Positions 1 to 44,459 of a stretch of 44,459 bases of DNA are shown here, piece by piece. Each line of letters starts with the position of its first letter. Position 1 is the stretch's first letter. The notes beneath the pieces are model-generated. The model was not told where the DNA came from and did not search any database. It saw only the letters and a list, made by a program, of their open reading frames with translations. This DNA comes from a candidate division WWE3 bacterium (GTDB taxonomy: Bacteria > Patescibacteriota > WWE3 > 2-01-FULL-39-13): contig CALRDH010000001.1 in NCBI GenBank assembly GCA_943354835.1, positions 1-44,459 on the forward strand, read 5' to 3'. Made by a program: the position numbers and the translations under genes.

Positions 1-121
1 TTAAAGAAATAAATAAAAATAAAATAACATCACGAATAAGCCAAAATATCCAAAGGAAAAAGACACTCAATAAAAAAAGTAGAATTGTTTTAAAAGATAT
101 AACAAAGTTTTTGTCTTCCAT
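1..121 (-). CDS. Membrane protein, probably AI-2E/PerM family transporter (5' part only; runs off the window)
   Basis: Manual translation from ATG at 121: MEDKNFVISFKTILLFLLSVFFLWIFWLIRDVILFLFISL, hydrophobic, resembling AI-2E N-termini; TAGAAT at 130-135 upstream. Confidence 0.55.
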   Translation of the reverse strand, partial: MEDKNFVISFKTILLFLLSVFFLWIFWLIRDVILFLFISL

Positions 122-132
122 CTTGGCTAATT

Positions 133-1008
133 CTACATTACACTTTCTATGTAATCAAATGCACTTTCACTGCTTGAAAATCTACGAACATTATTCGAGG
201 AATATTTCTTAAACCAAGTCTGTTGGCGTCTGATATATGCATGCAAATCATTTTTTATAAATTGGATTGCGAAATCTTGTACCTTATTATAAATAATACC
301 TTGCATTGGAAAAGAATTCTCATAACCTAAATCAATAAGCTTCCTGGTTTCAATTACAAGTGAATCCCAAATCTCATCAACCCATAAATCAACTCGATTA
401 AATAATTCTTCGCGTGGAAGATCGAGAATTATGATTTGGGGATTTTTATCTTGGGATTCTGATGAGCTGACATTATTCATGTCGGAGTTTTTTTGGACAT
501 ATTCTTGAATTTCAATTTTCCGAATTAATCTTCGTGGATTATTTATATCACTTTGATTCATGGAATCTAAAATTTCTTTCGGAAGCATTAAGCGAAGATC
601 AGAAGGAGATTTATTTTCAAGTTCCATTCGAAGCTTCATATTAGGCTGCACCGGGCTCGGCCTTTTTAATCCCAAAAGATTATCAATATAAAGCCCGGTG
701 CCGCCGACAACAATCTTGTCTTCACCAATTAAATCTTTTGTGTCATTTAAATAATCAGAAACCGTATACAAAGAATTCGCATCACAAACATCATACATAT
801 GAATTTTGACACCATCGATTTTCCAAAACCCGGAGTTTTTCTCAACGGAGACTCCACTAGACTTAACTGGTAGCTTCCCTGTTCCGACATCAAAATGTTT
901 ATAAATTTGACGTGAATCGCTAGATATAATTTCCTTATTAAATTTCTTGCACACTTTAAGTGCTAAAGAAGTTTTTCCAGAAGAAGTTGAACCTACGATG
1001 TATATCAT
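133..1008 (-). CDS. miaA: tRNA dimethylallyltransferase
   Basis: GSTSSGKT P-loop, SSDSRQIY, VGGTGLY, NPRRLIR, RRQQTWF; start moved to ATG 1008 (MIYIVG) because the ORF-track extension overlaps the divergent gene. Confidence 0.93.
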   Translation of the reverse strand: MIYIVGSTSSGKTSLALKVCKKFNKEIISSDSRQIYKHFDVGTGKLPVKSSGVSVEKNSGFWKIDGVKIHMYDVCDANSLYTVSDYLNDTKDLIGEDKIVVGGTGLYIDNLLGLKRPSPVQPNMKLRMELENKSPSDLRLMLPKEILDSMNQSDINNPRRLIRKIEIQEYVQKNSDMNNVSSSESQDKNPQIIILDLPREELFNRVDLWVDEIWDSLVIETRKLIDLGYENSFPMQGIIYNKVQDFAIQFIKNDLHAYIRRQQTWFKKYSSNNVRRFSSSESAFDYIESVM

Positions 1009-1036
1009 CAAGATATTATAGTATAATAATCGCCAA

Positions 1037-1348
1037 ATGAAGACCGAACTCACCGAAAAAGACATTACAGTTGAAATCATCCCAAATGTCATTGCCAAAT
1101 GCACAGTTCACGACTGCTATGCCCCGATACCAAGCGGAGACTTGTATGTAGAGAAATTTGGAGATTTTGGAACAAATATAACTGAACCAGAAAGCCCAAC
1201 TATACCAAACGTAATTGCGAGTTGCAGAGAGCATCATATGAGTTTAGGTGGTTGGCATAACAGATTTCAATTATCTACAAACGGCAAAATAATCGGAACA
1301 GTAAGTGTGAGTTCGGCCTGTAGCTCCGGCGAAGTAAGCTTAGATTAA
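1037..1348 (+). CDS. Hypothetical protein with two IPNVIAxCxxH repeats
   Basis: 103-aa ORF filling the miaA-miaB gap, TATAAT 9 nt before ATG, stop overlaps miaB stop (TTAA). Confidence 0.6.
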   Translation: MKTELTEKDITVEIIPNVIAKCTVHDCYAPIPSGDLYVEKFGDFGTNITEPESPTIPNVIASCREHHMSLGGWHNRFQLSTNGKIIGTVSVSSACSSGEVSLD

Positions 1349-2520
1349 GATAGAGTTTCTTTCCAAATCTCCGTTAGGTGTTTGTGTCTTCTCTTTTTTT
1401 CTTTTAAAGGCACATCATCTTTTAAGGTTTTTTCAGCGTTTGTTCCAATGCGCGGAGAATATATTGATATAAATGCAACGTTAAATTTCATCCATTTAAA
1501 AAGATTTACTGTGTCCATAAATTGATCTTCTGTTTCGCCAGGAAACCCAACTATAATATCTGTTCCAAATGTAATATCTGGAACTGCTTTTTTTATTTTA
1601 GTTACAAGTTCTTTGAATTCTTCAATTGTGTGCCTTCGATTCATAGCCTTAAGTATTTCGTTGTTTCCACTTTGAACCGCCATGTGTAAATATCTGTCAA
1701 TTTTAGGAAGGCTTAATGTATCAATTAGATCTTGAGTAAAATCAAATGGGTTTGATGATATAAAACTTATTTTTTCGATATCTTTTATTTTATGGACTTC
1801 TCGAAGTAAATTAGCAAATGGAATTTTATGTTCTGATCCTGCACGTAATTTAAATTTAGTTTTTGTATCAAGCCCCCAAGAATTTACGTTCTGTCCGATT
1901 AATAAAACTTTTTTATAACCACGGGAAACCAAATGATTAATTTCGTGCAAAATTTCGTCTTCAGTTCTACTAACTTCTTTTCCTCTTGCATATGGAACAA
2001 CACAAAATGTACAAAAATTATCACAACCGGTTGAAATATGAACATACGCAGTTAAATCATTGTTAGAAATATCTTTTGCAAGAACAACATCTCCTATGGC
2101 TTTTTTTGTCCAATCACTTATCAAGCCTTCTTTAACTAAAATTTCAGGGATTTTATATTCTTCATCTGGTGCAAGCATATAATTTGCCCAAGGCATTTTG
2201 TCTTCAAGTATTTTCATGTCGTATCTTTTTCTGTCTCCTTTAGCGCTTCCCACCATACATCCAGTTACAAAAACTACTTGATTACCTTTTTTTTCATAAA
2301 TTTGAACTTCATGTGCAATTGGGTTTCCAAGCTTTAATCCCCAACCATAAACTTTGTCTTCTGATTTTTGACGAACAGAACATGTATTAATAATAATTAC
2401 ATCAGCCTCTTTAAAATCAGATGTACTAGAAAAGTCCATTGCATCCAAAGTGCCAGACATTATTTGTCCATCTTTTATATTTGCTTGGCAACCGAATGTT
2501 TCAATATAATATTTTTTCAT
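1345..2520 (-). CDS. miaB: MiaB-type radical SAM tRNA methylthiotransferase (no C-terminal TRAM domain)
   Basis: TFGCQAN, NTCSVRQKSE, VTGC, CDNFCTFC, GQNVNSWG, TDIIVGFPGET; next to miaA. Confidence 0.88.
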   Translation of the reverse strand: MKKYYIETFGCQANIKDGQIMSGTLDAMDFSSTSDFKEADVIIINTCSVRQKSEDKVYGWGLKLGNPIAHEVQIYEKKGNQVVFVTGCMVGSAKGDRKRYDMKILEDKMPWANYMLAPDEEYKIPEILVKEGLISDWTKKAIGDVVLAKDISNNDLTAYVHISTGCDNFCTFCVVPYARGKEVSRTEDEILHEINHLVSRGYKKVLLIGQNVNSWGLDTKTKFKLRAGSEHKIPFANLLREVHKIKDIEKISFISSNPFDFTQDLIDTLSLPKIDRYLHMAVQSGNNEILKAMNRRHTIEEFKELVTKIKKAVPDITFGTDIIVGFPGETEDQFMDTVNLFKWMKFNVAFISIYSPRIGTNAEKTLKDDVPLKEKKRRHKHLTEIWKETLS

Positions 2521-2846
2521 TAACGGACTATGGATCCACTTGGTACAGTGTCAACTGGATTTAATTGAATTGGTCTTTCGTCACTTACAGCCATTAAAAT
2601 CATTCCCTGACTTTCATTTCCTAAAAATGATTTTGGTTCTAAATTTAGAAGTACAGGAACTTGTTTACCAACTAATTCTTCTGGAACATACCACTTAGCA
2701 ATTCCAGAAATGATCTGTCTGGTTTCCGTTCCGAAATCTATTATAATTTTTAAAAGTTTTTCGGAACCTTCTATATTTTCAACCGATTTAATTGTCCCAA
2801 TTTTTATATCTAATTTTTGAAAATCGGCGAATGATATTGAATCCAT
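2520..2846 (-). CDS. tRNA-binding OB-fold protein (Trbp111/CsaA/MetRS C-terminal-like)
   Basis: ISFADFQKLDIKIG, RQIISGI, NLEPK...ESQGMIL motifs. Confidence 0.88.
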   Translation of the reverse strand: MDSISFADFQKLDIKIGTIKSVENIEGSEKLLKIIIDFGTETRQIISGIAKWYVPEELVGKQVPVLLNLEPKSFLGNESQGMILMAVSDERPIQLNPVDTVPSGSIVR

Positions 2847-2851
2847 AGTAG

Positions 2852-3805
2852 CTAAATTATAGAGGATGTTTTGATCTCATCAAGAACAGAGATTAAATCC
2901 TCTTTCGAATTTATTGTGTGAAGTTTTTGTTTAAATTCTTTAATTTTAGGAATGCCCTTAAAGTACCAGGTTAAGTGTTTTCTAAATGTAAAAACCCCAC
3001 GTTCGCCATATTGTGACATATGCAAATCAAAATGTTCAAGAACAATTTGATTTCTTTCAGAAATACTTGGATTTATTGGAGTTTTGCCATTAATGACATC
3101 TAATATTTGTTTGAAGATCCAAGGATTTCCGAGTGCCCCCCTTGCAATCAAAACGCCGTCACATTTCGTAACATCCAAAGCGCGAAAAGCATCTTCATAT
3201 GTAAAAATATCGCCATTTGCGAGAACTGGAATTTTTACGGATTTTTTTACTTCTGCAATTAATTTCCAATCAGCATTTCCAGAATATCCTTGTTCTTTAG
3301 TTCTTCCATGAACAGAGATAAGCGTTGCCCCAGCATCTTCTATTTGTGGAGCGAACTTTGTAGCTTCTAATGGATCGCTCCACCCTAATCTCATCTTCAC
3401 CGAAACCGGAACTTTTACTGCATCGACCATTTCACGAACTATTTCAGTTGCGGTTTTTGGATCTTTCATTAAAGCACATCCGTTAAAGTTAGACGTTATT
3501 TTATAAACAGGACACCCCATATTTATATCAAAGCCATCAGGATTATCAGATTTTTCAATTATCTTTGCGGCTTCTGCCATGGTTTTGGGATTTGATCCAA
3601 ATATTTGTTGAATTAAAGGTCTTTCAGCTTCATGTATTGCTGTCATTCCCATTGTTTTATCATTTCCACGAACAACAGCTTCAGAAGAAACCATTTCACG
3701 AAAAACAATTGGAAAATCTTTTATACCAGTAACCTTTTTTACAATTTGGCAAAAAGCAGAATCTGTCATGTCTGCCATTGGAGCGAGTGCGATAATAGGT
3801 TTCAC
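2852..3805 (-). CDS. dusB: tRNA-dihydrouridine synthase B-like
   Basis: LAPMAD, QIFG, DINMGCP, VKMRLGW, VHGRT, NGDI, ARGALGNPW; GTG start. Confidence 0.9.
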   Translation of the reverse strand: MKPIIALAPMADMTDSAFCQIVKKVTGIKDFPIVFREMVSSEAVVRGNDKTMGMTAIHEAERPLIQQIFGSNPKTMAEAAKIIEKSDNPDGFDINMGCPVYKITSNFNGCALMKDPKTATEIVREMVDAVKVPVSVKMRLGWSDPLEATKFAPQIEDAGATLISVHGRTKEQGYSGNADWKLIAEVKKSVKIPVLANGDIFTYEDAFRALDVTKCDGVLIARGALGNPWIFKQILDVINGKTPINPSISERNQIVLEHFDLHMSQYGERGVFTFRKHLTWYFKGIPKIKEFKQKLHTINSKEDLISVLDEIKTSSII

Positions 3806-3815
3806 AATGGGGTTA

Positions 3816-4211
3816 TTATATCAAGATTAATCCAAGCTTTTTGTAATCTTCCAACTTCGAATCTTGTGACATAAACGTAAAATCATTATAAATAGCTTGA
3901 CATATAAGCATTCTGTCAAATGGATCTTTATTATGTAGCTTTGGGAGTTCATGGAAACTTATTGCCTCAACGGAACGTAAATCTAATAATTCAAATCCTG
4001 TATCCGTAATAGCCTTTAAAATATTTTTGATCGTCACATTCTCTAACTCTAATTTGCCTAAAGAATGTTTTAATGAAATCTCCCAAAGTGAAATAGCACT
4101 AACATAGATTTCGTTTTTGCCATCTTCTAATATCTTCTTTTGAGATACTGTTAGCTTTTGAGGGGAAATAAGCGCCCACAATAAAATATGAGTATCAATG
4201 AGTACTTTCAT
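3816..4211 (-). CDS. VapC/PIN-domain toxin
   Basis: LIDTHILLW, SAISLWEI, HNKDPFDRMLICQA, SQD. Confidence 0.9.
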   Translation of the reverse strand: MKVLIDTHILLWALISPQKLTVSQKKILEDGKNEIYVSAISLWEISLKHSLGKLELENVTIKNILKAITDTGFELLDLRSVEAISFHELPKLHNKDPFDRMLICQAIYNDFTFMSQDSKLEDYKKLGLILI

Positions 4212-4444
4212 GAATTTAAAAAATCGTCGGCAGTCATTTTAAAATTTTCAGAAAAAGTCACTTTACCTTTATTTGAAAGTAAACCTAATTTTCTATCTTT
4301 AATAGAGTATTCATCAAAAGACATTATTACAGCAACTTTTTCTTTGCTCTTTCCATACGAAACTGCATATTTCTTGCCAGATCTAATCTCTTTAACTACA
4401 GTAGAAAATCCGCTTTTTAAATCTCCAACAGTTAATGTTTTCAT
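4208..4444 (-). CDS. Phd/YefM-family antitoxin
   Basis: MKTLTVGDLKSGFS...KVAVIM Phd-like N-terminus; ATGA overlap with the PIN gene. Confidence 0.82.
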   Translation of the reverse strand: MKTLTVGDLKSGFSTVVKEIRSGKKYAVSYGKSKEKVAVIMSFDEYSIKDRKLGLLSNKGKVTFSENFKMTADDFLNS

Positions 4445-4450
4445 GTTAAA

Positions 4451-4480
4451 AGTTTATTTTAAAACTGCGGTACTTGTCAA
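4451..4480 (-). promoter_or_regulatory. Sigma70-type promoter of the TA module with a possible operator
   Basis: TTGACA (4475-4480), 18 nt, TAAACT (4451-4456), 6 nt before ATG; short inverted repeat AGTTT..AAACT overlaps the -10. Confidence 0.6.
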
Positions 4481-4484
4481 GTAG

Positions 4485-4790
4485 TCAGGCTTTTTTCTTA
4501 TCTAATTTATCAAGACCTAAACCTTTTACTCCAAAATATACAACGATTGCAATTACTAAAAAGTCTATTAATGCAGATATAAAACTACCAAACATGATTT
4601 CGACTGCTCCGACTTTAAGAGACATTGTGCTTAAGTCGCCCGCAGCGCCAAGAACGATTCCCAAGATAGGATTTATTAAATCTTTAACAAGCGAAGCAAC
4701 AAGTTTTGAAATTGCTCCACCCAAAATAAAACCAACTGCAAGACCTACAACTCCTTGTTCACGTATAAAATCAAAAAAACCTTTTAACAT
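4485..4790 (-). CDS. mscL: Large-conductance mechanosensitive channel (short form)
   Basis: GFFDFIREQGVVGLAVGFILGGAISKLVASLVKDLINP, GSFISALIDFLVIA. Confidence 0.88.
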   Translation of the reverse strand: MLKGFFDFIREQGVVGLAVGFILGGAISKLVASLVKDLINPILGIVLGAAGDLSTMSLKVGAVEIMFGSFISALIDFLVIAIVVYFGVKGLGLDKLDKKKA

Positions 4791-4835
4791 GTGTAATAAT
4801 TTACAACAAAAAGCCTTCTATTCCTAGAAGATAGA

Positions 4836-5069
4836 TTATTTTTGTGGACCCCAACGCCAACTGAGTTTTTCGCCTTTTATAAAACAAATAACCAATAAGG
4901 AAAATACAGTTATAAGAAGACCGATTATAGCAGCCCCTTGTGATGGAGCATATTCAGAAATCACAAGCAATAAAGAAACAAAAAGCAAGACAACTACCCA
5001 ACCTTGCCACGTCGCAGGAGTCCATCCCAAACCATACATCTTTGATTTAAACCAATATACTTTTGTCAT
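4836..5069 (-). CDS. Small two-helix membrane protein
   Basis: WFKSKMYGLGWTPATWQGW then two hydrophobic helices, ending KGEKLSWRWG. Confidence 0.75.
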   Translation of the reverse strand: MTKVYWFKSKMYGLGWTPATWQGWVVVLLFVSLLLVISEYAPSQGAAIIGLLITVFSLLVICFIKGEKLSWRWGPQK

Positions 5070-5104
5070 ATGAGACTATTCTAACAGAGTGCTAAAATTA
5101 CAAT

Positions 5105-5701
5105 ATGAATGCTGATCTTTTCTTGAGTAATATTGATGTACTAATTTCAATTTCCACAGTTATTTTTGGTTTTTATGTTTTTCTTCGCGACCCAATTCGA
5201 AGATGGGAGTTTGTTGGATATTTACCAAAGTTAATTGTTGTTCCAATTGATTTAAAAAATAAGGAAATATTATTTGTTAATCCAAATGGTTTTTGGGGAT
5301 TTGTTCAAGGCGGAATTACCGGAACTGATTTAAGATCCGATATTTTGGATGTTGTTCACAGAGATATCGGACTTGATAGTTATCATTACAAATTAATTTG
5401 GACAAAAATAATCGGAACTAAAAAAATTACAAGTAAACGTAGATTAAGAGAAACTCACCTTGGAGGAATTAGATTTTTCAAAAACCCAAAAGGCAAAGGC
5501 TATATCGCAATTTATATTTTGGTAAACAAAGAAGATGTCTTAAAAAATATAAAACTTGGATACGGAATTGAAAAATTTAAATTCATAAAAATAGATAACG
5601 CTTTAAAATTCTTAAAAGAAAATGCCACCGCAGACAAATCAGAAATCTTTGAAAAAACAATTAATAACGTCAAAGAAGCTATGAAATTTATTCCGTTGTA
5701 A
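5105..5701 (+). CDS. Membrane-anchored hypothetical protein with a degenerate Nudix-like segment
   Basis: N-terminal hydrophobic helix; WGFVQGGI...HRDIGL resembles a Nudix box without glutamates; TGcTAAAAT 6 nt before ATG. Confidence 0.6.
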   Translation: MNADLFLSNIDVLISISTVIFGFYVFLRDPIRRWEFVGYLPKLIVVPIDLKNKEILFVNPNGFWGFVQGGITGTDLRSDILDVVHRDIGLDSYHYKLIWTKIIGTKKITSKRRLRETHLGGIRFFKNPKGKGYIAIYILVNKEDVLKNIKLGYGIEKFKFIKIDNALKFLKENATADKSEIFEKTINNVKEAMKFIPL

Positions 5702-6086
5702 TTCCGTCGAATTCTGGACTGTCTTTTTCTGCTTCTTCTTTTGTGGCTCTTATAACTCCATCTTTGTGATGAGCTGGAGAATAGATCGTATACATTTTCA
5801 AATCTTCAGAATTTGAAGTATTTATAATGTTATGCCTTGCACCTTTTGGAATAACGATAGCAACGCCGTCTTTTATATCGTATTCATTTCCATCGATAAT
5901 ACATTTACCAACACCTTTTTCAAATCTGAAAAATTGATCGTTGTCAGAATGAACCTCCGTACCGATGTCTTCCATCGGACGCAGGCTCATCAAAACTAAT
6001 TGGCTATGACTTGATGTATACAAAACCTTCCTAAAGTTTGTATTCTTTATCGTTTCTTCTTCGATATTAATCTTAAATCCGTTCAT
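5688..6086 (-). CDS. Cupin domain protein
   Basis: IGTEVH..NDQFFRFEKG, IPKGARHNIIN, YTIYSPAHH; SD AGGTGA upstream. Confidence 0.88.
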   Translation of the reverse strand: MNGFKINIEEETIKNTNFRKVLYTSSHSQLVLMSLRPMEDIGTEVHSDNDQFFRFEKGVGKCIIDGNEYDIKDGVAIVIPKGARHNIINTSNSEDLKMYTIYSPAHHKDGVIRATKEEAEKDSPEFDGITTE

Positions 6087-6141
6087 AATAAATCACCTTC
6101 TTTAACTATATTGTATCTCGGGGTTTAAACTTGTCAAAAAC

Positions 6142-6228
6142 TGGCGGAGGGAGTGGGATTCGAACCCGCGCGTGCTTTCGCACACACGCTTTCCAAGCGT
6201 GCGCCTTAAACCACTCGGCCATCCCTCC
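6142..6228 (-). tRNA. tRNA-Ser(GGA)
   Basis: Acceptor GGAGGGA/TCCCTCC-G-CCA, anticodon loop TT-GGA-AA, long variable arm, GGTTCGAATCC. Confidence 0.95.
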
Positions 6229-6303
6229 GCGTTATTATTGGCATTTTGATGCAATGATTATTGTAACATGCAAGAAAGTTCGACACACGAAATTTTCAAT
6301 CGC

Positions 6304-6382
6304 ACACCAAAGGCCCACTCACCGAACACCGAAGGCCCACTCCGGTGGGACTTCAATGGGACATCAATGTGATCTCAATGGG
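6304..6382. repeat. Phased direct repeats (22-nt and 11-nt periods) in a divergent promoter region
   Basis: ACACC(A/G)AAGGCCCACTC at 6304 and 6326; TGGGACTTCAA/TGGGACATCAA/TGTGATCTCAA/TGGG from 6346. Confidence 0.6.
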
Positions 6383-6410
6383 CGACAAAAATCGGCTAGG
6401 CGAGAAATTC

Positions 6411-6439
6411 TTTACAAACACCCAAATAAATACCATAAT
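6411..6439 (+). promoter_or_regulatory. Promoter of the deaminase-methyltransferase pair
   Basis: TTTACA-N17-CATAAT, 6 nt before ATG 6446. Confidence 0.5.
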
Positions 6440-6445
6440 GAATAA

Positions 6446-6901
6446 ATGAACGACAAAGACTTCCTAAAAAAAGCTGTTATGAAGGCGAAAGAATCTCTAA
6501 AAACAGGTGGCTTTCCTGCTGGAGCAATTTTAGTTAAAGACAACAAAATTATTGCGGAAGGAATAGCAATTGGTTATCAATTAAATGATCCGACTTCTCA
6601 TCCAGAAACACAATCAATTCGTGATGCATGCAAAGATCTAAAAACTACAGATTTAACTGGTGCAACTTTATACGCTTCCCTTCAACCATGTTTAATGTGT
6701 TTTAGCGTTTCAAATTGGGCAAATATTTCAAAAATAGTTTATGGATGTAAAAAAACAAATGAAATGACAGAAAAGAATTATTACGAAGGGTTTAACAATA
6801 TTGAAGAAATTAATTCAAAAAATCTTAAACAAATTGAACTAGTTTATATTCCAGATTTCGAAGAAGAAATTTTGCAAATAATAAAAGAATGGCGCAATTA
6901 G
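6446..6901 (+). CDS. Zinc-dependent nucleoside/nucleobase deaminase (TadA/guanine deaminase-like)
   Basis: PAGAILV, DPTSHPE, LYASLQPCLMC. Confidence 0.88.
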   Translation: MNDKDFLKKAVMKAKESLKTGGFPAGAILVKDNKIIAEGIAIGYQLNDPTSHPETQSIRDACKDLKTTDLTGATLYASLQPCLMCFSVSNWANISKIVYGCKKTNEMTEKNYYEGFNNIEEINSKNLKQIELVYIPDFEEEILQIIKEWRN

Positions 6902-7584
6902 ACCTTTGGGAAAAAGAATATGAAGAAAGAAAAGATCTTCCATCTAGTCAGACAATGGTTCCTTCCCGTGCATTAAGAGAATTTTGGGAAAGTGAGGAGA
7001 TCAAGAATTTACATATGGATAGCGCACTAGATATTGGATCAGGTCTCGGAAGAAATTCTATTTACATGGCGGCGCAAAACGGATTCGCACATGTTGTTGG
7101 AGTTGAAATTGTAGACTCCGCAGTCGATAAAGCAAGAGAAACAATAGATGAACTAGGACTTCAAAATAAAATAACATTTGTTAATCAATCAGTCGGAGAT
7201 TCACTACCATTCGAAGATCAATCTTTTGATTTAATCGTCGACATGATGGTAATGCATCTTTTAGACCCCAATGAACGCGCAAAATATTTTGCCGAAATTC
7301 AAAGATTATTAAAGCCAAACGGATTTTTTGTCTTTTATACAATAGCAGCAGACAGCGAAGCGGCAAAGGCGTTATTTGAATCAAGTCCAGGACCAGAAGA
7401 AAATTCTTATATAATCCCACAATCAAGAATGATCGAGAAAGCATTTACTGACGACGAATTAATTAAAGCTTTTCCTGAATTAAATGTTATTAGGCTAAAC
7501 CACAAAACACAATTAACACCAGCCTTCGGTGATGTTTACAAAAGAGAATACATATCAGGAGTCATGAAGAAACCTTTGGCATAG
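6889..7584 (+). CDS. Class I SAM-dependent methyltransferase
   Basis: ALDIGSGLGRN, GVEI, LPFEDQSFDLI, RLLKPNG. Confidence 0.9.
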   Translation: MAQLDLWEKEYEERKDLPSSQTMVPSRALREFWESEEIKNLHMDSALDIGSGLGRNSIYMAAQNGFAHVVGVEIVDSAVDKARETIDELGLQNKITFVNQSVGDSLPFEDQSFDLIVDMMVMHLLDPNERAKYFAEIQRLLKPNGFFVFYTIAADSEAAKALFESSPGPEENSYIIPQSRMIEKAFTDDELIKAFPELNVIRLNHKTQLTPAFGDVYKREYISGVMKKPLA

Positions 7585-8004
7585 AATTTTTATCTCTCTT
7601 ACAGCAGTTTCGATATCAAAGTTTTTTGGTATGTGTATAAATGCATAGTTTTGATTTTTCGATGCGATTAAGTAGGACAACAAATTGCAGTAGGAGTTCC
7701 CTATACCGCAGGCATTTTTAGACTCAACGCCTGGATTGATTTGTGTCGAAATTAAATATTCAGATTTTCGATTTTCATCTATCAATTTATTTCTAAATTT
7801 ATTTTTGCAGATCGTTTCGATTCTTAACTTATCATTATCTTTTCCGCTATATTGGCCTAGACCCAAGACAAACACATTATTACTTATCTGGAAATTTCGA
7901 ATTTCACTTTCAGTTGAAGGCAAATAATATTTATTCTTTATCGGGAGTAATTTTGCAATTCTTTCGGAGATATTATTTTTAAAAGCTATAACGCAGATTT
8001 CCAT
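7555..8004 (-). CDS. Pyroglutamyl-peptidase I (C15)-like protein, compact
   Basis: LGLGQ...LRIE (Glu), GNSYCN (Cys), FIHIP (His) match the C15 catalytic triad contexts. Confidence 0.65.
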   Translation of the reverse strand: MEICVIAFKNNISERIAKLLPIKNKYYLPSTESEIRNFQISNNVFVLGLGQYSGKDNDKLRIETICKNKFRNKLIDENRKSEYLISTQINPGVESKNACGIGNSYCNLLSYLIASKNQNYAFIHIPKNFDIETAVREIKILCQRFLHDS

Positions 8005-9095
8005 TTTAACTTTTCTTCCACAAAATTTTTTATATTTTTTTGAAATTTTTCTTTTGTGAATTTTTTGGCGTGTTTTTTGATGAGCTCGTGATCAAATCCA
8101 ATTTTTTGCAACCTTCGTATTGCTCCTAACAAAGACTTTTCGTTTAGATCATCAAAAAACACGCCCGTCTTATCTTCTTCAACTGTCTCCAAATACCCTC
8201 CACTTTTTAATGCGATAACGGGCTTTCCATATGCCATAGGTTCAATTGCTGCAATTCCAAAATCCTCATTTTTCACTGCACAAACTACTGCTTTACAAGT
8301 TTTATACAAATGATCTTTTGTCTCTTCAGAAATTCTTCCTAACATTTTTATCGAACGATATTTTGATACAAGTTCCAAAAGCGTCTCCTCCTCGGAACCC
8401 GTTCCTGCAATTATTAATGGAATATTATTTTTACCAAATACTTTTATTAAAAAATCTATATTCTTATAACTTTCCAAACGTGAAATTACTAAATACGATT
8501 TGCTATCAATACTCAAAGTTTCGTTTTTAATATTTTGAGAATCAACTTGAGCAAATGGATATATTACTTCCGCATCCCTTTTATAAATTCTTTTTATTCG
8601 ATTTTGAACTTCTTTTGAATTGCATAAAAGAAAGTCTGGTCTTTTTGCGAACTCCTGATCTTTGCGTCGCAGGCAAAAATCAATCGGCCAAAGCAAAATT
8701 TTCATATACCAAGCATTTCGATTTTTTGTTGAGGTCTCGTATCCATATAAAAATCTTGGAGGCGTGTGTATATAACTTATATGAATTTGTTTTTCGTTCG
8801 TTTTAACGCCCTTTGCAAAATGCGCTGTAGAAGAAATCACTAAATCGTATTTTGACAAATCAAGATGCTCAAAATAAAAAGGTAAAAACAAAACTAATAA
8901 TTTTTTTGGAATGTATTTTCCCCAATTTGGAAAAAAGATTTTCGCACCTTTAAAAATTCCCAAAGAATCTAAAAGCTGCTTGTTATATGTCGCAGTATAG
9001 ACATCGGCCTCTGGAAAAACTTCAAAAACAGCGTTTGCTAAAACTTCGGCTCCTCCGTATACATCAAGGTAATCATGAACAATTGCAATTTTCAT
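7986..9095 (-). CDS. Glycosyltransferase family 4
   Basis: KIAIVHDYL..GGAE, SYIHTPPR, SRLESYK, EDFGIAAIEPMAYGKPVIA. Confidence 0.92.
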   Translation of the reverse strand: MKIAIVHDYLDVYGGAEVLANAVFEVFPEADVYTATYNKQLLDSLGIFKGAKIFFPNWGKYIPKKLLVLFLPFYFEHLDLSKYDLVISSTAHFAKGVKTNEKQIHISYIHTPPRFLYGYETSTKNRNAWYMKILLWPIDFCLRRKDQEFAKRPDFLLCNSKEVQNRIKRIYKRDAEVIYPFAQVDSQNIKNETLSIDSKSYLVISRLESYKNIDFLIKVFGKNNIPLIIAGTGSEEETLLELVSKYRSIKMLGRISEETKDHLYKTCKAVVCAVKNEDFGIAAIEPMAYGKPVIALKSGGYLETVEEDKTGVFFDDLNEKSLLGAIRRLQKIGFDHELIKKHAKKFTKEKFQKNIKNFVEEKLKWKSAL

Positions 9096-10033
9096 AATAA
9101 TTTAGGAGCAGTTCCTCTAATTTCAATCGACTTCTTTTCAAGCATATCCAACTTTCGATTTAAACTTCGAAATCCAAGCCTGTCAAAAATCCTTTGAACT
9201 TTTGAAACATCAAAATCATGAACTAAACAATCTTTCAAATTAAATTCCATTGGAATATTTGTAATTATAGTCGCAAGTTGCTTGCTCATAAAGGCTTCAT
9301 CTTTATCATCGATTAATTTTTTCTTGACCGAGGCTGACTTAATAGAATCTAAATTATCATAAATATTTTCGAGTGTTCCAAACTGTCCAATTAATTGTTT
9401 TGCCGTGACATCTCCAATTCCCATAACACCTGGAATTCCATCACTTGGATCACCTCGCAAGGCCTTATAATCAATCATCAACTTTGGTTCAAAAGTATAT
9501 TTTTCTTTAAATTTCTCGGAATCAAAAAGCTCGCTTTTAATATATGGAGGCCTTGCGGGCCTGTACACAAAAATCTTGTCATTAATTAATTGCAACAAAT
9601 CTTGATCAGCTGTAGAAATAACAACATCTAAATCTTTTGAAGCAACTGCGGACGCAGTTCCCAAAACATCGTCGCCTTCAAAACCGTTTTGTGTAAGACG
9701 TGGAATATTAAAAGCTTCAATTACTTCGATCACAAGAGGAAGTTGTTCTTTAAAAATATGGTCGTCCTCTGGCTCCATCGAAACACGCGCAAACTGATAA
9801 AGCGGATAAAGTTCCTTTCTAAAAGAAGGCTGATCTTCGCTTTCCCATCCACATGCAATATGTGTTGGATTCAATGTCAAAATCGACTCTAAAAGTGAAG
9901 AAGCAAAACCAAAAACAATATTTGTATGTTCACCAGTTGAAGCAACAAGATCCTTTGGATAAGCATGAAAACTTCGATGCAAAAAATAAAAAGTATCTAA
10001 AAGCAAAAGCTTATCGGAATTAGGCGAAGACAT
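9092..10033 (-). CDS. Stand-alone 5'-3' exonuclease/flap endonuclease (PolA N-terminal domain family)
   Basis: LLDTFYFLHRSFHA, GFEGDDVLG, TADQDLLQL, ALRGDPSDGIPGVMGIG; no polymerase domain; start moved to ATG 10033. Confidence 0.9.
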   Translation of the reverse strand: MSSPNSDKLLLLDTFYFLHRSFHAYPKDLVASTGEHTNIVFGFASSLLESILTLNPTHIACGWESEDQPSFRKELYPLYQFARVSMEPEDDHIFKEQLPLVIEVIEAFNIPRLTQNGFEGDDVLGTASAVASKDLDVVISTADQDLLQLINDKIFVYRPARPPYIKSELFDSEKFKEKYTFEPKLMIDYKALRGDPSDGIPGVMGIGDVTAKQLIGQFGTLENIYDNLDSIKSASVKKKLIDDKDEAFMSKQLATIITNIPMEFNLKDCLVHDFDVSKVQRIFDRLGFRSLNRKLDMLEKKSIEIRGTAPKLL

Positions 10034-10068
10034 GTAGAAAATATAGCATGAAAATGAAAAGGGAACTT

Positions 10069-10192
10069 CAGACGAAGGGAGGGGGGATAATTGATACGAT
10101 GTCTTGTCGCGTGACAAGAATTTTGTCGATGTTGCCCCCTCCCCGGCTAGTAAGCTCTAGCCAAAAACTGGTACGCCCAGTTTTCTCGTCTG
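10069..10192 (+). ncRNA. Unassigned structured element (four-way junction), candidate ncRNA or ssDNA element
   Basis: Four stems with 1-nt linkers paired by eye; 64/124 G+C; G-U pairs favour the + strand. Confidence 0.5.
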
Positions 10193-10229
10193 CGGAAAAT
10201 TTTAATATATGAGACATCTAGTGTCAATT

Positions 10230-10763
10230 TTATGTTTTCCAAATTGATTCTTCAATTTTTTCCTTGCGGTTTACATATCGTGCCATTACGAATAGCAAGT
10301 CGGAGAGCCGATTTAAATATGGTAAAAATGTTTCGATAGAAGGACTTTTTAATGAAACTGCATATCGTTCGACTTTACGAGCAAATGTCCTTGCATAATG
10401 AATGTGGGAAGAGGCAATACAGCCTCCAGGAAGAATAAAATTAGTAAGCCGAAGTAATAGCTTTTCATAATCATCAATCGTTTTTTCAATGTTTTCCACC
10501 TCTTTAAGCGAATCAAACTTTAACTTTCCGCCTGCACAAATTGCGCCAACAACAAATAAATCTTTTTGTATTTCTTCTAAAACATCTATATCTTGAGAAA
10601 AATCAAAATCCGCCTCATACAAATTACTAACACAAATTCCAACATAAGAATTCAACTCATCCAAAAGCCCAATAAATTCAACAACCTTTGAATCCTTTTG
10701 AACCCTTTGACCATTTGCTAAACCAGTCGTTCCCTTATCACCAGTCCTTGTATAAATAGACAT
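10230..10763 (-). CDS. ATP:cob(I)alamin adenosyltransferase, PduO type
   Basis: IYTRTGDKGTTGL, DELNS, FILPGG, ARTFARKVER, YLNRLSDLLFVMAR. Confidence 0.93.
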   Translation of the reverse strand: MSIYTRTGDKGTTGLANGQRVQKDSKVVEFIGLLDELNSYVGICVSNLYEADFDFSQDIDVLEEIQKDLFVVGAICAGGKLKFDSLKEVENIEKTIDDYEKLLLRLTNFILPGGCIASSHIHYARTFARKVERYAVSLKSPSIETFLPYLNRLSDLLFVMARYVNRKEKIEESIWKT

Positions 10764-10784
10764 ATAGGAAGATTACAGCAAAAA

Positions 10785-11345
10785 TCAAAAAGAATTCAAT
10801 TGGAAATCGATTTCATCCGCCATATCAAATACTTTCGGAGACAATCTTACAACCAAAGAATTTGCAATTGCAGTTTTTGGCTCACTTCGGCAATCAGGGT
10901 CATAAGGTGAAACCTCGGATGAGATTTTAAATAAGTTTGACGGAATATAGAGACGATTTGTTAGAAAATCTATACATCTCTGTTCGTCATTATCACCTTG
11001 CGTCCAAGTTATACGATTTAAAGTATCGTGACGAGACACGCCCCAACATCTTTGAGCTTCAATTATAGTTCTCCACATTAACGCAACACCATAACCATTT
11101 TCCGTAAAACCATCCTCCACCTTTAAATAATATGGAGGACGACCAATCTCAACAACGTTATATCTCAAAAAAGAAAATCCACAAGAACCAACTGACGCCC
11201 CATTTAATCCAATTTTGACGACATGAATCCCATAGCTTTTATCAAATACAGTTTCAGTAGAAATCCCTCGAGTAGAAAGAATCTCAACGATTGGAGAACA
11301 TTCGAATTTACTTCCTCCTTCTATATATGGGTTAATTGGGCTCAC
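10785..11345 (-). CDS. Hypothetical protein, possibly GNAT-like
   Basis: 186-aa ORF, GTG start; VEDGFTENGYGVALM resembles GNAT motif A. Confidence 0.5.
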   Translation of the reverse strand: MSPINPYIEGGSKFECSPIVEILSTRGISTETVFDKSYGIHVVKIGLNGASVGSCGFSFLRYNVVEIGRPPYYLKVEDGFTENGYGVALMWRTIIEAQRCWGVSRHDTLNRITWTQGDNDEQRCIDFLTNRLYIPSNLFKISSEVSPYDPDCRSEPKTAIANSLVVRLSPKVFDMADEIDFQLNSF

Positions 11346-11390
11346 GATAATTTATTTCAAGACAGGATACAAAATTCCAGTTATTTTAGT

Positions 11391-11999
11391 TTATTTCTCC
11401 AGACTTTGCCAGAGTGCAATTGAGCCAAAGGTTTTGTAGGGCTCCCATTTTTTAATTATTTCTGTAATTTGAGATGTAGTCGGATTTTTTAATCCATATA
11501 CTTTTTCTATTCCATTTTTGAGTCCTAAGTCTTTGTATGAAAATATGTTTGGCCGTTTTAATGTGAACATAAGAAACATTTCTGCTGTCCATGTTCCAAT
11601 TCCTTTTATTCTTGTGAGTTCTTTTGTAACATCTTCTTCACTTAATTTATCTAGATCATTTAGGAATACTTCGCAATTTTGAACTTTCCCCGCAAGGTCT
11701 TTGATGTATGAAACTTTTGCCCATGACAAACCAACATCTCGAAGGCTTTGATCTGAATACTTGAGGATACTTTCTGGATTAACATTTAATTCGTTGGAAC
11801 TAAAAAGAATTAGGAACTTTTTATATATTGCGGCAGCAGCTTTCGAAGAAAGCTGCTGCCCTACAATATCCCTACACAAAGCTACAAAATATCTATCAGG
11901 CAAAACTTCACCACCAAACCAATTATTAAGATTTACTTTTTTTAAAATTTCAAAAATCAAAGGATCAGAAGACTTAAAATGATTTAATATTTTATCCAT
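11391..11999 (-). CDS. alkA: DNA-3-methyladenine glycosylase II (AlkA/HhH-GPD)
   Basis: IVGQQLSSKAA, IKGIGTWTAEMFLMF, D in SYKDLG, WEPYKT; start at ATG 11999 via TAATG overlap. Confidence 0.88.
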   Translation of the reverse strand: MDKILNHFKSSDPLIFEILKKVNLNNWFGGEVLPDRYFVALCRDIVGQQLSSKAAAAIYKKFLILFSSNELNVNPESILKYSDQSLRDVGLSWAKVSYIKDLAGKVQNCEVFLNDLDKLSEEDVTKELTRIKGIGTWTAEMFLMFTLKRPNIFSYKDLGLKNGIEKVYGLKNPTTSQITEIIKKWEPYKTFGSIALWQSLEK

Positions 12000-12496
12000 T
12001 ACCAATCTATACAGTATTTGATATATTCTTCAAGTTTTTCTTTTTCTATTTCGTAAGGAGAAACAATACAATCTTTTGGCAATATAAAAGATTTATTCTT
12101 AAAAAATGCAAAAATCCCCATAAGAACCTGTTCAGTTTGTCTTATCGCTTCAACGCTTTTACCAATTGCAACAAATCCAATTTTTTTCTTATCATATACA
12201 GTGACTTCATTAACAAGATCAAAAAAATTCTTTAATAAACCAGGGATCCCATGATGATATGTTGGCACAACAAAAATCAAAATATCCGCCCATGCCATAT
12301 TCTCTAAATCAATCTTTTGAACTTCATTTGCATTAGAGAAATTAATATAATCGCCTCTAAAAAGCTGATCGAAATTATCAAGAGTTACGATATTCGCATC
12401 GTGCCCAAAATCTTTAACAATTTGTGCAACAGCCTTCGTAGTTTTTATTGAATTGTTACCCAAACGATTAGTTCCGTTAATTAAAGTAAATTTCAT
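11999..12496 (-). CDS. NAD(P)H-dependent FMN reductase (flavodoxin-like)
   Basis: GTNRLGNNS, PTYHHGIPGLLKNFFD. Confidence 0.85.
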   Translation of the reverse strand: MKFTLINGTNRLGNNSIKTTKAVAQIVKDFGHDANIVTLDNFDQLFRGDYINFSNANEVQKIDLENMAWADILIFVVPTYHHGIPGLLKNFFDLVNEVTVYDKKKIGFVAIGKSVEAIRQTEQVLMGIFAFFKNKSFILPKDCIVSPYEIEKEKLEEYIKYCIDW

Positions 12497-12993
12497 AAAG
12501 TGACCTTAGGGAATGCTATCTTAAACCAATAAGTATATTTATCAGGATTTTCTTTTATATCTAGTAAAACTTCTTCTCTTGTCGCCCATTTCCATTCTTC
12601 TACTTTTTCTGGATTGGAGACAGGATCCTCATTATACTTTCCAACAATTACGTGATCAAATTCATTTTCAGTAATTCCATTATCAAATTCGTGTTTATAT
12701 GAAAAAGTGAATATTTCCTTAACCTCTGTATCAAAACCCATTTCCTCAACTAATCTACGATGAGCGGCAGAAATTGTGTCTTCACCAGGTGCAGGATGAC
12801 TACATACTGTATTTGTCCAAAGTCCACCAGAGTGATATTTTGAAATCGCACGCCTTTGTAATAAAAGCTCATTCTTGTCGTTAAAAATAAAAATGGAAAA
12901 GGCGCGATGTAAAAGCTTCTTTTTATGAGCCTCTAATTTTTCACACGTGCCAATTGGAGTATCTTTTTCATCTACTAAAATTACATCTGCCAT
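12493..12993 (-). CDS. idi: Isopentenyl-diphosphate delta-isomerase type 1
   Basis: LHRAFSIF, LLQRRA..KY, WTNTVCSHP, RRLVEEMG, ENEFDHV, YTYWF; true start MADVILVDE at 12993. Confidence 0.93.
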   Translation of the reverse strand: MADVILVDEKDTPIGTCEKLEAHKKKLLHRAFSIFIFNDKNELLLQRRAISKYHSGGLWTNTVCSHPAPGEDTISAAHRRLVEEMGFDTEVKEIFTFSYKHEFDNGITENEFDHVIVGKYNEDPVSNPEKVEEWKWATREEVLLDIKENPDKYTYWFKIAFPKVTL

Positions 12994-13013
12994 AGGAAGA
13001 ATAATAACATATC

Positions 13014-13090
13014 TGGTCGGGGTGACAGGACTTGAACCTGTGGCCTCAAGACCCCCAGCCTTGCGCGCTAGCCAACTGCGCCACACCCCG
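13014..13090 (-). tRNA. tRNA-Pro(GGG)
   Basis: CGGGGTG/CACCCCG-A-CCA, anticodon loop CT-GGG-GG, GGTTCAAGTCC. Confidence 0.95.
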
Positions 13091-13167
13091 ATGAATACAT
13101 CGGCTGGCAAACTTGTTTCCAACCCGTGGCGAAGTATGACAATCTGATAAAAAGGGTAGCCCCCATA

Positions 13168-13575
13168 TTAACGTTTCGAATATTGTGGTCTTGCTCTTGC
13201 GCCTTTTAAGAATGGTTTCTTTCTTTCTTTTTCTCTTGAATCTCTTGTAACAAGACCTGTAGATCTTAAAATTCCTTTGAATTCAGCATTATAATTAATA
13301 AGTGCACGAGCAATTCCAAGTCTAACAGCTTCTACTTGTCCTACAATTCCTCCACCATAGACTTTTATTGTTGCGCTAAATTTTGCTTGAGGATGAGAAA
13401 CGCCAACTGCATGAAATGGTTTAACCCATTCTAATGTTTCTTCTTGTCCAGAAAAAAACTCTGCGACTGGTTTATCATTTACCATGATTTCGCCCTTCTC
13501 ATCATATAACCAAACACTTGCAACAGATCTTTTTCTTCTTCCAGTTCCTGAAAAGAATTCTAATTTTTTACTCAT
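13168..13575 (-). CDS. rpsI: 30S ribosomal protein S9
   Basis: GTGRRKRSVA, GGGIVGQ, RDSREKERKK, QYSKR. Confidence 0.96.
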   Translation of the reverse strand: MSKKLEFFSGTGRRKRSVASVWLYDEKGEIMVNDKPVAEFFSGQEETLEWVKPFHAVGVSHPQAKFSATIKVYGGGIVGQVEAVRLGIARALINYNAEFKGILRSTGLVTRDSREKERKKPFLKGARARPQYSKR

Positions 13576-13999
13576 TTGTTGCTCCCTTCATTTGCGCTGT
13601 GTGAGGATGCTTATCATCTTCATATATATATAAATTGGCTAATCTATCATTTCTTAATCTGTTTTTTGGAAGCATACCTGTTATTGAATCTAATATAATT
13701 CTTTTTGAATTGTGCTCTCTTACCTGGCCTAAATTCTTTGTACGAAGATTTCCAACAGTTCCTGAATGTGAATAATACATTTTATGTAATTCTTTTGTAC
13801 CTGTTACTGCAACTTTTTTTGAATTATAAACAACAACCTTGTCTCCCATATTCAAATATGGAACATAATTAACTTTATTCTTGCCAGTAAGCAGTACACA
13901 AACGCTTGCTGATAATCTTCCTAAAACCTTATTGTCAGCATTTATAAAATGCCAATTGTATTTTTGTTCCGACTTTGTTGTCGCGTGTGTTGAATTCAT
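13568..13999 (-). CDS. rplM: 50S ribosomal protein L13
   Basis: WHFINA..LGRL, GDKVVV, GMLPKN, HPHTAQ. Confidence 0.96.
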   Translation of the reverse strand: MNSTHATTKSEQKYNWHFINADNKVLGRLSASVCVLLTGKNKVNYVPYLNMGDKVVVYNSKKVAVTGTKELHKMYYSHSGTVGNLRTKNLGQVREHNSKRIILDSITGMLPKNRLRNDRLANLYIYEDDKHPHTAQMKGATNE

Positions 14000-14484
14000 T
14001 TTGTAACCTCTACTTTTTCCTTTTTAACTACTTTAGCCTTTGGTTTTGGCTCCGCTTTTGCTATTACTTTTGTTTTTACTTCTTTAACTTTTACGTCTTT
14101 AATAACTTCAGATTTTTCAGCCTTTTTCAAATCTTCAACAAAAGAAATTTCAGCCATTTTTGAAACATCTCCGCTTCTTGGGACCATCTTCAAAATCCTT
14201 GTGTATCCGCCGTTTCTGCCTACAAACATAGGGCCAATCTGCTCTATAAGCTTTGAGACTAATAGTTTATCACCGATTCTACTTATTAAAAGTCTTCGTG
14301 TACTTAAAGTATCAATTCTAGACATAGTAATGATTTTTTCAATTTCTGGTCTCAAAAATTTTGCTTTTGGAAGCGTTGTGCTAATTTTCCCATGTTCAAT
14401 TAAACTTTTCATAAGTCCAATTAGAAGGGCCTTTCTTGACGACGTATTTCTATTAAATTTTTTACCAAGCTTTCTATGCCTCAT
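13996..14484 (-). CDS. rplQ: 50S ribosomal protein L17 (Lys-rich C-terminal tail)
   Basis: MRHRK, TTLPKAK, RNGGYTRI. Confidence 0.96.
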   Translation of the reverse strand: MRHRKLGKKFNRNTSSRKALLIGLMKSLIEHGKISTTLPKAKFLRPEIEKIITMSRIDTLSTRRLLISRIGDKLLVSKLIEQIGPMFVGRNGGYTRILKMVPRSGDVSKMAEISFVEDLKKAEKSEVIKDVKVKEVKTKVIAKAEPKPKAKVVKKEKVEVTK

Positions 14485-14487
14485 TTT

Positions 14488-15426
14488 TTACTTTAAACCT
14501 TCTTTTTCTAATAACGATAAAATTTCTCTAATTGATTTTTCACCTAAATTTCGAACTCTTAACAAATCATCTTCGGATCTATCTGCTAGATCTCCTAAAG
14601 TCTTGATTCCAGCCTTTTTAAGAGCATTTATAGTTCTTGTTGGCAAATGTAGCTCTTCAAGAACAACTTCATCAGCTTGAGTCTGTGTTGACATTGAAGA
14701 CTCGGATGAATTTGCTTCTTCTAGCTCTTTTTCATCTGCTTCTGTGAAATCTTCGCCAGTTTCTACTTTATGAAAAAATCCTTTTAACATTTTTGAAGCT
14801 TCTCTGATTGCATCAACTGGATCCATAGTTCCATCTGTCATTACAGTCATAGTCAATTCATCAAAGTTAGTATCTGCTCCAACTCTTGTATCATTAACTT
14901 CCATAACTACATTTACAATAGGTGAAAAGTTTGCATCCATTGCAACATGACCAATTGGCATCGAAACGGCTTCGTTTGCTGGTACATATCCATATCCATC
15001 ATTTACTGTTAGTTTTGCTGTAAGTTTTGATTTCTTGTCTGAAAGAGAAGTTATCATTAATTCTGGATTTACAACTTCGACTCCAGCTACCTTTTCGATA
15101 TCGGAAGCTTTAACATCTTTTGGTCCGACTTCATTTAATTCAAGAACAACTGGACCTTCTATCGACTTTTTAAATCTAACTTGTTTTAAAGCCAATAAAA
15201 TATGAAGGACATCATCTTTTGCACCAGAAATAGTATCGAATTGGTGTGAAATTCCATCAATGCTAACGCTTGTTATTGCAGCACCCTTCATAGAGGAATA
15301 TAAAGATCTTCTTATCGCATTACCTATCGTGAAACCAAATCCTTTGACAAGAGGCGTAATTTTAACGGTAGCTTTATTACCTTTAGACTCTACAATCTTA
15401 AGATTTATCTTTGTTGTGTTGTACAT
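14488..15426 (-). CDS. rpoA: RNA polymerase alpha subunit
   Basis: PLVKGFGFTIGNAIRR, DANFSPI, alpha-CTD RNLGEKS. Confidence 0.96.
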   Translation of the reverse strand: MYNTTKINLKIVESKGNKATVKITPLVKGFGFTIGNAIRRSLYSSMKGAAITSVSIDGISHQFDTISGAKDDVLHILLALKQVRFKKSIEGPVVLELNEVGPKDVKASDIEKVAGVEVVNPELMITSLSDKKSKLTAKLTVNDGYGYVPANEAVSMPIGHVAMDANFSPIVNVVMEVNDTRVGADTNFDELTMTVMTDGTMDPVDAIREASKMLKGFFHKVETGEDFTEADEKELEEANSSESSMSTQTQADEVVLEELHLPTRTINALKKAGIKTLGDLADRSEDDLLRVRNLGEKSIREILSLLEKEGLK

Positions 15427-15471
15427 TTATCTTTTTGTTTCGAACCAAATCGAAGACATACTATCTTCGGT

Positions 15472-16071
15472 TTAGCGCGAATAATATTCAACTATTAGCT
15501 GCTCATCAATTTCATAACCAATATCTTCTCTAACGGGCAATCGTAATACCTTTACGCCTTTATTTTTTACATCCCATGCTAACCAAGCTGGAAATTCAGA
15601 TTCTTCCTGCGGTCTTGAATCTGCAACTACATAAGAAATCATATCGTTTGCAGAAACTTGATAAGCTGGAAGATCAACCAGTTTTCCATTCACATTAATT
15701 TTTTTATGTCTAATCAATTGTCTTGCTGCCTGTCTTGAAGATGCAAATCCCGCTGAAAAAACAGCATTATCTAATCTTGATTCAAGCTGTTGAAGGAATA
15801 TATCTCCTGTAACACCTGGAATTTTTGCAGCTTTCTCATAATACGTCTTGAATTGTGCTTCTAAAAGACCATAGATTCTCTTTACTTTTTGTTTTTCTCT
15901 TAAATGCTTTCCGTAATCAGAAACTCTAGATCGACCTCTAAAATGTTGACCTGGAATTTGAGCCCTTTTTGAAAGTGCACACTTTTCAGTTGCGCATCTA
16001 GTACCCTTCAAAAAAAGCTTAACTCCTTCTCTTCTACATAATCTGCATTTTGGTCCTGTATAACGTGCCAT
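15472..16071 (-). CDS. rpsD: 30S ribosomal protein S4 (zinc-binding form)
   Basis: MARYTGPKCRLCRREG, LESRLDN, IVEYYSR. Confidence 0.97.
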   Translation of the reverse strand: MARYTGPKCRLCRREGVKLFLKGTRCATEKCALSKRAQIPGQHFRGRSRVSDYGKHLREKQKVKRIYGLLEAQFKTYYEKAAKIPGVTGDIFLQQLESRLDNAVFSAGFASSRQAARQLIRHKKINVNGKLVDLPAYQVSANDMISYVVADSRPQEESEFPAWLAWDVKNKGVKVLRLPVREDIGYEIDEQLIVEYYSR

Positions 16072-16481
16072 TAGACTCTTCTCCTTTTTTTAGGTCTACA
16101 ACCATTATGTGCAATTGGAGTCACATCAACTATCTTATTAATAATTAGCCCACCATTTCGTAACGCCTTAACGCATTGTGATTTACCACTTCCAACTCCC
16201 TTTATATAAGCACTTACTTCTTTAATTCCTTTTGTAACTGCTTGTCTTGCAGTATTTTGTCCAACTATAGTGGCTGCGTATGGTGTTGATTTTCTTGAAC
16301 CTTTAAAATTATTAGCTCCAGAAGCTCCCCAACAAATAGTATTGCCGTCTAAATCAGTAATTGTAACGATGGTATTGTTGTAGCCTGAAAAGACATATGC
16401 CTTTCCTTGTGGCATAACTTCCTTTTTGGCTGATGTTTTCTTTACTTTTGTTTCTTTTTTTACAATTTCTTTTTTAGCCAT
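16071..16481 (-). CDS. rpsK: 30S ribosomal protein S11
   Basis: NNTIVTITD, GSRKSTPYAA, HNGCRPKKRRRV. Confidence 0.97.
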   Translation of the reverse strand: MAKKEIVKKETKVKKTSAKKEVMPQGKAYVFSGYNNTIVTITDLDGNTICWGASGANNFKGSRKSTPYAATIVGQNTARQAVTKGIKEVSAYIKGVGSGKSQCVKALRNGGLIINKIVDVTPIAHNGCRPKKRRRV

Positions 16482-16487
16482 AATATT

Positions 16488-16877
16488 TTACGTCTTAGAT
16501 ACTGTTTTTAGATTTGCTCCACCTACGGCAATTCTTTTACCTCTTTTAGTTCTTGCGTTCTTTTGAGTCTTTTGGCCTCTTACAGGAAGATTCTTTGTGT
16601 GCCTATTTCCTCTGTAGCACTGAATATCTTTATACCTTTTAATATTTTGCGAAACGACTCTTTTTAATTCCCCTTCAACCATATATTGAGATTTATCAAT
16701 TACGTTTCTAATCATTGAGATTTGATTCTCATCTAAATCCTTAGCTCTTACATCTTCGCTTACTTTTGCTTTACTCAAAATCTTTTTTGCTGTCGATAGA
16801 CCAATTCCATAAATATATGTTAGTGCTATTACTACTCTTTTACTTTCTGGTATATCTACACCAATAATTCTAGGCAT
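16488..16877 (-). CDS. rpsM: 30S ribosomal protein S13
   Basis: [23 protein letters not shown]. Confidence 0.97.
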
Positions 16878-16884
16878 ATATTAA

Positions 16885-17001
16885 TTATCCTTGTCTCTGC
16901 TTATGCTTTGGATTTGCATCGCAGATAATATATACTACTCCAACTCTTCTGACAACTTTACAACTCCTACAGATTTTTTTAACACTTGCACGTACTTTCA
17001 T
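16885..17001 (-). CDS. rpmJ: 50S ribosomal protein L36 (missing from the ORF track)
   Basis: Manual translation [38 protein letters not shown]. Confidence 0.96.
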
Positions 17002-17030
17002 AGTTTTAATATCAACTGGGCGAGAAAAAT

Positions 17031-17258
17031 TTATTTAAAACGATATACAATACGGCATGTATTATCATCGTACTCACTGAACTCAACCTTTACCATATCA
17101 CCTGCAAGAATCCAAATTTTGAATCTTCGCATTTTACCTGAAAGGTAGCCTGTGACTTCTTTTTCTTCATCCTTAAGTTTAATTACAAATTTACCGTCCG
17201 GTAATGCTTCTAAAACAATTCCTTCTTTTACAATAAAGTCTTTTTTTGCCACTGGCAT
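17031..17258 (-). CDS. infA: Translation initiation factor IF-1
   Basis: [24 protein letters not shown]. Confidence 0.95.
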
Positions 17259-17274
17259 ATTCTAGCATAAATGC

Positions 17275-18024
17275 TTAGATGGTCAATATTTCAGCGCCAT
17301 TTTCAGTCAAAGCTACCGTATGCTCAAACATTCCACTTAATTTCCCGTCTTTTGTGGAGACTGTCCAACCGTCACTTCCAACTACAATTTTTGGATCTTT
17401 AATAGCATACATCACTTCAATTGCAAAAACCATACCGATTTTGAGCAATTGACCGGCACCTTTTGTCCCATAGCAAGGAATTAAGGGATCTTCATGAGCT
17501 TTAAGACCAACTCCGTGCCCTGTATATTCACGAATTACTGAATAACCTGCATTTTGCACCGTCGTTTGCATCGCATTTGATATATTTCCAACGCGAGAGC
17601 CGGCAACAAAACTTTTTATTGCTAAATTAAGTGCATATTCGCCGGTTTTTAGGAATTTGGATACAGTTGGGTCAACGTCCGTTCCTGGGACTACAACAGT
17701 CCAACAATGATCTACGTAATATTTGCCGTATTTAACGCCCAAATCAATCGATATAACGTCAGAAGCCTTTAAGACATACGAAGAAGGCATTCCGTGTACC
17801 CATCCATCATTTACAGCAATACACGTCGCATATGGATATTTGTCGATTTCTTTAAACCACGGACTTACGCCCAATTTGCGCATTTGTTCTTCTATAGAAT
17901 TGTTGATTTCCAAAGTTGAAACACCTGGGACCGCCATCCTTAAAGCATCATCCATAATTTTAGCGGAAAGCTTGCCTCCCTCTTTTAAATTTTTAATGTC
18001 CTCTTTTGATTTTATATATATCAT
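17275..18024 (-). CDS. map: Methionine aminopeptidase type I
   Basis: VHGMP, IDLG, GHGVG..HEDP, AIE, FEHTV. Confidence 0.95.
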   Translation of the reverse strand: MIYIKSKEDIKNLKEGGKLSAKIMDDALRMAVPGVSTLEINNSIEEQMRKLGVSPWFKEIDKYPYATCIAVNDGWVHGMPSSYVLKASDVISIDLGVKYGKYYVDHCWTVVVPGTDVDPTVSKFLKTGEYALNLAIKSFVAGSRVGNISNAMQTTVQNAGYSVIREYTGHGVGLKAHEDPLIPCYGTKGAGQLLKIGMVFAIEVMYAIKDPKIVVGSDGWTVSTKDGKLSGMFEHTVALTENGAEILTI

Positions 18025-18030
18025 TGGAAT

Positions 18031-18606
18031 TTATACTCCTAAAGCAAATTGGATATTTTGTTGAATTTCCTCTATCGTACGCTCCGCATCTATCTTTTTT
18101 AACACCCCAAGTGAGTTATATTCCGCGACTAAAGGCTCTGTTTCTTCATGATACAAAGATAATCTTTTCTTTACAGATTCAATTGATTCATCAATTCGCA
18201 TTTCAATTTTTGCTCTGTTTGAAATTCTTACTAAACATTCGGCTTCGCTTATTTCTAAATATATAACAGCCCTCAATTCCCAATTATTAATATTTAAATA
18301 GGATAAAAATGTTTTAAGTTGAGAATGATTCCTTGGATACCCATCTATAACAAAACCAGAAGACTCTTCTTTTTCAAATAAAGAAAACATAACATCGTTG
18401 ATAACATCATCTGGAACAAATTCACCACGTTTCCAAAATTCCGAAAGTTTTAAACCAATAGGATTTTCTTCACGTTCCAATTTTCTTAAATACTTACCAG
18501 AGGAAATGAATTTATAGCCTATGTAATCTGCTAGTAAACTTGCTTGAGTTGATTTACCGGAACCTTGTGGTCCCATTACTATTATAAAAGTCTTTCTTTT
18601 TGTCAT
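18031..18606 (-). CDS. adk: Adenylate kinase (short-lid type)
   Basis: GPQGSGKST, GEFVPD, DGYPR; position between secY and map. Confidence 0.9.
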   Translation of the reverse strand: MTKRKTFIIVMGPQGSGKSTQASLLADYIGYKFISSGKYLRKLEREENPIGLKLSEFWKRGEFVPDDVINDVMFSLFEKEESSGFVIDGYPRNHSQLKTFLSYLNINNWELRAVIYLEISEAECLVRISNRAKIEMRIDESIESVKKRLSLYHEETEPLVAEYNSLGVLKKIDAERTIEEIQQNIQFALGV

Positions 18607-18878
18607 AAACCAGGAATTCCTAAGTCGCCAAGTCTGCCACGCATTTTTTTTGCGACTTTCTTTTGTGATTCTTTTACAGCATTATTAAAAAGATTTTTCA
18701 AATCAGATCTTTCTTCTCCATTCTCTTTAACATACTCGACTGTTTGATCGCCCTTCATTGAGATTTCAAAATCGCCTACAAAAACTTGAACTAATATCTT
18801 TTCCATTTCTTTTTTCATTTGATCTGCTTGCTTTTTTAAAGCATAGAGATCTTTCATTTTTCCGAGTTGGTCAAACAT
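18603..18878 (-). CDS. YbaB/EbfC family nucleoid-associated protein
   Basis: N-terminal helix LKKQADQMKKE, beta segment ISMKGDQTV, FNNAV, ending LGIPGL. Confidence 0.75.
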   Translation of the reverse strand: MFDQLGKMKDLYALKKQADQMKKEMEKILVQVFVGDFEISMKGDQTVEYVKENGEERSDLKNLFNNAVKESQKKVAKKMRGRLGDLGIPGL

Positions 18879-18904
18879 TTTTTAACCTTTCAAAATTCCT
18901 TAAA

Positions 18905-20197
18905 CTATCTTGCAAAAGTCTCGTATTCACGACTAATTACTTGAGATTCAATTTGCTTAACTGTTTCCAATATTACCGAGACAACAATTAAAAGTCCAGT
19001 TCCACCAATGGCTAACGAATTAAGACCTGTAAGACTTTGAACTGTCGATGGCAAAATTGCAATTAAACCCAAAAAAACTCCGCCAGCAAAGGTTTGTCTT
19101 TTAATTATATATTTCAAGAATTCGATTGTTGATCTGCCAGGTCTTACACCAGGTATAAATCCTCCACCCTGTCTTATTTCGTCAGATATTTTTTGTGGGT
19201 TAAACGTAACTGACGTATAAAAATATGTAAAAACAAAAACTAATGAGAAATAAAATAAATTATAAAAAACAGAACTTGCTTGGAAATTAACTGATAGCCA
19301 AAGACCGATCGAGGATATAGCCGGATTTAGAGATCTTTGAAAATATCCTGCTAACGCTGATGGAATAAGGACTAATGATACTGCAAAGATAATTGGAATA
19401 ACTCCAGCTTGATTAATCTTAACTGGTATAAAACTTGAGCCTCCACTAACTGTTTTTCCTCCACGAATTTTGTTTGAATACTGAACTTCGACTTTACGAA
19501 AAGCCTCATTTATAAAAACAACAGAAGCAATAACAATAAAAGATATTAGTGAAAAAACAAGAATATTAAATATGCTCCCAATTTCAGCTATAGATAAAGA
19601 AGTTCCGACAGCACTTGGAATTCCTGCAACAATTCCAGCAAATATCAACACAGACATTCCTTGACCAACGCCATATTCGGTTATAAGTTCTCCGATCCAC
19701 ATTAAAAGGAAAGTCCCTGCTGTCATAATAATAATCATGGCCAAAAGCTTATCCGGTGACAGAGTCGGCAAAATGCTTACGCCTCCTAATGATTGTTTAT
19801 TTAATGTGAAATAAAGTCCATATGCTTGAACGATTGCAAACGGCAAAGTTAGTGCTTGCGTGTATTGATTTATTCTTTGACGTCCAAAATTTCCTTCTTT
19901 TGATAATTCCTCGAGTTGAGGTACGACCATTGTCAAAAGCTGAAGAACAATAGATGCGCTAATGTAAGGTCCAACTCCCATTGCTACAATAGAAAGATTA
20001 CTTAATCCTCCTCCGCTAAAAATATTTAAAAAGCTCAAAACACTACTTGAGCTGAAAAATGATTTAAGAGCTGTAGTATCTACCCCAGGGACTGGTATAT
20101 AAGCTAAAAATCTATATAAAGCTAAAATAATAAGTGTAAAAATTAGTTTTTTTCTAAGATCTGGAATTCGAATCGCTTTAAGCAGATAAGACGTCAT
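18905..20197 (-). CDS. secY: Preprotein translocase SecY
   Basis: IPVPG, MGVGPYISASI, AGVIPIIFA, FIPGVRPG, GGTGLLIVV. Confidence 0.97.
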   Translation of the reverse strand: MTSYLLKAIRIPDLRKKLIFTLIILALYRFLAYIPVPGVDTTALKSFFSSSSVLSFLNIFSGGGLSNLSIVAMGVGPYISASIVLQLLTMVVPQLEELSKEGNFGRQRINQYTQALTLPFAIVQAYGLYFTLNKQSLGGVSILPTLSPDKLLAMIIIMTAGTFLLMWIGELITEYGVGQGMSVLIFAGIVAGIPSAVGTSLSIAEIGSIFNILVFSLISFIVIASVVFINEAFRKVEVQYSNKIRGGKTVSGGSSFIPVKINQAGVIPIIFAVSLVLIPSALAGYFQRSLNPAISSIGLWLSVNFQASSVFYNLFYFSLVFVFTYFYTSVTFNPQKISDEIRQGGGFIPGVRPGRSTIEFLKYIIKRQTFAGGVFLGLIAILPSTVQSLTGLNSLAIGGTGLLIVVSVILETVKQIESQVISREYETFAR

Positions 20198-20215
20198 AGT
20201 AAAAGTATTCTACCA

Positions 20216-20674
20216 TTAAGAGGCACTTCCGCCTGAAGCTTTTATTTTTTCGATAGCCTTTTTTGAATATTGGAAATCCTTGAATTCTACTTTATTTGTA
20301 AAAACACCGGTTCCTAAAATTTTCACGAAATCAAATTTAGTCGTTTTTACAAAACCATTTGTCATTAGAACTTCAGGAGTAATAGTTTTTAAAGAATTTA
20401 CTCTATCATTTGCAGAGATTTCACCAAGATTCAATGATACGACAATCTTTTTTGCGTGATTAATAAAACCGCCGCGGTATGGCATTTTATGAACTAAAGG
20501 TGTTTGACCACCTTCAAACCATTGTTTTGTTTGGCCACCATTTCTTGCCTTTTGTCCTTTTGTACCTTTACCAGTTGTATGACCACCTTTTCCCGAGCCA
20601 ATTCCACGTCCAGCTCTTTTTGATGATTTATTATATCCATTTGCTTTTACGAGGTTTGATAAACTAATGTTCAT
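20216..20674 (-). CDS. rplO: 50S ribosomal protein L15
   Basis: GRGIGSGKG, FEGGQTPL, KILGTG. Confidence 0.96.
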   Translation of the reverse strand: MNISLSNLVKANGYNKSSKRAGRGIGSGKGGHTTGKGTKGQKARNGGQTKQWFEGGQTPLVHKMPYRGGFINHAKKIVVSLNLGEISANDRVNSLKTITPEVLMTNGFVKTTKFDFVKILGTGVFTNKVEFKDFQYSKKAIEKIKASGGSAS

Positions 20675-21153
20675 TCTGTGACCTCCTTTAGGTCTTGTGG
20701 CTTAGCTTTTATCAACTTTAAAGCCTTAATTATTGTATATGCATTACTAATCTGATTATTTGTTCCCATGATCTTTACTGAAATATTTTTAATACCAGCA
20801 AGCTCAAGAACCTGTCTTACAGTACCACCTGCAATAATTCCAGCTCCTAAAGGTGCTGGTTTCATAAATATAATTGCTGCACCATTTTTAATATAAAGTT
20901 CATGAGGAATGCTGCCGTTTTTTGTTATTGGAACTTCTATCATTGTTCTTCGTGCTTTATCTTTTGATTTTTTAATAGCAGTAAGATTTTCTTTTGATTT
21001 TGCAATCGCAACTCCTATTTTTCCGGCATGATCGCCTGATGCACTTAATGCTGAAAAGTGAAATGAAGATCCACCAGCTCTTTTTGTAGAAACGCGTCTA
21101 ATTTGTAAAACACGATCTTCAATTGTTGCGTGCTTAATTTCTTCTTTTTCCAT
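20671..21153 (-). CDS. rpsE: 30S ribosomal protein S5
   Basis: PAPLGAGIIAGG, VLELAGI; operon position. Confidence 0.95.
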   Translation of the reverse strand: MEKEEIKHATIEDRVLQIRRVSTKRAGGSSFHFSALSASGDHAGKIGVAIAKSKENLTAIKKSKDKARRTMIEVPITKNGSIPHELYIKNGAAIIFMKPAPLGAGIIAGGTVRQVLELAGIKNISVKIMGTNNQISNAYTIIKALKLIKAKPQDLKEVTE

Positions 21154-21158
21154 AATAA

Positions 21159-21509
21159 TTAAAATATAATTCCAGAACTTCTTAAACCTTCGGCAACTTT
21201 GCTAACTCTACCATGATATCTATATGAACCACGATCAAAAACAGCCTTTTCTACACTTAATTTTTTTAATGATTCACCAAGTTTTTTCCCTGCTTCTAGT
21301 GCTAAATTCAATTTCGTTTTTACTTCAACTTCACTTTTTAACATTTTTGATGCACAGCTCGCAATTGTATTTGAAGAAACATCATCAATAGCTTGTGCGT
21401 AAATAAATTTATTAGATCTAAATACACTAATTCTTGGAATAACTGATGTTCCATTTATTTTGCTTCTTACTTTAAATTTTCGTCTTTCTTTTGCGCTTTT
21501 AATTATCAT
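21159..21509 (-). CDS. rplR: 50S ribosomal protein L18
   Basis: PRISVFRSN, FDRGSYRYHGRV. Confidence 0.96.
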   Translation of the reverse strand: MIIKSAKERRKFKVRSKINGTSVIPRISVFRSNKFIYAQAIDDVSSNTIASCASKMLKSEVEVKTKLNLALEAGKKLGESLKKLSVEKAVFDRGSYRYHGRVSKVAEGLRSSGIIF

Positions 21510-21522
21510 TTTAAACTTTCAA

Positions 21523-22065
21523 TTATGCCTTTGAGGCCTTACCTTGCTTACGCTTAATTATTTCACCTCGATATTTAATACCTTTACCTTTGTATGGTTC
21601 TGGCTTTCTTATTGCACGTATATTTGCTGCAGTCTGCCCTACCATATGCTTGCTTGCTCCACTAACCTTAACTACAGTATTACCTTCAATTTCTAATAAA
21701 ATGCCCTCTGGAGCATTAAAATCAACCGAATGTGAATATCCTACAAAAAACCTTAAATTGTTACCAATCTTTTCAACTCTATAACCGACGCCAACAATTT
21801 CTAGAATTTTTGTAAAACCTTCACTAACACCTGTAACTGCATTATTTATTAAAGATCTAACAAGTCCCCAATAAGCGCTACCATTAAATAAATCTTTTGA
21901 TGATAATTCAACAAAGATATTTGAATCTACATTACTAACTAATATTCCAGGAATCTGTGAAACTTCAACAGAACCCTTTACTCCAGTTACTTTAATCAAA
22001 GCATCACTTATTTGTACGTCAACTCCTGCTGGAATTTTTACTGGAACTTTTCCTATTTTGCTCAT
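21523..22065 (-). CDS. rplF: 50S ribosomal protein L6
   Basis: Start MSKIGKVPV at 22065; GVGYR, RKPEPYKGKGI. Confidence 0.96.
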   Translation of the reverse strand: MSKIGKVPVKIPAGVDVQISDALIKVTGVKGSVEVSQIPGILVSNVDSNIFVELSSKDLFNGSAYWGLVRSLINNAVTGVSEGFTKILEIVGVGYRVEKIGNNLRFFVGYSHSVDFNAPEGILLEIEGNTVVKVSGASKHMVGQTAANIRAIRKPEPYKGKGIKYRGEIIKRKQGKASKA

Positions 22066-22069
22066 GATA

Positions 22070-22471
22070 TTAATAGAACCTACAAATAACTTCACCACCT
22101 AGGTGTTTTTTTCTTGCTTCATTCGCCGTCATAACACCACGAGAAGTTGAAATAACTTCTACACCTAAACCACCTATAACTGGTTTCAAATCTTTTGCAC
22201 TAAAATATTTTCTCAAACTTGATTTTGAAACTCTTTCTATCTTACTTATAGCTGGTTCCATTAAATCATCGTACTTCAAAGAAATGCTTAAATTTTTAAA
22301 TTTGCTTTCTTTTACTTTGTATACTTTTACATTCAAAGCAAAACCAGACTCAACAATTATTTTTGCGATTTCTTCTTTTAAATTAGAATGTGGCATTTCA
22401 ACAACTTCAGCTTTTCTTGCTTGTCCATTTCTAATTCTTGTTAACATGTCTGATATAGCGTCTGTATTCAT
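22070..22471 (-). CDS. rpsH: 30S ribosomal protein S8
   Basis: DAISDMLTRIRN, STSRGVM, GGEVIC. Confidence 0.97.
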   Translation of the reverse strand: MNTDAISDMLTRIRNGQARKAEVVEMPHSNLKEEIAKIIVESGFALNVKVYKVKESKFKNLSISLKYDDLMEPAISKIERVSKSSLRKYFSAKDLKPVIGGLGVEVISTSRGVMTANEARKKHLGGEVICRFY

Positions 22472-22480
22472 ATTATTTAT

Positions 22481-22666
22481 TTACCAACTTGCCTTTCTTA
22501 CTCCAGGCAAAAAACCTTCATGTGCCAGTTCTCTAAAACAAACACGACATAACTTAAAAGTTTGCATGTATCCTCTTGCACGACCGCACTTAAGACATCT
22601 GTTATATTCTCTTACTTTAAATTTCTTTGCTTTTTTCCATCTTTCGATTAAACCTTTTCGTGACAT
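22481..22666 (-). CDS. rpsN: 30S ribosomal protein S14 (zinc type)
   Basis: [23 protein letters not shown]. Confidence 0.96.
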
Positions 22667-22667
22667 T

Positions 22668-23210
22668 TTATTTTCCTTCTCTAAACGGCATATTCAAAGC
22701 CGACAACAACTTGAAACCCAACTCATCAGTTTTCGCAGAGGTATTTATTGTGACCTGCAAAGGCTTATTATACACGATTCTATTAGGATCGATCTCGGAA
22801 AAAACAACTTGTTCTGTAATACCCAAACTGTAGTTACCAGCTCCATCAAAAGATTCCTTTGAAACGCCTCTAAAATCTTTAACTCGAGGAAGCGCGATTT
22901 TTACAAATTTTTCATAAAAATCCCACATTCGATTTCCTCTTAGCGTTACTGTTAATCCAGCAATTTGACCTTTTCTAATCTTAAAGTTAGAAATTGAAGC
23001 TTTTGATTTTCTTTCTGATGGCTTTAGTCCACTTATAATTTCAAGCTCTGTTACGGCTTCTTTTAAAAATGCCTTATTGTCTTTATTACTTCCAACTCCC
23101 ATATTTATAATTATTTTTTTAATTTGAGGAACAGCTTCGATAGAGCCAACTCCTAAAGCTTTCTTTAAATCAGGTCTTATTTTATTGTGAAAATCTTCTT
23201 TTAGTGACAT
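22668..23210 (-). CDS. rplE: 50S ribosomal protein L5
   Basis: [31 protein letters not shown]. Confidence 0.97.
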
Positions 23211-23211
23211 T

Positions 23212-23514
23212 TTAAATTACCTCGTTACACTTTTTACAAACTCTGAACTTTTTACCATCAACTAACTTATAACCAACTCGAACCGACTTTGAACATTTCG
23301 GACAAATTACCATTGCGTTTGTAGCATTGATAGGTCGATTTATTTTAACGATACCTCCGGCATTATTTGCGGTTGGTTTCGTGTGTTTGGTTACTATATT
23401 AACATTTTCTACTAAAATCTTGTTCTTATCTTTGAAAACCTTTTGTACTACTGACTGTGTCCCTTTTTGCTTTCCTGATATTATTTTTACTTTATCGCCT
23501 TTATGAATTTTCAT
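23212..23514 (-). CDS. rplX: 50S ribosomal protein L24
   Basis: KIHKGDKVKIISGK; C-terminal CPKC/CKKC. Confidence 0.95.
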   Translation of the reverse strand: MKIHKGDKVKIISGKQKGTQSVVQKVFKDKNKILVENVNIVTKHTKPTANNAGGIVKINRPINATNAMVICPKCSKSVRVGYKLVDGKKFRVCKKCNEVI

Positions 23515-23519
23515 ACCGT

Positions 23520-23891
23520 TTACCAGACTTCTGGTGCCAAAGAAACTATTTTACTAAAACCTAAATCGCGAAGTTCACGAGCCACTGGGCCAAAAATTCT
23601 CGTTCCACGAGGATTTTTGGCTTTATCTATAATAACACCTGAATTATCATCAAATCTTATGTAGCTTCCATCTGGTCGTCTTATTTCTTTCCTAGTTCTG
23701 ACTATTACAGCACTTACTACTTCATGATCTTTTACATTCGTTCCAACGCCTGTCGTTCCTCTTACGGAGCATGTAACTACATCTCCAACACCAGCAAATC
23801 TTCTAATTGAAAATCCTGGAATTCCAACTACGTTTAAAGCTTTGGCTCCTGAATTATCTGCCGTATTTAACATTGTTCCTATTTGTATCAT
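23520..23891 (-). CDS. rplN: 50S ribosomal protein L14
   Basis: [29 protein letters not shown]. Confidence 0.97.
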
Positions 23892-24151
23892 TTTTTCTCC
23901 TTAGTAATCTTCTTTTCTTCTGGTGTAAAAACAACCCAATTCTTTGTTTTACTTATTGGAGCACATTCCATTATCTGAACTAAGTCACCTTCTTTAAATT
24001 TTGAAACATCTTCACAATGTACTTTGAAATTACTATGAAAAACAAATCTTTTATTGTATCTTTCATGCTTTTTTGAAAATTCAACCTTTACTGTCAAAGT
24101 TTTTGACATTTTAGATGAAACAACATGACCTTTTAAAATTTTTCCGCTCAT
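23888..24151 (-). CDS. rpsQ: 30S ribosomal protein S17
   Basis: [23 protein letters not shown]. Confidence 0.95.
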
Positions 24152-24345
24152 TTTAAAACCTCCTTTTCTTTCATTAATGTTTGTAATTTAGCTATATGTT
24201 TTTTTGCTTTTCCAAATAAAGTTGTATCTTTGTCTTTAGTTGATGATCTATTCAATTTTTTATCCATCAACTTTGTACGGGCCTCTGACAATGCCGCTTT
24301 AAGTTTTTCCATATCTAGTTTTCTAAGATCATCAATTTTTTCCAT
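24148..24345 (-). CDS. rpmC: 50S ribosomal protein L29
   Basis: Size, helical pattern ending KKHIAKLQT, position between rplP and rpsQ. Confidence 0.88.
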   Translation of the reverse strand: MEKIDDLRKLDMEKLKAALSEARTKLMDKKLNRSSTKDKDTTLFGKAKKHIAKLQTLMKEKEVLK

Positions 24346-24349
24346 AATA

Positions 24350-24757
24350 TTATTCTTTACTAATAAATTTAGTTTTCATAGGAAGCTTTTCGGCTGCAAG
24401 TCTAAAAGCTTCTTTTGCAATTACTGATTCTAATCCTGAAAGTTCAAATAAAATTTTTCCAGGTTTTATAACAGCAACATAGTGATCAACAGAACCTTTT
24501 CCTTTTCCCATTCTAACTGCCAATGGCTTTACAGTTATTGGCTTAGCTGGAAACATTCTTATCCAAACTTTTCCGCCACGTTTTGTCGCTCCTGCAATTG
24601 CCTTTCTTGCAGATTCAATTTGTCTGCTTGTTAAAAAACCTCGATCCATAGCTTTTAATCCGAATTCACCAAAATCCAAAGTATTACCTCGTTGACTCAA
24701 TCCCCTGTTTTTATCTCGCATCCCTTTTCTATATTTTGTTCGTTTAGGTATCAACAT
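24350..24757 (-). CDS. rplP: 50S ribosomal protein L16
   Basis: [23 protein letters not shown]. Confidence 0.97.
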
Positions 24758-24763
24758 AATCTT

Positions 24764-25405
24764 TTAAGAAACTTTTTCGTTAACTTCTCCCTTGTATATC
24801 CAAACTTTAATTCCAATTGTGCCACCCCTTGTATATGAAATAGCACGTGCAAAGTCGATATCAGCTCTTATTGTTTGAGTTGGAACAGCTCCACGACTAA
24901 CAACTTCTTCAGTAGCAATTGAGTTAGGTCCGTGAATTGTGCCTCTCATTTGTATCTTTACTCCTTTAACTCCTGCATCAAGCGCTTTATCTGCTGCTGT
25001 ATTTATAGCTCTTCTTGCATGAACACGTCGTTCTAATTGCATTGCGATAAATTCAGCTACAATCTTTGCATCAGCCTCTGGCTTTGTAACTTCTTCAACC
25101 TGTAAATCAATATCCGATGATGTAATTTTTTTAATGCCTTCTCTAATTATTGCAAGCCCAGAACCTTTTCTACCAATAACAACACCTGGTTTTGAAACCT
25201 TAATTAACAATTTAACTGCCTTAATCGATCTTTCAATAATCACAGCAGAAAGCCCTGCCGGTCTTAAAGCTTTACCTAAATAGTGTCTGATTTTGTAATC
25301 CTCGATGACACTATCAGCATATCTAGCGCCCTCAGCAAACCAGATTGATTTCCAAGGTTTTGTTACGCCAACTCTTAAGCCTGTAGGATTAATTTTTCGA
25401 CTCAT
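24764..25405 (-). CDS. rpsC: 30S ribosomal protein S3
   Basis: KINPTGLR, PGVVIGRKG, RADID, GIKVWIYKG. Confidence 0.96.
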   Translation of the reverse strand: MSRKINPTGLRVGVTKPWKSIWFAEGARYADSVIEDYKIRHYLGKALRPAGLSAVIIERSIKAVKLLIKVSKPGVVIGRKGSGLAIIREGIKKITSSDIDLQVEEVTKPEADAKIVAEFIAMQLERRVHARRAINTAADKALDAGVKGVKIQMRGTIHGPNSIATEEVVSRGAVPTQTIRADIDFARAISYTRGGTIGIKVWIYKGEVNEKVS

Positions 25406-25751
25406 TTTTTATATCTAATAAAATAGTTACATTGCTAGTTCTTCTTAAGATAGGATTCATGCTACCTTTTCCTCTGTATCTTCTCCACTTTCTTGATCTT
25501 CCTTGACCAACAAGAACATCCTTTATATACAAATCTTGACTATCAAGTTTGAAATTCGATGCGCCGTTAGCAATTGCAGACTTTACAATGTGGTAAATGA
25601 TACCAGAAGCCTTCTTTTGATTAAAGTGCAAAAATGCTAAAGCATCTGAAACTTTCTTCCCTTTAATGTATCTTGCGATAGGCATTATCTTAGTAGATGA
25701 AAGATCTATGCCTGCGTGTTTACTTTTTATTACCATCGGTTTTTCTTGCAT
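25389..25751 (-). CDS. rplV: 50S ribosomal protein L22
   Basis: KSAIAN, RRTSNVT; operon position. Confidence 0.92.
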   Translation of the reverse strand: MQEKPMVIKSKHAGIDLSSTKIMPIARYIKGKKVSDALAFLHFNQKKASGIIYHIVKSAIANGASNFKLDSQDLYIKDVLVGQGRSRKWRRYRGKGSMNPILRRTSNVTILLDIKNESKN

Positions 25752-25779
25752 AATTTAATAAAAATATTATTTCCTAATA

Positions 25780-26049
25780 TCAAGCACCTTTCTTCTTTGC
25801 ATGAGCTCTAAATGTTCTTGTTAAAGAAAACTCACCAAGTTTATGACCAACCATAGATTCATTAACAAATACTGGCAAATGTTTTTTACCGTTATGAACA
25901 TCGAATGTCATTCCAACCATTTCAGGAGTAATACTAGATGCTCTTGCCCAAGTCTTTATAGATTTCGTATCTCGTTCATTTTTTGCCTTCATGACTTTTT
26001 TCATAAGTTTTTCATTGACAAATGGACCTTTTTTAGATGACCTAGACAT
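25780..26049 (-). CDS. rpsS: 30S ribosomal protein S19
   Basis: [23 protein letters not shown]. Confidence 0.97.
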
Positions 26050-26050
26050 A

Positions 26051-26878
26051 TTACTTCGCAGACCTCCTAGATTTAACTATAAACTTATCTGTATGCTTTC
26101 TATTTCTTGTTTTTCCACCTTTGGCGAGATTGCCCCATTTATCAACAGGTTGTCGTCCTATTCTTCTACTATATGAACCTCCGTGTGGGTGACCATCTGA
26201 ACGAGCTTTACCTCTAGTTTTTGGCCTTTGTCCCATGTGGAACGCTCTTCCAGCCTTACCAATTGAAACCAATTTGTGCTCCTCGTTTCCAACCTGACCT
26301 ATCGTACCATAACAATCGCCTAAAAACTTCTTTATTTCGCCGCTAGGAAGCTTAATATCTACATATTTGCCTTCCTTTGCTGTAACATAAGCAGCAGTTC
26401 CAGCACCACGAATAAATTTTCCACCAGCTTTTGGATACATTTCTAAATTATGAACTGGAACACCAACCGGGATTTGTCTTAATGGTAACGCGTTACCAGT
26501 AAGTATATCCACACTTTCGCCTGATATAACTTTACTTCCAATTTTTAAACCAATTGGCGCCAAAATGTATCTTCTATCACCGTCTACGTATAAAACGAGA
26601 GCGATGTCACATGATCTATTTGGATCATGTTCAAGTGACTCAACAGTTCCTTCAATTCCGTATTTACTTCTTTTAAAATCAATAATTCTATATCTTTTTT
26701 TAGCGCCTCTATGTCTACATTGAACGCTGATTCTTCCGGCTGATCTTCCAACAGGGCCTTTTGACGCAACTGTTAGTTTCTTTCTGACAGCTCTTGATGA
26801 TTTAGTAGATTCATTTCCACTTTTTAAATATGTCTGGGCTCTTCTGCCTGGACTTGTTGGTCTTACTTGTTTGATCAC
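26051..26878 (-). CDS. rplB: 50S ribosomal protein L2
   Basis: [31 protein letters not shown]; GTG start. Confidence 0.96.
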
Positions 26879-27177
26879 TTTGTACCTCCGTCATAAAATT
26901 TCAATACATCTTTAGGATCTAATTGAACTATCGCTTTCTTCGAATCGGCTGTTGTAAATTCTACTCTATTTTTAACCATACTGTGCTTTACTTTTCCCTT
27001 ATTCTTAAGTGTATTTACAGATATAACTTTTACTTTATACAAAGATTCAACAGCATCCTTAACTTGACCCTTTGTAGCTGTATCAGTTACTAAAAAAGTA
27101 TATTTATTACCCTTTTTGACATCGGTTGAACCTTTTTCAGTGATCACAACAGATTTTAATATCTTTGAATAATTCAT
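26875..27177 (-). CDS. rplW: 50S ribosomal protein L23
   Basis: ITEK, YTF, VNT, KKAIV. Confidence 0.95.
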   Translation of the reverse strand: MNYSKILKSVVITEKGSTDVKKGNKYTFLVTDTATKGQVKDAVESLYKVKVISVNTLKNKGKVKHSMVKNRVEFTTADSKKAIVQLDPKDVLKFYDGGTK

Positions 27178-27788
27178 GATAATCTCCCATTTAAAGCCTC
27201 TATAGACTTTTCCTCAAACAAAATGCTTTTAGCTTTAAACACATCAAATACGTTTAGATTTTCAATACTTTTGACATCAACGAACGGCAAATTCCTAAAT
27301 GACTTGAACAATATGTCGTCGTTATTATGAACAACTAATATTTGTTTATCATTTCCAGTACTCATTAAAAATTTCATTGAATTTTTTGTGGAAGGTTTTT
27401 TGTCATCATATGAAAAAGCACAAACATCGCCTGCTTTTACTTTTGCATATACGGAATGAAGAAATGCAAGCTTCCTCATTTTCTTTGACATATCAAGAGT
27501 CCAGTCTCTTGGGCTTGGTCCATGAGTAACTCCGCCGCCTCTCCATAAAGGAGATCTATTTGAACCAACTCTTGCACGCCCAGTACCTTTTTGTCTCCAA
27601 GGCTTTTTACCGCCTCCACTAACTTCGCCCTTATTTTTGATTTTTACTGTTCCCTGTCTTTGACTAGAAAGGAACGCTCTTAAATATTGAGAAATCAAAT
27701 CCAAATTTACAACTTTGACTTTATCAATGCTTGCAATCTCAATATCTCCGTTTTCTATTCCGCTATATTTAAAAAGTTTAATTTTCAT
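27174..27788 (-). CDS. rplD: 50S ribosomal protein L4
   Basis: EVSGGGKKPWRQKGTGRAR, PLWRGGG. Confidence 0.96.
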   Translation of the reverse strand: MKIKLFKYSGIENGDIEIASIDKVKVVNLDLISQYLRAFLSSQRQGTVKIKNKGEVSGGGKKPWRQKGTGRARVGSNRSPLWRGGGVTHGPSPRDWTLDMSKKMRKLAFLHSVYAKVKAGDVCAFSYDDKKPSTKNSMKFLMSTGNDKQILVVHNNDDILFKSFRNLPFVDVKSIENLNVFDVFKAKSILFEEKSIEALNGRLS

Positions 27789-28275
27789 TTTGTTCTTTCT
27801 TAATCAAATCTAAAGGTAGATAAACTACAACTTTAGAATTTCTACTGCCAGGGACACATCCTTTAACTTTTATCAAACCTAAAGACTCATCGTATCCTAA
27901 ATATTTAGCAACTATTGAATGTATATCGTTTCCATATCGTCCTGGCATTTTCTTTCCAGGAATAACACGCCCTTGACCTTGTGTACCAATTGAACCACCA
28001 GTTCTACTTCTATCTGATTGTCCATGTGTTTTAGGACCTCCATGGAAATTCCATCTCTTCATAACACCTGCAAATCCACGTCCTTTTGTAATACCCGATA
28101 CATCCAATTTCATATTTAATTCACAAGCATCAAATAAAGCCTTATCTTCAGGATTAACGAGTTTTAATCCAGTAAATGGAACAACTCGAGAATCATCAGC
28201 AAACTGCTGAGACATCCCTACTTTTATTAAATTTATTTTTTTATAATTAACGCTATTTAGCTTGATTTGTTTCAT
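27778..28275 (-). CDS. rplC: 50S ribosomal protein L3 (internally shortened)
   Basis: KVGMSQ, DVSGITKGRGFAGVMKRWNF, GKKMPGRYG, VKGCVPG; only 165 aa. Confidence 0.93.
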   Translation of the reverse strand: MKQIKLNSVNYKKINLIKVGMSQQFADDSRVVPFTGLKLVNPEDKALFDACELNMKLDVSGITKGRGFAGVMKRWNFHGGPKTHGQSDRSRTGGSIGTQGQGRVIPGKKMPGRYGNDIHSIVAKYLGYDESLGLIKVKGCVPGSRNSKVVVYLPLDLIKKEQNEN

Positions 28276-28278
28276 GCC

Positions 28279-28611
28279 TTAACTTTTAATTGTAATTCCA
28301 ACTCCTGTGGGCAGCTTAAGATTCGACAACTCTGCAATTGTATTAGCAGTAGGATCTAAAATATCAATAATTCTGTTGTGAGTGCGTCTTTCAAATTGCT
28401 CAAAAGACCTTTTATCGTTATTTGCGGCTCTTTGGTAGCTAAATATCTCTACTCTTGTTGGCAGTGGAACAGGGCCAGAGATCTTTGCTCCAGTTCGGAT
28501 AGCAACATCGACAATTCTTTGCGTGCTTTGATCAATCGTACCTACATCATACGACTTAAGTTTGACTCTCAATCTGTTATTATTGTTATCTTTCTTATTT
28601 TCTTTAGCCAT
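28279..28611 (-). CDS. rpsJ: 30S ribosomal protein S10
   Basis: RVKLKSYD, GPVPLPT, EQFERRTHNRIIDI; start moved to ATG 28611. Confidence 0.95.
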   Translation of the reverse strand: MAKENKKDNNNNRLRVKLKSYDVGTIDQSTQRIVDVAIRTGAKISGPVPLPTRVEIFSYQRAANNDKRSFEQFERRTHNRIIDILDPTANTIAELSNLKLPTGVGITIKS

Positions 28612-28636
28612 AATGTGCAAACTACATAATACAATT

Positions 28637-28669
28637 GGCGGGGACATGGGGATTCCCCATGTCCCCGCC
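28637..28669. terminator. Perfect 15-bp GC-rich inverted repeat between tuf and rpsJ (terminator, stabiliser or REP-like)
   Basis: GGCGGGGACATGGGG-ATT-CCCCATGTCCCCGCC; no clean U-tract on the transcribed strand. Confidence 0.55.
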
Positions 28670-28679
28670 TACTTTTTAC

Positions 28680-29852
28680 TTACTTAATAATCTTTGTTAC
28701 AACTCCAGCTCCTACAGTTTTGCTTCCTTCTCTGATTGCGAATCTTAGACCTTCTTCGACAGCAACTGGAGTTATCAACTCTACTGTAATCTTTATATTA
28801 TCTCCAGGCATAACCATTTCGGTTCCTTCTGGAAGAGTAACGTCACCGGTAACATCTGTTGTTCTAATATAGAATTGTGGTCTATATCCTGGGAAGAATG
28901 GTGTATGTCTTCCACCTTCGTCTTTTGTAAGAACGTATATTTCTGCCTCAAATTTTGTATGAGGTGTAATACTTCCAGGTATAGCTAAAACTTGTCCTCT
29001 TTCTATATCATCACGTTCAACTCCTCTTAGTAAAATACCTACGTTATCGCCGGCTAAACCTTGATCAAGAGATTTATTGAACATTTCAACGCCTGTTACA
29101 ACGCTCTTTCTTGTTGCTTTTATACCAACAATTTCGATTTCGTCGTTGACGTTAATTTTTCCTCTTTCTATACGACCTGTTGCAACAGTTCCTCTACCTT
29201 TGATAGAGAAAACGTCTTCTACAGGAAGAAGGAATGGCTTTTCTAGATCTCTTACTGGAGTTGGAATCCATGAATCGACTGCATCCATTAATTCTTCAAT
29301 GGTCTTGAGATATTTCTCATCACCTTCTAAAGCTTTTAATGCAGATCCAACTATCATTGGAGTATCAGCTTCGTATTCATACTTAACCAAAAGTTCTTTG
29401 AGCTCTTCTTTTACAAGCTCTACTAAACTTTCATCTTCAACAGCATCAGCTTTATTCAAAAATACAACCAATTTTGGAACTCCAACTTGTCTTGCCAATA
29501 GAATGTGTTCTCTTGTTTGAGGCATTGGTCCGTCCGCTGCTGATACAACCAAGATTGCGCCGTCCATTTGAGCTGCACCTGTAATCATGTTTTTGATATA
29601 GTCAGCATGACCTGGGGCATCAATGTGAGCGTAGTGTCTCTTTGCTGTACTGTACTCTACGTGGGTAACATTGATGGTAATTCCACGTGCTCTTTCTTCA
29701 GGAGCATTATCAATATTTTCAAATGCTCTATACTCTGCTAATCCTTTACCTGCTAGCATTTTTGTAATAGCTGCTGTTAGGGTTGTTTTTCCATGATCAA
29801 CATGACCGATGGTTCCGATGTTGACGTGTGGTTTACTTCTGTCAAATACCAT
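28680..29852 (-). CDS. tuf: Elongation factor Tu
   Basis: [34 protein letters not shown]. Confidence 0.98.
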
Positions 29853-29986
29853 TTTTTGTGTTTTTTAGGAATACACCAAAAACTAAATTTTTGGCATATC
29901 CCGAGAAAATAAACTATCTACTAAAATCGCTGTACGCAATTTTAACAATATAACACTAAATATTCAACACCAATAACAAAATTCGT

Positions 29987-32083
29987 TTATGCCAGTTTTA
30001 ACTTCTCTGCAATATTAGTTGGAACAACGTCATAATGGCTTGGTTCCATGCTAAATGAAGCCCTTCCTTGTGACATTCCACGCAAGTTAGTTATATATCC
30101 AAACATTTCAGAAAGCGGGACCTGTGCTTTTATAACCTGTGCACCACTTATCTGTGTCGTACCTTCAACAAGGGCTCTCTTTGAAGAAAGGTCTCCAATT
30201 ACATCTCCCATGAACTCATCCGGGGTAACAACTTCGATTGCCATAATTGGCTCTAATAAATTCATGCCTGCTTTTTTTGCGCCTTCTTGCAAAGCTGTGC
30301 TTGCTGCAATATGGAAAGCCATTTCAGACGAATCAACGTCATGATACGAACCATCATAGACAGCAACTTCAATATCAACAAGAGGATATCCCCACTGGAC
30401 GCCTTTTGTTAAAGCATCTTTTACACCTTTTTCAATTGCCGGAATATATTCTCTTGGAATTGAACCACCGACAACTTCATTTAAGAAAATGAATCCTTCG
30501 CCTCTTTCTCTTGGTTTAAGTCTTAAGAAAACGTGACCATATTGACCGCGTCCTCCGGATTGTCTTATATATTTACCTTCGATTTTGACTTCAGATTTTA
30601 TTGTTTCTCTAAATGCAACCTGTGGAGCACCTACAGTAACATCAACACCGTGGTCTCTTTTTAGAAGATCTACTTTAATTTCTAATTGGAATTCACCAAC
30701 TCCAGAAATCAAAGTTTGTCCTGAATCAGGATCATTTGATATATGAAATGTAGGATCTTCATCAGAAAGTTTCTTTAAAGCAAGACCCATCTTTTCTTGA
30801 TCGGATTTTGTTTTTGGCTCAATAGCCATAGAAATGACTGCCTCTTGGAATGTTATTTTTTCAAGTAATATTGGCTTATCTTCGTCACAAAGTGTATCTC
30901 CTGTTCCAGTTTCTTTAAGACCTACGACTGCTGCAATCTCTCCTGCGCGAACAACTTTTACTTCTTCGCGATCATTTGCATGCATCAAAACTATACGACC
31001 AGCTCTTTCTTTATTATCTTTTGTTGAGTTATAAATATAAGAACCAGCTTCGACTGAACCAGAATAAACTCTAAAATAAACCAAACGTCCAACATATGGG
31101 TCTGTTACGACTTTAAATGCTAGTGCTGAAAAATCCTCGTTAGCATCTGGCTTACAAATAACTGTTTCGTTTGTTTTTAAATTTATACCTTCTGCTGGAA
31201 CTACTTCTAAAGGTGATGGTAAATAATCAGTAACTGCATCAAGAATTAGCTTTACAGCAATGCCCCTGAAATCTCCGCCAACGACCGGATAAAAATGTGT
31301 ATCAAAATCAATAACGCTTGTTCTTATAGCTGATTTTATTTCTGCAATCGTGAGTTCTGTGCCAGCCAAATATTTCTCCATTAATTTTTCATCTGACTCG
31401 ACAGCTTTTTCAATAAGCTCTGTTCTGTATTTTTCGATCTGATCTTTCATGTTTTCTGGAATTTCAGTTTCCACAACATCCTTGTCAGAATAATCGCTAT
31501 ATTTGTAGCCTTTTTGCTCTACAAGATCGACCCATCCATTAATTTCTTTTTCAAATCCAATCGGTAGAATAATTGGAAAAGCATTTGGGGTTAATCTATT
31601 TTTTATAGATGCCAATGTCTTATCAAAATCTCCACCAATTTGATTTATTTTATTTATCGCAAAAATCCTTGGAACTTTATATTTATTAGCCTGTCTCCAA
31701 ACAGTTTCCGTTTGAGCTTCAACTCCCATTTTTCCATCAAGTACGACTACCGCGCCATCAAGAACGCGTAAAGACCTTTCAACTTCAGCAGTGAAATCAA
31801 CATGTCCTGGTGTGTCGATAAGATTTATACGAAAGTCTTTCCAAAATGAGGTTATTGCAGCAGATACGATAGTAACGCCACGTTCTTTTTCTTGTATCAT
31901 CCAATCTGTTGTAGTATCAGCACTACCATGGACAACACCGATTTTGTGTTTTAAACCAGTTAGATACAAAATTGCTTCAGTTGTTGTGGTTTTTCCAGCA
32001 TCAATATGAGCAATAATGCCTATATTTCTAATCTTATTAATTGGATATTTTTGTGCCTTATCGGCAACATGAACATCAGCCAT
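29987..32083 (-). CDS. fusA: Elongation factor G (atypical G4/G5 motifs)
   Basis: AHIDAGKTT, DTPGHVDF, RQSGGRGQYGH, GSYHDVDSS, LLEPIM. Confidence 0.96.
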   Translation of the reverse strand: MADVHVADKAQKYPINKIRNIGIIAHIDAGKTTTTEAILYLTGLKHKIGVVHGSADTTTDWMIQEKERGVTIVSAAITSFWKDFRINLIDTPGHVDFTAEVERSLRVLDGAVVVLDGKMGVEAQTETVWRQANKYKVPRIFAINKINQIGGDFDKTLASIKNRLTPNAFPIILPIGFEKEINGWVDLVEQKGYKYSDYSDKDVVETEIPENMKDQIEKYRTELIEKAVESDEKLMEKYLAGTELTIAEIKSAIRTSVIDFDTHFYPVVGGDFRGIAVKLILDAVTDYLPSPLEVVPAEGINLKTNETVICKPDANEDFSALAFKVVTDPYVGRLVYFRVYSGSVEAGSYIYNSTKDNKERAGRIVLMHANDREEVKVVRAGEIAAVVGLKETGTGDTLCDEDKPILLEKITFQEAVISMAIEPKTKSDQEKMGLALKKLSDEDPTFHISNDPDSGQTLISGVGEFQLEIKVDLLKRDHGVDVTVGAPQVAFRETIKSEVKIEGKYIRQSGGRGQYGHVFLRLKPRERGEGFIFLNEVVGGSIPREYIPAIEKGVKDALTKGVQWGYPLVDIEVAVYDGSYHDVDSSEMAFHIAASTALQEGAKKAGMNLLEPIMAIEVVTPDEFMGDVIGDLSSKRALVEGTTQISGAQVIKAQVPLSEMFGYITNLRGMSQGRASFSMEPSHYDVVPTNIAEKLKLA

Positions 32084-32135
32084 ACGACGGATATTTAAAC
32101 ATATAAACTATAACTATGCAATGATAAAAGCTTAT

Positions 32136-33089
32136 TTAGCTACCTTTGTACAGACTTCTACCAAGTTGCTTATGATAATCAGTAAAATCATCTTCTGTAT
32201 CGACTTGTTTTTCAATGTGTTTTGTTGCTTGATTCATATCAGCACTATTACTATCCACCATGCTTAAAATCATAGCTTCTACCATCATTGGTTTTACTGG
32301 ACTTCCATATTCAAGATGACCTTGATGGCTTAAAATAAGATGAAATAGTTTGCTTTTTAGGTCAGTTGGAAAATCTGGAACTTGGTCTATTAATGACTGA
32401 ACTTTTAAAACACCTTGTGCGATATGACCATTTAATGACCCTTCCGTTGTCATTACGATTGTTGCTCCAACGATATTTAATTCTTCAAGTTTTCCTACAT
32501 CGTGGAAAAATAAACCTGTAAAATAAAGATCCTTGTCTAAATTTGCATAAATATTCAAAAATGGCTGGCTTAATTGCCACATTTCCCAAACGTGTTCTAA
32601 AAGTCCACCTACATAACCATGGTGGACATACATTCCAGCCGGAAAATTCACATAGCTATCACGATTTGAATCAGTTTTCCAGAATAAATCGATTATTTGT
32701 TTTAAATATGGATTTGAGACAGCGTTCATAGCGGATTCAAGATCTTCCTGCATTTTTGAACGATCACGTGATGTAACTGGAAGGAATTCTTCTGGTGCCA
32801 TATTTGTAACAATGTTTATTTTCTCAACAATTATTTGAGGCTTGCCAGCATATTCCTGAATAAAGCCTGAAATCGAAACAATTTCACCAGCAGTCAAAGA
32901 TTCTAAGGATGAATCAACATTTTCACTCCAAAGTTTTCCACGAATTTCTCCGGTTTTATCACCAAGCAAAATATTGTAATAATATTTTCCTTGTCTGCTT
33001 ACTTTTTTCTCAAATTCCTTAAGCGAAAAAGCTTCATCTTGTAGTCTTTGATCGACTCTTAACTCTGATATTGTGACTGTTTTTGCCAT
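32136..33089 (-). CDS. yhaM: YhaM/Cbf1-family OB-fold plus HD-domain 3'-5' exoribonuclease
   Basis: DKTGEIRGKLW OB fold; HHGYVGGLLEH, HDVGK, GH, SHQG...GSP. Confidence 0.85.
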   Translation of the reverse strand: MAKTVTISELRVDQRLQDEAFSLKEFEKKVSRQGKYYYNILLGDKTGEIRGKLWSENVDSSLESLTAGEIVSISGFIQEYAGKPQIIVEKINIVTNMAPEEFLPVTSRDRSKMQEDLESAMNAVSNPYLKQIIDLFWKTDSNRDSYVNFPAGMYVHHGYVGGLLEHVWEMWQLSQPFLNIYANLDKDLYFTGLFFHDVGKLEELNIVGATIVMTTEGSLNGHIAQGVLKVQSLIDQVPDFPTDLKSKLFHLILSHQGHLEYGSPVKPMMVEAMILSMVDSNSADMNQATKHIEKQVDTEDDFTDYHKQLGRSLYKGS

Positions 33090-33110
33090 TATCAATATAT
33101 TATCACATAG

Positions 33111-33869
33111 CTACGTTAAGTATTCCTCATGCTTAAATGATGTATAACCTGAATCAGAAACAATTAAGTGATCGAGTATAGGAATTCCAATCGTCTGCGA
33201 GACTGCTACAAGTCGATGCGTAACAGCGAGGTCCTCGGAGCTTGGACTTGTATCCCCCGATGGATGATTATGGGCTATAACAATAAATGATGCCCTGCGA
33301 TTAATCGCGACCTTAAAGACTTCGCGCGGATGAACAATACTTTGACTTATTGTTCCGACAGATATATTATCAACCGCGATTAATCGCCTTCTTGAATCTA
33401 AAGCTATTACTAAAAAATGTTCGCGATCTTTATTCAACAACTGCGGCCTGACTAAATTGTAAATACTTTTAGACGAAGAATATATTTGCGACTTTAAAAC
33501 CGGTGAGCCTGACAACCTTCGCGATATTTCAGCAACCGCCATTATTTGGCAAGCTTTTGCTAAACCGACTCCGTTAAATGCTAAAAGTTCTGTGGCTGAA
33601 ACTTTGCTAAGAGAATTCAAATCTCCAAATGCGGAAATAATTTTTTGTGAAAGCATAAGAGCTGAAATTCCAGGAGCGCCCTTTCCTATAACAATTGCCA
33701 AAAGTTCACTTGTCGACAACGCCGATGGACCTTTTAAAAGCAACCGTTCCCGAGGGCGCTCCTCTTCCGGCAGATTTTTTATTGCAAAATCACCTGATAA
33801 TTTATTACTCCCCATTAAAATATCTATGTTTTTGGAGGAGCTTTCAGTGAATAACATTTGTTCTGCCAT
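33111..33869 (-). CDS. radC: RadC family JAB-domain protein
   Basis: ERPRERL, ELLAI, GVGLAKA, HPREVF, AHNHPSGD.SPS.ED, LDHL; start uncertain (33869 has TAATAT 6 nt upstream). Confidence 0.92.
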   Translation of the reverse strand: MAEQMLFTESSSKNIDILMGSNKLSGDFAIKNLPEEERPRERLLLKGPSALSTSELLAIVIGKGAPGISALMLSQKIISAFGDLNSLSKVSATELLAFNGVGLAKACQIMAVAEISRRLSGSPVLKSQIYSSSKSIYNLVRPQLLNKDREHFLVIALDSRRRLIAVDNISVGTISQSIVHPREVFKVAINRRASFIVIAHNHPSGDTSPSSEDLAVTHRLVAVSQTIGIPILDHLIVSDSGYTSFKHEEYLT

Positions 33870-33959
33870 AAACAAATATTAATAAACGAGTGTGAACAAA
33901 TAATGACAAGAAAATGAAAAATCTAAAAATGGGAAATTAACGAAAGCAAAATAGCGATA

Positions 33960-34292
33960 TCAATTCAATATCTTCTCACAAATAATTTTTAAACTTGGTA
34001 TATCAGTTTGAATTGTTTCCCAAACAATCTCAAAATCAACAAAGTCATAACCATGTATCAATTTATTTCTCATTGTAACAGCATCTCTCACCGGAAACTC
34101 TGGATACCTTTTCGAAAAATCGTCATCGAGTCGGTTTGCTGCTTCTCCCAATATTTCAATATTTCTAACTACTGCATCTTTTACCAAGTCATCAGTTAAA
34201 AAGTGACCATGCGATAGATCACTCGTATATAAGAGTATTTTATTACAGGAATTCAAAATATCCTCAACGTAGACTAAATTATCTTTCTGCAT
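33960..34292 (-). CDS. HepT-like HEPN RNase toxin (DUF86)
   Basis: DAVVRNIEILGEA, RNKLIHGY (RxxxxH followed by Tyr). Confidence 0.92.
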   Translation of the reverse strand: MQKDNLVYVEDILNSCNKILLYTSDLSHGHFLTDDLVKDAVVRNIEILGEAANRLDDDFSKRYPEFPVRDAVTMRNKLIHGYDFVDFEIVWETIQTDIPSLKIICEKILN

Positions 34293-34569
34293 ATAAAGTA
34301 ACTAAATCATTAATTATATAAGGCCTTATTCTTGGTTTTATGTTACTTTCAAACACTAGGTCAACAGGCTTCATAAACAAATCTGCCAATGTGTTTTGAA
34401 CGTTAGCATGTGACAACAAGCCAACAGGCATTTTGTACTTTACAAGTAAATCAATATCACTTTGGGAATTGTTGTCTCCCCTTGCGTAAGATCCAAAAAG
34501 CACAAGTGACGATATGCCTTTTTCTTCACAAATCTTATTCAATTTTTTCTTATCGTATTCTAAATTCAT
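34279..34569 (-). CDS. MntA-like minimal nucleotidyltransferase antitoxin
   Basis: LFGSYARGDNNSQSDIDLLV (GSx10DxD), VDLV; overlaps the HEPN gene. Confidence 0.92.
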   Translation of the reverse strand: MNLEYDKKKLNKICEEKGISSLVLFGSYARGDNNSQSDIDLLVKYKMPVGLLSHANVQNTLADLFMKPVDLVFESNIKPRIRPYIINDLVTLYAER

Positions 34570-34591
34570 ACGATGAGTATATCAAAAAATA

Positions 34592-35746
34592 TTAATCCAC
34601 AAACCTAATCGTGTCCTGCCAGACGCCACCAGCGTTGTCAGACGGTATTGAATATTGGCCAATTGACACGAATCCGTATTTATCAGGATTTTCAGTGTCG
34701 TATATAAAGTAAGAAATTCCATTGCTCTGCGTATATGGCGACGGACATTTGTCGAGTAATTTAAATAATTCCTCAACATCACTATGTTCTTTGGATACCT
34801 CAATGTTTCCGAATTTAATATTATCTGGATATTTCGCACTATTACCAACAGTCAAAAAGTTTACTGTGACTTTGCAATTCTCCTTATGTTCTGCTGTTGT
34901 TAAAAATCTTTTTGTTAAAGCTTCATCAAAGGACATATTGGCATCCTTACTAAAAACTTCGATGTATTGCCCAGATTCTGGCGCAAGTAAAGAATCGTAA
35001 ATATATATTTTATTCCCAATTTCTTTTACTTTAACTGTGCTTGGGTACATATATTCTAAATATATAAATTCAACACCAAGTTTTGCGGATATGTATCTCT
35101 TTTGCCCTTCTTTTAATTCTTGTCTTGCTTCTGGATTTAGTCTTGAATCATTAAATTCAATTGATGAAATAATTTTATCGAAAGTGGAGGAATCTGTAGA
35201 CGAAGCTTTTTGTGAATATACGAAGTTAACAGTCTTTGAATTCAGCTTAAAATTCACAGTAGTCATTTTCCAATCATCATTTTCACAAAGATCCTTTGTA
35301 GCTTTAAGCTCCCCAACAAGAATATTTTCTAATGAAAGTCTTTTAGAACATTCAAATCCAGACGGAGTATTAACAATCACAGACAAGGATTCACTTTGAT
35401 CTGGGGAGGTAAACATTCTCCCATTTTGCTTCCACGAACTTGGATATTTAAATGAAAACCCAGCATCATTTGTATACAACGTCCAATTTTCAAACGGGTC
35501 CTTAGAAATTCCAGTTGATTCATTATTAATGCTTCCATATTGGCCATTCTGTTTTACTGAAACAGACGGCACAGCCGGCGAACCAATTTGCTGAACATCA
35601 GGATCCGCAAGAGCATTTAAAAGATACGAAATATAAGCCAAAGAAATTCCCAGCAAAATAATTATCGTAAACAAAACAATAATAAACTTCTTCCCAATAT
35701 AATCGGGCTTAGAAGTTGAAATTAAATTAGAAATATCCTTTGGCAT
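34592..35746 (-). CDS. Membrane-anchored surface protein, paralog D (PsbP-like domain plus second domain)
   Basis: N-terminal TM; ESTGISKDPFENWTLYTN..FSFKYP ... FDKIISSIEF. Confidence 0.75.
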   Translation of the reverse strand: MPKDISNLISTSKPDYIGKKFIIVLFTIIILLGISLAYISYLLNALADPDVQQIGSPAVPSVSVKQNGQYGSINNESTGISKDPFENWTLYTNDAGFSFKYPSSWKQNGRMFTSPDQSESLSVIVNTPSGFECSKRLSLENILVGELKATKDLCENDDWKMTTVNFKLNSKTVNFVYSQKASSTDSSTFDKIISSIEFNDSRLNPEARQELKEGQKRYISAKLGVEFIYLEYMYPSTVKVKEIGNKIYIYDSLLAPESGQYIEVFSKDANMSFDEALTKRFLTTAEHKENCKVTVNFLTVGNSAKYPDNIKFGNIEVSKEHSDVEELFKLLDKCPSPYTQSNGISYFIYDTENPDKYGFVSIGQYSIPSDNAGGVWQDTIRFVD

Positions 35747-37072
35747 TTTTTATTCTATTTAAACGAAGAAATTATTTTAATTCCTCAACTGAAATCGCTA
35801 GGTTTTCTACTATACCATCACACAATTTTACTTTTGAAATATCTTTCGTGTTGCAGGTAATCTCGTATCCACCGATTTTATTGAAACCAGCATTACTCAT
35901 GTGACATGCTAATGGCAAAGGATCCCAATGACTACATCCGTTAGCACCTTCACCATACCCAGTAACATATGAGTAATTTGAAACACCAAGAATCCTAAAA
36001 ATTTCTTCAACAAAATTTGGGTTAGAAATTTTTTTCACATTTGGTTTACCATCAACAGCATTATATGAAACACTACTGCCTTCAAAAGCAGGCTTTATAT
36101 TTAAATCCACACCATTATTCAATTTGATCGAAATGCCTGAAACATTTGAAGATCCATCTGATAACATATCAACCGATGAGACATCTTTTGTAGGATATTT
36201 AAAAGTATATCTACTGACTGATTGTTTACTCACATCAACATCAGAAAAAAGGTTCCTAATAACAACATCAAAAGCTTCAAAATCAGACGTCTCATCAGCA
36301 TTTATAAACCTAAAAGTTGAGAGGATCTGCTCAAAATATTTTGATTCTAAAGACGTTTCACCGGTCCACTTACCTAGGCTTATCTGCAAAGTAGATTCTA
36401 ATTGAGGTACTAAGATCAAATCAACCGAATCCGGGATTGGAGCCGGTTCATTGTTACTCCGAGTTCCGCTATATTTTACAGAAGATACCGTGCCGACTAA
36501 AAATCCAGACGTACTTTTGACATCATAATCAACGTAATAATAGCTAGGAAGTTTATAATTTTTCGCGTGTTTAGTTATTGTAAAACTTCCACCAGAAGAT
36601 GCACATGGATCAAAGTGACGTTTTTCTTCAGATGGAACTATAAATGTTGTATCTACAGACCCTCTTGGACAATCAATAACTTCTAAATCAGTTTCAGGAT
36701 ATTTGAATGAGTAACCTAACTTTTCATTCGTATACGTCTTCCAATCTTTGGTCGGGTCTTCTTTTATTCCTTCTGATTCGGATGTCTCAATCGTGGTTGC
36801 TTTATTTTCTACAGGATTATCTTTAACAACTTCTTTATTATTTCCTAAAAAAAGGTACGAAAGATATGTTAATGCAATTCCAAGCAACACAATAATGGAA
36901 ACCAAAAACCACACAGTCTTTTTGCTAACAGTCTGAACTGGAGCTGCAGGAACAACCGGATTATTTGAATCTTTGACTACTCTGTTTTCAACCTCTTGTA
37001 TTGCACCTTCCTTTTTCATAATTTTTATTAAAACTAAACAAACCAAAAATCAAATTAGAAATATCCTTTGGC
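35724..37072. repeat. 21-bp exact direct repeat (35724-35744 and 37052-37072)
   Basis: AAATTAGAAATATCCTTTGGC at both positions. Confidence 0.85.
35772..37019 (-). CDS. Membrane-anchored surface protein, paralog C
   Basis: TM; ESEGIKEDPTKDWKTYTN..YSFKYP ... FEQILSTFRF; Cys-containing C-terminal domain; start set at ATG 37019. Confidence 0.75.
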   Translation of the reverse strand: MKKEGAIQEVENRVVKDSNNPVVPAAPVQTVSKKTVWFLVSIIVLLGIALTYLSYLFLGNNKEVVKDNPVENKATTIETSESEGIKEDPTKDWKTYTNEKLGYSFKYPETDLEVIDCPRGSVDTTFIVPSEEKRHFDPCASSGGSFTITKHAKNYKLPSYYYVDYDVKSTSGFLVGTVSSVKYSGTRSNNEPAPIPDSVDLILVPQLESTLQISLGKWTGETSLESKYFEQILSTFRFINADETSDFEAFDVVIRNLFSDVDVSKQSVSRYTFKYPTKDVSSVDMLSDGSSNVSGISIKLNNGVDLNIKPAFEGSSVSYNAVDGKPNVKKISNPNFVEEIFRILGVSNYSYVTGYGEGANGCSHWDPLPLACHMSNAGFNKIGGYEITCNTKDISKVKLCDGIVENLAISVEELK

Positions 37073-37082
37073 CTTTATATTT

Positions 37083-37991
37083 TTAATCATCAACAAATTT
37101 AATATAGTAATTCTTGTTGCCATATAGTGTGTATTTGCCAGAATCTTCACCAACGTAAGCCTCAACTTTTCTCCCAACGCTATCAGCATTTAAAAGACCA
37201 GTTGACGTAATCCCTTGATATCCACGCGCTAAACTAATTTCAGGTGAAGGATCGCCACCAAGGTCAACTATTATAGACCTACCATCGACCTGTATTTCAC
37301 AAACACCATCAAAATTACAGTCATTTTTAATTGACGTAATTGTGCCGTTGATCTTCATCCCAACGTCAACAAACTCAAACGTAGAGAAGATTTGATCAAC
37401 AAGCTTGTAGTCATCTAACCTATTTATCGAATAATATCCATCAAGGTTCCAAAGCTCGTTAGATTTTAGAATAGTAATATTACGACCTAATTCTGTCCTC
37501 CCAGTAGCTTTTGCATCTACAATAAGTGAATCATCATTAAACTTAACAGCCGAATAACCTTGGTGTTTGTAGAATACTGGATCAACAGCTGCCATAAATG
37601 AGTCTTCTACTTTTAAGATTGGCGTTCCCCAAAAGTTTTTTGGATCAATTCGTAATTGGACATATATTTTTAATCCATATTTGCTCTCAAGCGTAACTTC
37701 AGGACTCAACTCGTATTTCGGCAAAGAAGAAACCTCAATGCCTTCTGGGTATTTAATTGAAAATCTAGAATCTGGATCCGTATACGTCTTCCAGTCCTTC
37801 ATCTGATCTTCTTTTATCCCCTCCGATTCAGGACCTCTTAATTTAGGATCTGTTGATCCGCCGTTGTTTGACACGATTACGACTTTGTTTTTTTGAGTTG
37901 TCGATATGTAGGTTAGTACAGTTCCAAGGATTACAACTAAAAGTAATAAGAATAAACTTACTGCTTTGTTTTTTGGATTATTTAATTGCAT
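37083..37991 (-). CDS. Membrane-anchored surface protein, paralog B
   Basis: TM; ESEGIKEDQMKDWKTYTD..FSIKYP ... VDQIFSTFEF; extra beta-rich C-terminal domain. Confidence 0.75.
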   Translation of the reverse strand: MQLNNPKNKAVSLFLLLLVVILGTVLTYISTTQKNKVVIVSNNGGSTDPKLRGPESEGIKEDQMKDWKTYTDPDSRFSIKYPEGIEVSSLPKYELSPEVTLESKYGLKIYVQLRIDPKNFWGTPILKVEDSFMAAVDPVFYKHQGYSAVKFNDDSLIVDAKATGRTELGRNITILKSNELWNLDGYYSINRLDDYKLVDQIFSTFEFVDVGMKINGTITSIKNDCNFDGVCEIQVDGRSIIVDLGGDPSPEISLARGYQGITSTGLLNADSVGRKVEAYVGEDSGKYTLYGNKNYYIKFVDD

Positions 37992-38017
37992 GTATTTTCA
38001 GTCTACTTAATATAGAT

Positions 38018-38656
38018 TTAGAAATCAAATATAAAGGTATTTATGATTTGTTCAAACACATCAAGGTCACTTGAATTTTCATCTCCATAAATATTTATAG
38101 TCGCTTCTAATACATAATCTGCTTTTGGAATTAAAACAGTTATAAACAAGCTAGGAGACGTTGCCAATATACTTGAAGAAGTAGTCGATACAGCACCACT
38201 ATCATTACTAGCTTTTAGGCCAAGGTGTTTTTCGGAAACTATATTTCCAATCGTAATTGTCGACTTATGAATAACATAACCACTAGAATTTTCTTTTGAA
38301 AAAATAAAATTCTTCGACAATTTAGAAATCTTTAAACTACTATTTGAAGAAGCACAAAAATTTACATCAAAAATTTTAGGCGATCTATAAATTGTGGAAA
38401 CATATCCAGGACAATCAACAACTTTGTAATCATTACTTGGATATCTTAACGTTAATCCAAGATCCATGACATTATACTTTTCCCAATCAGAAGTCGGATC
38501 TTTAGCAATTCCTTCAGACTCAATGACACCGTCCACCTTAACAACATTATTGCTCTGGCTAGAATTTACAACGCGTGAAAGATAAAACAAAAATGAGCCG
38601 ATAAGAACCGTCATCGAAACAATAATAATTGGGAGAAATTTCCTAAAAGTTCTCAT
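38018..38656 (-). CDS. Membrane-anchored surface protein, paralog A (single domain)
   Basis: TM; ESEGIAKDPTSDWEKYN..LTLRYP ... FEQIINTFIF. Confidence 0.75.
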   Translation of the reverse strand: MRTFRKFLPIIIVSMTVLIGSFLFYLSRVVNSSQSNNVVKVDGVIESEGIAKDPTSDWEKYNVMDLGLTLRYPSNDYKVVDCPGYVSTIYRSPKIFDVNFCASSNSSLKISKLSKNFIFSKENSSGYVIHKSTITIGNIVSEKHLGLKASNDSGAVSTTSSSILATSPSLFITVLIPKADYVLEATINIYGDENSSDLDVFEQIINTFIFDF

Positions 38657-38665
38657 GCTATCACT

Positions 38666-39136
38666 TTACCACTTGAAGTGTGCGAAGGCTTTGTTTGCCT
38701 CTGCCATTTTGTGAGTCTCTTGTTTCTTTTTGATTGCCATGCCTTCTTCTTTATATGCAGCTTTTACTTCGCTTGTAAGACTTATAGAAATTGGTGCACC
38801 TTTTTGCTTTTTAGCTGAATCAAGAATCCATCTCATTGCAACTGTTTCAGCTCTATCGTGCTTTACTGGAACTGGTACTTGATAATTAGCTCCACCAACC
38901 CTCCTCGTTCTTACTTCGACTTCTGGCATTACATTTTTAATAGCTTCTTCAAAATATCTGCGAGCTTCTTTAACATCTTCGGCATCGATTGTTTCAAGCA
39001 TATCGTAAACAATTTTTCGAGCTGTAGATTTTTTACCACCAAGCATTACCATATTTATAAATTTAGCAACTACTCTTGATTTATATTTTGTATCTGGTTC
39101 TTTTGGTTCTCTTGGTGCAATTTTTCCACGTGACAT
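38666..39136 (-). CDS. rpsG: 30S ribosomal protein S7
   Basis: GKKSTA, RRVGGANYQVP, HKMAEANKAFAHF. Confidence 0.97.
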   Translation of the reverse strand: MSRGKIAPREPKEPDTKYKSRVVAKFINMVMLGGKKSTARKIVYDMLETIDAEDVKEARRYFEEAIKNVMPEVEVRTRRVGGANYQVPVPVKHDRAETVAMRWILDSAKKQKGAPISISLTSEVKAAYKEEGMAIKKKQETHKMAEANKAFAHFKW

Positions 39137-39137
39137 A

Positions 39138-39563
39138 TTATTCTGCTCCTTTCTTCTTTGGCTTTTTTACGCCATAAATCGATCTACCATTCATTCTATT
39201 CGCGACTCCAAGTAAATCATAAGTTCCACGAACAATCGTATATCTAACTCCTGGGAGATCTTTAACTCTTCCTCCACGAATCATGACAACAGAGTGTTCT
39301 TGTAGATTATGGCCTTCTCCAGGAATATAAGCAGTAACTTCTCTTCTATTTGATAATCTAACTCTTGCGACTTTTCTTAAAGCAGAGTTTGGTTTTTTAG
39401 GCGTTGTTGTTCTAACGCTAACACAAACACCTCTTTTAAAAGATGAATACGTTTTTATATAAGCTCTTTTTTTCGTGTTATACATTACAGAAAGAGCTGG
39501 CGTCTTTATTTTTGATCTTCTGCTTTTTCTATTATTTCTTACTAACTGGTTTATTGTTGGCAT
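39138..39563 (-). CDS. rpsL: 30S ribosomal protein S12
   Basis: [31 protein letters not shown]. Confidence 0.98.
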
Positions 39564-39575
39564 AATTCTAACTTT

Positions 39576-42500
39576 TTAACTTAAACTATCAATTCTTGCA
39601 GCCTCACCGACTGGAATCCTGCGACCAATTATAACATTTTCTTTAAGTCCGATAAGATGATCTATCTTACCAGAAATTGCGCTTTCCGTAAGTACCCCAG
39701 AAGTCTCCTCGAACGAAGCGGCATCAAGCCAGCTTTCTGACATTCTAGAAGCCTTTGAAATACCAAGAAGTACAGGTTTTCCTTCGGCAGGCGTTCCACC
39801 TTTTGCTTTTACTGCTGCATTTTCAGAGATTAATTTGAAAACACTCACAATATCTCCTGGCAAAAGTACAGTATCGCCTTGTTTCTTAATTCTTACTCTA
39901 TTAAACATTTGTCTAATAATTACTTCAACGTGCTTATCATTAATAGCAACCCCTTGTGATCCATAAACTTGTTGAACTTCTTCTAAAGCATAAAGTTGAA
40001 CAGGCATAGATCCTAAAGCCTCATACATGTCTTGCAAGTTCAAGGCTCCTTCTGTCAATTTTGTTCCAGGAACAACGAGATCACCATCAGAAACGATAAT
40101 CTCCATTGATTTCTCTATTACAAATGATTCTTCTTCCTCATCTTTTTTGGTAGGAATAATTGAAATCTTTGTAACATCACCCTGATCAATAACAACTTTC
40201 CCTGAAATCGATGCCATAACAGCTTGAGCTTTTGGCTTTCTAGCTTCAAATATTTCTTCAATTCTTGGAAGACCTTGTGTAATATTTTTAGCTGCAATTC
40301 CTCCGCTATGGAAAGTTCTCATTGTAAGCTGTGTACCCGGCTCTCCGATTGATTGAGCAGCGATAATACCAACTGCCGCACCAACAAGAACATCTTTATT
40401 TGTAGAAAGGTCTGTTCCATAACATTTTGAACACACACCATACATTGCATCACATGTTAAAGCTGACCTTATCTTAACGCTGTCTACTTTTGATTTATTA
40501 ATTTCTTCAGCAATTTCTTTTGTAATAATTGCATTTCTTTTAACAATAACTTTTGATCCATCTTTTACATCTTCTGCACAGTATCTTCCGATTAATCGTA
40601 AATACCATTGATGCAAAGGAATATCCTGGCCACGTCTTATGGTCCTAAATGATTTTGTTTTACAATCTTCAGTTCGAACCATTACATCTTGAGCTATATT
40701 AACAAGTCTTCTTGTTAAATAACCGGCGTCGGCTGTTCCTAAACCTTTATCCATGTAGTTTCTTCTTGTACCACGTCCTGCCAAGAAATAATCAAAGCTC
40801 GACATACCAACAGCATGGTTTCCGAGAACTGGCATATCAATAAGTCTTCCAGACGGATCAGCAATCAAACCCTTTATAGCTGAAATTTGTCTCATCTGTG
40901 CAGGTGAAGCTTTTCCAGCTCCTGCAGCAATAATTATCTTAACCGGATTTTCATCATCCATTGCGCCAATAATTGTTTCATCAAAATGATCTGTTACACC
41001 TTGCCAAATCTTATGACTCATTTTGCTCATTTCACCTTGAGTTATCAAACCCATATGATAATTTTGTTCTACTTGATCAATCTCCAAGTGAGCTGCTTTC
41101 AAAACATCATCCATATCGACAGGTCTCTCACAATCAAAGATTGATAAAGAAATACCTGAAAGTGTAGAGAATCTAAATCCGTAATACTTCAAATCATCAA
41201 TTAATTTAACGGTTGTTGCGATTCCTGTTAAATCTAGTGAATCTTGTATAAGATTTTTTACACCTGATTTTCCAAGAGCCTTATTAAAATAGCCGAATTC
41301 AGAAGGAATTACCTTATTCAAAATAACAAGCCCAGCTGTAGTCTCGACTTCTTTTCCAGAAATCATAACTTTAATTTTTTGTCTTAGATTAACTTTTTTA
41401 CTTCCATATGCACGTAGAACTTCTTCTTTATCTGCAAATATAATCTTGGATTCTGGAAGTCCTTTATCAACAGTTGTCATGTAATAAAGTCCCAAAACCA
41501 TTTCTTTTGATGGAATAGTTACAACAGAACCATCAGCTGGCTTTAACAAATTATTACTTGCAAGCATTAGTTCAATTGCTTCATTAACAGCTCTTTCCGA
41601 TAAAGGAAGATGAACAGCCATTTGGTCTCCATCAAAGTCTGCGTTAAAACCTGCACAAACGACAGGATGTAGCTGTATAGCTTTTCCATCTGTCAACTTT
41701 GGCCAAAATGCCTGAATACTTAATCTGTGTAATGTAGGTGCACGATTTAATAGAACTGGTCTTTTTGCGACAAGCTCTTCTAGTATCGAATATACTTCTG
41801 CTGGTTTTTCATCTAAAACTGATTTAGCAGTCTTCATGTTAGGAGCAAAACCTCTTTCCATTATTTCTCTAATCAAAAACGGCTTGAATAATTCTAAAGC
41901 CATTTCTGTTGGCAAACCGCACTGATCAAGTTCTAGGTTAGGACCAGAAACAATAACTGCACGGCCTGAATAGTCAACGCGTTTTCCAAGTAAGTTTGAT
42001 CTAAAATGACCTTGTTTTCCTTTAATAGAATCGGCTAATGATCTATATGTTTTTCTATCTCTTGTTCTTGATTTTCTTACCTTTGAAGCATCAATCAATG
42101 CATCAACGGCTTCTTGTAACATTCTTTTTTCATTTCTAACAATAATTTCAGGTGCACCAAGCTCCATTAATCTTTTCAACCTATTATTTCGGTTAATAAT
42201 TCTTCTATATAAGTCATTTAAATCAGAAGTCGCAAATCTTCCACCTTCGAGTTGAACCATAGGTCTAAGATCTGGTGGTATAACTGGCAAAACTCTTATT
42301 ATTGTTGAGTATGGATTAACTCCACCTTTTATAAAACTATCAATAGTCTTCAATCTTTTTTTAATTTTCTCAGCTTTTGTTGATTTAGCATGTGCAAGCT
42401 CTTCTCTTAAATCAGTAGCAACTTTCTGTATATCAAATTCTGCTAATATTTTTTGAATGGCTTCAGCACCAATTGAAACCTCACAGAATTCATCAAGATA

Positions 42501-43274
42501 TTCTTCTAAGGAAATGAACTCTTTATCAGTCATTACTGTATGTAGTTCGACTTCGTGTAATTTCTTTTCTATCTTTTTAAGCTCAAGTTCAGCTTTCTCT
42601 TGTTCCACTAATTCTTGATCTCTTGCTTCAGCTGCTTTTTCATTTGCTTTTTGTCTTATTTTTAAAGCTTTATCAACAAGTGATTTTTCCCATTGATCTT
42701 GAGGTCTTGCGTCAAGTGATAAAACCTTACCTTCGGCTTCGTCTAAAATAGCCTTGATTTTCAATTCGACTTCTTCGTGTACTAAATTTCTGGCTTCTAT
42801 GATTTTATCTTCAAATTGTTCAAAAACACCTTCTTTAGATTCAAGGTCAATAGCTGTAACAATAAAAGATGAGAAATATATAACAAGCTCCAAGCTCCTT
42901 GGAGCAATTCCTAAAACATTAGCTAAAACGGACGGAATATTTTTAAAAAACCAAACGTGAGCAACAGGTGAAGCCAAATTTATATGCCCCATTCTTTCTC
43001 TTCTTACCTTTGATGTAGTTACCTGAACTCCACATCTATCACAGACAACACCTTTATATCTTATTCTTTTATATTTTCCGCAATAACATTCATAATCTTT
43101 AACTGGACCAAATATTTTTTCACAGAACAAACCATCTTTTTCTGGTTTAAAAGTACGATAGTTTATAGTTTCTGGCTTTGTAACTTCGCCATATGACCAA
43201 GACAATACATCATCCGAAGATGCCAATGTAATTTTTAATGCGTCAATATCTCTTAGTTTATTTAAATCTTCCAT
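39576..43274 (-). CDS. rpoC: RNA polymerase beta' subunit
   Basis: KPETINYRT, CYCGK..CDRC, LLGKRVDYSGR, NADFDGDQM, GEPGTQLTMRTFH. Confidence 0.98.
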   Translation of the reverse strand: MEDLNKLRDIDALKITLASSDDVLSWSYGEVTKPETINYRTFKPEKDGLFCEKIFGPVKDYECYCGKYKRIRYKGVVCDRCGVQVTTSKVRRERMGHINLASPVAHVWFFKNIPSVLANVLGIAPRSLELVIYFSSFIVTAIDLESKEGVFEQFEDKIIEARNLVHEEVELKIKAILDEAEGKVLSLDARPQDQWEKSLVDKALKIRQKANEKAAEARDQELVEQEKAELELKKIEKKLHEVELHTVMTDKEFISLEEYLDEFCEVSIGAEAIQKILAEFDIQKVATDLREELAHAKSTKAEKIKKRLKTIDSFIKGGVNPYSTIIRVLPVIPPDLRPMVQLEGGRFATSDLNDLYRRIINRNNRLKRLMELGAPEIIVRNEKRMLQEAVDALIDASKVRKSRTRDRKTYRSLADSIKGKQGHFRSNLLGKRVDYSGRAVIVSGPNLELDQCGLPTEMALELFKPFLIREIMERGFAPNMKTAKSVLDEKPAEVYSILEELVAKRPVLLNRAPTLHRLSIQAFWPKLTDGKAIQLHPVVCAGFNADFDGDQMAVHLPLSERAVNEAIELMLASNNLLKPADGSVVTIPSKEMVLGLYYMTTVDKGLPESKIIFADKEEVLRAYGSKKVNLRQKIKVMISGKEVETTAGLVILNKVIPSEFGYFNKALGKSGVKNLIQDSLDLTGIATTVKLIDDLKYYGFRFSTLSGISLSIFDCERPVDMDDVLKAAHLEIDQVEQNYHMGLITQGEMSKMSHKIWQGVTDHFDETIIGAMDDENPVKIIIAAGAGKASPAQMRQISAIKGLIADPSGRLIDMPVLGNHAVGMSSFDYFLAGRGTRRNYMDKGLGTADAGYLTRRLVNIAQDVMVRTEDCKTKSFRTIRRGQDIPLHQWYLRLIGRYCAEDVKDGSKVIVKRNAIITKEIAEEINKSKVDSVKIRSALTCDAMYGVCSKCYGTDLSTNKDVLVGAAVGIIAAQSIGEPGTQLTMRTFHSGGIAAKNITQGLPRIEEIFEARKPKAQAVMASISGKVVIDQGDVTKISIIPTKKDEEEESFVIEKSMEIIVSDGDLVVPGTKLTEGALNLQDMYEALGSMPVQLYALEEVQQVYGSQGVAINDKHVEVIIRQMFNRVRIKKQGDTVLLPGDIVSVFKLISENAAVKAKGGTPAEGKPVLLGISKASRMSESWLDAASFEETSGVLTESAISGKIDHLIGLKENVIIGRRIPVGEAARIDSLS

Positions 43275-43283
43275 AATAATTTA

Positions 43284-44459
43284 TTATTCTTTTGAACTAT
43301 CAACTTCTACTATATCTTCTGCTGTAGGTTCAGGAATGTCGTCTAATTCAGAATCGCTATCATCTTTCAAGTCGTCTTCGCTAAGCTTATCTAAATCATC
43401 AAGCTCTTCTGGATCAATAACAATTGGCTTTTCATCTTCTTCCTCGACTATGGAAGCTGATCTACCAATTGGTGTTATAGCCATCATCAAACCATTAAGC
43501 TGTCTAACTAGAAGCTTAAATGACTCTGGAACATGAGAATCTGGTATCGGCATTCCTTTAATAATTGATTGGAATGCTACATATCTTCCCTTAATGTCGT
43601 CTGATTTAATAGTCAACATTTCATGTAAAAGATTGGAAGCGCCATAACCTTCTAATGCCCAAACTTCCATTTCCCCAAATCTTTGACCTCCAAATTGAGC
43701 CTTTCCACCAAGTGGTTGTTGAGTTATCAAAGAATATGGACCAGTTGACCTTGCATGGATCTTTTCTTCAGCCATGTGGTGCAACTTGTAGATATAAATC
43801 GATCCAACAGTCACATCATGATCAAATGGTTCTCCAGTTGTTCCGTCAAATAATTTTGTCTTTCCAGATTCTGGAAGACCCGCAGCTTTAAGCTCTTCAG
43901 CAATTTTTTCAACCTGCACTTTTCTAAATGGAGGCATTGCATATTTATTTCCGGTTTTATATCCGACCCATCCTAAATGGGATTCAAGAATATTTCCAAT
44001 ATTCATACGGCCAAGAATAGAAGCTGGCGAGATAATTACGTCTATTGTTGTACCATCTGCCAAATATGGCATATCAGCTTCTGGAACTATCTTTGCGATA
44101 ACTCCTTTTTGACCGTGTCTATTCGAAAGTTTGTCTCCAATTGTAATTTTTCTAAATTCAGCAACCTTAACATTTACTTCTCTTAAAACACCCTTTGCCA
44201 TTTGTTCTTTATCACGAGGTGTCATGACTTTTACATCTATAACAACGCCTGATCTTCCATGTGGCAATCTTAATGAGTTATCTTTAACTTCTTTTACTCT
44301 TTCGCCGAAAACTGCTCTTAAAAGTCTTTCTTCTGCAGAAAGTTCTGCCTGACCTTTTGGAGCAATCTTACCGACCAAAATGTCGCCAGATTTAACTTGA
44401 GATCCGATAACAACGATACCGTCTGTGTCTAAGTTTCGTAAAGAATCTTCAGAAACATT
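43284..44459 (-). CDS. rpoB: RNA polymerase beta subunit, C-terminal part (5' end outside the window)
   Basis: Frame open to the window edge (NVSEDSLRNLD..GDILVGK); HARSTGPYSLITQQPLGG, GGQRFGEMEVWALE; acidic tail. Confidence 0.97.
   Translation of the reverse strand, partial: NVSEDSLRNLDTDGIVVIGSQVKSGDILVGKIAPKGQAELSAEERLLRAVFGERVKEVKDNSLRLPHGRSGVVIDVKVMTPRDKEQMAKGVLREVNVKVAEFRKITIGDKLSNRHGQKGVIAKIVPEADMPYLADGTTIDVIISPASILGRMNIGNILESHLGWVGYKTGNKYAMPPFRKVQVEKIAEELKAAGLPESGKTKLFDGTTGEPFDHDVTVGSIYIYKLHHMAEEKIHARSTGPYSLITQQPLGGKAQFGGQRFGEMEVWALEGYGASNLLHEMLTIKSDDIKGRYVAFQSIIKGMPIPDSHVPESFKLLVRQLNGLMMAITPIGRSASIVEEEDEKPIVIDPEELDDLDKLSEDDLKDDSDSELDDIPEPTAEDIVEVDSSKE

Follow-up and report, generated by a model that had tools for sequence, protein, structure and literature searches.

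A species-specific four-way-junction element with a predicted minus-strand promoter is a candidate young small-RNA cassette in a WWE3 bacterium

The closest described counterparts of the element reported here are lineage-specific stand-alone small RNA (sRNA) genes, the "young" or orphan genes that include sRNA and moron-type cassettes on mobile DNA. The usual shape of an sRNA is a single-stranded seed followed by a terminator hairpin. The element shares with these genes a predicted promoter of its own, a compact stable fold, an intergenic position between unrelated housekeeping genes and occurrence in one species only, but it differs from them in having no canonical intrinsic terminator and in forming a closed four-way junction from its 5′ end. 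Several RNAs in Rfam also bring four helices together at one junction at a similar size (tRNA, the SAM-I and cobalamin riboswitch cores, and the twister-sister and hairpin ribozymes); however, none of them matched the element at E values up to 10 in a scan of positions 9900-10350. Among DNA elements, REP/BIME repeats mobilized by RAYT (Y1 HUH) transposases and MITEs are likewise built of short perfect palindromes clustered inside a short inverted repeat, and insert between the end of a gene and the promoter that follows. By contrast, the present element is single-copy, shares no sequence with transposase-flanking repeats, shows no target-site duplication and carries an outward promoter.

Two bodies of published work offer further comparisons. 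G+C-rich intergenic regions of A+T-rich genomes are sources of novel structured noncoding RNAs, as outlined for the approach of the Breaker laboratory (PMC8632094). The element resembles the candidates described there in its base composition (52% G+C in a 35% G+C genome), intergenic location, strong folding and lack of an Rfam match; those candidates, however, were accepted on covariation across homologs, and for the element we found no homolog. Template switching during DNA replication, as presented in PMC8794818 and PMC10710096, creates hairpins or keeps them perfect, and its products resemble the element in their perfect arms, their recent lineage-specific origin and the palindrome-rich genome around them. 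They differ in that several such events would be needed to nest three hairpins in a fourth stem, in that we identified no donor sequence, and in that the process as presented does not supply a promoter. Template switching could thus explain the perfect arms but not the promoter.

We analyzed a stretch of 44,459 nucleotides (hereafter the window; contig CALRDH010000001.1, positions 1 to 44,459) from the genome assembly of a candidate division WWE3 bacterium (GCA_943354835.1). The assembly comprises 884 kb in 8 contigs and is rated 100% complete; the genomes of relatives measure 0.4-1.1 Mb. The 124-nt element lies at 10069-10192, in the spacer between two genes that are both on the minus strand, so that a plus-strand transcript would be antisense in orientation to both neighbors, as the preliminary description of this DNA had it. 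The features of the locus are as follows.

9092-10033, minus strand: 5′-3′ exonuclease (FEN-type), 313 aa, PF02739 (E 5e-40) and PF01367 (E 3.4e-32), the downstream neighbor
10040-10048, minus strand: extended -10 box of the exonuclease gene, TGCTATATT, 6 bases from the ATG with A at +7 (leaderless-type), kept in the relatives' spacers that were read
10049-10063, minus strand: U-rich tail CCCUUUUCAUUUU, the 3′ half of the ancestral mini-terminator; a U-rich tract starts 8 nt after P1
10064-10229, no strand assigned: species-specific segment of ~166 nt, in place of which relatives have a spacer of ~26 nt containing GGGTAGCCC/GGGCTACCC mini-hairpins (one or two)
10069-10075 with 10186-10192: closing helix P1, 7 bp
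10077-10143: long arm P2, with its base at 10077-10085 paired with 10135-10143 and its tip hairpin at 10102-10119
10145-10162: P3, a perfect 6-bp hairpin with a 6-nt loop
10164-10184: P4, a hairpin of 8 perfect bp that contains an A-tract and a T-tract and has a loop of 5 nt
10199-10227, minus strand: predicted sigma-70-type promoter, -35 TTGACA (10227-10222), 17-nt spacer and -10 TAAAAT (10204-10199), 11 of 12 consensus matches
10230-10763, minus strand: cobalamin adenosyltransferase-family protein, 177 aa, PF01923 (E 1.5e-49), the upstream neighbor

Two further minus-strand open reading frames (ORFs) near the locus, at 10785-11345 (186 aa) and 7555-8004 (149 aa), had no Pfam match.

Folding of the plus strand of 10069-10192 as RNA gave a minimum free energy (MFE) of -66.5 kcal/mol, against -32.6 +/- 3.4 kcal/mol for dinucleotide shuffles (z -10.0), and none of the 200 shuffles folded equally well. 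The minus strand also formed a four-way junction (-57.5 kcal/mol, z -7.4, 0 of 200 shuffles as good), leaving the plus-strand fold the more stable by 9 kcal/mol. With DNA parameters, the energies were -33.0 (plus) and -31.5 kcal/mol (minus), with the same architecture on both strands, and the junction persisted on either strand when flanks were added. In a genome-wide scan of 27,605 plus-strand windows of 130 nt (step 32), a window covering the element only partly ranked sixth by raw energy. The element has a G+C content of 64/124 (52%), compared with 34.7% in 2 kb of flanks. Thus, the element is a real, very stable single-strand structure.

The plus-strand MFE structure was exactly the four-way junction proposed beforehand, with every stem in place, the four 1-nt linkers present and the contrast in base composition borne out. 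Outside the middle of P2, all 37 of 37 pairs are perfect, including those of the G+C-rich P2 base (9-10 bp) and the P2 tip (7 bp). The middle of P2 is imperfect and differs between strands: on the plus strand, it contains three G-U pairs (G30-U54, U27-G57 and U24-G60), and on the minus strand, C-A mismatches and a large internal loop. The preliminary description had counted five G-U pairs in P2, forming on the plus strand only. Such pairs do exist there, but they number three, and the minus strand has two of its own at the junction, where two G-U wobbles (G8-U30 and G49-U117) take up the four "linker" bases. The minus-strand junction therefore contains no unpaired base at all, and its arms measure 7 bp (P1), 9 bp (P4′), 6 bp (P3′) and 10 bp (P2′ base). 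With three G-U pairs on one strand and two on the other, this asymmetry does not settle the strand.

The element is present in natural populations. Contigs from sequencing runs of two lake-water studies carried the same DNA with 0 differences (X2, covering 9984-10212, and X3, covering 9800-10236); a further run, X1, may be the source of the assembly itself. These contigs are all DNA, and the runs listed as containing the element include no RNA run. Since identical contigs came from two studies, the element is not an assembly artifact, and it is fixed where sampled. Another run (X4) contained a second, related strain with 20 differences over 10236-10500 (265 nt of the upstream gene, ~92% identical). 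To the left of 10236, the contig of this strain no longer follows the window, the departure lying immediately to the left of the stop codon. The contig's 30-letter loose end reads the stop codon and then TTGACC, close to where the window has the -35 box; this 30-mer had no match among the genome contigs searched.

We compared the element with known RNA families. At gathering thresholds, the 4227 models of Rfam 15 matched the window only at two tRNAs elsewhere, which ARAGORN also found (tRNA-Ser, 6142-6228, and tRNA-Pro, 13014-13090); ARAGORN detected no tRNA at the element, and its arm lengths and loops do not fit a tRNA-like structure. In a sensitive scan of 9900-10350 with E up to 10, the best overlapping match was mir-335 at 17.3 bits (threshold 64; E 0.45), a chance hit. 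A 6S RNA identity was rejected, and so was a bacterial SRP RNA, as RF00169 and RF01854 had no match anywhere in the genome and the element is absent from a genome of the same genus. GC skew stayed uniformly negative throughout the window and had no turning point, which argues against a replication origin or terminus. These results agree with the preliminary description, which did not recognize the element as a known RNA and had proposed the Rfam comparison.

The gene order around the element is conserved; the element is not. The exonuclease gene is present in 19 of 21 related genomes, the host included, and an adenosyltransferase-family gene lies upstream of it in 8 out of 10 family genomes (G001-G010, with G004 and G006 differing). 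Of nine metagenome loci, we read eight (L053-L060), L061 lacking the start of the exonuclease gene, and the neighbor order was kept in all eight. None of the 16 syntenic spacers (eight from family genomes and eight from metagenome loci) contained the element. Spacer length among relatives ranges from a few bases to 196 nt, some relatives having almost no spacer between the two genes, and the closest spacers carry only a small GGGTAGCCC hairpin. In the genome of the same genus (G001), whose exonuclease is 92% identical, and in metagenome loci at 85-91% identity, the spacer is ~50 nt long with one or two GGGTAGCCC/GGGCTACCC copies. In a MAFFT alignment with G001, the two sequences are similar up to and including GAAAAGGG (10056-10063) and again from the stop codon TTA (10230-10232) onward, which delimits the species-specific segment. 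P4 was aligned to the ancestral AAAAGGGTAGCCCC mini-hairpin, of which it may, on this slender resemblance, be a vestige.

Wider searches gave the same picture. A covariance model (R1) built from the element as a single sequence matched only the host genome among 101 relatives, 12 family genomes (E up to 10) and 151 genomes across the phylum, the runs on 101 and 151 genomes using stricter filters by which weak matches can be missed. A DNA search of 61 genomes for relatives returned a best non-self hit of 30 nt (E 0.01) within a coding region, and blastn against phage and plasmid records returned no match. Exact patterns, which miss diverged relatives, likewise gave 0 matches (two against genome and viral contigs, one against metagenome contigs). 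By these searches, the element is not conserved but an orphan, found in one species only. As no homolog was found, there is no covariation to read and selection is unproven. The preliminary description had called the element a selected single-stranded structure: the stable structure stands, but neither the spacers nor the R1 searches yielded a homolog that would speak for selection. It had also taken a lack of homologs and covariation to argue against function, and on that reading function is unproven.

Within its own genome, the element is single-copy, its only BLAST match being itself, as the copy-number check proposed beforehand also returned. No arm recurs in a fuzzy search allowing 2-5 mismatches, nor does the adjoining A+T-rich promoter piece; a single CAGACGA...TCGTCTG pair at C1:246610 is due to chance. 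A search for antisense targets with the element, and also with 10040-10220, at E up to 10 gave no second match to the element, the only extra match of the longer query being 19 nt that map left of the element.

These data bear on the suggestion that the element is MITE- or REP-like, which is not supported, given its single copy, the lack of a recurring arm and its dissimilarity to the repeats at the genome's one Y1 transposase gene. As a REP/RAYT repeat, it would be a single copy with none of the RAYT-flanking repeat words; as a MITE, it would be single-copy with only a 7-bp inverted repeat (P1) and no target-site duplication relative to the empty sites. The Y1_Tnp gene itself (C2:35826-36113) is flanked by GGGCCTGGCCC...GGCCTAGGCC repeats. 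Around this 215-aa gene (PF01797), in C2:35300-36400 (L071:1006-2020), a G+C-rich repeat, CGGGCCTGGCCC...GGCCTAGGCC, occurs in both direct and inverted orientation. The repeat words occur at about six further places, including a 42-bp palindrome at C1:230549-230590. From their sequences, the gene and its repeats are a candidate RAYT/REP system in a genome of the candidate phyla radiation (CPR). Hairpins that are long, perfect and G+C-rich, with stem lengths of 12-19 bp, are also numerous in the genome, for example at C1:261320-261400, C1:277970-278045, C5:1460-1500, C5:13860-13898, C4:45715-45755 and C3:158915-158960; by a crude ORF map, 34 stems of at least 12 bp lie inside ORFs and 6 outside. 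The gene with a RuvB_N domain (C3:29249-30376) has no structured gap adjoining it.

A feature absent from the preliminary description is the predicted promoter on the minus strand. This near-consensus site sits within the species-specific segment and points into the element. By contrast, a consensus scan of 9700-10600 found no plus-strand promoter with at least 9 of 12 matches. The TAGCAT at 10044-10049 that had been put forward as a plus-strand -10 box is present in the sequence, but it overlaps the extended -10 box of the exonuclease on the other strand, and no plus-strand promoter scoring at least 9 of 12 accompanies it.

We evaluated such sites across the 884-kb genome. Those with at least 11 of 12 matches numbered 40 on both strands together, no more than the 33-52 obtained in six simulations under a first-order Markov model. 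Their placement, by contrast, was not random: 16 of the 40 lay wholly outside crude ORFs, in 7.6% of the sequence, where ~3 were expected, and 7 of these 16 end 7-10 nt before an ATG. A TAnnnT box stood 6-9 nt before the first ATG in 280 out of 870 ORFs, compared with 69 out of 890 control positions, and a Shine-Dalgarno-like word preceded 107 out of 870 ORFs, compared with 60 out of 890 controls. Given this placement and spacing, such sites behave as promoters of leaderless transcripts. It thus appears that the organism relies on sigma-70-type promoters, that most of its mRNAs are leaderless and that transcription starts 7-10 nt after the -10 box. Many promoters in this genome are of the extended -10 type (TGnTAnnnT). 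Elsewhere, in C2:165876-166240, a strong promoter with the boxes TTTACA-17-TATAAT precedes three stable hairpin domains, which lie within the next 350 nt and reach -73 kcal/mol over 190 nt.

Applying the genome's own leaderless-gene spacing to the minus-strand promoter places the predicted transcription start at 10192-10189 (+7 to +10), which are the first bases of P1 on the minus strand. When 18 strong promoters were compared by the structure of their first 130 nt, that of the element came first by a wide margin (z -7.7; next -4.5). The consensus match and the spacing are observed; we infer from them that the promoter fires. The exonuclease gene would not need this promoter, as it has its own conserved -10 box. 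No Shine-Dalgarno-like sequence precedes the exonuclease ATG, so a transcript that began at the upstream promoter, with a leader of 159 nt, would be ill-suited to express that gene.

Where a minus-strand transcript would end is less sharply indicated. We found no minus-strand terminator-like site in 9700-10600, that is, no G+C-rich hairpin with a directly following U-run, so a reading of the element as an intrinsic terminator was rejected; the only terminator-like site in this interval was the tip of P2 on the plus strand, inside the element. No U-run directly follows the closing helix. The U-rich tail at 10049-10063 is a possible, non-canonical 3′ end of the candidate RNA. Nucleotides 8-30 of the predicted transcript hold the P4′ hairpin and its U-run, which resemble the small gene-end hairpins of the genome and might stop transcription early. 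Because both flanking genes are on the minus strand and that strand has no terminator-like site, read-through can also transcribe it.

The small hairpins that occupy this spacer in relatives recur in the host genome. The exact 9-mer GGGTAGCCC occurs 13 times and its complement GGGCTACCC 4 times, 17 sites in total where fewer than one is expected. Nearly all lie between a preceding A-run and a following T-run, and many directly follow a stop codon or an RNA gene (the RNase P RNA ends at C6:24341); examples are C1:13154 (window 13154), C1:54360/54380, C1:256343/256362 and C6:24342. By its sequence and placement, this motif looks like a stereotyped, sequence-specific gene-end hairpin.

Taking these results together, the element is best classed as a lineage-specific structured small-RNA candidate, and we tentatively prefer, at somewhat short of an even chance, to read it as a young orphan cassette for a minus-strand small RNA. 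The ~166-nt segment would have replaced the small terminator-type hairpin that relatives carry between the adenosyltransferase-family and exonuclease genes. Positions 10064-10229 would then form a self-contained minus-strand transcription unit, in which a promoter precedes the 124 nt of the fully stacked four-way junction. Between the predicted 5′ end and the first helix there would be at most 3 nt, and the product would be a stable stand-alone RNA of ~125-145 nt with its 5′ end buried in the closing helix. Apart from the internal loop of the long arm, this RNA would expose no long single-stranded surface, and a protein or RNA partner would most likely make contact at that loop. The fold and its uniqueness to this species are observed, and any function for the cell would be a further step. 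The earlier proposal of a small RNA thus keeps its place as the best reading, but its assignment to the plus strand is not supported, since the sole strong promoter and any read-through from the neighbors are both on the minus strand. Speaking against a cassette, every stem is a perfect palindrome apart from the middle of P2, a pattern expected from a recent event at the DNA level.

That last observation is at the center of an explanation that we regard as unlikely yet serious, namely inert or selfish palindromic DNA: a one-off REP/MITE-like insertion of a hairpin cluster, or a product of template switching, in a freely varying spacer, with the promoter fortuitous or co-inserted. The 37 of 37 perfect pairs outside the P2 middle are what a young DNA palindrome would show, the element is species-specific, and the spacer varies from a few bases to 196 nt among relatives. 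The genome itself is rich in long perfect G+C-rich palindromes, it has one Y1-transposase (RAYT-like) gene with flanking REP-type repeats, and template switching has been reported to make RNA hairpins, as described in PMC8794818. Against inert DNA of this kind, the element is single-copy, none of its arms recurs with 2-5 mismatches, it shares no sequence with the transposase-flanking repeats, and no target-site duplication is visible, the ancestral hairpin having been replaced and not split. Nor would inert DNA account for an 11 of 12 promoter placed so that transcription is predicted to begin at the very base that opens the closing helix. A cis-acting role in the neighbors' minus-strand mRNAs is less probable still. 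The element would either take over from the lost mini-terminator, as a structured 3′ end protecting or terminating the adenosyltransferase-family transcript, or serve as a leader or interference device through which a strong upstream promoter would modulate the exonuclease promoter. Its position is exactly that of the relatives' GGGTAGCCC gene-end hairpin, P4 resembles that ancestral hairpin, no minus-strand terminator-like site lies between the element and its two minus-strand neighbors, and the genome has other modules of promoter plus structured leader. Several relatives, however, are almost without a spacer, so nothing is required there, and the closing helix has no directly following U-run. 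The exonuclease, moreover, has its own leaderless-type promoter and no Shine-Dalgarno-like sequence for a 159-nt leader, in a genome dominated by leaderless starts.

A plus-strand small RNA, antisense in orientation to both neighbors, would profit from the fold that is stabler by 9 kcal/mol, from three G-U pairs that become C-A mismatches on the other strand and from a TAnnnT box (TAGCAT) 20 nt upstream. We nevertheless consider it very unlikely: no plus-strand promoter reaches 9 of 12 in 9700-10600, the TAGCAT overlaps the exonuclease -10 box on the other strand, the minus strand has two G-U pairs of its own at the junction, and no plus-strand terminator follows, the only such site being the P2 tip inside the element. 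A small protein gene is hardly credible. Two frames are open, one of 49 aa on the minus strand (10217-10068), beginning ~12 nt after the upstream gene's stop codon, and one of 54 aa on the plus strand (10048-10212), but stop-free stretches as long occurred in 30% of 2000 composition-matched shuffles, and neither frame had a Pfam match at E up to 10. In addition, the start of the 49-aa frame falls between the -35 and -10 boxes, the whole segment is absent in relatives, and a fold at z -10 is unexpected for coding sequence.

A separate observation concerns the signal recognition particle (SRP) pathway in this genome and its class. Beyond the missing SRP RNA in the host (RF00169 and RF01854), RF00169 was found in none of 21 genomes. 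The Ffh M domain (PF02978) was not found in the host genome, and the SRP54-type GTPase domain common to Ffh and FtsY (PF00448) was found in 0 of 41 genomes of the class, the host included, whereas all 14 control genomes were positive. No ORF of at least 150 aa contained DT[AS]GR, which we take to be a suitable motif for an SRP-pathway search. Our literature search found no report of an absent SRP pathway. If real, this pattern would mean that a whole CPR class, the host and 40 relatives of the same class, is without co-translational SRP targeting.

For the element, what follows depends on whether the predicted cassette is expressed. If it is inert, a z -10 fold together with a good promoter is insufficient to call an RNA gene in palindrome-rich genomes, which would be a caution for structure-based noncoding RNA screens in CPR genomes. 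If it is expressed, it would be a very young RNA gene, useful in studying the emergence of structured RNAs in minimal genomes, which have almost no described regulatory RNAs, and its origin would be dated because the empty site survives in a species of the same genus. More speculatively, and as something of a long shot, ultra-small CPR/Patescibacteria genomes may repeatedly gain species-specific cassettes of a promoter plus a four-way-junction RNA, mutually unlike in sequence, in permissive spacers, either from template-switching palindromes or as tiny mobile RNA "morons", with this element as one fresh example soon after it replaced a terminator hairpin. If true, such recurrent gain would be a so far undescribed route for the birth or movement of RNA genes.
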